IMG/VR virus record: IMGVR_UViG_3300032893_000017
Coordinates: 1 to 64,000 of that record
DNA from: a virus
Direction: 5' to 3' (one strand)
Length of the DNA stretch: 64,000 nt
The translations under genes were made by a program, and so were the position numbers. The notes beneath the pieces are model-generated. The model saw nothing but the letters and a program-made list of their open reading frames with translations, had not been told where the DNA came from and ran no database searches. Positions 1 to 64,000 of the stretch are shown here, one piece after another; the first letter of the stretch is position 1, and every line of letters starts with the position of its first letter.

Positions 1-767
1 ATTTCTTGTACTGAAGTGCTTGTTCCTGCAACAAGATATATGGCAGGTGTATTTACAGTTCTAATATCCTGAATTGATGCATTTGCCAATTTAGCAATAG
101 TAACACTCAAATTAGGATGATCTAGAGTTGCATTTGTTCTATGCTGTTGCAAAGAATTTATTATAATAACTGTATTTTGTTCTTGTGTCCATCCCGTGTT
201 ATTTTCTCCAAAAGCAGAAACAACATTGTAGATGTTTGCGTTTGCTATCCCTCCATTTACCGGTACAGCTATTTCACATAGTTTCAATTTTCCTGTGTCT
301 GCTAAAGGTGCGCTTCCACTTCCCTCTGCCCCCTGTTTTACTGTTATTGTCATATCTATTAAATATTCTACAGTTGTGCTCAAGGAAGATACTATTTGAG
401 AACCTGGATCTATAAAATACCTGCTCTGCGATGTCTGAGCTGTGTATGTAAAATCTGCTTGCAGTATATCTATTCTTATACTGGATACTGGCTGTGCAAT
501 CGCTATGGTTTGCATGGCGGGGTTTATTAATACAGTCCCATCCGTTTTTATTCCTAAGTGAGGATAAACTCTAACATTGTAGTCTGATCCTGTATTCTGG
601 GTTACTATATTTTGTCCTGCTGTTGTAGGTATAATGCTTGCTTGTGCATTTGCTATACAATGAGTAACAAGATCTTTCAATAATGTTTCATAAATGAATT
701 TCGATATATTGACCATATCAGAATCTGTTGCTTGCTGATATTGACTCACTTTAACTATTTTTGCCAT
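1..767 (-). CDS. tail fibre / baseplate-attached protein, N-terminal part (runs off left edge; not in ORF track)
   Basis: ATG at 767 overlaps the upstream TAA (TAATG) and follows GGAGG. My translation is MAKIVKVSQYQQATDSD...RIDILQADF...VKQGAEGSGSAP...LCEIAV, a typical fibre N-terminal anchor; it lies directly after the baseplate wedge genes. Confidence 0.7.
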   Translation of the reverse strand, partial: MAKIVKVSQYQQATDSDMVNISKFIYETLLKDLVTHCIANAQASIIPTTAGQNIVTQNTGSDYNVRVYPHLGIKTDGTVLINPAMQTIAIAQPVSSIRIDILQADFTYTAQTSQSRYFIDPGSQIVSSLSTTVEYLIDMTITVKQGAEGSGSAPLADTGKLKLCEIAVPVNGGIANANIYNVVSAFGENNTGWTQEQNTVIIINSLQQHRTNATLDHPNLSVTIAKLANASIQDIRTVNTPAIYLVAGTSTSVQE

Positions 768-2464
768 TAACTGCCTCCTAAGAAATCTCTAGTAATAATT
801 GGGCTGGATCCCATGTTTTCACCATTCCATCCAAAGTAAAATGTTCCAAAAAATGCAGACGTTAATTGATACTGTTCCAGTATTTCTATCCTGTATCTTA
901 CTCCTGCTACTCTAAAGTCATCACATATAGATACCATCTTGATATAGTTTTCTGATATTATTGTATCAACTAATATTCTAAAGAAAAAGGGTAATCCATT
1001 AGAAGCTCCACAAAAAGCTTCTTTAACAATATTAGAATTCATTTTATATATGTTTAAATAAGGTGACGAATCACTGCCTGCAATCAAGTAATTTCTGTTA
1101 TGCGAAAAAATAGCAATCTCACTAGCACCTAAAGGCAATACATCTGGATCACTCAATTGAGTATAGACTTCTCCACTTCTTTGCCAAGTATATACATAAG
1201 GTGAGTCATCATAGGATATTGCTAAAAATATCCCATCAGACGAATAGGAAGTATAATAAGAACCTGAGGTTGTTGGTAATCCTGTAATATCTGCTATCTT
1301 TGTAAAAGTATCATTTACTCTTCTATAAACTCTTAATGGAGTCGTAGTCTCGTTAGATGCTATTGCTAAATATCCACTGTCTGGTGTGAAGGAACATCCT
1401 TCTCCTGCTCCTGTTGGAAGAGATAATGGATCTGCCAGTTTTGTGAAAGTGTCACCTGTTCTTTTGTATATAACAAAATAAGGTGCTGAATTGCAAGTGA
1501 ATACTAAATAAGTTCCACTAGGATCAAAACAGCAATTGGTGCATCCTCCAGCTGGGAGACTTACTGGATTAGTAAGCAATGTAAATACATCCCCTACTCT
1601 TTTGTAAATAGCTACCTGAGGATTTGTTTCTAAAGCAAAAGCTAAATAAGTCCCATCTGGACTCCAAGCACATCTGTATGCTGAAGCTGGAAGGGTCAAG
1701 GGATTTATCATTGCTGTAAATACATCTTGATTTCTTTTATAAATAAAAACTTCTGGACTGTTTCCGTTGTTCACTAACACTAAATAACTATTGTCTGGTG
1801 AAAATTGACAATCATAAGAACTTCCAATAGTAGGAATGCTTGTTGGGTCTGCCAGTTTTGTGAAAGTGTCACCTGTTCTTTTATAGATAATCAATTGAGG
1901 ATTTCCTGTAGATACAACTGCCAAATAAGTGTCATCAGAACTAAAGGAACATCCTACTACTCCATTTGCAGGAACATCTATTGGGTCTGTTAATCTTGTA
2001 AAAGTAAAGTTTTGGAAATAAGTGATATTATCACAAAAGGTTACATCGCAAAATGCCCCATAATTTACTCCCTCTTGCAATCTTACATTTGTTCCCAGAT
2101 CCTTTATTGCTTCGTATATTATCAAAGGTGAACATTTTAAAGCAAATATCTGTAATATAATTCTAGCATAAAATTCATCGTCTGTTTCTCCTACTTGTCT
2201 TGTTATTCCATAAAAATTCTGTGCAATATAATCTAAGTAGGTGCTTTTTGTTTTGCTTAGATCTAGTTGATCTACCAGGAAACTAGCAAAATCCATTTCA
2301 TATTGAAGCAGATTTGAAATTGAACCTTTGTTGTAATCATTTATTTTTACCAGTCCGTCTACAATTACATCTATTTTGCTTTCATCTCCAATCAGATTTA
2401 AGTATTCCCCTTCTTCTCGATTGAAAATCTGTAAAAAATCATTTAACTTCTCGAGTGAGTTCAT
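767..2464 (-). CDS. baseplate wedge protein (P2 gpI-like) with inserted 7-bladed beta-propeller
   Basis: N-terminal LDYIAQNFYGITRQVGETDDEFYARI wedge motif; seven 45-48 aa repeats (FSPDxxYL...IYKR..D.FTKL.DP); follows baseplate J. Confidence 0.75.
   Translation of the reverse strand: MNSLEKLNDFLQIFNREEGEYLNLIGDESKIDVIVDGLVKINDYNKGSISNLLQYEMDFASFLVDQLDLSKTKSTYLDYIAQNFYGITRQVGETDDEFYARIILQIFALKCSPLIIYEAIKDLGTNVRLQEGVNYGAFCDVTFCDNITYFQNFTFTRLTDPIDVPANGVVGCSFSSDDTYLAVVSTGNPQLIIYKRTGDTFTKLADPTSIPTIGSSYDCQFSPDNSYLVLVNNGNSPEVFIYKRNQDVFTAMINPLTLPASAYRCAWSPDGTYLAFALETNPQVAIYKRVGDVFTLLTNPVSLPAGGCTNCCFDPSGTYLVFTCNSAPYFVIYKRTGDTFTKLADPLSLPTGAGEGCSFTPDSGYLAIASNETTTPLRVYRRVNDTFTKIADITGLPTTSGSYYTSYSSDGIFLAISYDDSPYVYTWQRSGEVYTQLSDPDVLPLGASEIAIFSHNRNYLIAGSDSSPYLNIYKMNSNIVKEAFCGASNGLPFFFRILVDTIISENYIKMVSICDDFRVAGVRYRIEILEQYQLTSAFFGTFYFGWNGENMGSSPIITRDFLGGS
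1431..1882. repeat. 35-nt identical direct repeat between two propeller blades (1431-1465 and 1848-1882)
   Basis: tctgccagttttgtgaaagtgtcacctgttctttt occurs twice, 417 nt (139 codons) apart. Confidence 0.9.
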
Positions 2465-3573
2465 ACTCTAGTGACTCCAATTGTTATACTGTTTGTTTTT
2501 GCTTCTTCGTTTGCTAATACTGAAACATTTCCAGTAGGTGTACTTACCTGGAAGTCATAAATATCTCTATGTGAATTCATTGCAACTGTGATTGCTTCAC
2601 TTAATATCCATTGCTTTCCTATCTTTAAGGAATTTGTATATGTCTGAATTGCTGATGATGCTAAGGAAATGTACTGTGCATCGGTTAATTGTCCTGAACT
2701 TAATATGTATAGTTGACCTGTAATATTTATTTGATGTACTGTTGGTGCTGTTACTACCAAGCTTATTCCTGCAGCTCTGTAACCTGGGTAATTTGCAAAA
2801 TCATTTTGATCTCCATTTATTATTTTTTCTATCAATGTTTGCTTGTCTGGAGGAAGTGTTCCTGTTCCATCATCTGCATATATTGTTATCCATCCATAAT
2901 CTGGAAGATTTTCTACCAATGAAACACTTTTTATTCCTTCTACAGAAAGAGCTGCGTATAATACTCCTTTTACTGTGCTTCTCGCTAATGAGTTGATAAA
3001 AAGTAGGAATCTTTGAGCCCTTGCTGCATCTGATTCCTCGTCTGTTCCATTTGTAAATGCAGTAACATTTGAACAAGATTCAACTCCAGCTGGTTGATTT
3101 ATAAAACTACCCTGTCCTACTAGAGTATCTATTGCTCCCATTGAAATATTACCTTGAGTTCCAACTATTGTGCATTGAGTTGCTATAGGTGCTGAGTCGG
3201 TTGCACCATTTAAAATAGAACCTACTGCAATTGTTTCAAACTTTATTCCATTCAATATTATTTGAGTTCCTATTGCTATTGGATAATCTTGTGTTGCTGC
3301 TGTTGATCTAGAGAATACTAAGTATCCAGATGCTTTTATTCCTGGGAGTCTTGCGAAGTTAAAACCAGCATATATGGCTATCGGTATTGCTTTCAGCAAT
3401 CCTTGATAAAAATCATTCTGAGTTTCTGATGACACAAGTGAAACACCTTCCAAAATAGTTGCTAGTCTGCTTCCTGTATTAAAATTATTAAGTGCTGAAT
3501 TATTTGCTACAAGATATCTCTTAAGAGCATCGAATATCTGATCATTAGTCTTAGGTTGATATATTGCTGACAT
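2461..3573 (-). CDS. baseplate J-like protein
   Basis: A.G.L.F.R, G..GNI and GTDEESDAARAQR motifs; 370 aa; position in baseplate module. Confidence 0.9.
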   Translation of the reverse strand: MSAIYQPKTNDQIFDALKRYLVANNSALNNFNTGSRLATILEGVSLVSSETQNDFYQGLLKAIPIAIYAGFNFARLPGIKASGYLVFSRSTAATQDYPIAIGTQIILNGIKFETIAVGSILNGATDSAPIATQCTIVGTQGNISMGAIDTLVGQGSFINQPAGVESCSNVTAFTNGTDEESDAARAQRFLLFINSLARSTVKGVLYAALSVEGIKSVSLVENLPDYGWITIYADDGTGTLPPDKQTLIEKIINGDQNDFANYPGYRAAGISLVVTAPTVHQINITGQLYILSSGQLTDAQYISLASSAIQTYTNSLKIGKQWILSEAITVAMNSHRDIYDFQVSTPTGNVSVLANEEAKTNSITIGVTRV

Positions 3574-3584
3574 TCTTTTCTCCT

Positions 3585-5411
3585 TTATGTTTGTATGCTT
3601 GCATTACTTAATAGATTTCCTACATCAAGCACGTTTTCACTTCCAGAATAAGGTTTATATCTTAAATTGATTTTTATTGTATCTCCTATTTTTGTTACAT
3701 CTTTCTTATTTATGTAGCAAAAATTAGTTCTTGGGTCTAATGATACCTGCTTTGTTACTGCATCTATTAATTTAGACAGAATTACTGCTGATGGAACATT
3801 ACCTATATAAAGATTGATACCCCATTCTGGATGCAGTGGATTAAGTGAATTTGTTTGATATATTATTCTATCGAAGATATTAGCTTCATAGCAATCTTGT
3901 CCATATACCATTCCAAAATCTCCTGTTCCATCTACAACAAATTCTCTATTTGAATCCAAGTCCAAATCACTTCCAAGAACTTGAAGCTGTCTTTCTTGTG
4001 GAGTAGATATTTCTAATCTTTTGGTATAGACTAGATTTTTTGTAAGTGTGGTATAATTGATAACTGTTTGCTGTGGTATCATTATATTCTGACCTACTAT
4101 AGCATCATTTATAAAACTTTCTGTAGTTAATCCATTTGCATCTAGGATTAAATTGTATTGTGAATAGTCTCCATAAAATTTCCTTGTTATCTTGGATAAT
4201 GTATCACCAGACTGGATTGTATAATATACTGAATCTTTATAGACATAACCCCTTTGTACTGTATCAGAAGCAACAAAGTTATTAGGTATATTCTTCTCAA
4301 ACTGTTCTGCTGTTAATACTAAATCTGAAACTGATATTTCTTTCTTCTGTAAGTTATTCACAAATTTATCTATTGCTATTACTAAGGATAAAGCTAAATT
4401 CATTCCAGATATTCCTGCTAGAACATTTATATAATTTTGGTTTGTGATTAAATAGTTTGGATCTTCCTCTCTGTATTTTGTTAATATGCTGTCTATACTC
4501 TCACTAATCTTATCTGAAAATATTACTTTTGTAATATTGTAAGCAATATTAACTAATTGATCTCTTGTATTAAGTGCATTGGTAATTATTTGAGTGTAGT
4601 CTGTTATAGTATTGTCTACCAAACTCTGTACTCCTGCTATCATGTCATTTGCAAAAGATACAACCTGATTCCAGTCATCTGATATTTCTGAAGGCAGACT
4701 GGATAACTGCTGACTTATTGCTATTACATTATAGAATTGATCTCTTGCTGCTGTTAATATGTCACTCAAAGATTCTTTCTTTAATACTCTTCCTAGTCCA
4801 AGAGAATAGATTCCTGAATATTCTCTTATTGTTTTCATTTCTATAGTATAGTTTATTGTCCATGGATCTGCTTTACTTCTTGACATTGTAAAGTTGGTGA
4901 ATATTACTTCGTAATGATTATTATCATCGTAGTCGTGATAGACTATACCTATATTTTCATAAGTTGCTTTTGAACTTCCTATCAAAGCCATCAAAGCATT
5001 TATTTCTGGAAATACTGATTTTAATTCTGAATGATTATCTGTTCCATTTGGATCTCTGAATCTTGAAACTATATATCTTAATTTAAAAAATTCATCTAAA
5101 CCAGATATGCCTGTATTGACTGGAATGTTTTCTGAATTGAATATATTTCCTACATAGTAAGAATATAAAGAACCTGTTAATTTTATTACCTTAATGTCAT
5201 TTCCAAAATCATCTACCCACGCATCGCTCATTGTCTTGGTAACAGTTGCTTTATATCCTTCTTGAATTGTATATTCTTCTGGTGGGAGTAAGAAAAATAA
5301 TTCTGTCAGCCATCCTCCAAGTTGACTTGTTTGAGGATTTCTGCTAAAGAATTCAAATGAAAAAATACCTGTGAAACTGAAAGCATCACTCAAAATATCC
5401 AAAAGATTCAT
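3585..5411 (-). CDS. baseplate protein: tube-initiator-like N-terminus + LysM + gp25-like C-terminus
   Basis: LysM YTIQSGDTLSKITRKFYG...ILDANGL; C-terminal GDFGMVYG...LHPEWG...DPR sheath-initiator-like motif. Confidence 0.7.
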   Translation of the reverse strand: MNLLDILSDAFSFTGIFSFEFFSRNPQTSQLGGWLTELFFLLPPEEYTIQEGYKATVTKTMSDAWVDDFGNDIKVIKLTGSLYSYYVGNIFNSENIPVNTGISGLDEFFKLRYIVSRFRDPNGTDNHSELKSVFPEINALMALIGSSKATYENIGIVYHDYDDNNHYEVIFTNFTMSRSKADPWTINYTIEMKTIREYSGIYSLGLGRVLKKESLSDILTAARDQFYNVIAISQQLSSLPSEISDDWNQVVSFANDMIAGVQSLVDNTITDYTQIITNALNTRDQLVNIAYNITKVIFSDKISESIDSILTKYREEDPNYLITNQNYINVLAGISGMNLALSLVIAIDKFVNNLQKKEISVSDLVLTAEQFEKNIPNNFVASDTVQRGYVYKDSVYYTIQSGDTLSKITRKFYGDYSQYNLILDANGLTTESFINDAIVGQNIMIPQQTVINYTTLTKNLVYTKRLEISTPQERQLQVLGSDLDLDSNREFVVDGTGDFGMVYGQDCYEANIFDRIIYQTNSLNPLHPEWGINLYIGNVPSAVILSKLIDAVTKQVSLDPRTNFCYINKKDVTKIGDTIKINLRYKPYSGSENVLDVGNLLSNASIQT

Positions 5412-5431
5412 TCTTGTTATTCCCCTTACAT

Positions 5432-5460
5432 ATTATATATAAAAAAAGCAATTTTGTAAA
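5432..5460 (-). promoter_or_regulatory. sigma70-like promoter TTTACA-N17-TATAAT
   Basis: Read directly upstream of the 5411 start; same class as the promoters at 24113 and 43427. Confidence 0.65.
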
Positions 5461-5467
5461 TTACTTC

Positions 5468-6400
5468 TTATCCTGTTTTTGCCTTCTGTGATTGTGAAGC
5501 AGATATATCCAATGTCATTGGGGTTGCCGGAGATCCGGATGTTCCTGAACCTGTTGTAACCCCCGTATGAGTATGAGCATTCAGTAAAGCCAAGAAGGTG
5601 CTCAATGCTGTATTTAATTCTGTATAAGTAACAAATGATTTATTGCTTCCATTTACATCTACTTCACCGTTTTTTATAGTTATATAATCTCCATTCTTTG
5701 CAGTCAATTTTATATTTTCTGTTCCTGGTGTGGAATCCATTTTTACAGTTTGACCTGCTTTGTCAATTAATTCTACATATTCCTCACTGTCTTTTGAGTG
5801 CATTATAAATTGCTGATTTTTCTTATCTACAATTGTTACATCTTCCCCTGTTATTGTTATTACCAAATTATTATCAACATCGGTTATTACTTTTTTTCGT
5901 AAACTGCCTTCATACTTTATTTCTAATCTAAGAGTATGATTGACAAAATTGTTTGGAGTCTCCTCTATTCTCTTTTGAGTTTCTATACTTCCATTTGCTC
6001 TCATTATTTGTCTTGTGCCTGAGTAGTGGTAGATTCCCAAATCGTCAACACTCTCAACAATATTATAGAACAATTGTTTGTATTGATCATCATTATCATA
6101 GTTATAAGGAAGAGGTATTGCTGCAACTGGATTCTCATGGTTAGCCTTTACAAAAAGAATTAGAATCATTTGTTTCTGTCTGGGTAAATTAAATAATCCA
6201 TGAGGAAACTTTGTTAAATAGTCCATTGTTCCTCCCCATAAAGGAACTTCGGTAAATTCTCCTGAAGGAAACAAAGTAATGTCGCAGTAGATTCTCAGAT
6301 CTGCTGGATTGTTTTTGCTTCCTATATATACATTATTTACTATTCCAATTCTTGCATCATATAGTTTATCTAAAGCATCTTCATTAGATTCTATATTCAT
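5468..6400 (-). CDS. baseplate central spike (gpV/gp5-like)
   Basis: OB-fold-like N-terminus, beta-repeat middle, C-terminal LNAHTHTGV metal-binding apex motif. Confidence 0.8.
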   Translation of the reverse strand: MNIESNEDALDKLYDARIGIVNNVYIGSKNNPADLRIYCDITLFPSGEFTEVPLWGGTMDYLTKFPHGLFNLPRQKQMILILFVKANHENPVAAIPLPYNYDNDDQYKQLFYNIVESVDDLGIYHYSGTRQIMRANGSIETQKRIEETPNNFVNHTLRLEIKYEGSLRKKVITDVDNNLVITITGEDVTIVDKKNQQFIMHSKDSEEYVELIDKAGQTVKMDSTPGTENIKLTAKNGDYITIKNGEVDVNGSNKSFVTYTELNTALSTFLALLNAHTHTGVTTGSGTSGSPATPMTLDISASQSQKAKTG

Positions 6401-6409
6401 AATTTCTCC

Positions 6410-7999
6410 TTATACACTCTCTATAACTCCAAATTCTTTTTTGGATACTCCTCTTTCTACTGTTGCAAGTGTTGTATAATTCTGTCCATATATCCATCTA
6501 TTAGTTACCCCTACAATATAGTAATATCCCTCATGATATGTTTCTTCTATTTCTCCAAAGTCTGTTCTTTCATATTTTAGAACATGACCAATTCTTATTG
6601 TTTCATCTCCTTTAAGAACTATAGATCCTCTAAGGAATCTATCTAAGTTTCTGTACCACATATAGGCTTTATTCTGGAATGCTTGACATACTTGTACCAT
6701 TCCTGCTTGATCTGTTTCTTGTGGAACATTAAAATTGATAGCATTAAGATTAAACTGCATTGGATTGTATCCATATTTTCTTAATGCTATATCATCATAC
6801 AAAGGAGGTATCATTGCTTTACCTTGCAGTGCTGTTACTACTCCACCAGAAGGCATCGCATAATAAGTAGAAGGCTTCATATTCCTTCCCATTCCTAAAT
6901 CTTTTTCTATCCAGTCATCGTCTGTAATAACATGACAAGTAAGTGGATTATCTATTAGATCATTCATAGAAACTAAAGAAGGAATATTATAAGGATCACT
7001 TATAACTTTTGTTGCTGTTGTAGAGGTGTTATCATTGTTCTTCATAGCGTCTGGAACTATTACATTAGAGTCCAGATTTCTATCATCAAAAGGTGTGGGT
7101 CTTAAAACTAAGTATACTTTTCCTTGAGCTAATTGTGCTACTGAGCCACTTGTTAATACATGAGTTGTATCTCCTGTATCAACAAATAATTCATTAAAAG
7201 GAGCATTCAAAAGATGTTTTAAATAATTGTACAGATCGCATTGAGTAGACAACATAGAAAACTGCATAAGAAAATTATCATTATTACAAGTATGAGAAAT
7301 TGCTCCCTTTCCTACCAAAGATACTCCAGTTGGAACTAATTGATCTGTTCCTTCACCTAATATAACTGTATAAGATGTATTTGTGTCTTGCAATGCAACA
7401 AACTTATCTTGAATCTTGCTTCCATCTGCAAATTGAAATGGCTTTACATTAAGACTAGCACTATTTTGATTTATTACACCTATTATCCAAACATTTATTA
7501 TCTTTTCCATTAGTTGAGCTGTAGTAAGGTTCATTAAAGTTCCAAATGAACTTAATCCAGCTAATATTGAATTTTGATAAGTTCTGTTTATATTCAAATT
7601 ATCATCATACCATATTTTGTGGTCTATAAGAATAGCTCCTAAATCTCTTCCAGTAATAACCCAATTTCTAGCAGGTTTTCCATCTTGCCCAATAGATACC
7701 TTTTTTCTCACATCATCTACCATTCCAAGCATTATTTCTTTATTATTGATGTAGATGTCTACAAGTCCTGCTGGTCTGAATATCTCATAAGCTGTTTTAT
7801 CTGGTTTTGGAATATTAAAAAGATATGAAAAGTCTTTTCTGCCTATCAAGGTTATAGTAAATGTTCCCGCTGGTTGATCTATTGTTTTTGTTGTCTCTAC
7901 TGCTAAGATATCTCCTCCAAATTCTGCAGATATTAATTCTATTCTGTCTCCCGAAACTGAAGTATATGTTACATTTATTCTAGGAGATCTAGTTCTCAT
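6410..7999 (-). CDS. baseplate hub protein (gp27-like)
   Basis: AGTFTITL, ITGRDLG, GSIVLKGDETIRIG, YYIVGVTNRW motifs; follows tape measure. Confidence 0.75.
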   Translation of the reverse strand: MRTRSPRINVTYTSVSGDRIELISAEFGGDILAVETTKTIDQPAGTFTITLIGRKDFSYLFNIPKPDKTAYEIFRPAGLVDIYINNKEIMLGMVDDVRKKVSIGQDGKPARNWVITGRDLGAILIDHKIWYDDNLNINRTYQNSILAGLSSFGTLMNLTTAQLMEKIINVWIIGVINQNSASLNVKPFQFADGSKIQDKFVALQDTNTSYTVILGEGTDQLVPTGVSLVGKGAISHTCNNDNFLMQFSMLSTQCDLYNYLKHLLNAPFNELFVDTGDTTHVLTSGSVAQLAQGKVYLVLRPTPFDDRNLDSNVIVPDAMKNNDNTSTTATKVISDPYNIPSLVSMNDLIDNPLTCHVITDDDWIEKDLGMGRNMKPSTYYAMPSGGVVTALQGKAMIPPLYDDIALRKYGYNPMQFNLNAINFNVPQETDQAGMVQVCQAFQNKAYMWYRNLDRFLRGSIVLKGDETIRIGHVLKYERTDFGEIEETYHEGYYYIVGVTNRWIYGQNYTTLATVERGVSKKEFGVIESV

Positions 8000-8008
8000 C
8001 TTCTATCC

Positions 8009-9748
8009 TTAATGTGATATCTTGTGTGAAGTAGTAGGCATTGATTTTGAAAGTCCTGTTAGTTTTCCAATCCAGTCTGAGATTCCTTTAATTGTATTTT
8101 CTAGTGCATTTCTGAATTCGTTTACTGCTGCCGCACAAAGTTTATTTGCATCTATAAGAGTATTTGCACTTTCTCTTACATCCTGGAATTGAGTGTAATA
8201 CATTGATTCTCTTTGTGTTTTTAATCTATCACTAATTTCTGCTCCAACGTATCCTTTCGTTCCAGTAACAGGTGCTCCTGTTTTTATATTTTCTGCTTCT
8301 TTTAATATCTGTCTTGGATCTGTAAACTTTTCAAAACCTGGAACAACTCTTTGCATCATCATTGCTGCATTTCTTGTTCCTTTACCCATTAACTGTTCTA
8401 CTGCATCTATTGTCATTTGCTGAGTTTCTAATAAATGATCATTTAATTCGTCTTGTACATCTGATAATCCAGCTCTCATTCCTTTTTTCTGCATTCCTCT
8501 TTGTACTGCTTGGAAGACAAAACTTTCTTTTGATCCACCTTCCATCATCGCAGCTTGTCCAGTTGTCTGCATTGCTGATTGTAGTATTTCTGGACCCATA
8601 GCTTTTAATCTTTCATCTGAAGTTTTCATTAAAGCACCCAGGGATTTATCTAAGTCATCAACTGATCTTTGACTTCCTTGCATAACTGCTTGAGTAAGTG
8701 CTTCTTGCATATCTCTTATAAATTCTTCTGATCTAGCTCCACCCATTCCTACATCTTTTGCTGTCTGCATTGTCTTCATTAAAGTTGATACACCGTTTTG
8801 TCCTTGTCCAAATCTTTGATAGTTTCCAGCCCACTCACCTAATTGTCCAGGTCCAAATCCATAAGCATTTTGTAACTGTGCTAATTGATTAACAATTCCT
8901 TCTGTTTGTTTTCTTCCTCCACCCGTTTGTTTAGCATAGGAACTCATCATCTCTACTTGCTGTGAACCTGTTAATCCATAATAGGCATTCCTTGCATCTA
9001 CAACATCCTGTCCTTTCTGATTCCTCATAAATCCTCTGTAAAAACCTGCTGGACCTGTTGTACTGCCAAATCCCATTTGTTGGATTCCCTGCATTTGTGC
9101 ATTACCTGCTGTTCTGAATGCTTCTGCCCTGGCTGATAGAATACCATAAACTGCACCTATAGTTGCCATTATAATTGCACCAGCAATTCCTGCTTTACCT
9201 AAAGCTCCTCCTCCACCACCTGTTTTTCCTGTACCTGAAACATCTTTCATTTCTTCTCTTAATTTATCCTGTGCAGTTAATCCAGTTCCTCCACCTTGTA
9301 TTTTTGCTCCTGTTATTTTTGAAACAGTTAATTCCGTTGCTGTAATGGTTCTGAATTTTGCTTGTCTGGATTGTCCTCTTATATCTGAAGATGATTCATC
9401 TCCAAAACCTGTTCCACTTTTTTCTTTTCTTCTTTGCTGGAGATCTTCTTTTAAGGATTTACCTTTTTCTTTCATTGCTTGCATTAAAGCAACATCTTCT
9501 CTATTTACAGATTCTAGAACATGAGTAACACCTTCTCCTACTCCTCGTCCTTTTTTAAACTTTTTAGATTCTGTGTTTAGTGTCTTGTAGTATTTTTCTA
9601 CATCTTTTGATGCTTTTCCAAAATCTGTTTTTGAAGACCCAGAAATATTCTTAAAGAAAGTTTTAAAGTTGTCTTTTGCTCGAGCAAGATTCTTTTTGGT
9701 TTCATCAATAATATTAATCTTGAATTTAAATTCATCCATATTAAACAT
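8009..9748 (-). CDS. tape measure protein
   Basis: G/A/Q/M-rich helical protein with a hydrophobic segment, between chaperones and hub. Confidence 0.7.
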   Translation of the reverse strand: MFNMDEFKFKINIIDETKKNLARAKDNFKTFFKNISGSSKTDFGKASKDVEKYYKTLNTESKKFKKGRGVGEGVTHVLESVNREDVALMQAMKEKGKSLKEDLQQRRKEKSGTGFGDESSSDIRGQSRQAKFRTITATELTVSKITGAKIQGGGTGLTAQDKLREEMKDVSGTGKTGGGGGALGKAGIAGAIIMATIGAVYGILSARAEAFRTAGNAQMQGIQQMGFGSTTGPAGFYRGFMRNQKGQDVVDARNAYYGLTGSQQVEMMSSYAKQTGGGRKQTEGIVNQLAQLQNAYGFGPGQLGEWAGNYQRFGQGQNGVSTLMKTMQTAKDVGMGGARSEEFIRDMQEALTQAVMQGSQRSVDDLDKSLGALMKTSDERLKAMGPEILQSAMQTTGQAAMMEGGSKESFVFQAVQRGMQKKGMRAGLSDVQDELNDHLLETQQMTIDAVEQLMGKGTRNAAMMMQRVVPGFEKFTDPRQILKEAENIKTGAPVTGTKGYVGAEISDRLKTQRESMYYTQFQDVRESANTLIDANKLCAAAVNEFRNALENTIKGISDWIGKLTGLSKSMPTTSHKISH

Positions 9749-10076
9749 TGTTGAATTTCCCCTTCTCTAATTTTTCTATCTCTGCTTTCTTTAAAGTTGC
9801 AGCATATTTTTTAATCTCTAGTTCTATTTGTTCATTTGACATATTCTGTTTCTTAAATACTGTTCTCATTGTTCTGATTCTATCTTTTGGAACTAGATCT
9901 AAAGGATTCTTTCCTTTTACTTCTTCTATCTGGGTATTTATTGTAATAATTCTTTTCATTACTGCCAAATCTGGCATATCATTCAAACCCAGAAATATTG
10001 CTTCTTTTTGTTCCTCTTCTAAATCCAAAAACCTTCTATCTGTAGGAAGGATATTGAATTTATCCATTATCCACAA
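9741..10076 (-). CDS. tail assembly chaperone, downstream part (probably reached by frameshift)
   Basis: The frame stays open upstream to the A9 run at 10121-10129; TTG start without a good RBS; directly before tape measure. Confidence 0.6.
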   Translation of the reverse strand: MWIMDKFNILPTDRRFLDLEEEQKEAIFLGLNDMPDLAVMKRIITINTQIEEVKGKNPLDLVPKDRIRTMRTVFKKQNMSNEQIELEIKKYAATLKKAEIEKLEKGKFNNV

Positions 10077-10092
10077 ATCCAGAAAGTTCTCT

Positions 10093-10464
10093 TCATCCTT
10101 CCATCTTTTTTGCGTTACTATTTTTTTTTAAATTTTCCTGAAATTGTCTTTCGGAATCTATGTAGAATTTATATAGTTCCCAAAGCAAGCCTTCATCGGG
10201 ACACTTATCAGCCCCATCCCACCAATCAGGCTTTGCTACTATAACAGCATTAAGAGTGATTATCATTGTAATATAATCATAATCTTCAGGCTTAAATGAA
10301 TTTACATCCATTCCACCTGTAGCTCTCGCTATCCTTGTTATAATTTGGGATTTTTCTATAGGTAGAGGTATCTTAACTGAAAAAGTATCCTCACCTTTTG
10401 TTGTTTGAAATTCTCTTTCTGCGTTTGTAATTATAAGTTTTCTAAATTTAATTGTCTCTTCCAT
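10093..10464 (-). CDS. tail assembly chaperone
   Basis: Small acidic protein (KPDWWD motif) between tube and tape measure. Confidence 0.7.
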   Translation of the reverse strand: MEETIKFRKLIITNAEREFQTTKGEDTFSVKIPLPIEKSQIITRIARATGGMDVNSFKPEDYDYITMIITLNAVIVAKPDWWDGADKCPDEGLLWELYKFYIDSERQFQENLKKNSNAKKMEG

Positions 10465-10485
10465 TTCATGCTCCTTGGTTTATTA

Positions 10486-10968
10486 TTAACTTACTTCCAT
10501 GGGTTTCACATTCTTGCATCTCCATCTAGTTGCTTTTGTAGCTAGTGCATTAGCATCCAAAGTTGTTGCTTTTCCTCCACATTTACATCCTTGAAGAATA
10601 TAAAGTGTTTTTCCTGTTGCCAGGTCTATTACTTCAAATTCTGTCAATTTTGTGGTTAGTATAGTTGCTCTTTCTGGTGTTGGTAAAGCTCCTTCTATCT
10701 GTCCACCGGACAAAACAAAGGATCCAACATTAAAAGATGCTGTATAACCCATAGATTTAAAATCTCTATCCCCATGAAAACCTAGCGTCCTGATTCCTTG
10801 CAGCTCAAAATCTTCGTCCCAATCTATACCGGTTGCGTAGGCTATTATCTTTCCCTGAAAGCGAACTACTGCATCCAGACCTGCCATTACTGGTGTATCT
10901 GATGCATATTTAAACTTTCCAAAAAGTATTCCAATTATCAATTGAAAAAATATCTTTAAAAATTTCAT
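10486..10968 (-). CDS. tail tube protein
   Basis: Follows sheath; GKIIAYATGIDWDEDF...IRTLG pattern; strong AAGGAGG RBS. Confidence 0.75.
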   Translation of the reverse strand: MKFLKIFFQLIIGILFGKFKYASDTPVMAGLDAVVRFQGKIIAYATGIDWDEDFELQGIRTLGFHGDRDFKSMGYTASFNVGSFVLSGGQIEGALPTPERATILTTKLTEFEVIDLATGKTLYILQGCKCGGKATTLDANALATKATRWRCKNVKPMEVS

Positions 10969-10995
10969 CTTTACCTCCTTTCTATATTAAAGACT

Positions 10996-12993
10996 TTATG
11001 ATGGTATTTGTCCAATTACCACAAAGTTTGCTGTGGTAAGTATAAAGTTGATTGTAATTACTATGGTTGCTTCATAAGTTATTTTGAAAACATCTCCAGT
11101 AATAGTGAATTGAACATTCCTGTAAGCATTTCCAAATTGAGGATCTACTACAAAATATCCTTGTTCTACATAATAATCAAGTCTTGAAATTGCTGCATTC
11201 TTTAAGCTTTCTAATGCAGTTGCATCTCCGGGTTCCCCTATTCTTGATTCTACATATTGTCTATGATCCTTTGTTATGAACAATGACAGTCTTACTCCCT
11301 GCCATTCGTTTAATATTAGATCTGCTGTTTGGTATGTTGTTATTGCTCTTACTGTTCTTATTCCTCCTTGATTTGAGGATTCTGCTACCATTACTCCTGC
11401 TCTTATAAATGCTATCTTTTCTGGTGGAGTATATTTTCTTGTTGCTTTAATTGCATTTATCATTTTGTTTGTTGGAGAGAATGTTACCAAATTACCTGCT
11501 GCCATTCCTAAAATCTCGCAAGCCTTATAGTAAGCATCCCATGTTTGAAGAATTCCATTTTTGTCATACCTTTGGATTCCTGTACCACAATATCCTGCTA
11601 ATGAATTGTTTATTGCTTGTGCATTTGATTTTATTGTATCATCTGGATCTGTTAATCCACACCCAAAACATGCTTGTCTTTCATTTCTTCCTATTATACC
11701 TGACATATAGGTACAATGTGCTGATACAGCTGATTGAATTCCTAAATCACTTGTCATAACTCCTAGTAATGAAAGATCTACTGCCATACATATTTGATCT
11801 AATGCATCTTGGTAATCTTGTGTTACTGGAGTATTTCCTTCCACTCCTCCTGTTAAGAAAACATAATCAGCATCTGCTGTTGGAAGTCTTCTTACTGCTG
11901 CTGTATGTAAAGTAGCAACTAGGATTGAGGAATTAGCATTTATTTGATCTATAATTTCTTGCAGTGTTGCACATATTGTCTTTTGAGTTTTGATACTTAA
12001 TGCATCTGCTACTAGAATTTTATCTAGTTTTGAAACTAATTTTGTACCGTCGCCTATAAGTGCAACAGAATATTTTGTAAGTGTTTGTAGATAAGCTACC
12101 AAGTTTCCTACTGTATCATATCCAGTTAAATCTACTCCTATATTGTCTGCTGGAGTATCTGCTGAAGACATTGTCAACATTCCACTCTTGAAAAAGAAAG
12201 TCTTGCCTGAATTAGCATTCGTTATATGTTGATCTATTGTAATACTGGTATCTGTTACTATAGAAACAACTACACCAACAACAGGTCCAGTTATGTCTGC
12301 TGTTCCTCCTGCATATAATACCATTCCTGGTACTATTCCAGTGGTACTTGTTGTAGTTATTGTAGGAGAATCTCCACTGTTAGCTCCTGTTATTGTTACC
12401 AATACTTGAGTGCCTGGATCTAAAGCTACAACACAAGCAGCACCATTACCCGTATATTGTATTGAAAACATCTGATCAATAATGTCGTCAATAGTAATTG
12501 TAGTATCTTCTATTTTTGCTACTACTTTATAGCTGTTAGCAACATTTGTTCCTGCTGATATTTTTGTCCTGATTTGATTTGTATACAACCCATAATCTTT
12601 AGATTTAATATCTAAAACTGCTGCTGATTCTGTGTTAAGAACAGTCCTTGATGACTGTGTTGCCTTGTTGACTCTTATAACCCCTACCTGTGAAGGTCCA
12701 TTTACACCTTCTTGATTGGATGGAGTAAGAGCAAATAATGCTCCATAGTAAGCAGGTCCATCTCTAAGAATTGCATTTAATTCTAGAGTATTACTTACCC
12801 AATTTATTCTATCCTCTGGGTTTGGATAATCTGTTGTTGCATTGAATGGAATACCTGCTCTGCATTCCCCTATCAATACTATACCTGAACTTGTTGCTCC
12901 TCCAGTTGCATTTCCTTTGGTATTACGCTTAGAATAGGCGCCTGGAATATATAGATCTTGTCCTTCCCATGAGACTGCTAATACACCTGACAT
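10996..12993 (-). CDS. tail sheath protein
   Basis: YIPGAYS N-terminus, KDYGLYTNQI, LTGGVEG, VRAITTY motifs. Confidence 0.9.
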   Translation of the reverse strand: MSGVLAVSWEGQDLYIPGAYSKRNTKGNATGGATSSGIVLIGECRAGIPFNATTDYPNPEDRINWVSNTLELNAILRDGPAYYGALFALTPSNQEGVNGPSQVGVIRVNKATQSSRTVLNTESAAVLDIKSKDYGLYTNQIRTKISAGTNVANSYKVVAKIEDTTITIDDIIDQMFSIQYTGNGAACVVALDPGTQVLVTITGANSGDSPTITTTSTTGIVPGMVLYAGGTADITGPVVGVVVSIVTDTSITIDQHITNANSGKTFFFKSGMLTMSSADTPADNIGVDLTGYDTVGNLVAYLQTLTKYSVALIGDGTKLVSKLDKILVADALSIKTQKTICATLQEIIDQINANSSILVATLHTAAVRRLPTADADYVFLTGGVEGNTPVTQDYQDALDQICMAVDLSLLGVMTSDLGIQSAVSAHCTYMSGIIGRNERQACFGCGLTDPDDTIKSNAQAINNSLAGYCGTGIQRYDKNGILQTWDAYYKACEILGMAAGNLVTFSPTNKMINAIKATRKYTPPEKIAFIRAGVMVAESSNQGGIRTVRAITTYQTADLILNEWQGVRLSLFITKDHRQYVESRIGEPGDATALESLKNAAISRLDYYVEQGYFVVDPQFGNAYRNVQFTITGDVFKITYEATIVITINFILTTANFVVIGQIPS

Positions 12994-13005
12994 TTTTTAC
13001 CTCCT

Positions 13006-13278
13006 TTATTTGTTAATTGGTCTTGTCAAATATGTTTGAAGAAGTTGTTCCCAATTAGAAATTGTTCTTTTTTCTGCTGGGTCGTTCTTCTGCATGTGAA
13101 TATGCCATGCTTTAAATCCGGCTCTCATTGATACACTGGATTTTGTTTTTGCATTTTCTTCCAGAAATGTTTCCATCATATATTTAGTTTCTGGTTTCAA
13201 CTGTATAACTGGTTCTTGTTTTACTTCCTCTTTAGGATTTATATCCACAGAGGAGTTATCTAAATCTTTCTTTGCCAT
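13006..13278 (-). CDS. hypothetical protein (neck/tail module)
   Basis: ORF with RBS in the structural operon. Confidence 0.6.
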   Translation of the reverse strand: MAKKDLDNSSVDINPKEEVKQEPVIQLKPETKYMMETFLEENAKTKSSVSMRAGFKAWHIHMQKNDPAEKRTISNWEQLLQTYLTRPINK

Positions 13279-13279
13279 T

Positions 13280-14050
13280 CTATCCTCCTATTGACTTAAA
13301 AATTGGTTTTGATTCTGGATAAGGAGACTTTATAGACTCCTCTACAGATTTTATTGTATCCAAAGAATCGTCTACAATTATTTGATGATGGGTGTTGATG
13401 AAAGTAATTGTGAATTCTCCTCCATAGAGTGTGGTATTGAATTCAAAATTATAAATCGCTCCTGTTCCCTTTATTTTTAGATTCTTTACTCCATCTTTTG
13501 ATATATCATGTTTGATTCTTTTTAATAGATCTCTTACTACCACATAAAGTATTCTTGTAATCTCCCAATGATCTGACCAAATACTTATTGCTAATTGAAC
13601 GTCTTCTAAGTAAGACATTTTCTTACTCCAAAGCTTGTCTGTTCCTTTAGCTGTTTTCATTGCTTGGAGATTTGTTAAGTTTGTTTTTGATAAAATACTT
13701 CCTTGAGAAAACCTGTTTTTTATATCTATTGCTGATTCATTGTTTATAAAATCCTGTGTAATTTCTTCATTTCTATTTCCTGAACCCAAGAATTGCTGTC
13801 CTGCCTCGTCATCACTTGTAAGTTCTACACCTATTGCTGGCAATATAGAAGTATAGTTTCCTTGTTCATCTGCATTAAGCATATTACCATATTCTAGAGC
13901 TAAAGGATGGCAATTTTGAATGGAGGGAATATCCCCCATATAGTTATTGGTTAATTCAGATAATCCATATTCAGCAATATGGTCTACCATATACTTGATG
14001 AAGTAATTGATTTCTTCCACTGCGAATTTTACAATAGGAATTGTTGCCAT
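13280..14050 (-). CDS. putative tail terminator / neck protein
   Basis: LPAIGVEL...QLAISIWS pattern; position upstream of sheath. Confidence 0.55.
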   Translation of the reverse strand: MATIPIVKFAVEEINYFIKYMVDHIAEYGLSELTNNYMGDIPSIQNCHPLALEYGNMLNADEQGNYTSILPAIGVELTSDDEAGQQFLGSGNRNEEITQDFINNESAIDIKNRFSQGSILSKTNLTNLQAMKTAKGTDKLWSKKMSYLEDVQLAISIWSDHWEITRILYVVVRDLLKRIKHDISKDGVKNLKIKGTGAIYNFEFNTTLYGGEFTITFINTHHQIIVDDSLDTIKSVEESIKSPYPESKPIFKSIGG

Positions 14051-14802
14051 TATCCTGCCTCTTTCATCAATCTTTTTAAACCTACTTCTATTGTTTCTAT
14101 AGAAACTTTCTTTACTCTTCCAGGTATCATTTGTCCAACTGATGGATATATTTCTACAGCTTTAGAGCCTGGGTAAAACCATCCTTTACTTCTTTGAGTT
14201 ACTACTCTAAACGTTCCGTATCCACCAAACTTGGATTTTCCTAGTCCTTCATAATGCCCTGCTAAAATATCTTGCTTTTCTTTCTTTGTTGTATTTTTAT
14301 CTGGTTTTATATTTTGTGTATTTATTAGGAATTTACCTATTGGAAGCTGTTTTACCTTTGCATATAGTACACTGGGTATAGGAGTTCCCATGTGCTGAGT
14401 TCCTGGAGTTCCTTTTCTCATAAATATTACTCTATATAGTTCTCCAGTCTCTTCATTCCTTTTTGCTCCCTTTCCTAACAATCCACCTTTAGGTCCTTTA
14501 TTTTGTTTCATGTCAAATCTTTTAATTCCTTTTTCTATCCAAAAAGCATATTTAGAATCAGTAAATATCTCTGATGTTAATTCTGCTCCTTTTGCATCTC
14601 TTATTTGTATTGAACTTGCATATTGTCTTTTCCATCCCATTTTAGCATTAGACTTCAAAATCTGTTGCATCCATACTGATCTGATGTCATTACTTAAAGC
14701 TCTTAATAGAAATCTGGCATATAATTTAAAATTTTGTGGAGACATCTTTTTAAACATCTTATCTAGCTCTTTACTATCTTGTGATAGTTTATATAGCATC
14801 AT
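14050..14802 (-). CDS. putative neck / tail completion protein
   Basis: YASSI...YAFWIEKG..RFDMK...Y.TFRVV...GW.YPG, typical of large-myovirus neck proteins. Confidence 0.6.
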   Translation of the reverse strand: MMLYKLSQDSKELDKMFKKMSPQNFKLYARFLLRALSNDIRSVWMQQILKSNAKMGWKRQYASSIQIRDAKGAELTSEIFTDSKYAFWIEKGIKRFDMKQNKGPKGGLLGKGAKRNEETGELYRVIFMRKGTPGTQHMGTPIPSVLYAKVKQLPIGKFLINTQNIKPDKNTTKKEKQDILAGHYEGLGKSKFGGYGTFRVVTQRSKGWFYPGSKAVEIYPSVGQMIPGRVKKVSIETIEVGLKRLMKEAG

Positions 14803-14811
14803 TTTCTATTC

Positions 14812-16284
14812 CTATGGATTTATTTCTAAATCCTTTAAAGTTAATTTGTTACATAAACGAGCATAAGCTCTAAAAGGATAACGACGATTTCCTACATTGA
14901 CATTTTGAGTCTCTGCTCTGTATATCATGTAAGTAGGACGATATAAATAATTCACTCCATATTTCTTTCCTGCTGCTGGTTTTGTATTTGTTGTCCATAC
15001 CAAATTATTGTATTCTCTCAATTCAAATTGGGTAGGAGTATAAACATTACCGTCTTCATCTTCTATCTTGTCTACAATTTCTGTTACATCAAAAGCAGGA
15101 AGTTCATCAAAATCTGCACGTCCTCGAATAATAAGTGCTTGTCCTTTTAAGATAGTGGACATTACACTAAACAAATCTCCTCTAGATACAAACATAGAAC
15201 CTAGAAGAGTTAACATAACATCACCTATCTTAATATCCTCTGCCATCTTTTCTAAAGGATTGTCCAACTTTACTCTTGCTACCATAGCAAGAACTGGTTT
15301 GACATATATATAATCTACTTCCAATACATCAGTAATAAGAGGAGGGGTTTCTGTAGCCTTTAGATTCTTAACTGTTTTGATGTCTAAATTATCTCCGGAA
15401 GTTATTGCATTCAGCTTTGTTGTCAATATCCCTGTAGCACCTAATAATGTTGCTGAATAAGAAGAAATCGTGTTAATGTAATTTACAAGATCTCCTATTG
15501 TCATGTAACCAGACAAAGTAATATTTAAATTCTCCCCTCCAGGTCCTCCCATCACAGTTGTAGCAAGGCTTCCAACTGGGTTTATAGTTAAATTGCAGGC
15601 TGTTCCTGTTCCTGTATATTGTATTGAAAGAACATTTCCTAAATCACTTTGTATTGCTATAAGACTTTTATTAAAATAATCTAATGTATAAGTAAGATCT
15701 TGAGTTTTATTATATATTCTAGAAACAGAAATTATATCCCCGTAGATTTGTAAGGGGTTTGATGTTTCTTTTGTTGTATCTATTTCTGATGCTAGAGTAT
15801 ATAATAAGTAATCCAATCCCAGGTGCATTGAATTTTCATTTGTTACCTGTTCACTGTTCTGATATTTATAGGTTACTTTTAATGGTTCAAAATAATGTGC
15901 TAATTTTCCATTGTCTACAAGTTTAATTGAATTACTGCTGATTGCTTCCACATCATAGAAAACATTTCCTCCATAAGCTGGAGCCAAAAACTTCTGAACT
16001 TTTTCTACTGATGAAACAGGAACCCAATAAGGGTATACATAACCATCATCATAGTGCGGTGAATTTTCTTCCAATACTTGTATATCACTCTGGAAGAAAG
16101 TCCTGTAGCCCTTGCCTTTGCAAAGACTACAGAACAAATCTGCTTTACCATTTTTAATGCAGGCACATTTTCTAGCATGAAGCAATCTTACAAACTGTCC
16201 TTGACGATTGAGGGTTTGTTCATGTAGATCAGGACGTCCTCTGATGATTATAGCATCTGTTCCTGCATTCCTGTTAGTAGCCAT
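14812..16284 (-). CDS. putative head-closure/neck protein with CxC..CxxCxGxG zinc finger and internal sheath-like domain
   Basis: CACIKNG...CSLCKGKGY; internal segment aligns with the sheath of this phage. Confidence 0.6.
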   Translation of the reverse strand: MATNRNAGTDAIIIRGRPDLHEQTLNRQGQFVRLLHARKCACIKNGKADLFCSLCKGKGYRTFFQSDIQVLEENSPHYDDGYVYPYWVPVSSVEKVQKFLAPAYGGNVFYDVEAISSNSIKLVDNGKLAHYFEPLKVTYKYQNSEQVTNENSMHLGLDYLLYTLASEIDTTKETSNPLQIYGDIISVSRIYNKTQDLTYTLDYFNKSLIAIQSDLGNVLSIQYTGTGTACNLTINPVGSLATTVMGGPGGENLNITLSGYMTIGDLVNYINTISSYSATLLGATGILTTKLNAITSGDNLDIKTVKNLKATETPPLITDVLEVDYIYVKPVLAMVARVKLDNPLEKMAEDIKIGDVMLTLLGSMFVSRGDLFSVMSTILKGQALIIRGRADFDELPAFDVTEIVDKIEDEDGNVYTPTQFELREYNNLVWTTNTKPAAGKKYGVNYLYRPTYMIYRAETQNVNVGNRRYPFRAYARLCNKLTLKDLEINP

Positions 16285-16296
16285 TCAATAACTCCT

Positions 16297-16358
16297 TTAA
16301 ATAAGTGGGGGAATTTCTTCCCCCTACTCCTGAGACATGGAAAGAAAACCAAGGAGCT
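16297..16358 (-). terminator. double hairpin, probable terminator
   Basis: On the minus strand, a GCUCCU/AGGAGU hairpin is followed by GGGGGAA-GAAA-UUCCCCC and then ACUUAUUU. Confidence 0.5.
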
Positions 16359-16364
16359 ATGAAA

Positions 16365-16814
16365 CTATCGCTTTACAGCTAATATTGTCACGAGAGCAAT
16401 AGTATTACCTATTGTATCTCCTGCACATACTATTTCTAAAGTACCACCTTTAGCAATAGAAGAATATGCATTATCAATTGTTCCTGCTCTAGCCATTGTT
16501 TTATCAGTAGCACAGGTTATTGCATTTGTGATGTCATTTGTTCCATCAGTTATCTTTATGGTACCATTTGTTGAAGCACCTCTTGGTTGTATAATAACAT
16601 CAACAACTTCAAATGCATAAGGGGCTGCTGCATCAAATATTTTTATTGCAGCTGCACCTATAGTAACGTCATAAACAAAAGCTACTGGAATTGCTTTATA
16701 GTCTGTTGCTATACCAACCATTCTTGATTCTAATACTGCATTTGGAACGTTTTTTGGATCCACGATTCCTAAATTAGGACCTGGGTTGTTTAAATCATAA
16801 GTTGATTCACTCAT
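16365..16814 (-). CDS. hypothetical virion (decoration-like) protein
   Basis: Beta-rich, A/T/G-rich protein within the head-neck module. Confidence 0.5.
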   Translation of the reverse strand: MSESTYDLNNPGPNLGIVDPKNVPNAVLESRMVGIATDYKAIPVAFVYDVTIGAAAIKIFDAAAPYAFEVVDVIIQPRGASTNGTIKITDGTNDITNAITCATDKTMARAGTIDNAYSSIAKGGTLEIVCAGDTIGNTIALVTILAVKR

Positions 16815-17031
16815 TTAATCCTCCTTCTTTATTTTGTGAAGCTTCTGCTTCTAATCCAGATTTTACATCTGAATTTATTTGTTCTTTGAAATTCTCTTTT
16901 TCTTCTTTTGAAGCTTCTACTTTCAATAAAGGCTCTTCTAGAATCAATTCGAATTTCGTTGAATTACATTTTTCACATATATCATGTGTATCTGGTTGAA
17001 CTGTCATACAATTAAGACATTTTTTATTCAT
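16807..17031 (-). CDS. small zinc-ribbon protein
   Basis: CxxC...CxxC followed by an acidic tail. Confidence 0.55.
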   Translation of the reverse strand: MNKKCLNCMTVQPDTHDICEKCNSTKFELILEEPLLKVEASKEEKENFKEQINSDVKSGLEAEASQNKEGGLNE

Positions 17032-17042
17032 ATACTTTCCTT

Positions 17043-18044
17043 TTATTCTCTTGTGATCAATCCACCTTCTGAATAGTTTCTGCTCATCAATACAGTTGTT
17101 GGTACCTTTGCCTTTGCTTTTGCTGCTCCATAACCTGTAGATGTACCTGTATCAGCAAAGTTATTTCCTTCAAGTGTTCCAATACAACCTGTAAGATCTG
17201 CAAACCTTACAACAGAACCTGCTCCAATTGCTGGGAATGCTGTAAATGAATTATTTCTAATAATTACACCATTCATTCCACTACCTCCAGCAAGATATAA
17301 ATTACAATCTACACTTGCTGCTGGACCTGAAAAGATATTATCTTCTATAATAACATCTTGTGGTACTGAACCTCCAGTCCCTAACAACACAATATCCCCT
17401 ACATTTTTGTAGAATCTATTTCCTTGTATAAGAACCTGCCAAGCATTTCCCTGTGCTGACCACATAATTGCTCCACCTGTTCTTGCATCTGTTGCTGTTG
17501 TTCCTTTACAATTCTTAAAATGGTTGTTGACAATTGTAGTTCCAAATGCTACTTTGGTAGAACCATCATCGTCTAAAAGGATTCCTCCTCCGGTCGAACC
17601 TGCACCATTAAATCCTAAATTAGCTATTAGACAACCCGGTGCCCTTACTGTAAGTAATGGAGAACTTCCGGATCCTTTTTTAATTTCAGGTAATCCACCT
17701 TGAGTCCTACCCTTGTTATCTCCTATCAATGCTAATCCAAATTTTGCTGCTGGGATAATAAGGTTCTCTGCATAATCTACTGGGTCTGTTCCTCCTGCTG
17801 CTACAGTTGCTGCTTTAATAATAATAACATCTCTTGCACTAGCTGCATTTATTGCTGCTTGTATTGTAGCAAAAGGACTTAAAGCATCTCCTGCATTTGT
17901 ATCTGATCCATTTGTTTTATCTACATACCACTTGGTTACAAATAAACCAACTAGATTATTGTTTACTTGATCTATCCAGCTTCCAAGTTGTTCCAGCTTT
18001 AATGCAGGACAGCAATTATTTAATGATTTTAAAGTATCATTCAT
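17043..18044 (-). CDS. parallel beta-helix (pectin-lyase-like, DUF1565-type) virion protein
   Basis: WYVD..NGSDTNAG...SPFATIQAAINAA motif and repeated xxIxxNxF rungs. Confidence 0.75.
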   Translation of the reverse strand: MNDTLKSLNNCCPALKLEQLGSWIDQVNNNLVGLFVTKWYVDKTNGSDTNAGDALSPFATIQAAINAASARDVIIIKAATVAAGGTDPVDYAENLIIPAAKFGLALIGDNKGRTQGGLPEIKKGSGSSPLLTVRAPGCLIANLGFNGAGSTGGGILLDDDGSTKVAFGTTIVNNHFKNCKGTTATDARTGGAIMWSAQGNAWQVLIQGNRFYKNVGDIVLLGTGGSVPQDVIIEDNIFSGPAASVDCNLYLAGGSGMNGVIIRNNSFTAFPAIGAGSVVRFADLTGCIGTLEGNNFADTGTSTGYGAAKAKAKVPTTVLMSRNYSEGGLITRE

Positions 18045-18086
18045 TTATTTATCCTCCTTTATTATATATTAATATGAATCAACGAT

Positions 18087-18329
18087 TCAATTTTTATTCT
18101 TTTTTTTCTCTTCCTTTAATTTCTTTAATCTTGCTTCTGCTTTTTTCTTTTCATCTTCTGATCCATGATGTTGTAAATCAGTTAATTTTCCCAGATCTGT
18201 TTCTTTATAGATATATTTGTTTCCTTCCTTGCGAAGATACTTATGACTTCTTGCTTTTAGCATTCCTTGATCATCTAATCCAAAAGACTTGAAGAAGTTG
18301 TTATCTTCATTTAAAAATGGCTGTTCCAT
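18087..18329 (-). CDS. small HKY-tag protein, paralog of 37600..37929
   Basis: N-terminal ~43 aa are highly similar to those of 37600..37929. Confidence 0.7.
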   Translation of the reverse strand: MEQPFLNEDNNFFKSFGLDDQGMLKARSHKYLRKEGNKYIYKETDLGKLTDLQHHGSEDEKKKAEARLKKLKEEKKKNKN

Positions 18330-18339
18330 TAAAAACCTC

Positions 18340-19542
18340 CTAAAATGCTGCTAATTGCAACCCACTGTATTTCCATCTATTAGCTTTCATAAAGTCTGAA
18401 ACTATTTTTTGGTGATTGCGAACTTCACTCCCGTAAAAAATGTTCTCGGGCGACATGGTGGTACTATAGCTCTCCGTTATCCCCTCCATGCTTATACTCT
18501 GACTTGCTATTCCGCTTGCTCTTCCTATACTAGCATACAGTAATGCCTGAATTGCTGTTATTGAACCTATAATAGCAAACAGCTCTGGATATTTCTTTCT
18601 CATGTGTAAAACAGAATCTAACCCAGCATCATAATCTATGTAAAAAGCATCCGGATATTTTTCTGTTTGATTAATAAAATTTCCCATTACAAACCAACTG
18701 GATTGCAAGAACATCATGTTTAGATTTCCATATTGAGGAAAGAATTCAACACTTCCTCTTTCGTAATTAGGTTTACACCATGTAGTTATGTCTGCTACTG
18801 TATTGTTTAATGGATCTCTAAATATTACTTGATATACTTTGTTTATAGGTCTGTTTCTTAACTTGATGTACATGAATTTATTATTAAAGATTTCTCTATC
18901 AAAATCATAAGGTTCGTCATATTCATAATCTATTCCCGGAGTTCCTGATATTTCTGGTCTACTGTCCATATTGGGTCCTCTAGCAATAAACTTCTTTTTT
19001 ATGAGTTTGATATTTAATTCTCTTTCAACTAATCCCACTGCATTATCTATCATAACCTGTAATGCATCATCTTGTAATGCTTCTCCATTTGGAGCTACTA
19101 TTGGATTACCAAATATATAAATTAGTCTTACTTCGTCTGGTGTTATTATATTTCCCCATCCTCCATTATAGTCTAAGTCTGGATTGTTGAAACTAAAACC
19201 TTTCTTCTTTCTTACTACTCCCTCGTCTACAGCAAGTCTTACTTTTGTAGAATTATATTCTATCTGTGTTATTCCATCCCAATCTATGTAGATTTGTTTA
19301 TCATAGTATGTTTTTGGAAGTGTTACTGCATCCATTATAGCTTGATATTCACCTGTGCTTATTCTTATTATATCTGCTGGTAGAATAGTTTGAACAATAT
19401 TAGCAGATAAATTGATTCTAGGATCATCATCGTATATTTCTATTTTTGTCCAGCTAGAAACATCTATAGGATTTCCATTACTGAAGAATGTATATGTGAA
19501 TAAAATATCTTCATTTATTATCGCATAGTTTCTAGACTTCAA
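18340..19542 (-). CDS. putative head-tail adaptor/connector
   Basis: IDNAVGLVERELNI...IDYDAG...SQSISMEGITESYS pattern; downstream of the capsid gene. Confidence 0.65.
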   Translation of the reverse strand: MKSRNYAIINEDILFTYTFFSNGNPIDVSSWTKIEIYDDDPRINLSANIVQTILPADIIRISTGEYQAIMDAVTLPKTYYDKQIYIDWDGITQIEYNSTKVRLAVDEGVVRKKKGFSFNNPDLDYNGGWGNIITPDEVRLIYIFGNPIVAPNGEALQDDALQVMIDNAVGLVERELNIKLIKKKFIARGPNMDSRPEISGTPGIDYEYDEPYDFDREIFNNKFMYIKLRNRPINKVYQVIFRDPLNNTVADITTWCKPNYERGSVEFFPQYGNLNMMFLQSSWFVMGNFINQTEKYPDAFYIDYDAGLDSVLHMRKKYPELFAIIGSITAIQALLYASIGRASGIASQSISMEGITESYSTTMSPENIFYGSEVRNHQKIVSDFMKANRWKYSGLQLAAF

Positions 19543-19551
19543 TGTTAGCTC

Positions 19552-19842
19552 CTATAACCAGAAATATGTGACATAAGCAGTTGCACTAGCTGATAATTGA
19601 AATCCTCCATCTACTCTAATAGGAGTATAAAAGGAAATTGAACTAGGTACTACCATAATTGCACTTCCATCTTTGTCAGCTAGGGTAACAGTGGTTCCTA
19701 TAATAGAAGTTATAAAAAAACTACTTTCAGCATTTCCACTGTCTTTTACCGTTAATGAAGTACCTGATAATGTGTTTTGACGATTTACACTTGCTTGCTG
19801 AATGTCTTGTGGTGATATATTTCTTCTTTGTGTTTGACTCAT
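19552..19842 (-). CDS. hypothetical virion protein
   Basis: ORF after the capsid gene, with RBS. Confidence 0.55.
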   Translation of the reverse strand: MSQTQRRNISPQDIQQASVNRQNTLSGTSLTVKDSGNAESSFFITSIIGTTVTLADKDGSAIMVVPSSISFYTPIRVDGGFQLSASATAYVTYFWL

Positions 19843-19862
19843 TGTTAGTTCCTTATTTTAAT

Positions 19863-19893
19863 ATAACAGGGAGAATTTTTAACTCCCTGTTAT
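19863..19893 (-). terminator. hairpin after major capsid gene
   Basis: 11-bp inverted repeat ataacagggag / ctccctgttat; weak U-tract. Confidence 0.5.
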
Positions 19894-19906
19894 TAAATAT
19901 AAAATC

Positions 19907-21400
19907 CTACAAATCTATTAATTGATTTCGGATTAATTTGTTGACGCCAATATTTCGGAATACAACAAACCTCAAGGGCGCATAAAATTTTGGCACGCAA
20001 TAAAAATTGACCGTCCCCCATCTGTATGGACCTATTTTTGCATATTCAACTTTGTGAATAGGAGCTAATTGAGCTAAGCTTACGGTTCTCAATTCTCCTG
20101 TTGCAGTCAAGTCCATCAATACAGCCTGTGAAGTTCCAGGAAGGTCTCCATTTAGATCTGTATAAGTTGTCGTTGCTCCTGTTCCCTTCTTTATTGAACC
20201 CATATAAAGAATACTGTCTCCAGTTACATTTGGTGTAGTTCCTCTATATACTTCATAGCCTGTAGGTGCATAAGCCCCACCACCTGAAGTAATTACTATA
20301 GAAATACTTCCACCTGCTGCTACTGCGACAGATTGTGCTGCAGCTGCCATTGATTTCCCATACTGGTTAACAGCAACTACTCTGTAGTAGTATGTTCCTG
20401 CAACTGCCCCACCTGAATCTCCTGATACTGAAGACCACAAAGATCCAATAACGCCTGTATTTGCTGATAGAGTAAATGTTGGAGTTGCTGGTGCTTTTAC
20501 TGAGCTTGCCCCTTCTACAAATGAACCTGGGTTTGAAGTGTCTTTTATCTTTGGAACCCCTTGTGATTCTGGATTTATAAAAATATCTGGCTCTAGTGCA
20601 AAGTCTCCATAGGCGGTTTTTACACCTTTGATTGCATGTCCTAAATCAAAAGCTCCTCCAACTTCTTGCTGGATAAGTCTTTGTTTTGAGGAATCCAATA
20701 TATTTGTAATAGTAGACATAACAGAAAGTGAAGTGTACATCTTGGTTGGTGTACCATAGTTAGCAGCTATTACTTCTGCTCCTAACTTCATGTTGTATTC
20801 TGTTATATTTGCACCTCTTAAATCAAATATATTATTCGGTGCCAGGTTTTTGACTGTAGCTATTACTCCATCAAATGCTGAAGGAATTATAGTAGAATCG
20901 CCAAAGAACAATTGTCTTTCTGTTGTTCTTAATGCTCTCATCATAGATGCCTGAACGTTGATTACTTCTGCATCTGTAATAAGTCTAGCATACTGTAATA
21001 CATCTGAAACTCTCCACAAGGTTCTGATATATTTCATAACAGCATATTTTCTTTGAAATTCTGCATCGTCTTCTTCTGGGTTTTCCATCTGTCCTACAAA
21101 CCCACCTTCTGTTCCATAGCCATCTTGTACAGAATATTCTTCCAATGTACTGAATGCTTTATGAACACCAATGTCTTTGAAGAACTTAAGATGCTTTTCT
21201 TGGAATGTCAACATAGCTAACTGAGTTTCCAAACTCTGTGGTTGTAAGGCACCACCTGCAGCTAAATTAGCTATGTCAGTAACACCCTCTTGAGCTTGTA
21301 ATGCTTTTACAATATCAAGAATTTCTTTCTGCCCTGCCTCTCCGTAATGATTGGACATCAAGCCAATATCATTAAAAAGTTCATTTCCTGCTAAGTTCAT
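19907..21400 (-). CDS. major capsid protein (large-myovirus type) with inserted Ig/FN3-like domain
   Basis: IVKAL...GGALQPQSLE...STLEEY...ERQLFFGDS...FDG motifs; insert AGTYYYRVVAVNQYGKS. Confidence 0.9.
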   Translation of the reverse strand: MNLAGNELFNDIGLMSNHYGEAGQKEILDIVKALQAQEGVTDIANLAAGGALQPQSLETQLAMLTFQEKHLKFFKDIGVHKAFSTLEEYSVQDGYGTEGGFVGQMENPEEDDAEFQRKYAVMKYIRTLWRVSDVLQYARLITDAEVINVQASMMRALRTTERQLFFGDSTIIPSAFDGVIATVKNLAPNNIFDLRGANITEYNMKLGAEVIAANYGTPTKMYTSLSVMSTITNILDSSKQRLIQQEVGGAFDLGHAIKGVKTAYGDFALEPDIFINPESQGVPKIKDTSNPGSFVEGASSVKAPATPTFTLSANTGVIGSLWSSVSGDSGGAVAGTYYYRVVAVNQYGKSMAAAAQSVAVAAGGSISIVITSGGGAYAPTGYEVYRGTTPNVTGDSILYMGSIKKGTGATTTYTDLNGDLPGTSQAVLMDLTATGELRTVSLAQLAPIHKVEYAKIGPYRWGTVNFYCVPKFYAPLRFVVFRNIGVNKLIRNQLIDL

Positions 21401-22164
21401 CTTTTACCTCCTATCCCTCTTTCTATAACTGACAATGCTTTTGGGGAAAGTGCTTGCATATTGTAGTTATACATCTCCCATTTTGAAATCTCCATAGAAG
21501 ATAATTCTCCATCTTGTACAGATTTTAACAGGATGCTCTTAACTGATTCTAAATCTCCTCGTGATGGAACCATTGAACCTGTTTCTTCTCCAAAAGACTT
21601 ATTTAGAATTTGCTCTTTGCTAATCTTACCTTTTACTGGTAATGGTTGCTTTGCTATTTTTTCTACTTCGTCACTTATTGATTTAATAAGTTTAGATTCA
21701 TCCAAAGCAACTTTAGCAAGTGATTTCTGAAAGTCATTATTCTCCTCCAGTGATTTCTGGAGTTGTTCTACTGTATTGGTCAATCCTTCCAATACTTTTA
21801 CAAAGGATTTCAAAACTGGAACTGCGTCGATGATTTCTTCATTTTCTGATACTACATCGTCCAATGATTTTTTCATCTTTCCTTTACCTTTCTCCTCTTT
21901 TTCATCCTCATCATCCTCTCCTTCATCCTCTCCTTCGTCTGTCATTTTTTCTGCCTTCTCTATCATGTTCTTCATTTTTGCTCGCCATTTAGGATCTTTC
22001 ATTTTCTCCTCGTAATCGTCTGACCTTGCTTTAAGGATATCATCAAGATCGTTAATATTTTGTTCTAAAGATTTCTGAAGTTCAGCTTTAGGATCCAATT
22101 GAGCTTGTGTTGAATCTACATTCTGATTCTGAGTTCCTTTAGAATTTGTATTTTGCTCTGCCAT
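21397..22164 (-). CDS. capsid scaffolding protein
   Basis: Acidic coiled-coil protein with about ten xxKS/KA motifs, between protease and capsid. Confidence 0.75.
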   Translation of the reverse strand: MAEQNTNSKGTQNQNVDSTQAQLDPKAELQKSLEQNINDLDDILKARSDDYEEKMKDPKWRAKMKNMIEKAEKMTDEGEDEGEDDEDEKEEKGKGKMKKSLDDVVSENEEIIDAVPVLKSFVKVLEGLTNTVEQLQKSLEENNDFQKSLAKVALDESKLIKSISDEVEKIAKQPLPVKGKISKEQILNKSFGEETGSMVPSRGDLESVKSILLKSVQDGELSSMEISKWEMYNYNMQALSPKALSVIERGIGGKR

Positions 22165-23132
22165 TATATACCTCCATTTAATTTTATTTTTATCAATTGT
22201 GCCTTATTATTAGACAGCAATCGTATAATTTCAAGAGCTTCTGGTTTATTAAACCCTCTAGCAATTAAATAGTTATAATATGATTTTACATCGTTCATAG
22301 AGTTATTCTCAACGAGATCTCTTAGAATCGATGGAAGCATCCTCATTAATTTTTCATAGCTAACTCCTGTAAAGGTTTGTTTTGCAATCCCTCCTTCTAA
22401 TGATTGAGTTTGTATATTCTGTCCACCGGACATCCCTTGAATAGAAGTGGATGTACCAGCTTCTAATGTTTTTAGTATTGAATCGTCTTCAAATGATTTT
22501 ATAAAAGAATTGAAAGAATCAAATTGATATGTATATTTACAGTCACAATTTTTGCATTTAGTTCCTTCTTTACATTGCCCGTTATTGGAACAAGACTTTC
22601 TAAGTGATACTAAAGTATTTTGGTGTATAGCTGTCTGTCTTTTTGTAATTGCAATATGACGCAATGATATTTTAGATATGTTATTTATTTTATTTTTAGT
22701 TATTGGATCTTCTTCAATAGACTTTTGAAGTATTTTTCCTCCAACAGAAGCTCCAAAAACATTACTTCCAGCTTCTAATGCAGGTAGAATAGCTTTCATT
22801 ACATAAGGATTTTTAGCAAAAAGAAAAGCATTACAAATGGGTAACTGTCTGATGTTGTCTATAAATAATTCTTCGGGTTGTCCTATTATAGCTTCACTTT
22901 TTTCCAATTCAGTTTTACCTAAAATCGATTTATGGTCCCAGTCGATATAGCCATCATGCAGAAATGCTTCAATACATTCATTATTAAAAGCTTTTAATAA
23001 TATTCTATCATTTACTCTATCTTTTGTTGGTTCATTGGGAATTATTTCTATTGGGATACGTCCATTCTTTTCTTCTCCTGATTTTCTGAAATTAACTGGA
23101 TATGTATAACTTATATCAATAAATTCTATCAT
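22164..23132 (-). CDS. prohead protease
   Basis: DRVNDRI, GYIDWDH, IIGQP, GASVGG and HIAIT motifs of the phage prohead serine protease family. Confidence 0.85.
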   Translation of the reverse strand: MIEFIDISYTYPVNFRKSGEEKNGRIPIEIIPNEPTKDRVNDRILLKAFNNECIEAFLHDGYIDWDHKSILGKTELEKSEAIIGQPEELFIDNIRQLPICNAFLFAKNPYVMKAILPALEAGSNVFGASVGGKILQKSIEEDPITKNKINNISKISLRHIAITKRQTAIHQNTLVSLRKSCSNNGQCKEGTKCKNCDCKYTYQFDSFNSFIKSFEDDSILKTLEAGTSTSIQGMSGGQNIQTQSLEGGIAKQTFTGVSYEKLMRMLPSILRDLVENNSMNDVKSYYNYLIARGFNKPEALEIIRLLSNNKAQLIKIKLNGGI

Positions 23133-24000
23133 GTAAAATCACCACATAATTTTTTAATTTATTTATTCTTTTTGTTTTAATTCCTTTATTTATAGCTTCT
23201 TGAGATAATTTTTTGCCTTTCTTTTTTTCACTCATTCTTCTAATACTTTCGTCGGTTTCTTTTGTAAGACCTTTTCTTGATGAAGGCATTCCAATAGCAT
23301 TATGACCAGCAATATATAGTCGACCACAAATTTGATTACATCCGCAAAGGCAGGTTTCTTGGGTTTTACCTATTTTTTGCCAGTATTGCTCTTTGGACAT
23401 TCTTGTTCCAGTTCTCCAGGTAGGTTTTCCTTTTTTTGATATACTAAGATTATTTCTATGAATTTCAGATTTTGGTTTACCTTTAAGAGATTTACTTATT
23501 TTATCTCCCCAAGTAACTATTATATTTTTTTTCAATTTACTCATTTTTAGTCTATATTCTTTAGACTCCATAGTTATTTTTCTTTTTTCATTTGCTTCTG
23601 CTCCAAGATTGCCACCTTGACCACCATCAGTAATATTATATAAATCATATCCAGAATTTCTGAAAAGTTTAATAAAATATTTTTCCATAAAATCAGCTTC
23701 TTGTTTTGTTTCTGCTCTTAATATAAGTCTTCTTGAAAAATTTTCTCTTCCATATTTTTTAATAGCATTATTTATTCTAACGCCTGAACCAAGATAATTG
23801 ATATTATCAGCTTTTGTAGTTTGCCCAATATATATTTTTCTATTTGTTTTATTTTCAATTTTATAGATTTTATATTTAAATACTTTTTCTTGTCTTTCTA
23901 TTTCATTTAAACATTGAGACATTTTATTTTCTTCTCTTTCTGATTTGATTAATTCTGCTGGAAAAGAATAAAAAAAAGGCATTGACAAGTCATCTAACAT
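23116..24000 (-). mobile_element. free-standing GIY-YIG homing endonuclease with NUMOD3-like repeats
   Basis: KIYKIENKTNRKIYIGQT, YLGSG, AIKKYG, YNITDGG motifs; repeated (I)SKSLKGK units; CLCGC..GHN. Confidence 0.9.
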
Positions 24001-24049
24001 TATTCATCCTTTTTAAAACGAATAAAATTATAGGCTTATCAATGCCTTT
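23975..24049 (-). promoter_or_regulatory. RNA hairpin enclosing the RBS and AUG of the endonuclease
   Basis: Inverted repeat aaaggcattgacaagtc (23975-23991) / ggcttatcaatgccttt (24033-24049), plus an inner stem over AAGGA. Confidence 0.6.
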
Positions 24050-24112
24050 AGCTTAAGTTATTCAAAATATTGCAACTTCTCGGGTAAATAAAAAGTTGCT
24101 AATTTAGTCTTA

Positions 24113-24141
24113 ATTATAAATTATTTTAGAGGAAAAGTAAA
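24113..24141 (-). promoter_or_regulatory. promoter TTTACT-N17-TATAAT for the head/tail operon
   Basis: Read directly; lies just downstream of a terminator. Confidence 0.6.
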
Positions 24142-24178
24142 TAACTTTTTACTATTTTTTTGAAAATTATTTAGAGAC

Positions 24179-24206
24179 AAAAAAAGCTAGGCAATTTAGC
24201 CTAGCT
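24179..24206 (-). terminator. intrinsic terminator ending the small-gene operon
   Basis: AGCUAGGC-UAAAUU-GCCUAGCU followed by a U-tract. Confidence 0.85.
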
Positions 24207-24229
24207 GATTTTCTTTATTTTGTTTCTGT

Positions 24230-24574
24230 TTATGCAATTAAATATTCAATAGCTTCCTTTTCTGTATTAAAAGCTATTTTCTTTTTTTGTGCAAACATGT
24301 TGTATGTTGCCAGCATTATCTTTTTTGGCAGATCTAATCCAATTACACAGGTTTTAATTGCCTGTCTGTCAAAAATAGGCGCATACTTTTTTACTTTTTC
24401 TCTATACTCCTGATTTGCCACTGCTCCGGTAACATTTGTGAGAACTAAAAATCTCTCACATGGATTTTTTAAAAAATGATTTTTTGCTTCTTCAATTACT
24501 TTCACAGAACTTTCACCTTTTGAATAATCAATTACAAATATACTTTTCATTCTTGCTGTAATATAATATATCAT
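24230..24574 (-). CDS. STAS/SEC14-like (SpoIIAA-like) domain protein
   Basis: IFVIDYS...LVLTNVTG...TCVIGL...AFNTEKEAIEYL pattern. Confidence 0.65.
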   Translation of the reverse strand: MIYYITARMKSIFVIDYSKGESSVKVIEEAKNHFLKNPCERFLVLTNVTGAVANQEYREKVKKYAPIFDRQAIKTCVIGLDLPKKIMLATYNMFAQKKKIAFNTEKEAIEYLIA

Positions 24575-24586
24575 AGATTACCTCCT

Positions 24587-24793
24587 TTATGCAAGATCTC
24601 TATTTGGATTCAACCAAAATTCAGTATTGTCTAACTTATCGTAAACAATTACTTCTTTTACCATTTCTGGAATTTCTGTTTCCTGTAAACTATTATACAC
24701 TTTTTTTACTCTCAAGGTAAAAGCCTTTGAATTTTTATTTTCATCTTCTTCCATTTTTTTAATTGCTTTCAAGATATCTTCTTTTTTTATCAT
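24587..24793 (-). CDS. hypothetical protein
   Basis: ORF with AAGGAGG RBS. Confidence 0.6.
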   Translation of the reverse strand: MIKKEDILKAIKKMEEDENKNSKAFTLRVKKVYNSLQETEIPEMVKEVIVYDKLDNTEFWLNPNRDLA

Positions 24794-24831
24794 TTTTATT
24801 TCCTCCTTTTTCTACTCAAATTATTATACAA

Positions 24832-24966
24832 TTAAAACCAACATCTTTTATTAAGACGTTTGATAATAAAATAGCTTATTATCTTACAAAACAGATGTCT
24901 TCTTTTTTTAGAAGGCTTATTACAAAATTCACATTTTATATCTTTTTCTTTTGCTTTCTCAATCAT
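24832..24966 (-). CDS. small hypothetical protein (44 aa, CxxC; not in track)
   Basis: MIEKAKEKDIKCEFCNK...; AGGAGG RBS; ATGA overlap. Confidence 0.5.
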   Translation of the reverse strand: MIEKAKEKDIKCEFCNKPSKKRRHLFCKIISYFIIKRLNKRCWF

Positions 24967-25163
24967 AATATTATCCTCCTAACTATTTTCCCTCGATCTT
25001 CTAAAGGTAAATTATTAATTACTTCAATTAAGCGATAAGTAACTGTTTCATTATCCGGCATATTTTTTATAGTTTCATCACTTGCACTATCATCCAGAGT
25101 TTTCCAAAGTGCATAAAAAATACTTGCTCTAAAATTAGAATTTAAACATCTATTTTCTTTCAT
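24963..25163 (-). CDS. hypothetical protein
   Basis: ORF with GGAGG RBS. Confidence 0.6.
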   Translation of the reverse strand: MKENRCLNSNFRASIFYALWKTLDDSASDETIKNMPDNETVTYRLIEVINNLPLEDRGKIVRRIIL

Positions 25164-25312
25164 ATATTACCTCCTTTCTTTACTAAATCTTTTCTAATTT
25201 TTTCGTAGGAATAACATTCCTGAAAAAGTTTAAGATTTGATACCCTATCAATTGTATCTTCTAATACTTTTAAATTTTTCTGAAATTCTCCAAACCAATT
25301 AATCCTTTGCAT
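25160..25312 (-). CDS. hypothetical protein (start moved to MQRINW)
   Basis: AAGGAG RBS precedes ATG 25312. Confidence 0.5.
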   Translation of the reverse strand: MQRINWFGEFQKNLKVLEDTIDRVSNLKLFQECYSYEKIRKDLVKKGGNI

Positions 25313-25530
25313 AGTTTTCTCCTTTAAAATATTTTTCAAATTCCTCTTCTTTAAAATTCTCATGAAGAAAAATTTTATTTATATAATTTAAGTGTTCTAT
25401 ACTTTCTTTATCTAATTTTCCTTCCTCTACAATTTCTTTTCTTTCATGTCTTAACTTTAGTAACCACTGCTCTTTCTGACGTTTTTTTATCTTTACTTTC
25501 TAGATCTGAATGTTTTAAATACAGATCCAT
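25299..25530 (-). pseudogene. frameshifted small gene (extra A in A7 run)
   Basis: Strong RBS and ATG at 25530; frame 0 stops after 28 codons, but the +1 frame from the A7 run (25482-25488) continues to TAA at 25299. Confidence 0.5.
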
Positions 25531-25541
25531 AGTTACCTCCT

Positions 25542-25751
25542 TTAAATTATTTTTCTAAAACTATTAATATTTCCTGTTTGAAGATATTTATTTCCTTGAT
25601 AATGACATAAAACTAATTCAGCATATTCAAATGCATCTTTGAACAACCAAAGAGTTTTATAAGGAAAAGACTTACACGAGTCTATTACTTCTCTTTCTGT
25701 TTTTTCTTTAATTAAATCTAATGAGATTGTATTCATAATTATCATTTTCAT
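25542..25751 (-). CDS. hypothetical protein
   Basis: ORF with AAGGAG RBS. Confidence 0.55.
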   Translation of the reverse strand: MKMIIMNTISLDLIKEKTEREVIDSCKSFPYKTLWLFKDAFEYAELVLCHYQGNKYLQTGNINSFRKII

Positions 25752-25783
25752 CTCCTTGTAAAATAATTATAATTTAGAATCTT

Positions 25784-25832
25784 AAAGATTCAATTAAAGG
25801 CTCTATGTTTCAAGAGCCTAAAATTTAATCTT
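25784..25832 (-). ncRNA. conserved intergenic stem-loop element, copy A (unidentified)
   Basis: AAGAUUAAAUU-UU-AGGCUCU-loop-AGAGCCU-UU-AAUUGAAUCUUU. Confidence 0.7.
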
Positions 25833-26202
25833 AAATTATTTCTCCAGCTTCAATTTCATTCTCTGTAAGATCACTTTCTTTGATCTTTCTTTGTAACCAA
25901 TATTTGAATTCTAAAGCAACTTCCTCTGATACAGCTCCAATATGCCAATCATAAGATTTCTGATTTCTAAACTCTTCGACAGAAGGATAACCTCCATGAT
26001 ATAATTTAGTTTCTTTATAATCATATAAGGTTACAACATGACCTTTTTCAGATTCCAGTATCCATTTTGTACTTACTTTATATCCATCTGATACAGGTAA
26101 ACAACTTCCTAAAATTTTTGTCAAAATTGAATAAGAATTTTTATAATTTGTTTGGAAACTTGTTCCACAAGCATCTGCTTTTAAATTCACTTTAAATTCC
26201 AT
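25831..26202 (-). CDS. conserved phage hypothetical protein
   Basis: GTSFQ...DGYKV..KW...VTLYDYK...WHIG pattern; RBS. Confidence 0.65.
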   Translation of the reverse strand: MEFKVNLKADACGTSFQTNYKNSYSILTKILGSCLPVSDGYKVSTKWILESEKGHVVTLYDYKETKLYHGGYPSVEEFRNQKSYDWHIGAVSEEVALEFKYWLQRKIKESDLTENEIEAGEII

Positions 26203-26242
26203 AAAATCCTCCTTTTAAAATAATTTAGTTTTAGAATCCATA

Positions 26243-26291
26243 AAAGATTCAATTAAAGCCTTCAGTTGTTTGAAGGCTGAAATTCAATCTT
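26243..26291 (-). ncRNA. conserved intergenic stem-loop element, copy B
   Basis: AAGAUUGAAUU-UC-AGCCUUCA-loop-UGAAGGCU-UU-AAUUGAAUCUUU. Confidence 0.7.
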
Positions 26292-26507
26292 CTAAACTAT
26301 ATCATTTACAATAGCATCTACCTTAATGATTATTACTTTTGTCTCATACAAATTAGTAACTGGCTGCAATACTACATAGCATTCATTGTCTTGTAAGTTA
26401 TAAGTATAATCTAGTTCTTTATTTCTATCAAAGATTTTTATCTCTTTATAGTCTCTACTTATTTCTCCTACATAATAATCTTCTCCTTTAAACTTAATTT
26501 TTTCCAT
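26292..26507 (-). CDS. hypothetical protein
   Basis: ORF with AGGAGG RBS. Confidence 0.6.
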   Translation of the reverse strand: MEKIKFKGEDYYVGEISRDYKEIKIFDRNKELDYTYNLQDNECYVVLQPVTNLYETKVIIIKVDAIVNDIV

Positions 26508-26664
26508 TTAATATTTTCCTCCTTTTAATATCTTTTCTAACATCTGAATAATCTCCGCATTTTTTGAATGAACAGGTTTTATCTTTATTACTTTTATCTT
26601 CTAATTTCAATACACAGCAATCATCTGTTGTTATGAATACACATAATCTTTTTGATCTTCTCAT
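26494..26664 (-). CDS. small Cys-rich hypothetical protein (not in track)
   Basis: MRRSKRLCVFITTDDCC...; fills the gap; AAGGAG RBS. Confidence 0.5.
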   Translation of the reverse strand: MRRSKRLCVFITTDDCCVLKLEDKSNKDKTCSFKKCGDYSDVRKDIKRRKILNGKN

Positions 26665-26843
26665 GTTTTATCTCCTTTAAGATACAATTTATTTTTATTT
26701 TTTAAAATTGCCAAACATTTTGAGCATAAAAATTTTTTATTTTCTATCTTTAAAAAACTTTCTACTTCTATACTATTTCCATTTCCATTATGACATCTGC
26801 AAATTATACTATTTGTTCTTATACTGAAAGCATGTGTTTTCAT
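26661..26843 (-). CDS. hypothetical protein (His/Cys, CxxC)
   Basis: ORF with RBS. Confidence 0.55.
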   Translation of the reverse strand: MKTHAFSIRTNSIICRCHNGNGNSIEVESFLKIENKKFLCSKCLAILKNKNKLYLKGDKT

Positions 26844-26865
26844 CTTTATTTCCTTTAAGTTTTAT

Positions 26866-27237
26866 CTAATCTTTCTTCTTTTTATATTTCAAAATAATTT
26901 CTAAAGCATTGTATATCTCTTCATAATTATTTTCATTTACTTCGATCAAATTTGCAAGACTATTTATTTTTGATTTAACAGTTTCAATGTTTTTCTGTTT
27001 TATTATTTCTGGAGTTACTTCACCAAAATAAATAGAATCAAAACTTCCAAATCTTCCAGAGCTTCTTGAACCATACTGGTATCCTGAATTTTTTTCAATT
27101 TTATATTCTTTTTCTCTTACAACTACAATATGAAATTTTTCAGTTTGTCTTACTATCGTATAGATTCTTATATTTCCAGAATATTTTTCAGTAGTATAAA
27201 CTTTGTCTCCAATTTTTAAATGACTTAAATCTCTCAT
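26866..27237 (-). CDS. hypothetical protein (LKIGDKV SH3/KOW-like start)
   Basis: Strong AAGGAGGTG RBS and its own promoter. Confidence 0.65.
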   Translation of the reverse strand: MRDLSHLKIGDKVYTTEKYSGNIRIYTIVRQTEKFHIVVVREKEYKIEKNSGYQYGSRSSGRFGSFDSIYFGEVTPEIIKQKNIETVKSKINSLANLIEVNENNYEEIYNALEIILKYKKKKD

Positions 27238-27263
27238 TCAATTCACCTCCTTATTTTAAAATC

Positions 27264-27293
27264 ATTATACAATCTAAAAAATAAAAATTAACC
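27264..27293 (-). promoter_or_regulatory. promoter GGTTAATT-N13-TTGTATAAT
   Basis: Same motif and spacing at 30263-30292. Confidence 0.65.
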
Positions 27294-27294
27294 T

Positions 27295-27486
27295 TCAAAT
27301 AATAATATCTTTTTTCATGTTATATTTTTTGTAGATATGTTTCATAACTTCACTTTGCTCTGTGTTGGGTTGTTCATCTCTTTTGGCGTTACATAAAGGA
27401 CATTCATTATATATAGAAGACTTTACATAATTTTCTTTGCACTTGCAATTCCAAAAATTAGGATTAAGTTCAATTCTCTTTTTCAT
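27295..27486 (-). CDS. small zinc-binding hypothetical protein
   Basis: WNCKC...CPLC. Confidence 0.6.
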   Translation of the reverse strand: MKKRIELNPNFWNCKCKENYVKSSIYNECPLCNAKRDEQPNTEQSEVMKHIYKKYNMKKDIII

Positions 27487-27499
27487 ATATCTTGTCTCC

Positions 27500-27826
27500 T
27501 TAATTATATAAAGTTTTTATCCAGCATCTTTTGTTTGTATCTCCCCAATCATAAAGTTCTTCCATTAAATAATTAAACTCTTCTACTGCTTCTCTATTTT
27601 CTTTGTAATAATCTGGATTACAGTTTTCTTTCAGTTCTTCAAATTCAATAATTAAATTATCAATCTTATCTTCATCATTTAATGGTTTTATTTTCTTCAA
27701 TCCTGTAATAACACAATCACAAAGTTTTGAAGTTTCTTCAAAAGTAATTTCATCTTCATCTTTGTCTTTTGTTAATTCCCAAACTCCATGAATGTCTAAA
27801 GTAGCTTTCCAATTTAAATTTTTCAT
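27500..27826 (-). CDS. conserved phage hypothetical protein
   Basis: WKATLDI...FNYLMEELYDWGD..RCWI pattern. Confidence 0.65.
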   Translation of the reverse strand: MKNLNWKATLDIHGVWELTKDKDEDEITFEETSKLCDCVITGLKKIKPLNDEDKIDNLIIEFEELKENCNPDYYKENREAVEEFNYLMEELYDWGDTNKRCWIKTLYN

Positions 27827-27838
27827 TTGTTTTCTCCT

Positions 27839-27902
27839 TTGATCTATCTCATCAGTTGCAAGTGATCAATCTTGCAAGACTCCCAGTTAAGGGAGTTTCG
27901 AA
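27839..27902 (-). ncRNA. hammerhead ribozyme, type II with pseudoknot
   Basis: UC-GAAA-CUCCC(uuaacu)GGGAG-UC-UUGCAAG(auugauca)CUUGCAA-CUGAUGA-GA; loop I UUGAUC pairs with 3' GAUCAA. Confidence 0.88.
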
Positions 27903-27903
27903 T

Positions 27904-28056
27904 TTATTTAACTTTCTTTTCCAATATCTTTTTCATATCAGGACTTATTACTGCATCTGGATCAAGTAAATCTTTTATGATCTGCTGTTTTTCAGTTTCA
28001 TTGTTTGCACTGTGTAATAATACTGCAACTTCAAGGTCATTGTAATAATATTTCAT
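27904..28056 (-). CDS. small hypothetical protein (not in track)
   Basis: 50 aa MKYYYNDLEV...; AAGGAGG RBS. Confidence 0.55.
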   Translation of the reverse strand: MKYYYNDLEVAVLLHSANNETEKQQIIKDLLDPDAVISPDMKKILEKKVK

Positions 28057-28057
28057 A

Positions 28058-28234
28058 CTATTCCTCCTTATATATTTCTGATAAATATTTTATTTCTGCA
28101 CAATAACCACAATGTGCATCATAATATTTATCATTTGGAGCAAGGTATGGTTTATATCTTTTATCAATTTTTTCTTCTGGCTTTGCTCCAACTACTTTCC
28201 TATAATTTTTTAAAAATTCTTTACAAGTATTCAT
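28058..28234 (-). CDS. small hypothetical protein (not in track)
   Basis: 58 aa MNTCKEFL...HCGYC; AAGGAGG RBS. Confidence 0.55.
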   Translation of the reverse strand: MNTCKEFLKNYRKVVGAKPEEKIDKRYKPYLAPNDKYYDAHCGYCAEIKYLSEIYKEE

Positions 28235-28449
28235 AAGGCTCCTCCTTTATACTTTACATGGTGCATTATTGAAAAACTTGAATATTTTAATATTTCATCA
28301 AATTTTTCTTTTTCTAAAACATAACAGGGATTTACTTTATAACCATTTCTTCTTATTTCTGAAATAAAATTACTTTTTGTTTTACAGTCTCGTTCTAAAA
28401 ATAATTTCTCTTTAGTTTTTTTATCTGTAACCATTGCTTTGAAAATCAT
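28231..28449 (-). CDS. hypothetical protein
   Basis: ORF with AGGAGG RBS. Confidence 0.6.
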   Translation of the reverse strand: MIFKAMVTDKKTKEKLFLERDCKTKSNFISEIRRNGYKVNPCYVLEKEKFDEILKYSSFSIMHHVKYKGGAL

Positions 28450-28462
28450 AAAATCCTCCTAT

Positions 28463-28514
28463 AAAAGATTCAATTAAATCCACTCAATTAAGAGTGGACA
28501 AAGTTTAATCTTTT
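28463..28514 (-). ncRNA. conserved intergenic stem-loop element, copy C
   Basis: AAAAGAUUAAACUU-UG-UCCACUC-loop-GAGUGGA-UUU-AAUUGAAUCUUUU. Confidence 0.7.
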
Positions 28515-28696
28515 ATAAACTTAATTATTTCCATTCTGATGTTCTCATGCATTTCATGGCTTGTTGTTTCTATTGCTGTATTCTCTTTTTCATTCCACAC
28601 TACAAATGTTCCTTTTTCTCTGTCATGCTTTAGAACCTTGAATGTCTCCATTGGATCGCTTATAAAATAAAATCTAGCTCCAACTAAATCTTCCAT
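28505..28696 (-). CDS. hypothetical protein
   Basis: ORF with AAGGAG RBS; TAATG coupling. Confidence 0.6.
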   Translation of the reverse strand: MEDLVGARFYFISDPMETFKVLKHDREKGTFVVWNEKENTAIETTSHEMHENIRMEIIKFIKD

Positions 28697-28887
28697 TATT
28701 CAACTCCTTTTGACTGATAAATTAAAATACCTTTATTGATACATTCTTGTAAATCTTCTTCTTTTTCACTTTTATATGCTATTCCACCAATTATATGTAT
28801 CTCATACATTAGCTTCATTACTTTATGTTTACTAATTGATATTTTATTACCTGAAGGTACATGCAAATAAATTCCTGTTTTTATCAT
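28696..28887 (-). CDS. hypothetical protein (true start MIKTGIYL, not 29124)
   Basis: AAGGAGGAG RBS before ATG 28887; the longer track ORF overlaps another gene and a ribozyme. Confidence 0.6.
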   Translation of the reverse strand: MIKTGIYLHVPSGNKISISKHKVMKLMYEIHIIGGIAYKSEKEEDLQECINKGILIYQSKGVE

Positions 28888-28904
28888 AATCTCCTCCTTA
28901 TTTA

Positions 28905-28966
28905 TTGCTGACTTTGAACAGCTTGTTTTCACAAGTGCATTACAGGGATTGCTCCCTGTCATCTGC
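28905..28966 (-). ncRNA. twister ribozyme, circularly permuted (open at P5 position)
   Basis: GCA-GAUGA-CAGGGA(gcaa)UCCCUG-UAA-UGC-AC-UUGU(gaaa)ACAA-GCUG(UUCAAAGU)CAGC-A. P1-P4 and both pseudoknots (UCA/UGA, AC/GU) are satisfied. Confidence 0.9.
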
Positions 28967-29158
28967 CTAGGCATATTTAAGATCATTAAGTAACCACATA
29001 GCTTCTGATTTTTTTTCAAAATAATCTTTATACTCATCATATTCTTCTTTTTTATCATAAGAACTTGCTGGTTTTTCAAAAGCTTGTATTTCTTGTAATT
29101 CACCCTTAACTTTTCCATTGTCAAAAAATTTAGATATAACCAAAAAATATGTTTTCAT
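28967..29158 (-). CDS. hypothetical protein (start MKTYFLV)
   Basis: AAGGAG RBS before ATG 29158; flanked by two ribozymes. Confidence 0.6.
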   Translation of the reverse strand: MKTYFLVISKFFDNGKVKGELQEIQAFEKPASSYDKKEEYDEYKDYFEKKSEAMWLLNDLKYA

Positions 29159-29192
29159 ATTTCTCTCCTTGATCATTTCTGATCTCATATTT

Positions 29193-29244
29193 ATTGCTGA
29201 CTCCCTTTCGGGAGTTTCGTCTATTTAAGACTCATCAGAGCAAC
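29193..29244 (-). ncRNA. hammerhead ribozyme, type I
   Basis: GUUGCU-CUGAUGA-GUCU(uaaau)AGAC-GAAA-CUCCC(gaaa)GGGAG-UC-AGCAAU; full core with GUC cleavage triplet. Confidence 0.93.
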
Positions 29245-30200
29245 TATTTTTCTAAAATCTTTATTATTTCTTTTGCTTGTTCAATATTTACTTTCAATCC
29301 ATTTATAGATATTTCATAATCTAATTTATCTTCTTCAACAGGCTTTATTAAATCAACTTTTATTTTTTGGTCTTTAATAGTAATACTATATTCGTCTATC
29401 TCATAACCTGATCTTTCATGTCTTCTTCCTCTATAATAAGGATTTAATTTATATTCTTTTTTGTGTTCTACTGTAATATTTAAAATCTCTTCAAGCTTTG
29501 TTTTTGTAGAATCAATATTTTTTAAGTTATCTACTTCTTCTTTTTTCTTTTCTTTTTCTTTCGCAATTTTATCATCTACCAATTTTTTGAACGAAGAAAT
29601 TAAAGACTCTAACTTCGTAAATCTTTTTGTTTTATAATCTGATATAGAATCATTGAAACTGTATCCTGCAAAATGTGAATCCATTGACCATTTACTATTC
29701 GAAACATAATGCTCTGATACATATATTTTATTATTCTTGTATTCAACAATTACTCTATAACCTCTTAAAAAGTTATCTTCATTAAAACTTTCAACTGAAG
29801 TTTTAATTCCACTTTCCTGTAAATTATCGATTAATTTTTTTACATTATGTATCCAACATTTATCATAAGCTTTTTTTGCTTTTTCTAGTTTTACTTTTCT
29901 ATCATTTTCTTTTTTAGCTTCTAATAATGATTTATATTCTTCATACAGTACAGTTAGATCCAATTCAATTCCTAATTCTTTTAATGATTTTTCAAAAGAC
30001 TCATCAAGGAATTTTGAATTTATAAAATTACTTTTTTCTGAATTCCAATCCATAAAAAATTTAATTTCTTTTACTGCATTATTAATCTTAACACTAATAA
30101 GTGCATTGTCTGTAACATATTCCTCATTTATTCTTTTAGAAACAATAAATTCAAATTCGTTCACTTTAGAAGGTTTTAAAATTTGTTTTGTAGTATCCAT
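29244..30200 (-). CDS. hypothetical protein, first gene of small-gene operon
   Basis: 318 aa K/E-rich ORF; RBS; preceded by a promoter. Confidence 0.65.
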   Translation of the reverse strand: MDTTKQILKPSKVNEFEFIVSKRINEEYVTDNALISVKINNAVKEIKFFMDWNSEKSNFINSKFLDESFEKSLKELGIELDLTVLYEEYKSLLEAKKENDRKVKLEKAKKAYDKCWIHNVKKLIDNLQESGIKTSVESFNEDNFLRGYRVIVEYKNNKIYVSEHYVSNSKWSMDSHFAGYSFNDSISDYKTKRFTKLESLISSFKKLVDDKIAKEKEKKKEEVDNLKNIDSTKTKLEEILNITVEHKKEYKLNPYYRGRRHERSGYEIDEYSITIKDQKIKVDLIKPVEEDKLDYEISINGLKVNIEQAKEIIKILEK

Positions 30201-30262
30201 AATATTCTCCTGTTAAATAATCTAATTAAAAAGATTCATACGAATCTTCCCTTTGTAATAAT

Positions 30263-30292
30263 ATTATACAAATGAGATTGGATTAATTAACC
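30263..30292 (-). promoter_or_regulatory. promoter GGTTAATT-N13-TTGTATAAT
   Basis: Duplicate of the motif at 27264-27293. Confidence 0.65.
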
Positions 30293-30320
30293 AGAAAATA
30301 AAGAAATTTTTCCCACTATA

Positions 30321-30554
30321 TTATAGGTCTAAAATTGAGGTTTTCTTTGAAATGCTTAAATTGGAATAGACATATTGTAAAGGTAAAGTAACAAGGGTTT
30401 TGCAGGAAAGACACCTGCATAATACTTTTGAGTCCTTATTGAGAAATACAAGACGACTCTTGATGATGATGTCATCATTCTTAGAAATGTTCTTTAGATT
30501 TTTTTCTACTATTGTTTTGCCACACTTTGGGCATAGGAACTTATCTTCGTTCAT
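30321..30554 (-). CDS. zinc-ribbon protein (Com-like)
   Basis: CPKCG...CRCLSCK. Confidence 0.55.
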   Translation of the reverse strand: MNEDKFLCPKCGKTIVEKNLKNISKNDDIIIKSRLVFLNKDSKVLCRCLSCKTLVTLPLQYVYSNLSISKKTSILDL

Positions 30555-30921
30555 CTATTATCTCCACTTCCAAGTCTTGAATCTTGTTATTTACTTTCTT
30601 GTACACAAAAAAATCAAAGTTGTAAACTATCATATATAGAAAGTCTTGAAACATATTACCATAATCTGTGAGGGATAAATCTTTAAAGTTGCTATGACAA
30701 TGACAGAAGCAAACACAAGAATAATTTCCAAACAGTATTATCATAGAAAATAATAACAGTGAAAAGAACTCTACTTCATATTTATCCTCTCCACATCTTT
30801 TGGTACTGCAATGATATATTTTATTGAAGTTTTCTTTTCCATATATAAAGCAAGATTCTTCTTCTTTTAATTTCCTAAGTTCTTTTGCTATCCTCTTTGT
30901 TATTCTTATTTTACTGTTCAT
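30541..30921 (-). CDS. JAB/MPN-like domain protein
   Basis: E-S-C-F-I-Y-G near the N-terminus and HCH-x5-L-S-x-x-D, matching the JAMM E...HxH..S..D pattern. Confidence 0.6.
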   Translation of the reverse strand: MNSKIRITKRIAKELRKLKEEESCFIYGKENFNKIYHCSTKRCGEDKYEVEFFSLLLFSMIILFGNYSCVCFCHCHSNFKDLSLTDYGNMFQDFLYMIVYNFDFFVYKKVNNKIQDLEVEIIDERR

Positions 30922-31234
30922 ACATCCCTCTTACAAGATTCAAATCATTTGCTTTTATTTTATCTATATCAGACTCTAATAATTTTTGCTGTGTTCTTAG
31001 TTCATCATGTCTTACAATTAGATCCTTCATTTTGTTCATGTTATCTTCTGTAAAGAATCCAATATTTAACATATCAAAAAAGATGTCTAAATAGAAACTT
31101 CTTCTGCAAAAGTCTCTAGGTCTGTATTGCTTAATGGTTTCTTTTCTTATTACTACTTTGAATAGATCCTGTATTTCTTTTTCTATTTGCTTTATCTGGG
31201 TTAGTATTACTGAATAGTTGTTTAATTCATTCAT
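30911..31234 (-). CDS. hypothetical coiled-coil protein
   Basis: ORF, translationally coupled. Confidence 0.55.
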   Translation of the reverse strand: MNELNNYSVILTQIKQIEKEIQDLFKVVIRKETIKQYRPRDFCRRSFYLDIFFDMLNIGFFTEDNMNKMKDLIVRHDELRTQQKLLESDIDKIKANDLNLVRGMYEQ

Positions 31235-31460
31235 TTATAGTCTCCTTGCCAAAATCTAAATATTCTTGATGAGAATATTCTAAATCTTCTATCATTTGAT
31301 CTATCTCGTCAAGATCATTTTGCAGATTCAACAAAGCCTCCCCGTCAAGCTTCTTTTGTAACTGTAGCATTTTCTTTTTTTGTTCTTTTAGATGTTCCAT
31401 TTGCTTTTCTATCTCTGAATGATTCAACAATGCTAAATCTTTTATATGTTTCACTGTCAT
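31227..31460 (-). CDS. hypothetical coiled-coil protein
   Basis: ORF with ATGA overlap. Confidence 0.55.
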   Translation of the reverse strand: MTVKHIKDLALLNHSEIEKQMEHLKEQKKKMLQLQKKLDGEALLNLQNDLDEIDQMIEDLEYSHQEYLDFGKETINE

Positions 31461-34400
31461 GCTCCTTCTAATGAAGTATCTATGGATGCTAATGTTCTTT
31501 TATATTTTTGTAATTTTTTATTTAGATTTTCTTCATATATATTCGAGAATTTATATGATATAATGTTTGCGTCTTCTTTACGATTACCCCTTGTTATTCT
31601 GCCATCTACCTGTATATCTCCCATCCCGTCAAATAGAGTTCCTACTTTATGGAGGGTGTTTGCCTTCTGAAGGTTATGCCCCGCTACTTGCCCTTTAGAA
31701 ATAAATAACAATCCTGGATTTTCAGAATCATTCCAGTTAAGCTTGTTTTGTATTGCTTCTTTCTTTTTACCTAACATCGAGAATAGTTGTTCTTTAGGAT
31801 ATCCTTTATCTAGCAATACTTTTGTGATATGTTCTTGATGATTTATATCATCAACATATATTACATGCTTCTCATTTATTTTATCAAATATGTTTTTTAC
31901 TAATTGTTTTGTCTTTGGGTTTTTTATTCCATCATATTTATTAGATTCTTTTATTTGTTCTGCTACTAGGTTGTTGATAAATGTTTGCTTTCTTCTTTCT
32001 TCCCAGCTCCCTGGATAAGATTCTTTAAAATATTGAGGAGTGTTTTTTATAAACTTTTTCATCTCTGATTCTGCATTACTTATTTTCTTCTTAAGGTATA
32101 CATTCATTTCAGGAAGCATCTTTGTCTTTTCTAACTTCTTGTTTATTTTATATCCTCTCTTTGTTAGCTGGTCATTAGTAACATAATTGTCTATTATATC
32201 CCTGTAATATTCCTTCATTAGATTTTGTTGTCCAAGATTCATATCTATAAAACTGTAATTTTCCGTCTTTAACATTCCATTGATGTCATACTTTTCTTTA
32301 TCTCCAAATTGTAGTTTAAAGTTTCCTCTTTTTCCAACCCCATCAGGATCGACCCAATTTATAAGATTATATACATCACTTGGATTCTCTTGTATTGGAG
32401 TTGCTGTTAATGCTATTTTATGCTTTGTTTTTAATCCACTTATTATTTCTCTTCCTTTTGTTTTGATGTCTCCATTCTTATCAAAGAATATTTCATGTGG
32501 TTCATCTATAGTAAGATTGTCTATTTTCTTTTTTGATAGTATATCTGTATTGTTTACTAGGTCAGTATGTGAAATTACAAATATATTTCCATTTGCTGAT
32601 GTGTTTTGTAATAGCTTTCTTTTTTGATTCCTGTCCATATCTTCTGGAATTTCTGTTACCTTTAAGTTTGTGTATTTCTTTATCTCATCTACCTGCTGTT
32701 TGACATTCTTATCAGGAATAACCATTACAGTAGAATACTTTGGATCTTTTACTAATTGAGTTGCATGAAATCCTACAGCAATCATTGTCTTACCTGTTCC
32801 TACTCCTCTGCTGATTATACCCTTGCCTCCATTACTGTTTAGAAATTGAACATCATTTCTTTGGTGGGGTTTGAATTTGAATTCAGATTTGAATCCATGA
32901 ATTTTATAATTTGTGTATTCATTACCTTGTTTATCTATTAATACACCTGTGGAATTATTTTTTATTTTATTAAGTTTATCTTTCCTTTCTTTGTCTATCT
33001 TATTTATCTTGATGTAATTTGATAATAAATTAGAACTAAGTACCACTCTATTTTTGAATGGATGTAATTCTAGCTTAGCATTATTCCTGTCTGTGGAGAA
33101 TATCATATTTTTATATTCTATCTTTGCTTTGTCCGGGTCTTTTGAAAGTTCTATATCTACATGGCTTATATCTTTTTCATTTTTTATCTTCTTTAATGAA
33201 TTTAAAAGTTCACTGGTTGACTTTAATAAACCCAAAGAACTTCCAAGGATATTACGCTGCTCTATAAGATTGTCTACTAAAGATCTTTCAGCTTCTTTGT
33301 TGAATACTTTTACTTGAGTAATTTTTGTTCTTAGATTCTGTGCTTCTTTCTTTAAACCTTTTATCTTATCTAGTGCATTATTTTCTATATGTTCTACTTC
33401 ACTTTCAAAATAGGATTCTATATTATCAATGAATTTTTCATATTTGTTCTTATCTAGTGTATTTCTTAAGTGCATAGCCAATAGATTCATAGACTTCTCT
33501 AATCCTATTCCTTCTATAAGTCGCTTGAAGTCCATGTTAATATCTAAGAATTTATTTGTCAGTGCATTTACTTGTCTTGTTCCTGCTTTATTGATAAGTA
33601 AGTTTATATTTGCTAAAGAATCTCCATCACTGAGTTTTGATAATACAGTGTATAATGATTCTGAATTATTTTTATAGCTTATTTTATCAAACCGTTTTCC
33701 TATTTCCTCTACATCTTCTTTTGAAACTTCTAAGCCTTCTATTTTAATGTTCATTAGGTTCTCATATTTTTCTTTGTTTACTTTTTTATATTCCTTTTCA
33801 AATGATTCTTTTTTAGCAAGATTGTCTATATATTGTTTTGTTTTCTTTCTTATTTCACTTTTATTTTCTAATGCTTGTTTGTCTAATCCAGAATTGAATG
33901 TTATTTTTATTCCTTCTTCATTATTAAGTTCATTCTTTACATCATTAACAAGTTCCAATCCATAATGATATTCATTTGGGATGTTTACATATAGTTCGTC
34001 CTTCTTATCTGTCTGTACTTCTTTGTAGTTTGCCAGTTTGTTGCAGTCTTTTATTTTACTTTGTTTCTTTCTTCTTAATACTTCTGATAATACTGTTTGT
34101 ATAGTTTGTTCCTTTTGCTCTTCAGATAGTTTATCATTCTTGTCTAGATTTGTTTTTAATTTTGTAGCAATGGATTCTAGTTCTTTATTTTCCTTTTCTT
34201 TGTTTGTTACTTCTTTTAACACTGCTCTTCTAGAGTCTTTTATTGATTTGTCTATTTCTTTTCTGGTTTCTTTTTTCTTTGTTTTTATCTCTTCTTTAAT
34301 TCTTACTTTTTCTAATTGTCTTTCTGTAAGCTGTTTTTCTTCTTTGGGTTTTTCCAATTTGTCTTTCTTAGCATTTACTTTGAAAGTAAGATGTGATTTT

Positions 34401-35191
34401 GTTTTATCAAATTGAATATTATAACCTGCATTTCTAGCTGCTTGAAAGTCTACTGCAAATTTCTCACTACTATATCTTGTAATAGGAATATGTCTTCCTT
34501 CAATTGTCACCCATACTGTTGCCCCTATTGGAATAGAATGAAAGTCTATTCTTCCTTCTGCTGTTAATTTAGGTTTAATAAAAGCTTTCAATAATGTCAT
34601 TGATCTAGGGTTAAAGGATTTCTTTATATTCTCTCTTGCTACATCATCAATCAATTTAAATCCACAAGCACAATTATTTCTCAGCATCTCTAAATAACTC
34701 TTGTCAATTATCATTCCTTCTATATACCATTTGAATATGGTTGCAAACACCTCTTTTATATTGCTGCTTGTATGCTCATTTAAAAATAAATGATTCTTTT
34801 CTTTTCTTATTTGTATTCTCAATTTATCCAGCTTAACTTTTACAATTGTATTGTTGTCTAATCCCCATTTATGAAACATCATGTGACCCAACTCATGTAA
34901 GCAGTCTGATCTAAAGTCTGGAGAGTGTTCATACAATATAATTATATTTTCATCCAACTGTGCTCTGTCTAATTTATTGTCTTCTTTATTCTTGTATAAG
35001 TGTATTATTATAGGTTGCTTTAAATTAAGAAATGATTTTATTTTTGTAAGTAAAGGTTCCAATTCTTGTTTTACTCTGTTACCTTCTTGCCGTTTCCATT
35101 CTATATTGTCTATGTGAATGTTTTGAGATTTCTGCAATTTATTTTTATTTAATATTTTTATATCTTTTTCTTTCCAAAGAAATTTATTCAT
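31457..35191 (-). CDS. polyvalent protein: zincin-like metallopeptidase + SNF2/SF2 helicase
   Basis: LHELGH...EVFA; GVGTGKT, IDEPH, LTATP, GHNLQ, QVDGRITR. Confidence 0.8.
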   Translation of the reverse strand: MNKFLWKEKDIKILNKNKLQKSQNIHIDNIEWKRQEGNRVKQELEPLLTKIKSFLNLKQPIIIHLYKNKEDNKLDRAQLDENIIILYEHSPDFRSDCLHELGHMMFHKWGLDNNTIVKVKLDKLRIQIRKEKNHLFLNEHTSSNIKEVFATIFKWYIEGMIIDKSYLEMLRNNCACGFKLIDDVARENIKKSFNPRSMTLLKAFIKPKLTAEGRIDFHSIPIGATVWVTIEGRHIPITRYSSEKFAVDFQAARNAGYNIQFDKTKSHLTFKVNAKKDKLEKPKEEKQLTERQLEKVRIKEEIKTKKKETRKEIDKSIKDSRRAVLKEVTNKEKENKELESIATKLKTNLDKNDKLSEEQKEQTIQTVLSEVLRRKKQSKIKDCNKLANYKEVQTDKKDELYVNIPNEYHYGLELVNDVKNELNNEEGIKITFNSGLDKQALENKSEIRKKTKQYIDNLAKKESFEKEYKKVNKEKYENLMNIKIEGLEVSKEDVEEIGKRFDKISYKNNSESLYTVLSKLSDGDSLANINLLINKAGTRQVNALTNKFLDINMDFKRLIEGIGLEKSMNLLAMHLRNTLDKNKYEKFIDNIESYFESEVEHIENNALDKIKGLKKEAQNLRTKITQVKVFNKEAERSLVDNLIEQRNILGSSLGLLKSTSELLNSLKKIKNEKDISHVDIELSKDPDKAKIEYKNMIFSTDRNNAKLELHPFKNRVVLSSNLLSNYIKINKIDKERKDKLNKIKNNSTGVLIDKQGNEYTNYKIHGFKSEFKFKPHQRNDVQFLNSNGGKGIISRGVGTGKTMIAVGFHATQLVKDPKYSTVMVIPDKNVKQQVDEIKKYTNLKVTEIPEDMDRNQKRKLLQNTSANGNIFVISHTDLVNNTDILSKKKIDNLTIDEPHEIFFDKNGDIKTKGREIISGLKTKHKIALTATPIQENPSDVYNLINWVDPDGVGKRGNFKLQFGDKEKYDINGMLKTENYSFIDMNLGQQNLMKEYYRDIIDNYVTNDQLTKRGYKINKKLEKTKMLPEMNVYLKKKISNAESEMKKFIKNTPQYFKESYPGSWEERRKQTFINNLVAEQIKESNKYDGIKNPKTKQLVKNIFDKINEKHVIYVDDINHQEHITKVLLDKGYPKEQLFSMLGKKKEAIQNKLNWNDSENPGLLFISKGQVAGHNLQKANTLHKVGTLFDGMGDIQVDGRITRGNRKEDANIISYKFSNIYEENLNKKLQKYKRTLASIDTSLEGA

Positions 35192-37592
35192 TAATTACCT
35201 CAACTTCCAATATTGTTCTTCCTTTTTTACTTTTATATTTTTTTTTAATTTTAAATTTCATTCCATCTATTGCTAAAAATTCCATTTCTATACTATTAAA
35301 TCCCATTGAAACTATTCCACTATCATTTATCCTTCTTAATGCAGGAGCAACTTTACTTCCTTTAGGAAAAGTAATCTCCATTAAAGCCCCATTTTCTGAT
35401 TCATGTTTTGCAAAAGTAAAAGCAATAAATTTATCTCCTGTCCAAGAACTAAAAGATGGAGATTGAAAAATATCTCCCTCTTTTAAATCTTCTGTAAATA
35501 ATTTTCCCATTACTCCTCTATAAACAATAATATTATTTTTTAGTGGGTTATTATTTATATAATTTCTAATATTTTTTATTTGTTTATCAACAATTTTATT
35601 TGTTTCTTCTAAATCTTTTCCTTTGAATAATTTTCTATCTTTTACATTTAAAAATCTTTCTCTTACATAATCATAAGAATTTCCAGAGTAAGAAGATACG
35701 TCTTCTAAAATCTCTTTATTTTTAATATAAAATTCATCAATATACTTTTTATAATTTTCATTAACCCATTTATCATAATCTTCTTCAGTTCCTAAAAATA
35801 CAGGTTCTTTTTTTATTTCTTTATAAATGTATTCTGCATTCTTGCCTTCACCTATCTTTTTGATATATTTGTGATTTAATCTGCTTGATTTTCTTAATTC
35901 TTTCTTCTTAAAATAGAACTTCATCTCGTCTTTGAACTTCTTCAATGACATTGGTATTATTCCACCAAACATTTCTTTTGTCATTGTTTTTATGTATTTA
36001 CTTTCAAATTCCTGTGCTGTCCCAAATCCTATTCCAAACTTTAATTCATCAAACTTTCCATCTAGCTTTTGAATAAGCATGTAGATTGTACTGTATTGCT
36101 TAATAGGTCTATTGATACATACATCTATATCTTCCCCGTCTGGACTGTCTGTGTTTTTGATATATCCATAATCATATTCCATTAAATTTTTATATGGACT
36201 GCCTGGATATTCCCTTGTTTCTCCTTTTCTCCATTCTATAGCAATATCTAATCCTTTGAAGTTTATTGTTTCTTTTGTTGAATCATTTTTTAATAGGTCT
36301 AATTTTTTATCTCTAAAAGACTTCTCTACTTTCCATTCTATTGCATTTATTTCTGGGTTGTATTGCTGAAACTCTGGATGAAACTCAGACCAAAAATGCG
36401 TGCAGTGAGGATGGCTGGGAATTGCTATCCATTTCTTGCCTATTGCATCCTTTCCTACCCATATATAGTATTCTGCAAATTCGTCATTTGCTATATCTGA
36501 GTTTCTAGACTTTGGAACAAGTAAGCAAACCTTTCCTATCCACTTATTGCATGGCTGATCTGGCTTTTCTTGTTTGTTATATTCACCACTGTATATGAAG
36601 TATTTCTTTTCACCTGTTTTTAAGCTGTCCTGTAACCCTGCTGCTAAATAACCATTGTTCATTGCCATAGATGTTTCTGTTAAGATGATCCTTCTAAGAT
36701 CCCTTTCATATGCCTGCTTTGTTTCGTTTGTTAAGTCTTTTCCTAACTCGTCTTCTAAGTCTACATGGTATAATCTACTTATCATTTCTTGTTTTGACAA
36801 TCCATCTTCCAGCCCACTTACTATATTTTTTCTTACTATGTCTCTTATCTTTGTATAAGCATCTCCCTGTATTGATAGATACTTCGCTGCATTTTCTTTT
36901 GCGAACTTAATTGCTTGTGATAACTGTTCATTTCTATCTATTTCTTTTTTTATGTAGTTTTTGTCATTTATTCTCTCTCCATACTTGTCTACTATATTGT
37001 CATAAGACATTCTTTTCTGTTCTTCTTTGTCAATTCCTTCTTCATCCATCCATTTTAATAGTAATCCAAATAATCCTGCTCTTACTATTGTTTCATCCTC
37101 TAGATCAATATTGTCTTTAAAGTAGTTTACAACATCTTTATTGAAAGACTCCCACTCTGCATTGGTCATTAACTGTTTTGTCTCTGGGTTGTAGATTACT
37201 TTTCCTTTAAATTGAATTGGTTCTAACTTTTTCTTTTTTCCTATTCCAAAGGATTGAAACTTATCTATTGCTTTTTTATACTTGTCTCTAAGTTCTGTCC
37301 ACAAGGATTTCATTAGCAATGCTTCTTCTGTTATTTCACCTTGACTAGCTTTCAATAAATCATACATTGGAAAAGAATAAGACTTTCTTACTGACGAAGG
37401 ATCTACTTCCAATTTTAAACATAGTCCTATCATTATTCCTTCTGTAAGTTCATGAAGATATTCTAACAATGCTAATTGGTATTCTTGTATAAAACGAAAT
37501 TGAGAGAATTCATATTCATCTAGATTCTTTATTGCCTTCTCTAGAATATCAAAAAAGTTATTATTGTATTTTGTAGGAATTCTTAGTTTCAT
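35184..37592 (-). CDS. MuF-like minor head protein fused to inorganic pyrophosphatase-like and ADP-ribosyltransferase domains
   Basis: RDLRRIILTE...C...PSHPHCTH (MuF); IEWRKG...YDYGYI..TDSPDGEDIDV (PPase-like); VYRG, FSSWT, EMEFL (R-S-E ART). Confidence 0.85.
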   Translation of the reverse strand: MKLRIPTKYNNNFFDILEKAIKNLDEYEFSQFRFIQEYQLALLEYLHELTEGIMIGLCLKLEVDPSSVRKSYSFPMYDLLKASQGEITEEALLMKSLWTELRDKYKKAIDKFQSFGIGKKKKLEPIQFKGKVIYNPETKQLMTNAEWESFNKDVVNYFKDNIDLEDETIVRAGLFGLLLKWMDEEGIDKEEQKRMSYDNIVDKYGERINDKNYIKKEIDRNEQLSQAIKFAKENAAKYLSIQGDAYTKIRDIVRKNIVSGLEDGLSKQEMISRLYHVDLEDELGKDLTNETKQAYERDLRRIILTETSMAMNNGYLAAGLQDSLKTGEKKYFIYSGEYNKQEKPDQPCNKWIGKVCLLVPKSRNSDIANDEFAEYYIWVGKDAIGKKWIAIPSHPHCTHFWSEFHPEFQQYNPEINAIEWKVEKSFRDKKLDLLKNDSTKETINFKGLDIAIEWRKGETREYPGSPYKNLMEYDYGYIKNTDSPDGEDIDVCINRPIKQYSTIYMLIQKLDGKFDELKFGIGFGTAQEFESKYIKTMTKEMFGGIIPMSLKKFKDEMKFYFKKKELRKSSRLNHKYIKKIGEGKNAEYIYKEIKKEPVFLGTEEDYDKWVNENYKKYIDEFYIKNKEILEDVSSYSGNSYDYVRERFLNVKDRKLFKGKDLEETNKIVDKQIKNIRNYINNNPLKNNIIVYRGVMGKLFTEDLKEGDIFQSPSFSSWTGDKFIAFTFAKHESENGALMEITFPKGSKVAPALRRINDSGIVSMGFNSIEMEFLAIDGMKFKIKKKYKSKKGRTILEVEVINE

Positions 37593-37599
37593 TGCTTTC

Positions 37600-37929
37600 C
37601 TAATATTGCATTATTGGTTGCATTAATCCATGATTTCTCATCCATACTTCCCTGAATTTTTTACTAAACAGTTTTATCCACTTATGATAGATTCCTTCAC
37701 CTGGATCTGTACCTATTTTCTTTGCTATAGCTTCCCTGTATTGTTTCATAGCAGTAATTTGGTCTTGCATGAATCGATGGAAGGTTTCCTGATCCATATC
37801 TTTTTCTTTATAGATGTATCTATTTCCTTCCTTCCTTAGATACTTATGTGATAGTGCTTTTAATAATCCATTATCTTCTAGAGTAAATGACTTAAAGAAA
37901 TATTCATCGAATAAAAAAGGTTGATTCAT
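37600..37929 (-). CDS. small HKY-tag protein
   Basis: FFKS...LLKALSHKYLRKEGNRYIY plus a short C-terminal domain. Confidence 0.7.
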   Translation of the reverse strand: MNQPFLFDEYFFKSFTLEDNGLLKALSHKYLRKEGNRYIYKEKDMDQETFHRFMQDQITAMKQYREAIAKKIGTDPGEGIYHKWIKLFSKKFREVWMRNHGLMQPIMQY

Positions 37930-37930
37930 T

Positions 37931-40564
37931 CTATTCTCCTTTTTCTATACACTGTAATAATTTATCATAATATTGCTGATCTTTAATTATCCCTTTCTTT
38001 ACTTTATCTTCTGTGTCCCATCTTTTTTTTGTTATTTGTTTTCCCAAAACAAGTTCTTTATCTGAAGTAGACTTAAAAACTAAAGACTTTTGCATCTCCT
38101 GCTTAAATGCTCTCATAAATATATCTTTTAATTTTTCTAAATCACTTTTTGTAAAGTCTGAAAGGCTACCTGTAGGAGCATCTGTTACTCTTACTTCTGT
38201 TTTTTTGTTTTTTAGCAATACATCATGCAATAGCTGATTCCCAAATCTTGCTACCATTTCAGAATCATCCGCGTAATATTTACTATTACTGCTGCTTAAA
38301 AACTTTTGATAAGACTTTGTTTTCTTAACTTCTTTTACAAAAAGAACACGATCTTGATTCCAGATAGGGTTGCCGTCTTTATATCCTAATACTCTTTCTG
38401 TGTAGAACAAATGATGAAAGTATTCGTGAACAAAAGAATTCTTGAATTTAGATCCTATTGTTATACTTTTATTTGAGGGACTGTAAAAAGCTCGTGCTAC
38501 CTTATTATAAGAAATCTGTGCATAATCTTTTTGAAAAGATATTGATAAATTAGTGTGATTTGCAAAACCTAAATCTTTTAAAAGTTCTAATTGATACATA
38601 ATATTACACCATGCTTTTTTATTTTCAGGTGTAATATTATTTTGGATGCTTACTTTGAAGTTCTTATTAGCATAATCATACATTTCCTCTATTTTCATTT
38701 TCTCAAATTTTTTTATAGAAATCATTTTTTCAATATTCTCTAGAGTTTCATTTTCTTTCTTATCTGTCTCTTCATAAATATATTTTGCATTCTTGCCTTC
38801 ACCTATCTTTTTAATATACTTATGATTTATCTTTGATTTAAAGAATACTATTTGAGTTCCAATTGACTTAATTAGTATATCTATCTTTTCCATAATTGCA
38901 TTTATTGGTTGATCACTCTTAATCATTTCTGAATACTTGCTTCCTATTTCTTTTATCTTTTTGAGTATTTTATGCACCATTACTGGAGATATTTTTATTG
39001 CTGTTGCTATTTCTTTTCCTGTTTGCTTCTTTGTTAAAAGATCTACTACTTTCTTTTCATTCTTTGTTTTTAATTCTGATTTTATTTTACTTAAAAAGTC
39101 TTTTACGTTTTTAGTTCTTTCCTTCTGTTCTTGTTCATACTGTTCATTTGTTTTGTATTCCTTTGATATTAAATCTATTTTATCAATATCACTTTCTACA
39201 TTCTCGTCTAATGCAGGTGTATTAAGAATCTTTTCAAAACGTTTGTCTAGAATGTTGTCTCTGTCCACTCCCTGTATACCTACATACTCTCCAGTTTTAG
39301 GGTCTTTTATTTCTCCATGCTTCATATATCCTTTTATGTAAGTGTATAAGTAAGTAGAAAAAGTATTTGGAGGATATTTTTTAAGATTGAAATTTCTTAT
39401 TGCATGTATCATTCCCAAATTGCCATTTTGATATGCATCCTCTACATCTATCTTTCCCGTTTCATAATCCATAAGAAGATTTTTATTACGCTGAATTACT
39501 GCTGTGATATATTTTTGATTCTCTACAATAAAATTAGCTCTTGTTGCCCTATCTTCTTTTAACGTATTTATTTGTTCTGCTGATATATTGCCTATATTTA
39601 TTCCTGTTCTAAGTGTATATGATTTTCCTTCCTTTGTTATTCCTTCTACTATCTTTCCACTTTCATCTCTATACCAATATCTGTAATTTCCTTTACCTCC
39701 CTGTCTACGAATGTATTTATGTCCAGATTTCATTATTCCAGTAATATTTTTGATAAGATTGAAAAATCCTAGTTTAATTGACTTTGCCATCTCCAAAGCA
39801 TGTTGTTTTACTACAAACTCTTTTCCTGCTTCGTCTACTAATTTTACTATCCCGTCTTTTATTTCTTTTATTGTAGCAACTAATCCTCTTCCTTGGTGTT
39901 GATGAATACCTTCTTTTGATTTTGCATCTGGTTTGATTCTAACTTTTGCTCCTATTTTAATTTCTGGTTTTTGTTCCCCGTCTTTCTTTTGTGTTGTTTT
40001 CTTTTCTGCATACTGTTTTGCTTTTTCATAGTCATTTGTGATTTTTGTTTTGCCATCCCAATAGAAACCATCTTTGAATTCCAATCCTTCTATTCGTTTG
40101 GGTTCTTGTTTAGCCTTAGGCTGGTCACCTTTAGCTTCTTCATAAATATATTTATCACCTTCCTTACGAAGATATTTATGAGACATTATATTTTTAAAAA
40201 AGACTAAATTAACTTTTTTTTTTAAGTCTGTTAAAGATTTTAAGAAGCCTATTATTACATTTGGTTTAGATTTTTTTGTTAGTCCTGCTTCTGAAAGTGC
40301 AATCGCAATAGCCTGCTTTCTATTCGTAACTTTATCACCACTTCCAGACCTTAGTTTCTTTCTTTTAAATTCCCCCATGACAACATGCACCTTGTCTTGT
40401 TTGTTTTTTAGCTTTTTTCTTTTCTTAGCTCCAGCACCTAATTTATCTGGGTGCTTGTATGCTTCTTCTACTGTCATTTTTTCTGCAGCATCTACAATAT
40501 ACTTTGGAAGTGCTTCCTGTTCGTTTCCTATTTTGGATTTAATTAAAAAAACTAATTTCGTCAT
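37931..40564 (-). CDS. polyvalent protein: DUF6496-like + KOW-like + sigma70-family factor + zincin metallopeptidase
   Basis: KVHVVMGEFK...RKQAIAIALSEAG; VEDAYQNGNLGMIHAIRNF...FSTYLYTYI (region 2); TGKEIATAIKISPVMVHK (region 4 HTH); FVHEYFH...EMVAR. Confidence 0.8.
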   Translation of the reverse strand: MTKLVFLIKSKIGNEQEALPKYIVDAAEKMTVEEAYKHPDKLGAGAKKRKKLKNKQDKVHVVMGEFKRKKLRSGSGDKVTNRKQAIAIALSEAGLTKKSKPNVIIGFLKSLTDLKKKVNLVFFKNIMSHKYLRKEGDKYIYEEAKGDQPKAKQEPKRIEGLEFKDGFYWDGKTKITNDYEKAKQYAEKKTTQKKDGEQKPEIKIGAKVRIKPDAKSKEGIHQHQGRGLVATIKEIKDGIVKLVDEAGKEFVVKQHALEMAKSIKLGFFNLIKNITGIMKSGHKYIRRQGGKGNYRYWYRDESGKIVEGITKEGKSYTLRTGINIGNISAEQINTLKEDRATRANFIVENQKYITAVIQRNKNLLMDYETGKIDVEDAYQNGNLGMIHAIRNFNLKKYPPNTFSTYLYTYIKGYMKHGEIKDPKTGEYVGIQGVDRDNILDKRFEKILNTPALDENVESDIDKIDLISKEYKTNEQYEQEQKERTKNVKDFLSKIKSELKTKNEKKVVDLLTKKQTGKEIATAIKISPVMVHKILKKIKEIGSKYSEMIKSDQPINAIMEKIDILIKSIGTQIVFFKSKINHKYIKKIGEGKNAKYIYEETDKKENETLENIEKMISIKKFEKMKIEEMYDYANKNFKVSIQNNITPENKKAWCNIMYQLELLKDLGFANHTNLSISFQKDYAQISYNKVARAFYSPSNKSITIGSKFKNSFVHEYFHHLFYTERVLGYKDGNPIWNQDRVLFVKEVKKTKSYQKFLSSSNSKYYADDSEMVARFGNQLLHDVLLKNKKTEVRVTDAPTGSLSDFTKSDLEKLKDIFMRAFKQEMQKSLVFKSTSDKELVLGKQITKKRWDTEDKVKKGIIKDQQYYDKLLQCIEKGE

Positions 40565-40576
40565 ATTGTTTTATCC

Positions 40577-40777
40577 TTAATTTATTTTTTCTGGTTCTTC
40601 TACTATCTCTTTAATTAGCACTTGGTTACGAATTAAATTATCTTCTATAATTGTTACTACACTAAATCTACAATTATATTTTTTCATCAATTCGTTTACC
40701 TTTTCGCAGCATTCCTTTGCATTAGGTTCTGCTGCTTCTTTGTTTTCTTTTGGATCTATGACCTGCATTTCATCCAT
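40577..40777 (-). CDS. hypothetical protein
   Basis: ORF with AAGGAG RBS. Confidence 0.55.
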   Translation of the reverse strand: MDEMQVIDPKENKEAAEPNAKECCEKVNELMKKYNCRFSVVTIIEDNLIRNQVLIKEIVEEPEKIN

Positions 40778-40982
40778 GGTTTATCTCCTTGTCTTTCATA
40801 TTTGAACTACAAGAAGGACAATAGTTGTGCCATAAGTTATTTATCTTTTTGGCTGTCCATCCCTGCTTTTTTAGTTCCCTCATTAAAAAATTCCAATTGT
40901 TATCTGCCCAAATTTCTTTCCTGCATCCACAGTTATTGTCACAGATTATTTCATAATCGCCATCTCCAATATTTGTTATCAT
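40770..40982 (-). CDS. small zinc-binding phage protein
   Basis: ICD..CG...GW...CPSC. Confidence 0.6.
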   Translation of the reverse strand: MITNIGDGDYEIICDNNCGCRKEIWADNNWNFLMRELKKQGWTAKKINNLWHNYCPSCSSNMKDKEINHG

Positions 40983-40991
40983 TTAACACTC

Positions 40992-41267
40992 CTATATTAA
41001 ATGTTTAGTTACTTCTAGAAGTAAAGTTTCTATTTCTTCTGTTGTCTTTAATGAAAATACTTCTCTATACCAATACTTGCTCTCTACTGGAATATATGTC
41101 AATGTCAACAGATATCCATTGCTTATCATTTCTAAGGTAAAACTGAACCAGTTTATTTTGATACTATCGTCTTTAAATACTTTTATTCCCATCTCCTCTA
41201 TCATTTTTCTGTGCTTAGCTGGTATTTGTATTGGTTCTGGTTTTACTTCTATTTTCTTCTTTTCCAT
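40992..41267 (-). CDS. hypothetical protein
   Basis: ORF with RBS. Confidence 0.55.
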   Translation of the reverse strand: MEKKKIEVKPEPIQIPAKHRKMIEEMGIKVFKDDSIKINWFSFTLEMISNGYLLTLTYIPVESKYWYREVFSLKTTEEIETLLLEVTKHLI

Positions 41268-41276
41268 TGTAGTTCC

Positions 41277-41696
41277 TTAAAGCTTTAAAATGTTTTTTGT
41301 CTTTAGTATGATATATATTTTCTCTTTTGCATTTGATTTGTCATGTGCTGGTTCATACTGTAATCCTTTTTCCATCATCTCATCTACTGCTTCAGTTGTC
41401 TCATGCAATAGAACATGATAGTAAGTAACTGTTTGTAAGTTGTTGTCTATCCATACTTCATATTCTGGGATATATTTCTTTGCCATCCAGTTTCCAGCTT
41501 CATCAAAGTCCATATCATGGTTTCTTTTTACATAAGTTCCATTTACTGTAAAGACTTTTATCTTTACTTTTTTGTAGACAAGTGTTCCTATAAAGAGTTT
41601 TTGTAAACTCCCATCCATTTTTTCTTCATTGAATTTTTCTATGATATCTACTAGAGTTTTGAAGTCTTGCGCATCTTGTTTTAAATTATCTTCCAT
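41277..41696 (-). CDS. zincin-like (HExxE...H) protein
   Basis: EVWID...VLLHETTE...YEPAH. Confidence 0.55.
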   Translation of the reverse strand: MEDNLKQDAQDFKTLVDIIEKFNEEKMDGSLQKLFIGTLVYKKVKIKVFTVNGTYVKRNHDMDFDEAGNWMAKKYIPEYEVWIDNNLQTVTYYHVLLHETTEAVDEMMEKGLQYEPAHDKSNAKEKIYIILKTKNILKL

Positions 41697-41800
41697 TATT
41701 TTATCCTACTAGTAAAGATCTGTTTTTGAATTCTTCTATTATGGCCTTGCAGAAAAGTATTTTTACATTCTTGACCACAATTACAGGCGCATAAGTTCAT
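41696..41800 (-). CDS. 34-aa CxCxCG...GHN mini-protein (not in track)
   Basis: MNLCACNCGQECKNTFLQGHNRR...; AAGGA RBS; TAATG coupling. Confidence 0.45.
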   Translation of the reverse strand: MNLCACNCGQECKNTFLQGHNRRIQKQIFTSRIK

Positions 41801-41812
41801 ATAATTTCCTTC

Positions 41813-43390
41813 TTATATTATAATAGTAATATATTCCTTTTTACTTTTTTCTAATTCTTCCTCATTTATTTCAAATTGAGGTTCTTCATTTTCTTCTTTT
41901 TTATCATTTCCAAATTGCTCTTGCTGGCTTTGTTGTTGGGACATTTGATCTTGTTGTATCTTCATCTGGCGTGCTTGTAGAAAAGTAGGGTCTAATATTA
42001 TCTTTCCTTCTCCATCTGGAAGAGGAGGAAGATCTTTTTCTGCCCGTAATTCATCAATAAGTAAATAACTTTTTACTCGTTTATCGTCGATTGCAACTTC
42101 CTCAGTCTGATTCCTTGCTTCTAGTCCAGCAGGTTCTATAATGAATTTGTCCCATTCTTTATCTTTGTTTTGCTTTGCTAATACTTTATTATATACTTCA
42201 CATAGATTTGACATTATATATTTCAATCCACGATCATGACTAAATGCTATCTTCTTGTCTGCATTTTCATTCATAACATTTTGTGACTGTACTAGCCTTA
42301 TTCCTAATTCTTGACTGTCTGTTCCATGTATTGCAAATATCCAACTTGCTAGCATCTGTATATATTGATTGAATTCCATGTCCCTGTTTGATGGAGCTAT
42401 GCTTTGCCACTTTGCATTGTACTGCAAGAATGGAGTCTTCCACATTCCTTTTATCCCTCTAAACATGGATATCCATTCTCTTTGCAGTTCTTCTAAATCT
42501 TTTCTATCTAAATTCTGTCCATCAAATGTTAATATCCCTTTTGGCTGGCTTGAAGTATTAAAGAACTCTTTATTGTATGACATTCCAAATAGCCAGCTTG
42601 TTATTATGTCTATACACATTTCTATAAAGCTGTATCCGTAATCTCTTTTCCTTATGTCTGCTCTCATATTTGAACAGTAAAATACCATTTCCTCTTCTGT
42701 AAATGTTTCTGTTATCTTACTGTCTATCTCCTGAACATACTTTATTTCTTTATCACCCAGGTATCCTGTCTTCTTAACTGTCTTCTTTATTGTAGTTCCG
42801 TCTAACAGCCAGTAGTCTATCATTTCTCCTTTTCTGTTTCTTCTAGGTGTAATTGCTACTTGATCTATTGTAAGTATTTCCCTTACCATCATCTCATTCA
42901 TTCCAACTAAATGATCTTTCCTTTCTTCTGCTTCTGGAAAATCTATATAACCACTATATAGGATAAACTGTCCTATCTCTTCTGCTATTTTTTGTTCTTT
43001 CTTGTCTGGGGTTCTTTTTCTGTCTTTTAGTTTTACTACAAATCCTAATTCATCGTCGTTGTATGATATTCTTGCTGCATTTCTTATTTGCATACTTCTC
43101 AAGTTGTGAATAGATGCTATAGGACCTACTTTCTGTGCTATGTCTCTTAATACTTCAAAACTTAAATTGAAGAATCTTTCTCTTATTCCTCTGGCATTGA
43201 TGCTCCATCTAAAGAATGTTGGATCTGGTTCATAAATTCCCTGTGGTGGATTTATACTTCCTCCAGACTTAGACTTTCTTAGTATCTCTGTGTCTATACT
43301 TTTTTTGAATTCTTCTAAATCCCTGTCTATATCTATTGGAGTTGGTTCTAAATAGTCTTTTAATTTGTTTAATTCGGAAAGGTTAGCCAT
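41813..43390 (-). CDS. portal protein
   Basis: YG.S.IE, YNKEFF...PKGIL, DMEF, IDELRAEKDLPPLPDG motifs. Confidence 0.9.
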   Translation of the reverse strand: MANLSELNKLKDYLEPTPIDIDRDLEEFKKSIDTEILRKSKSGGSINPPQGIYEPDPTFFRWSINARGIRERFFNLSFEVLRDIAQKVGPIASIHNLRSMQIRNAARISYNDDELGFVVKLKDRKRTPDKKEQKIAEEIGQFILYSGYIDFPEAEERKDHLVGMNEMMVREILTIDQVAITPRRNRKGEMIDYWLLDGTTIKKTVKKTGYLGDKEIKYVQEIDSKITETFTEEEMVFYCSNMRADIRKRDYGYSFIEMCIDIITSWLFGMSYNKEFFNTSSQPKGILTFDGQNLDRKDLEELQREWISMFRGIKGMWKTPFLQYNAKWQSIAPSNRDMEFNQYIQMLASWIFAIHGTDSQELGIRLVQSQNVMNENADKKIAFSHDRGLKYIMSNLCEVYNKVLAKQNKDKEWDKFIIEPAGLEARNQTEEVAIDDKRVKSYLLIDELRAEKDLPPLPDGEGKIILDPTFLQARQMKIQQDQMSQQQSQQEQFGNDKKEENEEPQFEINEEELEKSKKEYITIII

Positions 43391-43426
43391 ATTTTATCCT
43401 CAAGGTTTGGACTTTAATATGACTAC

Positions 43427-43455
43427 ATTATAATATTTTTTTGATTGATTGTAAA
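43427..43455 (-). promoter_or_regulatory. promoter TTTACA-N17-TATAAT upstream of portal
   Basis: Read directly. Confidence 0.65.
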
Positions 43456-43472
43456 TTAATATTTATAGATAA

Positions 43473-44108
43473 TTATTTCTTTTTGTCATCTATTACTCCA
43501 AAATATTTTAATAATCTTTCCACTATATTAAAATCATGTCCTGCTAAAACAGTTCTGGTATCCAATTTTTTATTTCCAAAAATTCTTTTCAGCCATTCAA
43601 TTATATCATCATCTGGCTTTTGTGATTTCAATTTTTCTATTTCTTCAGCCTTTTCTTTTATTTCTTTTCTTAACTTCTTTCTATCATCAAAATATTCTCT
43701 TGATAAAGTTCTAATTGTATCATAATTACAGTCCATTTGATTTTCAAACAAGTCTCTTTCTTTAATTATCTGTTCTATTGCTGATTCATAATTATCAACT
43801 GTCAAATTATAAATATCTATACACATGTCATTATAATTTTCGTTTATTTTTTCAGCTTCTTTTCTTGCTTTATCCAGCATTTTTTCGCCTTTGCTTTTTT
43901 CTTTCCTATTATGAATTTCATCATAATCCTTTTTTAATTGCTCGTCTATTTCTGCTTTTGGTGGAATATAATCATTATATGAAGGGTGCATCAAATTTAA
44001 ATTATTTAGCACTTCAATTATTTCATTGATTTTATCCCATATTATAGCAAATTTTTCGATATTCCCTGGTCTTTTTCTATCATCTAATCTTTCAATCTGC
44101 TTGCTCAT
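43473..44108 (-). CDS. hypothetical coiled-coil protein
   Basis: ORF with AAGGAG RBS. Confidence 0.6.
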   Translation of the reverse strand: MSKQIERLDDRKRPGNIEKFAIIWDKINEIIEVLNNLNLMHPSYNDYIPPKAEIDEQLKKDYDEIHNRKEKSKGEKMLDKARKEAEKINENYNDMCIDIYNLTVDNYESAIEQIIKERDLFENQMDCNYDTIRTLSREYFDDRKKLRKEIKEKAEEIEKLKSQKPDDDIIEWLKRIFGNKKLDTRTVLAGHDFNIVERLLKYFGVIDDKKK

Positions 44109-44343
44109 TTTTTATCTCCTTTATTTCTTTTATCATCTCATCTATTAACATAATACATCTTCCGTAGCCTTTTATTAACATATTATTACTTCCATAAGCG
44201 TGATCTATTAACTTTTTCTTATCTGCTAATATCCTTCTTTTAAGTTCTACAAGTATTGCTTTATCTGGAATTGAATTTCTAATCATTTGTATTCCTTTAT
44301 TTAGTAAATCAATTTCTTCATTATATTTCTTATTAAAATTCAT
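44092..44343 (-). CDS. hypothetical protein
   Basis: ORF in operon. Confidence 0.55.
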   Translation of the reverse strand: MNFNKKYNEEIDLLNKGIQMIRNSIPDKAILVELKRRILADKKKLIDHAYGSNNMLIKGYGRCIMLIDEMIKEIKEIKNEQAD

Positions 44344-44351
44344 CTGTCATT

Positions 44352-44819
44352 TTATTTCCCTTCTAAATAATATTCTCTTTCATTAATCTGTGTACTATTA
44401 CATTGTCTAATAAAAGAATATTTAATTACACCTTTAACAAAGTATTTCTCTATATTCATTTCTTCATAAACTTGTTTGTCAATGTAGATCTTACTTGGGT
44501 TTTCCCAATCTTCTTTTTCTTTTATCTTTAAAAGCTTATTGTTCTTGTCTATCTTACAGTTATCAGCTATAAAGTAATATGCTTCTGGATAATCGTTTCT
44601 GTAATATCTGTATCCATCAAAAACATCTTCACATCGAGTTGTATAATATCCACTTCTACCTTTATATCCAGAAACATAAACTGGATAGCATTCTTGATGG
44701 TAATGATTCCTTTTTTCATACTCTACCTTTTGTTTTTCTATTCCTTTCTTAATAATAAAATACCCATTGTAACAATTTAAAAATAATACTGTCATTAAAA
44801 TTAAAATTAGTCTTTTCAT
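44352..44819 (-). CDS. putative lipoprotein
   Basis: MKR + hydrophobic core + LFLNC lipobox-like Cys16. Confidence 0.55.
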   Translation of the reverse strand: MKRLILILMTVLFLNCYNGYFIIKKGIEKQKVEYEKRNHYHQECYPVYVSGYKGRSGYYTTRCEDVFDGYRYYRNDYPEAYYFIADNCKIDKNNKLLKIKEKEDWENPSKIYIDKQVYEEMNIEKYFVKGVIKYSFIRQCNSTQINEREYYLEGK

Positions 44820-45073
44820 TTATTTACATCCTTTAATTTCTCAATTTCTTCTTCTTGTTTATCAAGGCACTCGTTACATATTCTTACACTCCAAACTTTT
44901 CCATTTATTTCTCTAAATACATCCCAGCCACTATCATTATCTTTATTGAATAATACATTACAATCAAAACATTTATTTAATTTCCATCTATTAGGTAATT
45001 TTAATTCTTCTGAAGATAAACCATATTTCAAATTATTTATAAACTTAATCAATTTATTATAAATCCTTTTCAT
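44816..45073 (-). CDS. zinc-binding hypothetical protein
   Basis: CFDC...CNEC. Confidence 0.55.
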   Translation of the reverse strand: MKRIYNKLIKFINNLKYGLSSEELKLPNRWKLNKCFDCNVLFNKDNDSGWDVFREINGKVWSVRICNECLDKQEEEIEKLKDVNK

Positions 45074-45225
45074 AATTCCTCCATTTTTATTTTACAGCTT
45101 TCACATATCCCTTCTAAGTATTCATTGTTTTTTAATTCTCTTCCACAACTTTCACATCTTATCTCTTCGTAATTTTTCATGTCTTTCCCTTTTCCCACTT
45201 GTTTATTATTTATTATATAACTTAT

Positions 45226-45543
45226 TTACTTTACTTGTTCTTTTATTTCTCGTTCTAATTTTGCTCTCCTTTCGTCTGTAAGTATATAGGATTCATTTAA
45301 TCTTATTTTACTCATATTCAGCATTCCACATTTATAACATTTTAATTTTGTCTGAGAATCGTCTATTTTTATTTCTTTAAAAAAGATATACTTTTCTGAT
45401 GTGTTTGTCATTATTCTAAAAGGTATTGTATCTATTGTTATTGTATCTAATGCTTTCCATTTGATTCTTAATGAATCTTCCATTGCTAAATCTTTTGTTT
45501 CCCTGCTTATTTTAATTTGAGATGTCTTGCTGATTAAAATCAT
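45226..45543 (-). CDS. hypothetical protein
   Basis: ORF with ATGA overlap. Confidence 0.5.
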   Translation of the reverse strand: MILISKTSQIKISRETKDLAMEDSLRIKWKALDTITIDTIPFRIMTNTSEKYIFFKEIKIDDSQTKLKCYKCGMLNMSKIRLNESYILTDERRAKLEREIKEQVK

Positions 45544-45830
45544 TTCTTTATCCCCTGTTCTTTCTGTATTTCAATGTCTATTTCGGATAAAATCCAATTT
45601 AATTCTTCTAGTTTTTCAGAATTATTACAAAACATAAGACCATCATGATATTTTGATCTTTCTTTAGTATCTTTATTTATTTCCTTTTTTCTATTTTCAA
45701 TTTTTTCTTTTAAATTTTCAAGTGCTGTCATAGTATTATTATATTTATCTTTCCAGTAACAAACATCACATAACCTATCATCCTTGTCTATATTAATAGC
45801 ATAACTTCCACATTTACATACACTCTTCAT
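45540..45830 (-). CDS. conserved phage hypothetical protein (CKCGSYAIN...LCDVCYW)
   Basis: Cys motif common in phage small proteins. Confidence 0.6.
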   Translation of the reverse strand: MKSVCKCGSYAINIDKDDRLCDVCYWKDKYNNTMTALENLKEKIENRKKEINKDTKERSKYHDGLMFCNNSEKLEELNWILSEIDIEIQKEQGIKK

Positions 45831-46080
45831 TTATCTTCCTCCATGATGTTTCTCTTTTTACTATTTCATCTATTTTCTTTTTAACTTCATCTTTATTGAA
45901 AACATTTTCTACTGCTTTTCTCACAGCCTCATCAAAATGCTTTATATCACAGTAATGCTTAAATAGACTATTATCAAAATCCTTATTACATATTTCACAA
46001 ATACCTTTATATCTTGTTAATATTTTGTCTTCTTTTTCTATTCTTTCTATTAGATTATAATAGTCTTTATTTGTCATCAA
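45814..46080 (-). CDS. hypothetical protein
   Basis: ORF with GAGGAGG RBS. Confidence 0.55.
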   Translation of the reverse strand: MMTNKDYYNLIERIEKEDKILTRYKGICEICNKDFDNSLFKHYCDIKHFDEAVRKAVENVFNKDEVKKKIDEIVKRETSWRKINEECM

Positions 46081-46232
46081 TTTTATCCTCCTCTAAAGGA
46101 ATAATTCCTAATATTACTATCTCAATTGATTCGCGTAAATATCTTTCACTAAGAAGTGTTTTTTACATTCTTTTTCTAACCACTTCAATTCTGAAACCGT
46201 TTTTATAGAAGATATAGACAATAATAAACTAT

Positions 46233-46460
46233 TTATCCCTCCAACACCTTCTGAAAAACTTTTCCATATTTATTCCAGTCCGTTTTAGAATTTAACATCA
46301 CATTAGTTATAATTTCTAATCTTACTAAACCATTTATTTCTGCTTCCTTTTGTGTATCATATTGAAAATCATCATATATTCTTTTATCCTTTTCTTCTGT
46401 TGTTATTGCATAACTAAATCTATGTCCGACTTTTATTATTTCTAATTTAATTACTTCCAT
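46233..46460 (-). CDS. hypothetical protein
   Basis: ORF with RBS. Confidence 0.55.
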   Translation of the reverse strand: MEVIKLEIIKVGHRFSYAITTEEKDKRIYDDFQYDTQKEAEINGLVRLEIITNVMLNSKTDWNKYGKVFQKVLEG

Positions 46461-46469
46461 TTTTTATTC

Positions 46470-47423
46470 CTATTTCACTTTATTTATATCTAGCAAAATA
46501 GAAAGCCCTTTGTCTGTTGCACAGTAAATGCTATCACCCAGCATAAATACTTTATTTACTTTATTTGATAATATATCACTATTAAATGTAGTAAAGTTTT
46601 TCCAAATTAAAGCACCTTCTGTTGCTATATATAACCCTGCATTTGTAGCTACACAGATTATATTTCCTGATACATATACTCCATTTATTATCCCTGTCAA
46701 GAAACTATCTGTTGTCAATGATACAGGATTTATTAATGATGTTCTCAATCCTCCATTAGATGCCAGATATATTTTTGTTGCTGTAACAAACATTCCATTC
46801 AATTGATTTTCTATTCCAGAACACGTATAGCTATTCCATGTAGATCCATTATTTGATGAAGTTAATAATCCATTAGCTGTAGCCAGATAAATTATCCCTC
46901 CAGTCACATAAACATCTTTTACTTTCTGAGAAGTAACGTACGTATTATAACTTGTGTAATTATTGCTTGATATTGAAAGTCCGTATTCGCTTGCTACATA
47001 AATCATATTATTGACTGTAAAGACATTATTGCAAGTATATCCATATCCCGAATTCTGAAAGTTATAATTATTCCATGTAACTCCATCGTCAATAGAGATA
47101 CTCACAACATAAAAATTAGCCAAATAAATATTATTTCCTACTGCACTGATTCCACTTATCTTCTTTCCACTTGAACCGTTATTAACAAAAGAACTTATCC
47201 ATGTTTTTCCTTTGTCTTTCGAGATCGAATATCCACTATCTGTAGCAAGATAAATTCTATCCCCTGTAACATCTACAGAATTTACAGAATAACTATTTCC
47301 CAATTCATCTACTGTTGAATAATTTTTCCATAAATTTTCTGTAATAATTTCTTTCTTATTGCTCTCTAATAAAGAACAACAGAATAAAATAAAAATAAAT
47401 AATAAACAAAGTAATTTTTTCAT
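46470..47423 (-). CDS. putative lipoprotein with BNR/Asp-box beta-propeller
   Basis: MKKLLCLLFIFILFCC signal; about seven repeats of IYLAT..GL.IS.D.G.TW. Confidence 0.75.
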   Translation of the reverse strand: MKKLLCLLFIFILFCCSLLESNKKEIITENLWKNYSTVDELGNSYSVNSVDVTGDRIYLATDSGYSISKDKGKTWISSFVNNGSSGKKISGISAVGNNIYLANFYVVSISIDDGVTWNNYNFQNSGYGYTCNNVFTVNNMIYVASEYGLSISSNNYTSYNTYVTSQKVKDVYVTGGIIYLATANGLLTSSNNGSTWNSYTCSGIENQLNGMFVTATKIYLASNGGLRTSLINPVSLTTDSFLTGIINGVYVSGNIICVATNAGLYIATEGALIWKNFTTFNSDILSNKVNKVFMLGDSIYCATDKGLSILLDINKVK

Positions 47424-47536
47424 TTTGCCCTCCTTCTGTATTTCAATTTATAAGCCAAATGTGCTATACCGCTTGCAGTCATCATTACTGCAAACATAAT
47501 AGCTAAATGAATCAAAAAGCTTTTCATGTTACCTCC

Positions 47537-48340
47537 TTATATCTCAGTATTATCTTTTTTATATATTATCTTTCCATAACTAGAATCCTTAAATGGATTA
47601 TAATATCTTTTATGTTTATCTTCTATTTTAAATAATCCAAAATGCAAATGAGTGCCAGGTTTCCCTAATACAAAACCTGTATTGCCTACAATTCCTATTA
47701 TCCCACCTCTTGCAGTTGCCTGCTTTTCTTTTATCAATATCTTTTTTAAATGCCCATAATAGCTATAAAAATATTTATGTTGAATTATAATATAATTTCC
47801 TTCATAACTATCATATCCAGTCTTTATTACTATTCCATCTTGGCAAGCATGTACTTTTTCATCTTTTGAATTTTCTTTCACATAAGCATCTACTCCCAAA
47901 TGGAAATCTAATTTCCTTCTTATCCATCTATACCCAAATTCACTTGTTATTATTGCATTATTAACTGGAAAAGAATAATCAAAAGTAAAAGTATATTTAC
48001 CTGGACTATGCTCTTTTCTCATATACTCATAATACAGATCTCCCCAGCTATCTGGTAGTTCTATCTCTTCACTTTGCTCATACTGTGCTAAAGCAAATAA
48101 TGTTCTTTCTTTTATTCCAAACCAATTTGCATATTGATCTACTTTTAACTCTATTTTACTTATCTTCTGTTCTATCTTATTTACTTTTTTTAAATTCTCT
48201 TTTAAACATATATTCTGATATTTTAATTTCTCATTTTGTATCTTTATTATAAACCAATCAATAACAAATAAAAATAGCATTATCATCACACATAAAATAA
48301 ATACCTCTTTTTCTTTAGAAATACATTTAAATTTTTTCAC
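47537..48340 (-). CDS. membrane-anchored M23 family peptidase (peptidoglycan hydrolase)
   Basis: ITSEFG.R...FHLGVD...YGHL...GNTG...HLHF; N-terminal TM helix; GTG start after AAAGGAGG. Confidence 0.85.
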   Translation of the reverse strand: MKKFKCISKEKEVFILCVMIMLFLFVIDWFIIKIQNEKLKYQNICLKENLKKVNKIEQKISKIELKVDQYANWFGIKERTLFALAQYEQSEEIELPDSWGDLYYEYMRKEHSPGKYTFTFDYSFPVNNAIITSEFGYRWIRRKLDFHLGVDAYVKENSKDEKVHACQDGIVIKTGYDSYEGNYIIIQHKYFYSYYGHLKKILIKEKQATARGGIIGIVGNTGFVLGKPGTHLHFGLFKIEDKHKRYYNPFKDSSYGKIIYKKDNTEI

Positions 48341-48353
48341 GTTTATCCTCCTT

Positions 48354-48803
48354 TCAAAATCTATATTTTTTGAAAGTTTCATTGTCACATGGTACTAATT
48401 CCCTAATTATCTCTTCTTTTGTAATCTTTGCACCATAATTAAGAGTATAATCTATGTCTTCAGATATTGAAAAATAAATAGCCCAATCTTGTATTCCTCC
48501 TTTTCTAGCTATCCAAAATATTTCTTGTATAGAGCATAATTCACTTATATATTTCTTTCCTGAACAAAGTATAGCATAAGGTTTAATATAAGAAAATTCC
48601 TTTAATGTAAGAATATCATTATGTATCCCTTTTAATTGTGATTCCAATTCCTGTATTAACTTAATATTTTCTAAAAAATGTTTCTTGGCTTGTTCTATGT
48701 CTTTATTTTCTTCGTTATGAGATGCTAATATTATAGATGTTAAAATTGTATATCCACAAATACTGTTCTGTTTTATTTCATTTATTATTTTTTTCATTGT
48801 CAT
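48354..48803 (-). CDS. hypothetical protein
   Basis: WIARKGGIQDWAIY motif; RBS. Confidence 0.55.
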   Translation of the reverse strand: MTMKKIINEIKQNSICGYTILTSIILASHNEENKDIEQAKKHFLENIKLIQELESQLKGIHNDILTLKEFSYIKPYAILCSGKKYISELCSIQEIFWIARKGGIQDWAIYFSISEDIDYTLNYGAKITKEEIIRELVPCDNETFKKYRF

Positions 48804-49057
48804 TCACTTCCTCCATCTAATAACTTTTTCTCTTTTTCTTTTATCTCTATTTCAGATTCTTCTAACTTTAAAAAAATATCTCTTGATTCTTCTAAAAGCT
48901 TTTTTGTTTTTCTTGGAAGTCTTTCTAATTTTGTTGTTGCTTTGTGTATCTGCTGACATTCTAAATTTTGACAAGTTTCTACGTCTGTAAATAAGGTAAT
49001 GAAAGGTTTTTCACAGACTTTGCATATTCTTTTGAATAGTTTTCTTTTCATATTCAT
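48800..49057 (-). CDS. zinc-binding hypothetical protein
   Basis: CKVCEKPF...C...C. Confidence 0.5.
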   Translation of the reverse strand: MNMKRKLFKRICKVCEKPFITLFTDVETCQNLECQQIHKATTKLERLPRKTKKLLEESRDIFLKLEESEIEIKEKEKKLLDGGSE

Positions 49058-49066
49058 TACTACTAA

Positions 49067-49339
49067 TTATATTATATTTTTTGTTTCTTTTAAATCATTA
49101 TTTTTATCGTTTTCTTCTTTGCACTTACACCAATAGGTTTTGTTATTTATATTTATCAATTTCACATCCTCTTTTTTACCATCAAAAGGCTTTCCACAAA
49201 TAACACATCTATATTCATTTATATTAATTTCCTCTTCTTTAAATAAATCACTTCCACAAAGTAAACAAGTTCTTCTTTTTGTTGAAGAACTATAATAAAA
49301 ACAATTACCACTACAATTTATACAAACAATTATCTTCAT
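49067..49339 (-). CDS. Cys-rich hypothetical protein
   Basis: Multiple CxxC motifs. Confidence 0.5.
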   Translation of the reverse strand: MKIIVCINCSGNCFYYSSSTKRRTCLLCGSDLFKEEEININEYRCVICGKPFDGKKEDVKLININNKTYWCKCKEENDKNNDLKETKNII

Positions 49340-49635
49340 ATCTTTTTAACTAAGTAGAAATGAAAAATTAAACTGTCATCCATAAAACTTAATGTATTTA
49401 AGTATTCTAATTTATCATATTCATCATCATATATTGAATCTCCTGTTCTGACTATTCTAAATTCTACAATATCAAAAGTATTAGTCTTAGTTAAATCAAC
49501 TTCATACCAAACACAAACAGTATCTTTCTGCATTCCTATTTTTAGAATTTTAATAAATCCATACATATTTAAATAAACATAATCTCGAACTTCACTTATA
49601 TTATCAAATATAATTTGTTTATGAACTGATTTCAT
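49336..49635 (-). CDS. conserved phage hypothetical protein
   Basis: ILKIGMQ...CVWYEVD...IVRTG...YLNT...FHFY pattern. Confidence 0.6.
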   Translation of the reverse strand: MKSVHKQIIFDNISEVRDYVYLNMYGFIKILKIGMQKDTVCVWYEVDLTKTNTFDIVEFRIVRTGDSIYDDEYDKLEYLNTLSFMDDSLIFHFYLVKKI

Positions 49636-50060
49636 TTTATATCTCCTTTTTCTATAAAAATAAGTAATTTTATTAAAATATCTAATTGTTTATTTCGTAT
49701 CATCCCTTCATTTGATATAGCTTCCATACGTATAGGTAAAGGTTTTCCTTTAATATCATCAATAAAAATTTTTATTTTTTCAATAATTTTTAATTTTACA
49801 AATTCTTTTTCTTGTTCTACTGCTAATTCATATAAATCTATTTTATCTGTTACATCTTGGGTATCATATCCTATTTCATAACTTTGATTATCTCTTAATA
49901 TATGTCCTCTTGCTTCTTCTAATTTAGTCTTTATTCTTTCTTCTACCACATAACCTTTATCTTTTAATATTTTCATTACTTCTTCTTCTTTATAACTTAT
50001 TCTGCCAGGATGAATTATTGCCTCACTGATATCTTTAACTATTTGATTTGTTATTATCAT
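49632..50060 (-). CDS. hypothetical protein
   Basis: ORF with AAGGAG RBS. Confidence 0.55.
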   Translation of the reverse strand: MIITNQIVKDISEAIIHPGRISYKEEEVMKILKDKGYVVEERIKTKLEEARGHILRDNQSYEIGYDTQDVTDKIDLYELAVEQEKEFVKLKIIEKIKIFIDDIKGKPLPIRMEAISNEGMIRNKQLDILIKLLIFIEKGDIK

Positions 50061-50201
50061 TTGCTATCTCCTTTAATGCTTCTTTTAAAGTTTTTCTATT
50101 TACTCCAACATATTCTATATCACATATTGAATAGGAATATTTTTTTATTCCATCTATTAATCCTTGTCTATATCCTTTTTCATATTCACTTTTAATTTCC
50201 A

Positions 50202-50645
50202 TTATTCAACTCCTTGACTTATTTGTTGGTCTAAAATAGCATCATAATCCAAGTCTCCATTTTTATTTTCTATCTTTCCTGTTTCAATACTTTTAATCTT
50301 AAAATTATTTTCTTTCTCTTCCTTAAATACCTCTACTTGTTCTTTTGGTCTTTGTATTACAGGAATCTCTCCACCTAAGGAACTTCCAATAATTGTTATA
50401 TTCTTACCTGCATGTATCTTTAATAATCCAAATAGTTCTTTTTCCAAATTACTAAATTCTTCTCTACATGCCTGCTTTTCTTTTTCTTTATATACTTTAT
50501 AGATATTCATTATTCTTTCTGTTCTGTCAAACTTGTTTATTCTTTTTAATATCTCATAAAGTTCTTTTTCTTGTTTATTTTTTAAATCAAAACTAAGAAA
50601 TACTTTTCTTCTAATTATTTTTTTCTTTTCCAATTTTTTATCCAA
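50202..50645 (-). CDS. putative ParR-like adaptor
   Basis: Basic beta-strand/helix N-terminus (VFLSFDL...ELYEIL) and disordered acidic tail, downstream of ParM-like gene. Confidence 0.4.
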   Translation of the reverse strand: MDKKLEKKKIIRRKVFLSFDLKNKQEKELYEILKRINKFDRTERIMNIYKVYKEKEKQACREEFSNLEKELFGLLKIHAGKNITIIGSSLGGEIPVIQRPKEQVEVFKEEKENNFKIKSIETGKIENKNGDLDYDAILDQQISQGVE

Positions 50646-50958
50646 AATATTTCTTAATATTTAATAATTTATTTTTTAGAGTAACTACTTTTAATTCTAA
50701 TTGATCTCCGGAATCTTTATACACTTCTTTCAATATCATTTCACTTTTATTTTTAGCATCTAATATCTCTGTATCTGACATCTTTTTCATCTCTTCTGGA
50801 CTTTTATAAAATGCTCCTAACATCATTCCAGTTATAGATAGCATTCTAAACTTTCTAGCTGATTCAATACCTTCCAAACCTTCCATCAACAAATCAAAAT
50901 CTTCTTTAGTAAAATTTAAATCACCTGCCATATTAAAGTCCTTTTTTATTCCATACAA
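50638..50958 (-). CDS. hypothetical protein
   Basis: ORF in the ParM operon. Confidence 0.55.
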   Translation of the reverse strand: MYGIKKDFNMAGDLNFTKEDFDLLMEGLEGIESARKFRMLSITGMMLGAFYKSPEEMKKMSDTEILDAKNKSEMILKEVYKDSGDQLELKVVTLKNKLLNIKKYFG

Positions 50959-51982
50959 ACTTTCTCATAAGCAATTTTATTATTCCTCTAGCATTACTAA
51001 AAACTGGATCCTCAATTACTTCTAGAGTAGAAAAAAGCTTTTTCATTGTTTCTCCAAACAAATAAGTTCCACCACCTGTATACAAAATCTTATCAGGAGT
51101 ATAATCTCCAAAATCTTCCATTATCTTATTTTTCAAATTCTCTAATATCTTTACCAAGGCATCTTGAACAAGATAACTTAAATCTATATTCACTCCATTC
51201 TTATTTATTGATTTATTGTGCTGGATTATATCTTCTATCTCTAAAGTTGTTTTTTTTATATTGTATTGTCTATATAATTGCTCTTTAACATATTTATAGA
51301 ATTTTTCTGTTCCTACTTCATAAGCATAGTTCTTAAGAATTCCTAATTGATTTATCAATAATGTATTTGTTGTCTTTCTCCCTGTTCCAACAATTAAGTA
51401 TTGCAATTTTACTTTCTCTTTAATGATATCAAACTTATTGTCTATACAGCTATCCATTAGTGATACCCACTCTTGGTACCATATACCTACTTTTACTATT
51501 TCAAATTTCTTTGTTGAAACTATTTTTCCAGCAGTATTATAAAAATCAACTGTCCATTTCTTTTTAAGTATATTTCTTATTTCTTCTTCTTTATGTATAT
51601 TATCTGCTGTTAGATCTAACCCTACTATTATTTCTTCATTCTCGTCTTTAACAAATCTAGCAACAGAAATTAAAGTATAATTTATACTATGCTCCAGATA
51701 TACTTCATCTACAGTAGCATATTGAATTTCTTCTGGAGGAAATAATTTATCACAACTTTCTCCATAAGCAATTGGTCTTCCTTTATTTATTGCTGCTATT
51801 ATATCATCGTCTTTTATCCAATTTAATGTTGGTGAATATTTTAAGTATCTAAAATCCACATTTGCATATTTAGCATCAAATCTTTTTCTTTCTAATTTAT
51901 CATTCAAATTTTTGCTCTTACAATTCTCATTATAATAAATAGATTTTATTCCATCTCGACCACAGTCTACAGCAATTAACAT
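50933..51982 (-). CDS. ParM/StbA-family actin-like ATPase
   Basis: IAVDCGRDGIK (phosphate 1), IVGTGRKTTN (phosphate 2 variant), LYTGGGT (adenosine), DPVFSNARG. Confidence 0.8.
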   Translation of the reverse strand: MLIAVDCGRDGIKSIYYNENCKSKNLNDKLERKRFDAKYANVDFRYLKYSPTLNWIKDDDIIAAINKGRPIAYGESCDKLFPPEEIQYATVDEVYLEHSINYTLISVARFVKDENEEIIVGLDLTADNIHKEEEIRNILKKKWTVDFYNTAGKIVSTKKFEIVKVGIWYQEWVSLMDSCIDNKFDIIKEKVKLQYLIVGTGRKTTNTLLINQLGILKNYAYEVGTEKFYKYVKEQLYRQYNIKKTTLEIEDIIQHNKSINKNGVNIDLSYLVQDALVKILENLKNKIMEDFGDYTPDKILYTGGGTYLFGETMKKLFSTLEVIEDPVFSNARGIIKLLMRKFVWNKKGL

Positions 51983-52257
51983 TTTCTTTCTCTCCTTATC
52001 TTAACTAACAAATCAATATTGTTTCCACAATTATCACATTCAATTTGTTTATCTAATTTATCCTTATCTAGTAAATTTCCTATCTCAGTATAGGATAAAT
52101 CCAAAATTACTTTATGATTTTCTGTTTTCTCAAAAAGTCTACATTCTTTCTGTGTAAGTAAACTACATGCTTTTCCACAAATAGTGCTTTCAATATTTGT
52201 GCAAATTCCATTTATTTCTTTTTCCCATTTACAATCATAGGATTTCATTTTAGCCAT
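51976..52257 (-). CDS. Cys-rich hypothetical protein
   Basis: Multiple Cys; AGGAG RBS. Confidence 0.55.
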   Translation of the reverse strand: MAKMKSYDCKWEKEINGICTNIESTICGKACSLLTQKECRLFEKTENHKVILDLSYTEIGNLLDKDKLDKQIECDNCGNNIDLLVKIRRERKC

Positions 52258-52274
52258 TTTATTCTCCTATTTAT

Positions 52275-52709
52275 TTAAAATAAAATCTTTTTTAATTTAT
52301 CTTCTATCTTCGGAAAAGTTTTTAATATTAAATCTTTATATTCTTTGCTTGTTTCTTTTAGTTTATTTTTCATAATAAGTTCAACATCATTTTTATATTT
52401 TTCTGGAACTTTAAAGCTGAATGTACAATAAGTAGAATCAAAATCATCATCTATTCTACTTATACAATTTTCTTGATTCTCAATCTCATTTGCTTGACAT
52501 GCAGGACAATCACATTCTGCTTTTGCTGCTTCCCAGCATTCTCTATTCCCACCACCCATTCTACTATAAACTTTAATTGTCTTTTCATCTTCACTCACAA
52601 AACAATCTCTGAATCTTGGAAAACTATCAGGGTGATTTTCAAATAATGTAGGATAAATTAAAAATGTAGCTATATTAGCTCCAAAAAGCATATTATACAT
52701 ATTTCCCAT
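52275..52709 (-). CDS. conserved phage hypothetical protein
   Basis: MYNMLFG...PRFRD...VYSRMGGGNRE...DDDFDSTY pattern. Confidence 0.65.
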   Translation of the reverse strand: MGNMYNMLFGANIATFLIYPTLFENHPDSFPRFRDCFVSEDEKTIKVYSRMGGGNRECWEAAKAECDCPACQANEIENQENCISRIDDDFDSTYCTFSFKVPEKYKNDVELIMKNKLKETSKEYKDLILKTFPKIEDKLKKILF

Positions 52710-52724
52710 TTTTATTCTCCTATT

Positions 52725-52758
52725 TAATTATATAACCTTTATTAACAATTTGTAACAA
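52725..52758 (-). promoter_or_regulatory. promoter motif TTGTTACAAA-N14-TATATAATTA
   Basis: Identical boxes and spacing at 61976-62009. Confidence 0.7.
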
Positions 52759-52764
52759 GAAATT

Positions 52765-54696
52765 TTAATTATTATCAAGTCCATGGATATTTTTGTAAAC
52801 ATCCTCCAATAAATCCTCATTAAAATTCTTCTCTGTATTATGTATAACTCCAGGGATTCTATCACTTATTGTATTAATCAATTTCTGGAATCCAATAAGG
52901 GAATAATTACAAGCATGTAAATAATGATCTGCTCCTGTCTTTCCTACTATTTCATATATTGCACCTGTAGTTTCATCTTCAAACTTTTCTATAACAATAT
53001 TGCTTCCATGCTTTATGAATTCTTCTATTTCTGGATCTAGTCTGGGTAATTCGAATCTCCTCTCTGCAAATTCTTGCAATACTGTTTTTATTGTTGATAG
53101 TCTGCTTACAGTTACTACTCTTGCAGCCTCATTCCATTTTGGTATTATCAATTTCATTTTTCTTCTTTGCTTTTCATTCTCTCCTGTATCATAAAAACAT
53201 CCATAACTCTTTGTTGGAAACCTTCTAGCTAAATAACTATTTCTATCTATTCCTATTCCATTAGCATCATTTATAATTATCTTAGCATTAAAAAATTCTG
53301 CTATCTGTTCCACTCTTTTTACATGATCTGTTTGGATACCTGGAAACCCATAAAGCTTTAATGAGGAGGAATCTATTCTTTCTATATAAAATATTTTTGC
53401 TTTATTCCTGTCTGTAAAACTTCTGCACATACAAACAACCCAACTAACAACACCCCAATCCACTCCTATACTAACATTTCTCATTCCACCTATTTTCTGA
53501 TATTGATTAACAAAAGATAAATCTATACATTGTTCAAATATGTCTCTGCTTACTTCTGAATCCTTTGTAACATAAGCAACTCCGACTACCTCATTGAAGA
53601 ATTGATTTATAAATCTAAATGTATGATATTTATAAGTTATCTCTTTCCCTGTTTTCCAGGGAAGCATAAAATATGAAACTCTATAAGAACTTTTTATGGG
53701 TATTAAACTTTCTTTTCTTGCTATCCATCTAGAGGATTTTAAATAATGTTCACTTACTTTATTTATATAAGTCCCACAGTGTTTGCAACCTATATATACT
53801 TTATCCAATTTTTTATTGTAGTTCTCTGTTCCTATATCATTTGGACTACTTATCTCAAAGAAATTAATAAGATTATCTGGAAATGTCATTATTTGTTCTC
53901 TTTTACATTTTGGACAAGTTATATGCCATTCAAATTGACATCCTCTATTAAACATCAAATCAATTCCACTTCCTGGAAACTTTGGAGTAGATATTCTTGT
54001 TCTCCTACCCATTTCACTATGCGAAGTTGATTCTGAAAATATTTCTTCTATTTGTGGATTCTGTGTTTCATATTCATCAAAAGTTAATTTATCTGAACTA
54101 GGTCCTCTTCCTTGATAGTCTGTCCAGCTAGAATCTATTGTATAAAAACTTCCATTTTTAAATTCCTTAGATCTTAAATTAAAAGGTCTAACTACATTCT
54201 CTACAATTTTTGGGCTTTGTTCTATTGCTGGACTTATTTTTTCTTTTGATATTTGATTTGCTAATCCTGCTGTTGGAAATATATGTCTGATATTTGTAAA
54301 TGGTCTACTTACACAAAGATATATATTTTCATTTATCTCGGATTCTGTAAATTCGCTCTGTCTGCATTTTATACACGTCTTCTCTTTTGCAACATCATTT
54401 ATATATTGTCTCAAATAAACTCTTGGAGCTTTTTTTAATTTTTCGTCTTTCTCTCCAAGCATCATTGCTACTTGAGCATCTTCATAACTAAATGGTCTTC
54501 CTTGTATTATTCTATTTTCACTTATCCATTTTTGAACATCGCTTATTCCCTTTTTAAAATTAAGATAAAAAGAAATTTGCTTTCTCATGCTATCAAAGAT
54601 TTCGTATTCAGCTTCTTTTGTTTTATTTTCATATTCTAAAAGTCCCTGAATATCTGAAATTACTTTAGATACTTGATTCTTAGATATTTCTTTCAT
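52765..54696 (-). CDS. terminase large subunit (GpA-like)
   Basis: IKCRQSEFTE (Walker A variant), LTFDEYE (Walker B), ISTP, CPKC zinc ribbon, IGVDWG, ADHYLHA. Confidence 0.9.
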   Translation of the reverse strand: MKEISKNQVSKVISDIQGLLEYENKTKEAEYEIFDSMRKQISFYLNFKKGISDVQKWISENRIIQGRPFSYEDAQVAMMLGEKDEKLKKAPRVYLRQYINDVAKEKTCIKCRQSEFTESEINENIYLCVSRPFTNIRHIFPTAGLANQISKEKISPAIEQSPKIVENVVRPFNLRSKEFKNGSFYTIDSSWTDYQGRGPSSDKLTFDEYETQNPQIEEIFSESTSHSEMGRRTRISTPKFPGSGIDLMFNRGCQFEWHITCPKCKREQIMTFPDNLINFFEISSPNDIGTENYNKKLDKVYIGCKHCGTYINKVSEHYLKSSRWIARKESLIPIKSSYRVSYFMLPWKTGKEITYKYHTFRFINQFFNEVVGVAYVTKDSEVSRDIFEQCIDLSFVNQYQKIGGMRNVSIGVDWGVVSWVVCMCRSFTDRNKAKIFYIERIDSSSLKLYGFPGIQTDHVKRVEQIAEFFNAKIIINDANGIGIDRNSYLARRFPTKSYGCFYDTGENEKQRRKMKLIIPKWNEAARVVTVSRLSTIKTVLQEFAERRFELPRLDPEIEEFIKHGSNIVIEKFEDETTGAIYEIVGKTGADHYLHACNYSLIGFQKLINTISDRIPGVIHNTEKNFNEDLLEDVYKNIHGLDNN

Positions 54697-55403
54697 TTTC
54701 TCTCGTCGTGTTCTTTTTTTGTCTCTAATATAATTAGCTGAAGATCATCAGCAATTTGCTGTAATAACACATCATCTTTAATTCTTTTAATTAAAACATT
54801 TTTAAACTTTAAAAACATTGTTTCAACTGCATCTCTTGAAAATACTACTTTAGGTGAATAAACTATATCATGGTGAGTTTTTTTCAACTGCATTAAACAA
54901 GATAATATTCCATCTCTTCCTACTAACAGCCATGGTTTCTTTTTTATTTCTCTATCTGAATAATTCTCAAGAACATATCTAAAATATGCTAGTATTACTT
55001 TTATTTCATCTTCTAAAGTTTCTAACTTCTCTCTAGGAAGTTGCTCCATTTGTTCTATTTCGTTTTTAAATAATTTTAAATTCTCTTTTCTTAGAATTCC
55101 AAATTGTTGATATAATTGAATCTCTTTTTCAACTTTTTTTTGAGGAGTATGTTTACCAAAATGTTTACCACAAAATAATTTACCTCTTATTGCTTCTTTT
55201 GAACATTGCTGATTTTTTTCTCCTACTTTTAAAATTGCCTGACATCTTATCCCTATACCTTTTTTATTAGATAATAATTTTTCCCATTTCATATTCTGCA
55301 ATCTATAGATTATTTGTTCTTTAGATTGTTTATTATTCTCTAGTAGTTCATCAAATTCTTTTTCTTTTTGTTGAATCTTTTTTTTATTGTTTTTATCTGT
55401 CAT
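54693..55403 (-). CDS. putative terminase small subunit
   Basis: RCQA...QC...FCGKHFG zinc motif; directly upstream of and overlapping TerL. Confidence 0.6.
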   Translation of the reverse strand: MTDKNNKKKIQQKEKEFDELLENNKQSKEQIIYRLQNMKWEKLLSNKKGIGIRCQAILKVGEKNQQCSKEAIRGKLFCGKHFGKHTPQKKVEKEIQLYQQFGILRKENLKLFKNEIEQMEQLPREKLETLEDEIKVILAYFRYVLENYSDREIKKKPWLLVGRDGILSCLMQLKKTHHDIVYSPKVVFSRDAVETMFLKFKNVLIKRIKDDVLLQQIADDLQLIILETKKEHDERK

Positions 55404-55690
55404 TTCTCTTTTCTTTCTATAGTTAATGTATAGAACTCTCTATTTTCAATTTTATCTACATTGTTATATATCGTTTTATAACATTTTTTATCATCACTTG
55501 AATTTTGTATAAAATAGATATACTTCTTAGCTGAGTTAGTAACAATATCAAACATTTCATTATCAATATAAATATGTCCCAAATAAACCCATTTTATTTT
55601 TTTACTGGATTCCAATGTAGGTTTCTCAGAAGATTGTATTTTAATAAATATATTATTTCTATTTATTTTCATTTTTTGTTTTCTAACCAA
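55400..55690 (-). CDS. hypothetical protein
   Basis: ORF; start uncertain. Confidence 0.45.
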   Translation of the reverse strand: MVRKQKMKINRNNIFIKIQSSEKPTLESSKKIKWVYLGHIYIDNEMFDIVTNSAKKYIYFIQNSSDDKKCYKTIYNNVDKIENREFYTLTIERKEK

Positions 55691-55935
55691 AGAACATAAT
55701 GAGGGATAAAATCAACAATACATTTCAAACCTGCTTTTTCTTGAATGTAAGCATCTTGTCCTGTTTCTTTTTTGTACTGTTCTCTTTTATCCTGACTGTC
55801 TTTTGTTATTTTTTCAAAAATACAATCGGTAACATTACATCCTTTAATTTTATCTTTGCATACATATTCTTCTAGACTTTCATTGTTGTTTATTTTTATC
55901 ATATTTTTGCATTTTAATTTCTTCTTCTCTGTCAT
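55669..55935 (-). CDS. hypothetical protein
   Basis: ORF with AAGGAG RBS. Confidence 0.55.
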   Translation of the reverse strand: MTEKKKLKCKNMIKINNNESLEEYVCKDKIKGCNVTDCIFEKITKDSQDKREQYKKETGQDAYIQEKAGLKCIVDFIPHYVLWLENKK

Positions 55936-55938
55936 AAT

Positions 55939-56583
55939 TTACTCCTTTATTAATAAATTAAAATATGGTAACTTCTCAATATATTCACAAAATTGTGACC
56001 AATAGAACATTTTATGATTTTTCCTTGTATTATAAATATTTCTTAATACCTCATAATTTGCTGTCCAATGAGATTCTAAAAGATAACCAGATGGAAGATT
56101 AGCATCTATAAGTTCAAATAAAACTTTTATATCTCCAGCTTCATTTGGTAACTTATTATATTTTCTAATAAGCTCGTTTAGTTTATTCAACATTTCAGGC
56201 AATATATTTCTTTCAAAATCATCCTGAGTAACCTCGCCTTTAGTTAGACAGTGCATAGTAGACTCAGAATTTCTAACTGTTCCTATTTTAAAAGTATCCA
56301 TTTGAGCCCAAAACTTAATAGATCCTTTAATATCCATTGAAACTAAAATCTGTCTAAGAAACTTTCTCTCTGCTGAAGTCTTCAATAATTTTTTAATAAG
56401 CTTTTCATCTTCTTCGCCTATTTCACAATGATTAAAAGATTCCCATAATATAGGTTCAGTTGCTATTTGACTAGAATAATATTTGGATTGAATACTATCA
56501 CTTTTATCTTTTGATTTAAAACTATTCCTTATTCCCAGAATTGCTGGATACATATTATAGATAGCTATATTTTTTACCTGCAT
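55939..56583 (-). CDS. ThyX-like (FAD-dependent thymidylate synthase fold) protein
   Basis: RKFLRQI.V..DI...W.Q.DTFKIG...NSESTMH...LPSGY...NYEVLRNIY..RKNH pattern. Confidence 0.65.
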   Translation of the reverse strand: MQVKNIAIYNMYPAILGIRNSFKSKDKSDSIQSKYYSSQIATEPILWESFNHCEIGEEDEKLIKKLLKTSAERKFLRQILVSMDIKGSIKFWAQMDTFKIGTVRNSESTMHCLTKGEVTQDDFERNILPEMLNKLNELIRKYNKLPNEAGDIKVLFELIDANLPSGYLLESHWTANYEVLRNIYNTRKNHKMFYWSQFCEYIEKLPYFNLLIKE

Positions 56584-56954
56584 ATTTCCTCCTGTATTTC
56601 CACGTTATGTTCTTCCTGTTCTGCAGCTTTAAAATGTTTCTTGGGATGTTCTCCTTTCATAAATTCTAACAACATTAAATTAGCTACATCTACTAGATAT
56701 TCTGTATTTCCTGTAAATAAGTATTCTTGTAATTTACTTTTTGCATATTTCACATAATTATATTTCTTTGCTTTTCCATATCTAAAAAATCCCATTATCA
56801 TTCTATTTTTCATAAGAGTTTCAAATTCAACAGACCAATTTTCTTTTAATATTTCTTTTAAAGATAAAGCTTTTAAATTATTTAATATTGATAATTCATT
56901 TTCTTTCATACTACATTTCCACTTCCATAAATTCTTATAAAATTCTCTTATCAT
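56574..56954 (-). CDS. conserved phage protein (possible all-alpha nucleotide pyrophosphatase-like)
   Basis: LMKNRMIMGFFRYG...TGNTEYLVDVANLMLLEF. Confidence 0.5.
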   Translation of the reverse strand: MIREFYKNLWKWKCSMKENELSILNNLKALSLKEILKENWSVEFETLMKNRMIMGFFRYGKAKKYNYVKYAKSKLQEYLFTGNTEYLVDVANLMLLEFMKGEHPKKHFKAAEQEEHNVEIQEEICR

Positions 56955-57059
56955 TTGCTTCTTTTAAATGTTGCTATAATAGGATTTTTCATCCATTCAT
57001 TTATTCTTTTATGAAAAGCATTTAAAGATTGAAATATTTCTATCCATTCTTTGTCTGTT

Positions 57060-57578
57060 TTAATGTTTTTCTTCTTCTTCATATTTTATAAACCCACAGT
57101 TTCTCATAATTCTTTCTTCATGCTCATCTAATAAAGGAAGATTATCTACTAAACAATAATATATATCTATATCTACTTGTTCGTTTAAGAGTTTATTATA
57201 TTCTTGTTGTTTTGTATCCCATTCTTCTTGAGTGGATACTATTCTAGTATCATTGATTTCTATTTTCTCTTCCTTTGCTTCTCCTACTGGAACAGCTTCT
57301 TCTTTTGATTCTGGCTTTTCGTCTTTCGGAATTTCTTTTACTTCTGTATCTTTTAATGTTGGATCTGCTAATTTATGAGTCTGTAACCAAAGACATAATT
57401 CTACAAAAGATTTATTGGCTCTTATTGCTCTAATTAAAACTTCCCTTGTTCTGTCTTTTGCATAAAAGAATTTTGAACTACATTTCCCCCAAGCAGGCAT
57501 TCCTTTAGCGTGTGCTTCTGCTTCCCTTCTGTCAAAAACTTCTAGCAATAAAGTAATAGATAAAAAATTCAATTTCAT
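57060..57578 (-). CDS. hypothetical protein
   Basis: ORF with AAGGAG RBS. Confidence 0.6.
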   Translation of the reverse strand: MKLNFLSITLLLEVFDRREAEAHAKGMPAWGKCSSKFFYAKDRTREVLIRAIRANKSFVELCLWLQTHKLADPTLKDTEVKEIPKDEKPESKEEAVPVGEAKEEKIEINDTRIVSTQEEWDTKQQEYNKLLNEQVDIDIYYCLVDNLPLLDEHEERIMRNCGFIKYEEEEKH

Positions 57579-57596
57579 TTAAAACTCCTTATATAA

Positions 57597-58037
57597 TTAT
57601 TTTTGTAATTCATTAAATATATTTTTCTCTTTTACTAATTCAAATGTTTCTGGTTGCCATTTTTTCTTTCTTCCACATTTCAAAGATTCCTTAATTAAAT
57701 CATATCCTGAGTGTCCTTTAAATTTTATTTCTTCTTCTCTATTTATTTTATAAAACTCATGAGGATCCTTAATATTTATTGAAACAGCATACAATTCAAA
57801 CTCGTCTATAATCCTTACATTCTTTTCTTTATGAAACTTTTTGATTATTCCTATACATTCCATTTTTATTTTATCTTTTAATTTTTTATTATAATAATCT
57901 CTTATCTGCTCTCTTATGAACCTATCAAAAATCATTTCTTGCTTTGTTTTGCATTCTTTATACAGTTCAAAAATAGCTTTAATAAAAAGAGATACAAAAA
58001 TAACTACTAACATAAAAATCAAAAAATTATTTAACAT
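57597..58037 (-). CDS. hypothetical membrane-anchored protein
   Basis: N-terminal hydrophobic helix. Confidence 0.55.
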   Translation of the reverse strand: MLNNFLIFMLVVIFVSLFIKAIFELYKECKTKQEMIFDRFIREQIRDYYNKKLKDKIKMECIGIIKKFHKEKNVRIIDEFELYAVSINIKDPHEFYKINREEEIKFKGHSGYDLIKESLKCGRKKKWQPETFELVKEKNIFNELQK

Positions 58038-58049
58038 AATCTTATTTCC

Positions 58050-58457
58050 TTATACAAATTCTGGATTTTCATAAATATCTCCTATAATCTCTATTATTTC
58101 ATTTTCAAAATTCCCAAAAGCTAATCCATTTCTATAATCCTCACCAATTGTAATATAACAAGCCATATTTTCATCATAAGATATATATCCTGTCATAATA
58201 TAATCCAATTTATTTTTACAAGTTTCACATTTACAATTTGGTTTATTATATCTTTTTATAATATCACCCTCATAAATCTCTTTCCCATTTTTATCTTTTA
58301 ATCCGGTATATTGCATAAGTTCAAAATTTTCTTTTTTTAAATCATCATATTCATCCAAATCTAAAATATATAACCTTAATATTCTTAATAATTGAATATC
58401 AGAATACCACATAAATTTATCTATTTTATTCCAAGCACGAAATTTAATTTCTCTCAT
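58050..58457 (-). CDS. YopX-family protein
   Basis: MREIKFRAW...LMQYTGLKDKNGKEIYEGDII...EIIGDIYENPE. Confidence 0.9.
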   Translation of the reverse strand: MREIKFRAWNKIDKFMWYSDIQLLRILRLYILDLDEYDDLKKENFELMQYTGLKDKNGKEIYEGDIIKRYNKPNCKCETCKNKLDYIMTGYISYDENMACYITIGEDYRNGLAFGNFENEIIEIIGDIYENPEFV

Positions 58458-58618
58458 ACCTCTTCCTTCTCAATAAAATCTATACATCCATATTCTTCAT
58501 AAATACATGGACTTAAAAATAATCTCCATCTCCATTTGCCCTTTATATGTCTTTGACATCTTTTGCAACGTTTACTTTTTTTACCATGACAATAAAATAT
58601 TATCATTTTAATCACCTT

Positions 58619-58843
58619 TTATTTTTTAATATAAGCTAGCATTTCATTAATATTCTTTCTAAGAGTATTGTATATATGCCGGTTAAAAAGCCTCTCATTT
58701 ATATCAATAAAATTAACACAGAATCTTTCCATCTTTCCTTTATGATCACATTCTACTTGAAATTCTGATTTCTTTGAATCTTGTATTGGAACAATCTTTA
58801 ATGCTGGAAAATCTTTTCTTAGTCTTTCTATATATACATTCAT
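58619..58843 (-). CDS. hypothetical protein
   Basis: ORF. Confidence 0.5.
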   Translation of the reverse strand: MNVYIERLRKDFPALKIVPIQDSKKSEFQVECDHKGKMERFCVNFIDINERLFNRHIYNTLRKNINEMLAYIKK

Positions 58844-58844
58844 A

Positions 58845-59102
58845 TTATTTTCCTAACAAATCATTCATCTTCTGCTCTAAATTCTCCGTTACCCTGGAGG
58901 TTCCTATAATTTGTTCATCATATTTAATTTTGCATTTCAAATGAACAAATCCAGTAGGTAGATTTTTTGCTTCTATTGGAATATTTTGTTTTTCAACCTT
59001 ATTTCCTTCTTTATCTATTATAGTATAGATATCTGTAGGTAAAATGGGTTTCCAACAAACTGAACATTTATGATACATTCTTCTTTCCTTTTTTTGTTGC
59101 AA
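58845..59102 (-). CDS. hypothetical protein (CxxC...HxxC)
   Basis: ORF; probable start at MYHKC. Confidence 0.5.
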   Translation of the reverse strand: MQQKKERRMYHKCSVCWKPILPTDIYTIIDKEGNKVEKQNIPIEAKNLPTGFVHLKCKIKYDEQIIGTSRVTENLEQKMNDLLGK

Positions 59103-59520
59103 GATTCTTATGTTGTCTTTGATACCCGTTTAGATCCTCTTCTAATAAATCTTCATTTTCTTTAAGTTCTTGTAAATCAGGATCCAGTGGTTCTACTTGT
59201 TCTGGTTCTTCCATTTTCTCTTTTGTTACTTTATCTTCGATTTTCTGTTCTTGTATTACTTCTGATCCTTTTATTTCTCCTGCATTTGTCGCATCCAAAT
59301 AACCTTTTTCATGTGCAGACTTTTCTCTAATTACAAAATTATCCAATATTGTAGAAGCAAATCTTTCAAAGTTACTTCCTTTCCTGAAATCATATTCAGT
59401 AATTGGATCATTCGGATTGAAAGCTTTTCCATATTTAGCTATACCCAAAACTTTCATCAATTCAACTTTTAATAATTCTTCCCCGTCCATCAATTTTAAA
59501 TCTTTGTCTAATTTTAACAT
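59068..59520 (-). CDS. hypothetical protein
   Basis: ORF with AAGGAG RBS. Confidence 0.6.
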   Translation of the reverse strand: MLKLDKDLKLMDGEELLKVELMKVLGIAKYGKAFNPNDPITEYDFRKGSNFERFASTILDNFVIREKSAHEKGYLDATNAGEIKGSEVIQEQKIEDKVTKEKMEEPEQVEPLDPDLQELKENEDLLEEDLNGYQRQHKNLATKKGKKNVS

Positions 59521-59533
59521 ATTTATTCTCCTT

Positions 59534-60622
59534 TCATTTTATTTGATTAACTATTTCTTCTTTTAAACTATTATTCTTTTCAAATAGTTCAAAAAAATCA
59601 ACAGTATTATAAGCTTTCTTTTTATATTTTAATTTTGTTCTTTCTTTATTACTGTCTACTATTCCTTTTATAGCAAGAAAATTAGCTAAATCCCAGACTT
59701 CATCAAAACCAAATCCATACAATAATTTCAATTGGCAAGTCTTTTGTGGAATATAAAGTTTATTCTTAACTGTTTTGCAGTTTACTAAAATACCTACTTC
59801 TTCCTTTTCTTTTTTATTCTCTTCTTCGTCTTCTACGGTTTCCTCTTTTGACTCTACTACATCATCTAAAGTTTTAACTTTTGAAACTATTTTATTTGCT
59901 CTTAATGTTTTACATTGTATTCTACACCACTCGAAGAATTTAAGCGATTTTCCCCCTTTCGTATCTTCTGTCTTTCCATATTGTCCTATCACAGAAGATA
60001 GCTGATTTATTAAAATAAAAGCAAATTGTTTTTTATCTGCAAGTTTTGAAAATCTTGTTGATACTTTTCCAAATAATCTAGAATGAACTCCCATATTTTC
60101 TTTACTGTAATTTCCTTCCATTTGACTTCGAGTTCTTGCCCCACCTACACTATCACAAATAAATAAATCAAAATTAAACTTATTTATAAGTTCCTCTGCC
60201 ATATCAAAACCTTGTTCTCCAAAGTCCGGTTTAAAATAATAAAAGTATTCTGGATCTATATTCATTTGACTTGCATAGTATTGATTTAATCCTCTTTCAA
60301 AGTCACCATAAAGAACTCTTGCTCCATTTTTAGCAGCATGTTTTGATATTGATAAAGCTATTGAAGTCTTTCCTACAGATTCACTTCCAAAGAATTCTAT
60401 CATCTTTCCTTTAGGAGCACCACACATCATATCTCCTGTAATAATATAATTAAGATAATAAGAACCTGTATGAATAAAATCTAATGAACTGTATTTCTCA
60501 TTTTTATCTGGGAGTTTAAAAACATAGTTACCAAACTTTTTCTTTGAGTATTCTAGAATGTCGTCTTTTTTCTTATTGGACTTTTTCTTTTTTTCATCTA
60601 TCTCGTTTAAGTTCTTTTTCAT
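59534..60622 (-). CDS. recA: RecA/UvsX-like recombinase
   Basis: HTGS..L, IEFFGSESVGKTS, PDFGEQ, ICDSVG, INQL, GGKSLKF, VKNK. Confidence 0.9.
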   Translation of the reverse strand: MKKNLNEIDEKKKKSNKKKDDILEYSKKKFGNYVFKLPDKNEKYSSLDFIHTGSYYLNYIITGDMMCGAPKGKMIEFFGSESVGKTSIALSISKHAAKNGARVLYGDFERGLNQYYASQMNIDPEYFYYFKPDFGEQGFDMAEELINKFNFDLFICDSVGGARTRSQMEGNYSKENMGVHSRLFGKVSTRFSKLADKKQFAFILINQLSSVIGQYGKTEDTKGGKSLKFFEWCRIQCKTLRANKIVSKVKTLDDVVESKEETVEDEEENKKEKEEVGILVNCKTVKNKLYIPQKTCQLKLLYGFGFDEVWDLANFLAIKGIVDSNKERTKLKYKKKAYNTVDFFELFEKNNSLKEEIVNQIK

Positions 60623-60783
60623 TACTTTCTATTCTCCAATACTTTTTGAACTTCTTCTTGACTACATTCTTTCAAAAACTTCTTTCCTTTTCTCCTAAAA
60701 TATTTTGGAGCCAAATCTTCTCCATTTTTATTTCTTCTTATTCCATATATATTTTGCTGTGATTTACTTTTTCCTGCTGCCAT
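60622..60783 (-). CDS. small basic hypothetical protein (not in track)
   Basis: 53 aa MAAGKSKSQQ...; AAGGAG RBS; TAATG coupling to recA. Confidence 0.55.
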   Translation of the reverse strand: MAAGKSKSQQNIYGIRRNKNGEDLAPKYFRRKGKKFLKECSQEEVQKVLENRK

Positions 60784-60797
60784 TTTATCTCCTTAAT

Positions 60798-60901
60798 AAA
60801 AAAATAGTGTAGATTGGAAGGTAAACAACCAATAACAATTAGTTTCTATTATTTTAAGACATTATAGCTAATTGCTTCTCATCCAACAAGACTACACTAT
60901 T
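60798..60901 (-). other. long irregular RNA hairpin with U-tract (terminator or structured RNA)
   Basis: Nested pairings AAUAGUGUAG/CUACACUAUU, UUGGA/UCCAA, CAAUUAG/CUAAUUG. Confidence 0.55.
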
Positions 60902-60906
60902 AGATC

Positions 60907-61935
60907 TTAAAACTCATCGTCTTCTTCGTCTTTTTTCTTAGAACTTTTCTTTACTTTTCCTATAGGTTTCTTTTTTCCTTTATCTCTATTAACTTTCTTT
61001 CTTGGTTGCTCTTCTACTTCATCCTCAAATTCATCTTCTACAGAATCTGTTTCGCCATCGTCATCTTGTATTTCTTCTTCTGGCTCATCTTCAAAGTCAT
61101 CGTCCTCAAAATCATTATCCTGTTCTTCCTCAACTTCCTCATCTTCAAACTCTACTTCTCCAGATAAAAATTCCTTCATGATTTTTTTAACTTCAGCATC
61201 TGTTTTATAATAAAATGTTTTATCTATATCAGGTAAGTCTCCTTCTGCTTTAGGACTTTTACTTATCTTATCGCATGGAACAATTTCTACAGGTGTATTC
61301 TGTTTTGTCACTTCACCTTTTGGAGCTTCTTTAACAAACATCAAATTTCTATTAACCAAATCATCCGATGTTTTCATAAAGGAGTATTTCTCAAAGATAC
61401 TTAATGTAAGCTTATCAAACTGTATCTTTGATAACTGTAATATTTTAGGCTGTGTTTCCCATTCTGGAACATACTCTACAATAAAACCTTTCTTTGTTTT
61501 TATCTTTTCTTTTACTGCTTCTCCAGCAACAGCAACAAACTTTGTAGTTTGTTTTGTTATCAACATCTTTCCTTGCTTTTTCATTTCGTCAATTTCCATT
61601 TCAAGTTGCTTTGCTTTTTTAGCATCGTTTTTTTGCTTTAATATTTCTACTTTGTCTTTTAATTCCTTAATTGGATCCCAGAAATGTTCTTTTGCTACTT
61701 GACAAGCAGGACAAGAATCTGGAGCATAACCTTTACTCTCCAATCCCCCTAAACAAACAAAAGAATAAAACTTCTTTCCTATTTCAAAAGAATGAAGAAA
61801 TTCAGAAACAAACTCTTTTCCTAGAAGCCTTACAAAAATCCTTCCTTTTTTAAACTTAATATAGCTGTTCTTCCCTCGATCCCCTGCATGGGAAGTTGAA
61901 TCTATATCTTTTTTATTATCGATTGAACCTTTCAT
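60907..61935 (-). CDS. single-stranded DNA-binding protein (gp32-like)
   Basis: VRLL...H...C...CPAC zinc motif; very acidic C-terminus; next to RecA. Confidence 0.7.
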   Translation of the reverse strand: MKGSIDNKKDIDSTSHAGDRGKNSYIKFKKGRIFVRLLGKEFVSEFLHSFEIGKKFYSFVCLGGLESKGYAPDSCPACQVAKEHFWDPIKELKDKVEILKQKNDAKKAKQLEMEIDEMKKQGKMLITKQTTKFVAVAGEAVKEKIKTKKGFIVEYVPEWETQPKILQLSKIQFDKLTLSIFEKYSFMKTSDDLVNRNLMFVKEAPKGEVTKQNTPVEIVPCDKISKSPKAEGDLPDIDKTFYYKTDAEVKKIMKEFLSGEVEFEDEEVEEEQDNDFEDDDFEDEPEEEIQDDDGETDSVEDEFEDEVEEQPRKKVNRDKGKKKPIGKVKKSSKKKDEEDDEF

Positions 61936-61975
61936 AAATATATCCTCCTTTATTTTGGTTTCTTTCCTATATAAG

Positions 61976-62009
61976 TAATTATATACTCTTTTATAAGATT
62001 TTGTAACAA
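61976..62009 (-). promoter_or_regulatory. promoter motif TTGTTACAAA-N14-TATATAATTA
   Basis: Duplicate of 52725-52758. Confidence 0.7.
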
Positions 62010-62013
62010 AAAT

Positions 62014-62526
62014 TTATATATTTTTTCTTCTAAAGTATTCCCCCATCAATAAACTATCTCCATCTCCATGTTTCTCTATTTCTTTTTTATATTTTGGAAA
62101 TAATCTACTTGCTATATCACAACTAGCTTTTTTTAATTCTCCTTTTTCTAACCCCTTTGGGAGCATTCCTTTTTGCCATTCACGACTATCAACATAATTT
62201 AAAGAAAATCGCATTTGTTCAATTATAATTAGAGTTGCTTCCAACGCCCTTATAGCAGATACAGAAGCCTTCCACCTCATAGGATTTATCATAGGTCTTT
62301 CTAAATATACTTTTACATTGAAATTGTTTTTAGATTCTACTGTTAATGTAAAAGCTGAAAATATAACTTTCAATCTATTTATATCTATTCTAGTAATAAA
62401 TTGTTTCTGTTTCGTATAACTTAATTCTTTTCTTACAGGAGTTAAATGAAAACTATATAACCCATCAAAGAAAATAGCTATACTACCTGAAATTCCGTTA
62501 TCGATAGCAATTATCGTCTCTTTCAT
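62014..62526 (-). CDS. RuvC-like Holliday junction resolvase
   Basis: IAIDNG.SG, VYLER, WQK, DGDSLLM. Confidence 0.75.
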   Translation of the reverse strand: MKETIIAIDNGISGSIAIFFDGLYSFHLTPVRKELSYTKQKQFITRIDINRLKVIFSAFTLTVESKNNFNVKVYLERPMINPMRWKASVSAIRALEATLIIIEQMRFSLNYVDSREWQKGMLPKGLEKGELKKASCDIASRLFPKYKKEIEKHGDGDSLLMGEYFRRKNI

Positions 62527-63167
62527 TTTTTATCCTTTGAATTTAAAACATATTTATTATTATCTATCCATTTTATTATTGGAATGCCTACTGGAAGAAC
62601 ACTTTTAAAGTATTTAATATTTTCCCAAATAAACCATGCATATACCATCATTCCTGTTTTATATTTTCCATCTTTCCTTCTTGTTTCTTCCAATAATGGA
62701 TATCTTGTAAAAATATAAATTTTTGTTAATGGATAACTTTCATCAAGAAATATTTTTTGTTCATATCTTTTTTGACCATGCAAATATGAAAGTGGAAGTA
62801 ACATTGCAAATTTTTCTTTTGCTATTTCTTTTGATTTCTGAATAAATTCAAATGCTAACCTAAAAGGTGGATTCGTTATTATATAATCAACGGGTGTAAT
62901 ACAATCATTAGTTAAAAAATTTTGATATTTATGATATAGAATATCACTTGAATAAATATTTTCTTCATTAAAAAATTTTTTTAATATTTTTCTTATTGCT
63001 CCTTTTCCACATGCAGGTTCTCTTATTTTTTTATTATAATCAAATTTTTCATTCTCTAATAATTGTTCTGTCATACTGTAAGGTGTTTGATAAAAATCTG
63101 ATTTATGTCTTTGCCCTCTATTACAAGCACTAAAACATTTACCTTTCATTTTATTTCCTTTAAACAT
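62523..63167 (-). CDS. N6-adenine DNA methyltransferase
   Basis: DFYQTP, EPACGKG (SAM-binding), ITNPPF (catalytic). Confidence 0.85.
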   Translation of the reverse strand: MFKGNKMKGKCFSACNRGQRHKSDFYQTPYSMTEQLLENEKFDYNKKIREPACGKGAIRKILKKFFNEENIYSSDILYHKYQNFLTNDCITPVDYIITNPPFRLAFEFIQKSKEIAKEKFAMLLPLSYLHGQKRYEQKIFLDESYPLTKIYIFTRYPLLEETRRKDGKYKTGMMVYAWFIWENIKYFKSVLPVGIPIIKWIDNNKYVLNSKDKK

Positions 63168-64000
63168 ATTTCTTTATTTTTTCTATCAAATGTTTCATTT
63201 CGTAACTTTCTAATTTTTTAAAAAATTCCTTCTTGTTCTTTTTTCTTCTTATACTATTCATTTCGCCATTTAACTCTTGAAATTTAACTAGCTCATAATT
63301 TTCTCTTATCTTATCTATATTATCTATAATAAAATTCTTTAATAAAGATGTTCCATTTGAGAATCTTAAATTATCAATAAATAATAAATCTCCTTTTATT
63401 TCTTCTAGAATAGAAATTAACTCTTTTATTGTTTTCTTATTTTCTGTTTGCTTTGCTCTGAATATCCCATGTATATTATCGCAGGCATCTCCTATAATTG
63501 CTTTAAACAGTGGATAATATTTTATATCCATTCCCAAACTTTCTTCTATCTCCGATTTACAGTAGACTTTATCTTCTATTTGAATTAACTTTTTATCATT
63601 TATAATATTTATAAGCCAGTCATTATCTTTAGAAATAAATAATACATTCCTTTCTTTATATTGCTTAGCAAAATAATATGCTAAATCATCTGCTTCCATT
63701 CCTTCTTTATAATATTGTTCTACATCTAAATAAGATAATAAATTCTCGAGCTCTTTTACTTTTTGTATAAAACTATCTTCAGCAGTTTTTCTGTTTGCTT
63801 TGTATTCTTTTGATATTTTCTTTTTATTACTATTTCTATCCCATAAGAAAATTATTCTTACTTGTTCTCCATATTTCATTTTTAAACCACAATAGAAATT
63901 CAATATCCCATAAAAGATCCCTGTATCTCTTCCTTTACTGTCTTTTAGGTTTCTCATACTCCAATTATAACGGTGTACTAAATTAAGAGCATCTATTATT
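63160..64000 (-). CDS. 5'-3' exonuclease / RNase H (FEN-like), N-terminus off window
   Basis: YKANR, EADD, SKDND, GDACDNIHG; frame open to the edge (IIDALNLVHRY). Confidence 0.85.
   Translation of the reverse strand, partial: IIDALNLVHRYNWSMRNLKDSKGRDTGIFYGILNFYCGLKMKYGEQVRIIFLWDRNSNKKKISKEYKANRKTAEDSFIQKVKELENLLSYLDVEQYYKEGMEADDLAYYFAKQYKERNVLFISKDNDWLINIINDKKLIQIEDKVYCKSEIEESLGMDIKYYPLFKAIIGDACDNIHGIFRAKQTENKKTIKELISILEEIKGDLLFIDNLRFSNGTSLLKNFIIDNIDKIRENYELVKFQELNGEMNSIRRKKNKKEFFKKLESYEMKHLIEKIKKYV

Follow-up and report, generated by a model that had tools for sequence, protein, structure and literature searches.

How a phage could bring giant multi-enzyme proteins into its head, and separate their domains, is the question raised by the gene block described here. 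Polyvalent proteins, encoded beside portal/MuF genes, are giant proteins with disparate effectors that have been predicted to undergo packaging, processing and injection along with the DNA (PMC5512222). The idea of packaged, processed polyvalent proteins is thus already published, with processing proposed to occur by embedded zincins (autoprocessing), rarely by C-terminally fused assemblin-like peptidases, and not by the head protease (PMC5512222); their capsid entry and domain separation have so far been conjecture. The terms "HKY", "linker" and "sigma" do not occur in the text of that 2017 paper, nor does a lysine code common to scaffold and capsid. The sequence analyzed here belongs to an uncultured phage (IMG/VR record IMGVR_UViG_3300032893_000017, whole genome 97,318 bp); the window is the stretch from position 1 to 64,000 of that record.

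Polyvalent Proteins in the Head Gene Block

The candidate cargo block (31457-40564) lies downstream of the portal gene, four small ORFs standing between the portal and PV1. The head and cargo genes are as follows (arrows mark predicted cuts; phi is a hydrophobic residue).

41813..43390, minus strand: portal protein (Pfam Phage_portal 1e-18), with FKK↓S and LRK↓S at the N-terminus and LEK↓S at the C-terminus
37931..40564, minus strand: PV1, 877 aa, described from Pfam matches, site and HKY coordinates, an AF2 model of aa 100-330 and block boundaries
37600..37929, minus strand: orf109, a long leader (M.QPFL..FFK↓S..LLK↓A), HKY (37810-37848) and a small helical domain
35184..37592, minus strand: PV2, 802 aa, described from Pfam and site coordinates
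31457..35191, minus strand: PV3, 1244 aa (Pfam SNF2 1.4e-20; weak M78/ATLF zincin matches)
22164..23132, minus strand: head maturation protease, 322 aa (phrog_1028 2.6e-5)
21397..22164, minus strand: scaffold protein, 255 aa, with 10 phi-x-K-[SA] sites
19907..21400, minus strand: major capsid protein, SPO1 type (phrog_752 3e-88; PDB 9vel 2.5e-43)
18087..18329, minus strand: orf80, a long leader (FFK↓S, MLK↓A), HKY (18207-18245) and a K-rich tail; it sits downstream of the capsid gene, surrounded by head-completion genes

The domain content supports PV1, PV2 and PV3 as polyvalent multi-enzyme proteins, since each polypeptide joins disparate domains: DUF6496, sigma70_r2 and an HExxH motif in PV1, InPase and ART in PV2, HExxH and SNF2 in PV3. 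The initial annotation had already called them polyproteins of several enzymes, and the Pfam matches and HExxH motifs bear it out. PV1 starts with the leader MTKLVFLIK↓S and DUF6496 (aa 53-93), followed by a linker, the first HKY module, a small fold, an SH3-like barrel and a second linker; the remainder comprises the second HKY module, a sigma-70-like part (r2 at aa 361-415 by Pfam sigma70_r2, HTH next), a linker, the third HKY module, a zincin-like HEYFH (aa 713) and a C-terminal tail. From N- to C-terminus, PV2 consists of a leader ending in LEK↓A, a MuF-like region, VEK↓S, InPase (aa 439-557), LRK↓S, HKY (35823-35873) and an ADP-ribosyltransferase (aa 607-797). In PV3 a leader ending in LQK↓S precedes a zincin-like HELGH (aa 99), an IKK↓S/LLK↓A joint, a long K/E-rich region and SNF2 (aa 742-1232).

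The InPase (PF18823) of PV2 (1.5e-21) and the SNF2 of PV3 (1.4e-20) are over the Pfam cutoff, while the ART of PV2 falls just below (1.3e-4, 21.8 bits against a cutoff of 23.4) and PV2 aa 252-336 match Phage_Mu_F (PF04233) only under threshold (E 0.012, 16.7 bits, cutoff 29.6). A BLASTP comparison of the PV2 N-terminus with one MuF-bearing HKY protein gave no match. The zincin assignments in PV1 and PV3 combine HExxH motifs with Pfam matches that are likewise under threshold. InPase, ART, SNF2, zincin and MuF are families also seen in the polyvalent proteins of PMC5512222, with the ART, MuF and zincin members being sub-threshold here. A homologue search with whole PV1 returned domain-level matches of at most 18% coverage and no full-length alignment. 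Megablast of the cargo locus against cultured phages found no match, a portal-based search for related loci yielded two distant loci only, and structural look-alikes of orf109 in the ESM Atlas were noise.

A Lysine Motif Shared by Head and Cargo Proteins

The motif phi-x-K-[SA] is strongly overrepresented in the scaffold, the protease and the HKY-bearing proteins when expectations are taken from residue shuffles. It was found 10 times in the scaffold (1.2 expected), 7 times in the protease (1.1 expected), 21 times in the HKY-bearing proteins (7.4 expected) and 30 times in the five cargo ORFs (11.7 expected), whereas the other 132 ORFs of the genome show no excess (73 sites, 78 expected). PV3, with 9 sites against 4.3, is modestly enriched; considered by themselves, PV2 and PV3 show a modest excess (p about 0.02). 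With serine only, the counts are 8 against 0.8 in the scaffold, 5 against 0.65 in the protease and 23 against 6.7 in the five cargo ORFs (z 6.5); elsewhere in the genome phi-x-K-S is again without excess (37, 44.7 expected). A site lies inside the first 36 residues of 9/9 head or cargo proteins and of 7/130 other ORFs (Fisher p 3e-10). The same shuffle test gave flat results for K[TG], R[SA] and E[SA] as controls, and a compositional artefact was rejected on this ground as the source of the excess. The initial annotation had listed these motifs correctly for capsid (IVKA), scaffold, protease and portal, and the excess over other ORFs, for which it had proposed a test, was confirmed for serine and alanine; the asparagine variant that it included did not hold, as phi-x-K-N stays at background.

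The capsid protein provides a link to a known maturation site. Its predicted site I-V-K32↓A33 (21302-21313) aligns with V-V-K24↓S25 of the Twort-like capsid protein in PDB 5lii, and the 439-aa mature chain of the same protein in PDB 9row has S25 as its first residue; the Twort-like cut position is read from the numbering offset between 5lii and 9row. A literature search for the Herelleviridae cut site found no direct statement. The capsid sequence D-L-x-K-A is conserved across six genomes, and five independent relatives with GC contents of 31-64% present the same motif pattern (scaffold z 6-11.4, HKY proteins z 1.9-6.3). In cultured SPO1, the scaffold gp3.3 has 11 sites where 1.1 are expected and the protease gp3.2 has 5 where 1.0 are expected, while the portal N-terminus carries LSK↓A and LEK↓S.

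Since the motif is enriched in six genomes and SPO1, and is homologous to the Twort-like capsid maturation site, K↓S/A is very likely the cut code of the head protease. With the pattern recurring in the relatives and SPO1, and the capsid site matched to K24↓S25, this lysine code is, on sequence grounds, the usual one for head proteases of the SPO1 type. This phage shares with SPO1/Twort-like Herelleviridae the capsid family, the protease-scaffold-capsid gene order and the K↓S/A code, but in the inspected part of the SPO1 head block no polyvalent protein stands between the portal and the protease. The sites within the protease itself probably reflect self-processing. All five syntenic orthologues of the protease match phrog_1028 (best 9e-53), and D38, H67 and S129 are invariant. 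Its AF2 model (pLDDT 44) was too poor for a structure search, so that the fold was not confirmed; a profile search against the PDB returned nothing significant, and tblastn against cultured phages no meaningful match.

An alternative reading is that the lysine motif has nothing to do with the head protease and that the zincin-like domains of the polyproteins themselves (HEYFH in PV1, HELGH in PV3) process them, before packaging or after injection. MPTase autoprocessing was proposed by Iyer et al. 2017 (PMC5512222), citing P1 DdrB, and the two HExxH motifs and the weak M78/ATLF matches agree with it. However, those zincin assignments are sub-threshold, many site-bearing HKY proteins lack a zincin, and in six genomes and SPO1, none of which depends on a zincin, the scaffold is full of the motif and the capsid site carries it. 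We therefore regard zincin processing as unlikely.

Within the cargo, the sites are predicted to fall in flexible linkers at domain joints. In the AF2 model of PV1 aa 100-330, pLDDT is 42-51 in four of the five site blocks and 88-95 in the adjoining folds; in the fifth block, MAK↓S lies directly at a fold end. No site of PV1 or PV2 lies within a Pfam domain envelope. Natural protein ends also match the first joint of PV1, as the C-termini of DUF6496 proteins align near residue ~98 and the N-termini of four homologues (P0031, P0033, P0143 and P0144) align to 118-120. The clustering of motifs at the joints of the three big proteins, put forward in the initial annotation, is supported by the low-pLDDT linkers in the modelled part of PV1 and by the aligned natural termini; for PV3 the excess of sites is modest. 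Foldseek of the PV1 100-330 model gave SH3/Tudor/eL21-like matches only, all weak (E 2e-3 or worse).

A Basic, Aromatic Hairpin behind the Predicted Cut Sites

Six copies of the pattern HKY[LI][RK][RK]xG..YxY are present, all of them minus-strand, and their H codons lie at 18245, 35873, 37848, 38824, 39721 and 40180. These are the six copies first annotated, and the whole 97,318-bp genome has no seventh. K-[S/A/N] stands 1-4 residues ahead of every one of them (6/6). Three modules belong to PV1:

40142..40180, minus strand: HKY module 1, PV1 aa 129-141, with FLK↓S (aa 107) and FFKN ahead
39671..39721, minus strand: HKY module 2, PV1 aa 282-298, with MAK↓S (aa 259) and IMK↓S (aa 277) ahead
38774..38824, minus strand: HKY module 3, PV1 aa 581-597, with MIK↓S, LIK↓S and FFK↓S (aa 547-576) ahead

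The module is strongly basic and aromatic. AF2 predicts a beta-hairpin for module 1 (pLDDT about 63) and a three-stranded mini-sheet for module 2 (pLDDT 71-84, compared with 43-51 in the linker upstream). Module 3 and the PV2 copy, noted before as near-identical DNA, share 63 nt at 89% identity with a perfect run of 26 nt (38767-38829 and 35816-35878). The HKY hairpin is a small uncatalogued unit: it is covered by no Pfam model, the LPD families that came out of Iyer 2017 included, and a literature search with the strings HKYI and HKYL found no relevant match.

Its placement within the cargo speaks against a universal tag. A scan of PV3 for the module found none, and the DUF6496, MuF-like and InPase segments do not have one either; HKY is therefore not the sole loading route. 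The occurrence of one tag per fragment might mirror cassette history instead of function.

Distribution of the Module

Beyond this phage, the hairpin is present in 130 protein clusters and joined to many different effector domains, among them MuF, ART-PolyVal, M90, SNF2, SAM lyase, Zeta toxin, Acb1/2H, RNA ligase, ParB, NUDIX, RelA/SpoT and kinase domains. A clear MuF domain was seen in 5/58 other HKY proteins. These sequences support HKY as an exchangeable module on many unrelated effector domains, in line with what the initial annotation had suggested. Genomic contexts were collected by a DNA-pattern scan of IMG/VR with whole-record retrieval. Nine of ten large HKY-bearing contigs also encode the SPO1-type capsid family, and in large contigs HKY genes often adjoin the protease gene.

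The module is not found among 50,697 cultured phage records by tblastn with the PV1 HKY-2 module and orf109. A pattern scan of 185,579 species genomes gave 7 matches, of which 2 were real modules, both on MAG contigs; the bins are assigned to Flavobacteriales and Bacteroides, a hint at possible hosts. The first 50 kb of phage LE1 of Leptospira biflexa contain no strict HKY but do contain F-x-K-[SG] in protease and scaffold; the LE3/LE4 virion proteomics (PMC6078989) was uninformative as evidence because these phages are other than LE1.

A logo over 156 modules shows phi at -6, K at -4 and A/S at -3. In a set of 41 modules gathered with a DNA pattern of the core only, blind to the upstream region, a site lies at most 12 aa upstream in 24/41, compared with 3.9 +/- 1.8 at random positions; the upstream K[AS] was kept in this set, so that it does not stem from the search profile. 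Roughly 40% of these modules have no clear phi-x-K-[SAG] upstream, some having E-phi-K abutting H, or M-R-x-x.

The K at -4 and A/S at -3, at a fixed distance from H as in a single folded or docking motif, could also mean that the cargo is not cleaved at all, phi-x-K-[SA]-x-x-HKY being a single unit that serves structure or docking (a pseudo-substrate that binds protease or scaffold, for instance) and the remaining sites by-products of K/S-rich helical linkers. The modest enrichment in PV2 and PV3 fits this reading. We consider it quite improbable, given that sites also occur far from HKY, in N-terminal leaders and tagless joints, that the spacing from site to HKY varies from 1 to 7 residues with two sites in many linkers, that the linkers are predicted to be flexible and that the composition-matched control patterns are not enriched.

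Proteins that begin with the module have either a short leader with a K↓[AS] end or nearly none (3-5 residues); with the short leader cut off or near-absent, the hairpin would be N-terminal in both cases. The orf109-type leader with HKY is kept at the N-terminus in 18 proteins. It is conceivable, though we doubt it, that the head protease does cut but that HKY is a nucleic-acid anchor tethering effectors to phage DNA after cutting, both inside the head and in the host cell, loading being left to the leaders and MuF. The strongly basic and aromatic hairpin, its single copy per freed fragment, which suggests a role after the cut, and orf80, a hairpin with a K-rich tail, are all compatible with such an anchor, as are leaders such as KEILEIDSDLFK↓A that resemble the end of the capsid propeptide, KEILDIVK↓A; DNA "piggy-back" anchors have been described (Iyer 2017, PMC5512222). 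Yet proteins with 3-5-residue leaders before HKY would then have no loading signal, and a generic DNA binder would not need to be tied to one capsid lineage (9/10 contigs).

Proposed Route of the Cargo

From the motif statistics, the homology of the capsid site, the linker placement and the distribution of the module, we infer packaging, cleavage and ejection of the cargo and a partner for the tag. PV1, PV2, orf109, orf80 and, less certainly, PV3 would be head cargo that is cut by the head protease into HKY-led fragments and injected, a reading that the sequences and models make reasonably likely. The cargo is probably cut apart and injected because its joints bear the head-protease signal, usually followed by the HKY hairpin. 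It would enter the prohead along with the head components (scaffold, capsid protein, portal, protease). Cleaving after the Lys of phi-x-K↓[S/A], the head maturation protease would then degrade the scaffold (10 sites), take 32 residues off the capsid protein, trim the portal and itself, and split the polyproteins at their flexible joints. About ten products would result: one unit each of the DUF6496, SH3-like and MuF-like kinds, two zincin-like ones, a sigma-70-like factor, a pyrophosphatase, an ADP-ribosyltransferase and an SNF2 helicase. Most freed fragments would have the HKY..RR.G..Y.Y hairpin 1-4 residues from the new N-terminus, and "cut site + hairpin + effector" would be a portable, freely recombining unit. 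The likeliest role of the hairpin would be to keep the fragment in the head, through scaffold, shell or DNA, and to carry it out with the DNA at infection.

Several known systems resemble this one in part. In T4, the internal proteins IPI-III and Alt carry, as a short N-terminal leader, a capsid targeting sequence that is removed by the gp21 prohead protease at a motif (L/I-x-E↓) also used on the T4 capsid and scaffold, and the cargo, which includes an ADP-ribosyltransferase, is ejected with the DNA. The T4 signal precedes the cut and is not retained, and the cargoes are single proteins; here the predicted hairpin lies downstream and would be kept on the product, phi-x-K↓S/A is the code and cargoes are strung as polyproteins. 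Conserved leaders do stand upstream of the predicted cut in the present proteins; the most conserved element, HKY, is downstream and some proteins are nearly leaderless. Encapsulin cargo-loading peptides are short and portable and bring diverse enzymes inside an HK97-fold shell, but they are C-terminal and unlinked to proteolysis, and their cargo is not injected; their likeness to HKY is an analogy, and we claim no sequence similarity. A further case is that of the ejection proteins in phiKZ-like giant phages (SPN3US gp245, PMC10052503), where the prohead protease cuts many internal/ejected head proteins at a defined motif, with several cuts in long propeptides. That protease lineage and motif are different, the propeptides are N-terminal and lost, and neither a multi-enzyme split nor a retained tag is described (PMC10052503).

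Implications

The lysine code itself is ordinary for SPO1-type heads; less so are polyvalent proteins in which it stands in linkers predicted to be flexible and is joined to a basic, aromatic beta-hairpin, features that set them apart from the polyvalent proteins of PMC5512222. The locus and its relatives give a concrete rule, namely a head-protease lysine code at the joints and one conserved hairpin starting most pieces. If this rule holds, it would explain how one phage lineage delivers changing counter-defence and takeover enzymes at infection (sigma factor, ART, SAM lyase, Acb1-like and SNF2 among them), cargo would be predictable from sequence alone, and a short tag would be at hand to try for head loading in laboratory systems. 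More tentatively, phi-x-K↓[A/S] with HKY may be a lineage-wide portable address label for the cargo of SPO1-type heads, a header of about 25 residues that loads, frees, retains and injects any enzyme. On this view PV1-like polyproteins would be effector cartridges assembled in advance, with an injected sigma factor among their contents, and the label would be the phage counterpart of encapsulin loading peptides and a handle for placing chosen proteins in heads.

Head Block and Candidate Cargo Genes

The 97,318-bp IMG/VR record, whose first 64 kb make up the window, has direct terminal repeats and a GC content of about 29%, and almost all of its genes lie on the minus strand. In transcription order the genes are as follows (PV1, PV2, and PV3 are the giant polyvalent proteins and, with the small HKY-bearing proteins orf109 and orf80, the five putative cargo ORFs).

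41813-43390 (-): portal, Pfam Phage_portal (1e-18), first of the head block
between portal and PV1: four small ORFs
37931-40564 (-): PV1, 877 aa, Pfam DUF6496 and sigma70_r2
37600-37929: orf109
35184-37592 (-): PV2, 802 aa, Pfam InPase (1.5e-21) and ADP-ribosyltransferase
31457-35191 (-): PV3, 1244 aa, Pfam SNF2 (1.4e-20)
24-31 kb: block of small genes, about 7 kb
23116-24000: GIY-YIG homing-endonuclease-like gene, phrog_314 (1e-28), overlapping the protease gene start
22164-23132: protease, 322 aa, upstream of the scaffold gene
21397-22164: scaffold
19907-21400: major capsid protein, phrog_752 (3e-88)
18087-18329: orf80, farther downstream of the capsid gene

The GIY-YIG gene and the 7-kb block form a gap between the cargo genes and the protease, scaffold, and capsid genes. 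The capsid protein is of the SPO1/Twort type, with about 28-30% identity to the capsid proteins of Herelleviridae and Leptospira LE1-like phages and a match to PDB 9vel (SPO1 Gp6.1) at 2.5e-43. The protease matches phrog_1028 (head maturation protease) weakly, all five of its syntenic orthologues match that family (best 9e-53), and D38, H67, and S129 are invariant. Its residues 221-250 (22383-22472) copy the capsid N-arm just past the cut site (K-A/T-..-A-G ... G-G-x-x-x-x-Q-S-L-E); the protease profile matches SPO1 Gp6.1 residues 20-71 weakly (E 0.82), and one orthologue matches phrog_752 (major head protein). This capsid-like C-terminal part may be a way of drawing the protease into the prohead.

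Lysine Motif of the Head Proteins

The initial annotation had described a hydrophobic-x-K-(S/A/N) motif, here φ-x-K with a candidate cut (↓) after the lysine, in the head proteins and at the domain boundaries of the three big proteins. Compared with within-protein shuffles, φ-x-K-S was observed 8 times against 0.8 expected in the scaffold, 5 against 0.65 in the protease, and 23 against 6.7 in the five cargo ORFs (z 6.5), whereas all other ORFs held 37 against 44.7. A composition effect was ruled out by these shuffles, in which the control patterns φ-x-K-[TG], φ-x-R-[SA], and φ-x-E-[SA] were flat. A site lies in the first 36 residues of 9/9 head or cargo proteins but of 7/130 others (p 3e-10). 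By both measures the motif is commoner in the head and cargo proteins than in the rest, the opposite of the outcome that the initial annotation named as a refutation; the K-N variant stayed at background.

I-V-K32↓A33 in the capsid protein lines up with V-V-K24↓S25 of 5lii, a Twort-like capsid protein of 463 aa. Since the 439-aa chain 9row, of the same sequence, has S25 as its first residue, the mature Twort-like protein begins exactly after K24. D-L-x-K-A lies within residues 26-33 of the capsid protein in 6/6 related genomes. Among five independent relatives with GC contents of 31-64%, the gene lying immediately upstream of the capsid gene carries 8-14 sites where about 1.2 would be expected (z 6-11.4), and the proteases have 2-7 each. 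In SPO1 (FJ230960.1 41157-44097) the scaffold gp3.3 has 11 φ-x-K-S sites against 1.1 expected and the protease gp3.2 has 5 against 1.0, with L-N-K↓A at capsid residue 21. In Leptospira phage LE1 (BX571876.1 13136-25828) the protease and scaffold homologues each have 6 F-x-K-[S/G] sites, the capsid protein has this motif at residue 49, and a 1971-aa "putative methylase" begins ..FIK↓G; no strict HKY module was found in the first 50 kb of LE1. The motif is very likely the cut code of the head protease, which is the ordinary part of the finding: it is the code of SPO1-type heads and, from the capsid-site alignment, the five relatives, and the SPO1 pattern, is common to the whole lineage. Autoprocessing by the cargo proteins themselves, in which HEYFH and HELGH zincin-like motifs are present, is less likely because scaffold and capsid share the motif.

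Joints of the Candidate Cargo Proteins

The domains first read from the sequence were recovered by Pfam (DUF6496, sigma70_r2, InPase, ART, and SNF2) together with the zincin-like motifs, the MuF match being sub-threshold. The cargo proteins carry the lysine code at their joints; the cutting itself is predicted. No site falls inside any Pfam envelope of PV1 or PV2. In an AF2 model of PV1 residues 100-330 (15 homologues, mean pLDDT 69), FLK↓S, FFKN, LIKN, and IMK↓S fall in stretches of pLDDT 42-51 flanked by folds of pLDDT 88-95, MAK↓S lies at the end of a fold, and each of the two HKY units takes the form of a beta-hairpin in the model. When all fetched relatives were compared by local BLAST, the search aligned residues 1-4 of P0031, P0033, P0143, and P0144 to PV1 118-120, and the C-termini of several DUF6496 proteins to PV1 ~98; the PV1 linkers therefore correspond by homology to natural termini. 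P0031 and P0033 exist as separate proteins with the layout "leader-HKY-...-HKY-sigma", and the whole-protein search found no full-length PV1 homologue. PV1 is a mosaic of cassettes.

Several units deserve separate mention. A sigma-70-like factor occupies PV1 aa 279-550 (38915-39730) between two cut-site linkers, with region 2 passing the Pfam cutoff at 3e-6 and a C-terminal HTH; its free-standing homologues P0031 and P0033 have the same leader and HKY header. Such a factor, if injected, would be unusual. PV1 aa 207-259 (39788-39946) is modelled as a small beta-barrel (pLDDT 88-92), for which Foldseek gave weak matches to SH3/Tudor/eL21-like folds and to YorP of B. subtilis (E 2e-3 to 1e-2). 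Past the zincin-like unit of PV3, aa 225-286 (34334-34519) match Pfam Acb1 (anti-CBASS 2H phosphoesterase) weakly, at E 0.017, below the cutoff. The small basic DUF6496 unit, at the PV1 N-terminus (aa 53-93, 40286-40408) and at the extreme C-terminus of the HKY-bearing proteins P0088, P0143, P0144, P0145, and P0148, could serve as another anchor or address unit at protein ends.

The HKY Hairpin

A six-frame scan for HKY[LI][RK][RK]xG..YxY gave exactly the six copies previously listed and none elsewhere in the 97,318-bp genome; F, K, H-K-Y, G, Y, and Y are invariant among them. The pair noted for near-identical DNA, the third PV1 copy and the PV2 copy, agree over 63 nt at 89% identity, including 26 consecutive nt without a mismatch, which points to recent exchange. 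Among the three big proteins the module is present in PV1 and PV2 and absent from PV3.

A search with a profile of the six copies against 1.84 billion proteins gave 130 cluster representatives at E ≤ 1e-3, many with 2-4 copies; a word-indexed search gave 28 HKY proteins. The core DNA pattern HKYI[KR]RxGxPG occurs in 40 IMG/VR stretches, all continuing Y-x-Y-x-Y, and 185,579 species genomes held 2 real copies only, both on MAG contigs. Two tblastn queries taken from this phage detected no copy of the module among cultured phage records, no Pfam model covers the hairpin, and the literature searched gave no relevant mention of the motif strings. Attached domains are MuF, ART-PolyVal, M90, LPD1, DUF5661, SAM lyase, SNF2, Zeta toxin, HD, 2H/Acb1, RNA ligase, ParB, NUDIX, RelA/SpoT, and kinase-PolyVal, by annotation the classic effector repertoire. 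Nine of ten large HKY-bearing records encode the SPO1/Twort-type capsid family, the tenth being a 41%-complete fragment, and in three relative genomes (G001, G003, and G005) the HKY gene adjoins the protease gene. Judged by sequence searches, the hairpin is a widespread, uncatalogued module.

Over 156 modules the preferred upstream residues are L/I/F at -6 (68%), K at -4 (57%), A/S at -3 (57%), and G/S/N at -1. Since the profile behind this set took in the upstream region, the test was redone on a core-only set, in which φ-x-[KR]-[SAG] precedes 24/41 modules by no more than 12 residues, compared with 3.9 ± 1.8 for random positions of the same ORFs. We read cut site and hairpin as one cassette. 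In a substantial minority of modules the upstream context differs, for example M-R-x-x or E-φ-K directly before H; the latter subgroup (loci L009, L011, L017, L018, L040, L042, and L043) may be cut at a displaced position or by a protease that favours another P1' residue. In the small proteins P0093, P0095, P0097, and P0122 a header ..S-A-K-G-T-S-W-x-x replaces the φ-x-K-[AS] leader.

Possible Role of the Hairpin

At protein starts we found a long leader, M.QPFL.(D/E)..FFK↓S..L.D.G.LK↓[AS], common to orf109, orf80, and 16 other proteins, and short leaders, of which MKLVFFK↓S and MNYIILEK↓A are examples; in a few proteins HKY comes almost at the very start. With either leader, after the predicted cut, or with almost none, the hairpin lies within a few residues of the N-terminus, which is the best argument that this position matters. 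HKY cannot be the sole loading route, since it is missing from PV3 and from the DUF6496, MuF-like, and InPase segments. The data agree about equally well with the basic hairpin as a DNA anchor and with the hairpin as a loading signal. By analogy, the leaders and not the hairpin could be the true loading signal: they look like the final stretch of the capsid propeptide, and T4 offers a precedent.

Polyvalent proteins as a class, the notion that such cargo is packaged and processed, and the cutting of internal proteins by head proteases are already known, the last from T4 and the phiKZ-like phages. What is new is the predicted segmentation of polyvalent proteins by the lysine code and the putative portable header formed by the retained HKY hairpin. 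Given the site enrichment in gp3.3 and gp3.2, SPO1, which is cultured and tractable, is usable as a positive control for the lysine cut code.
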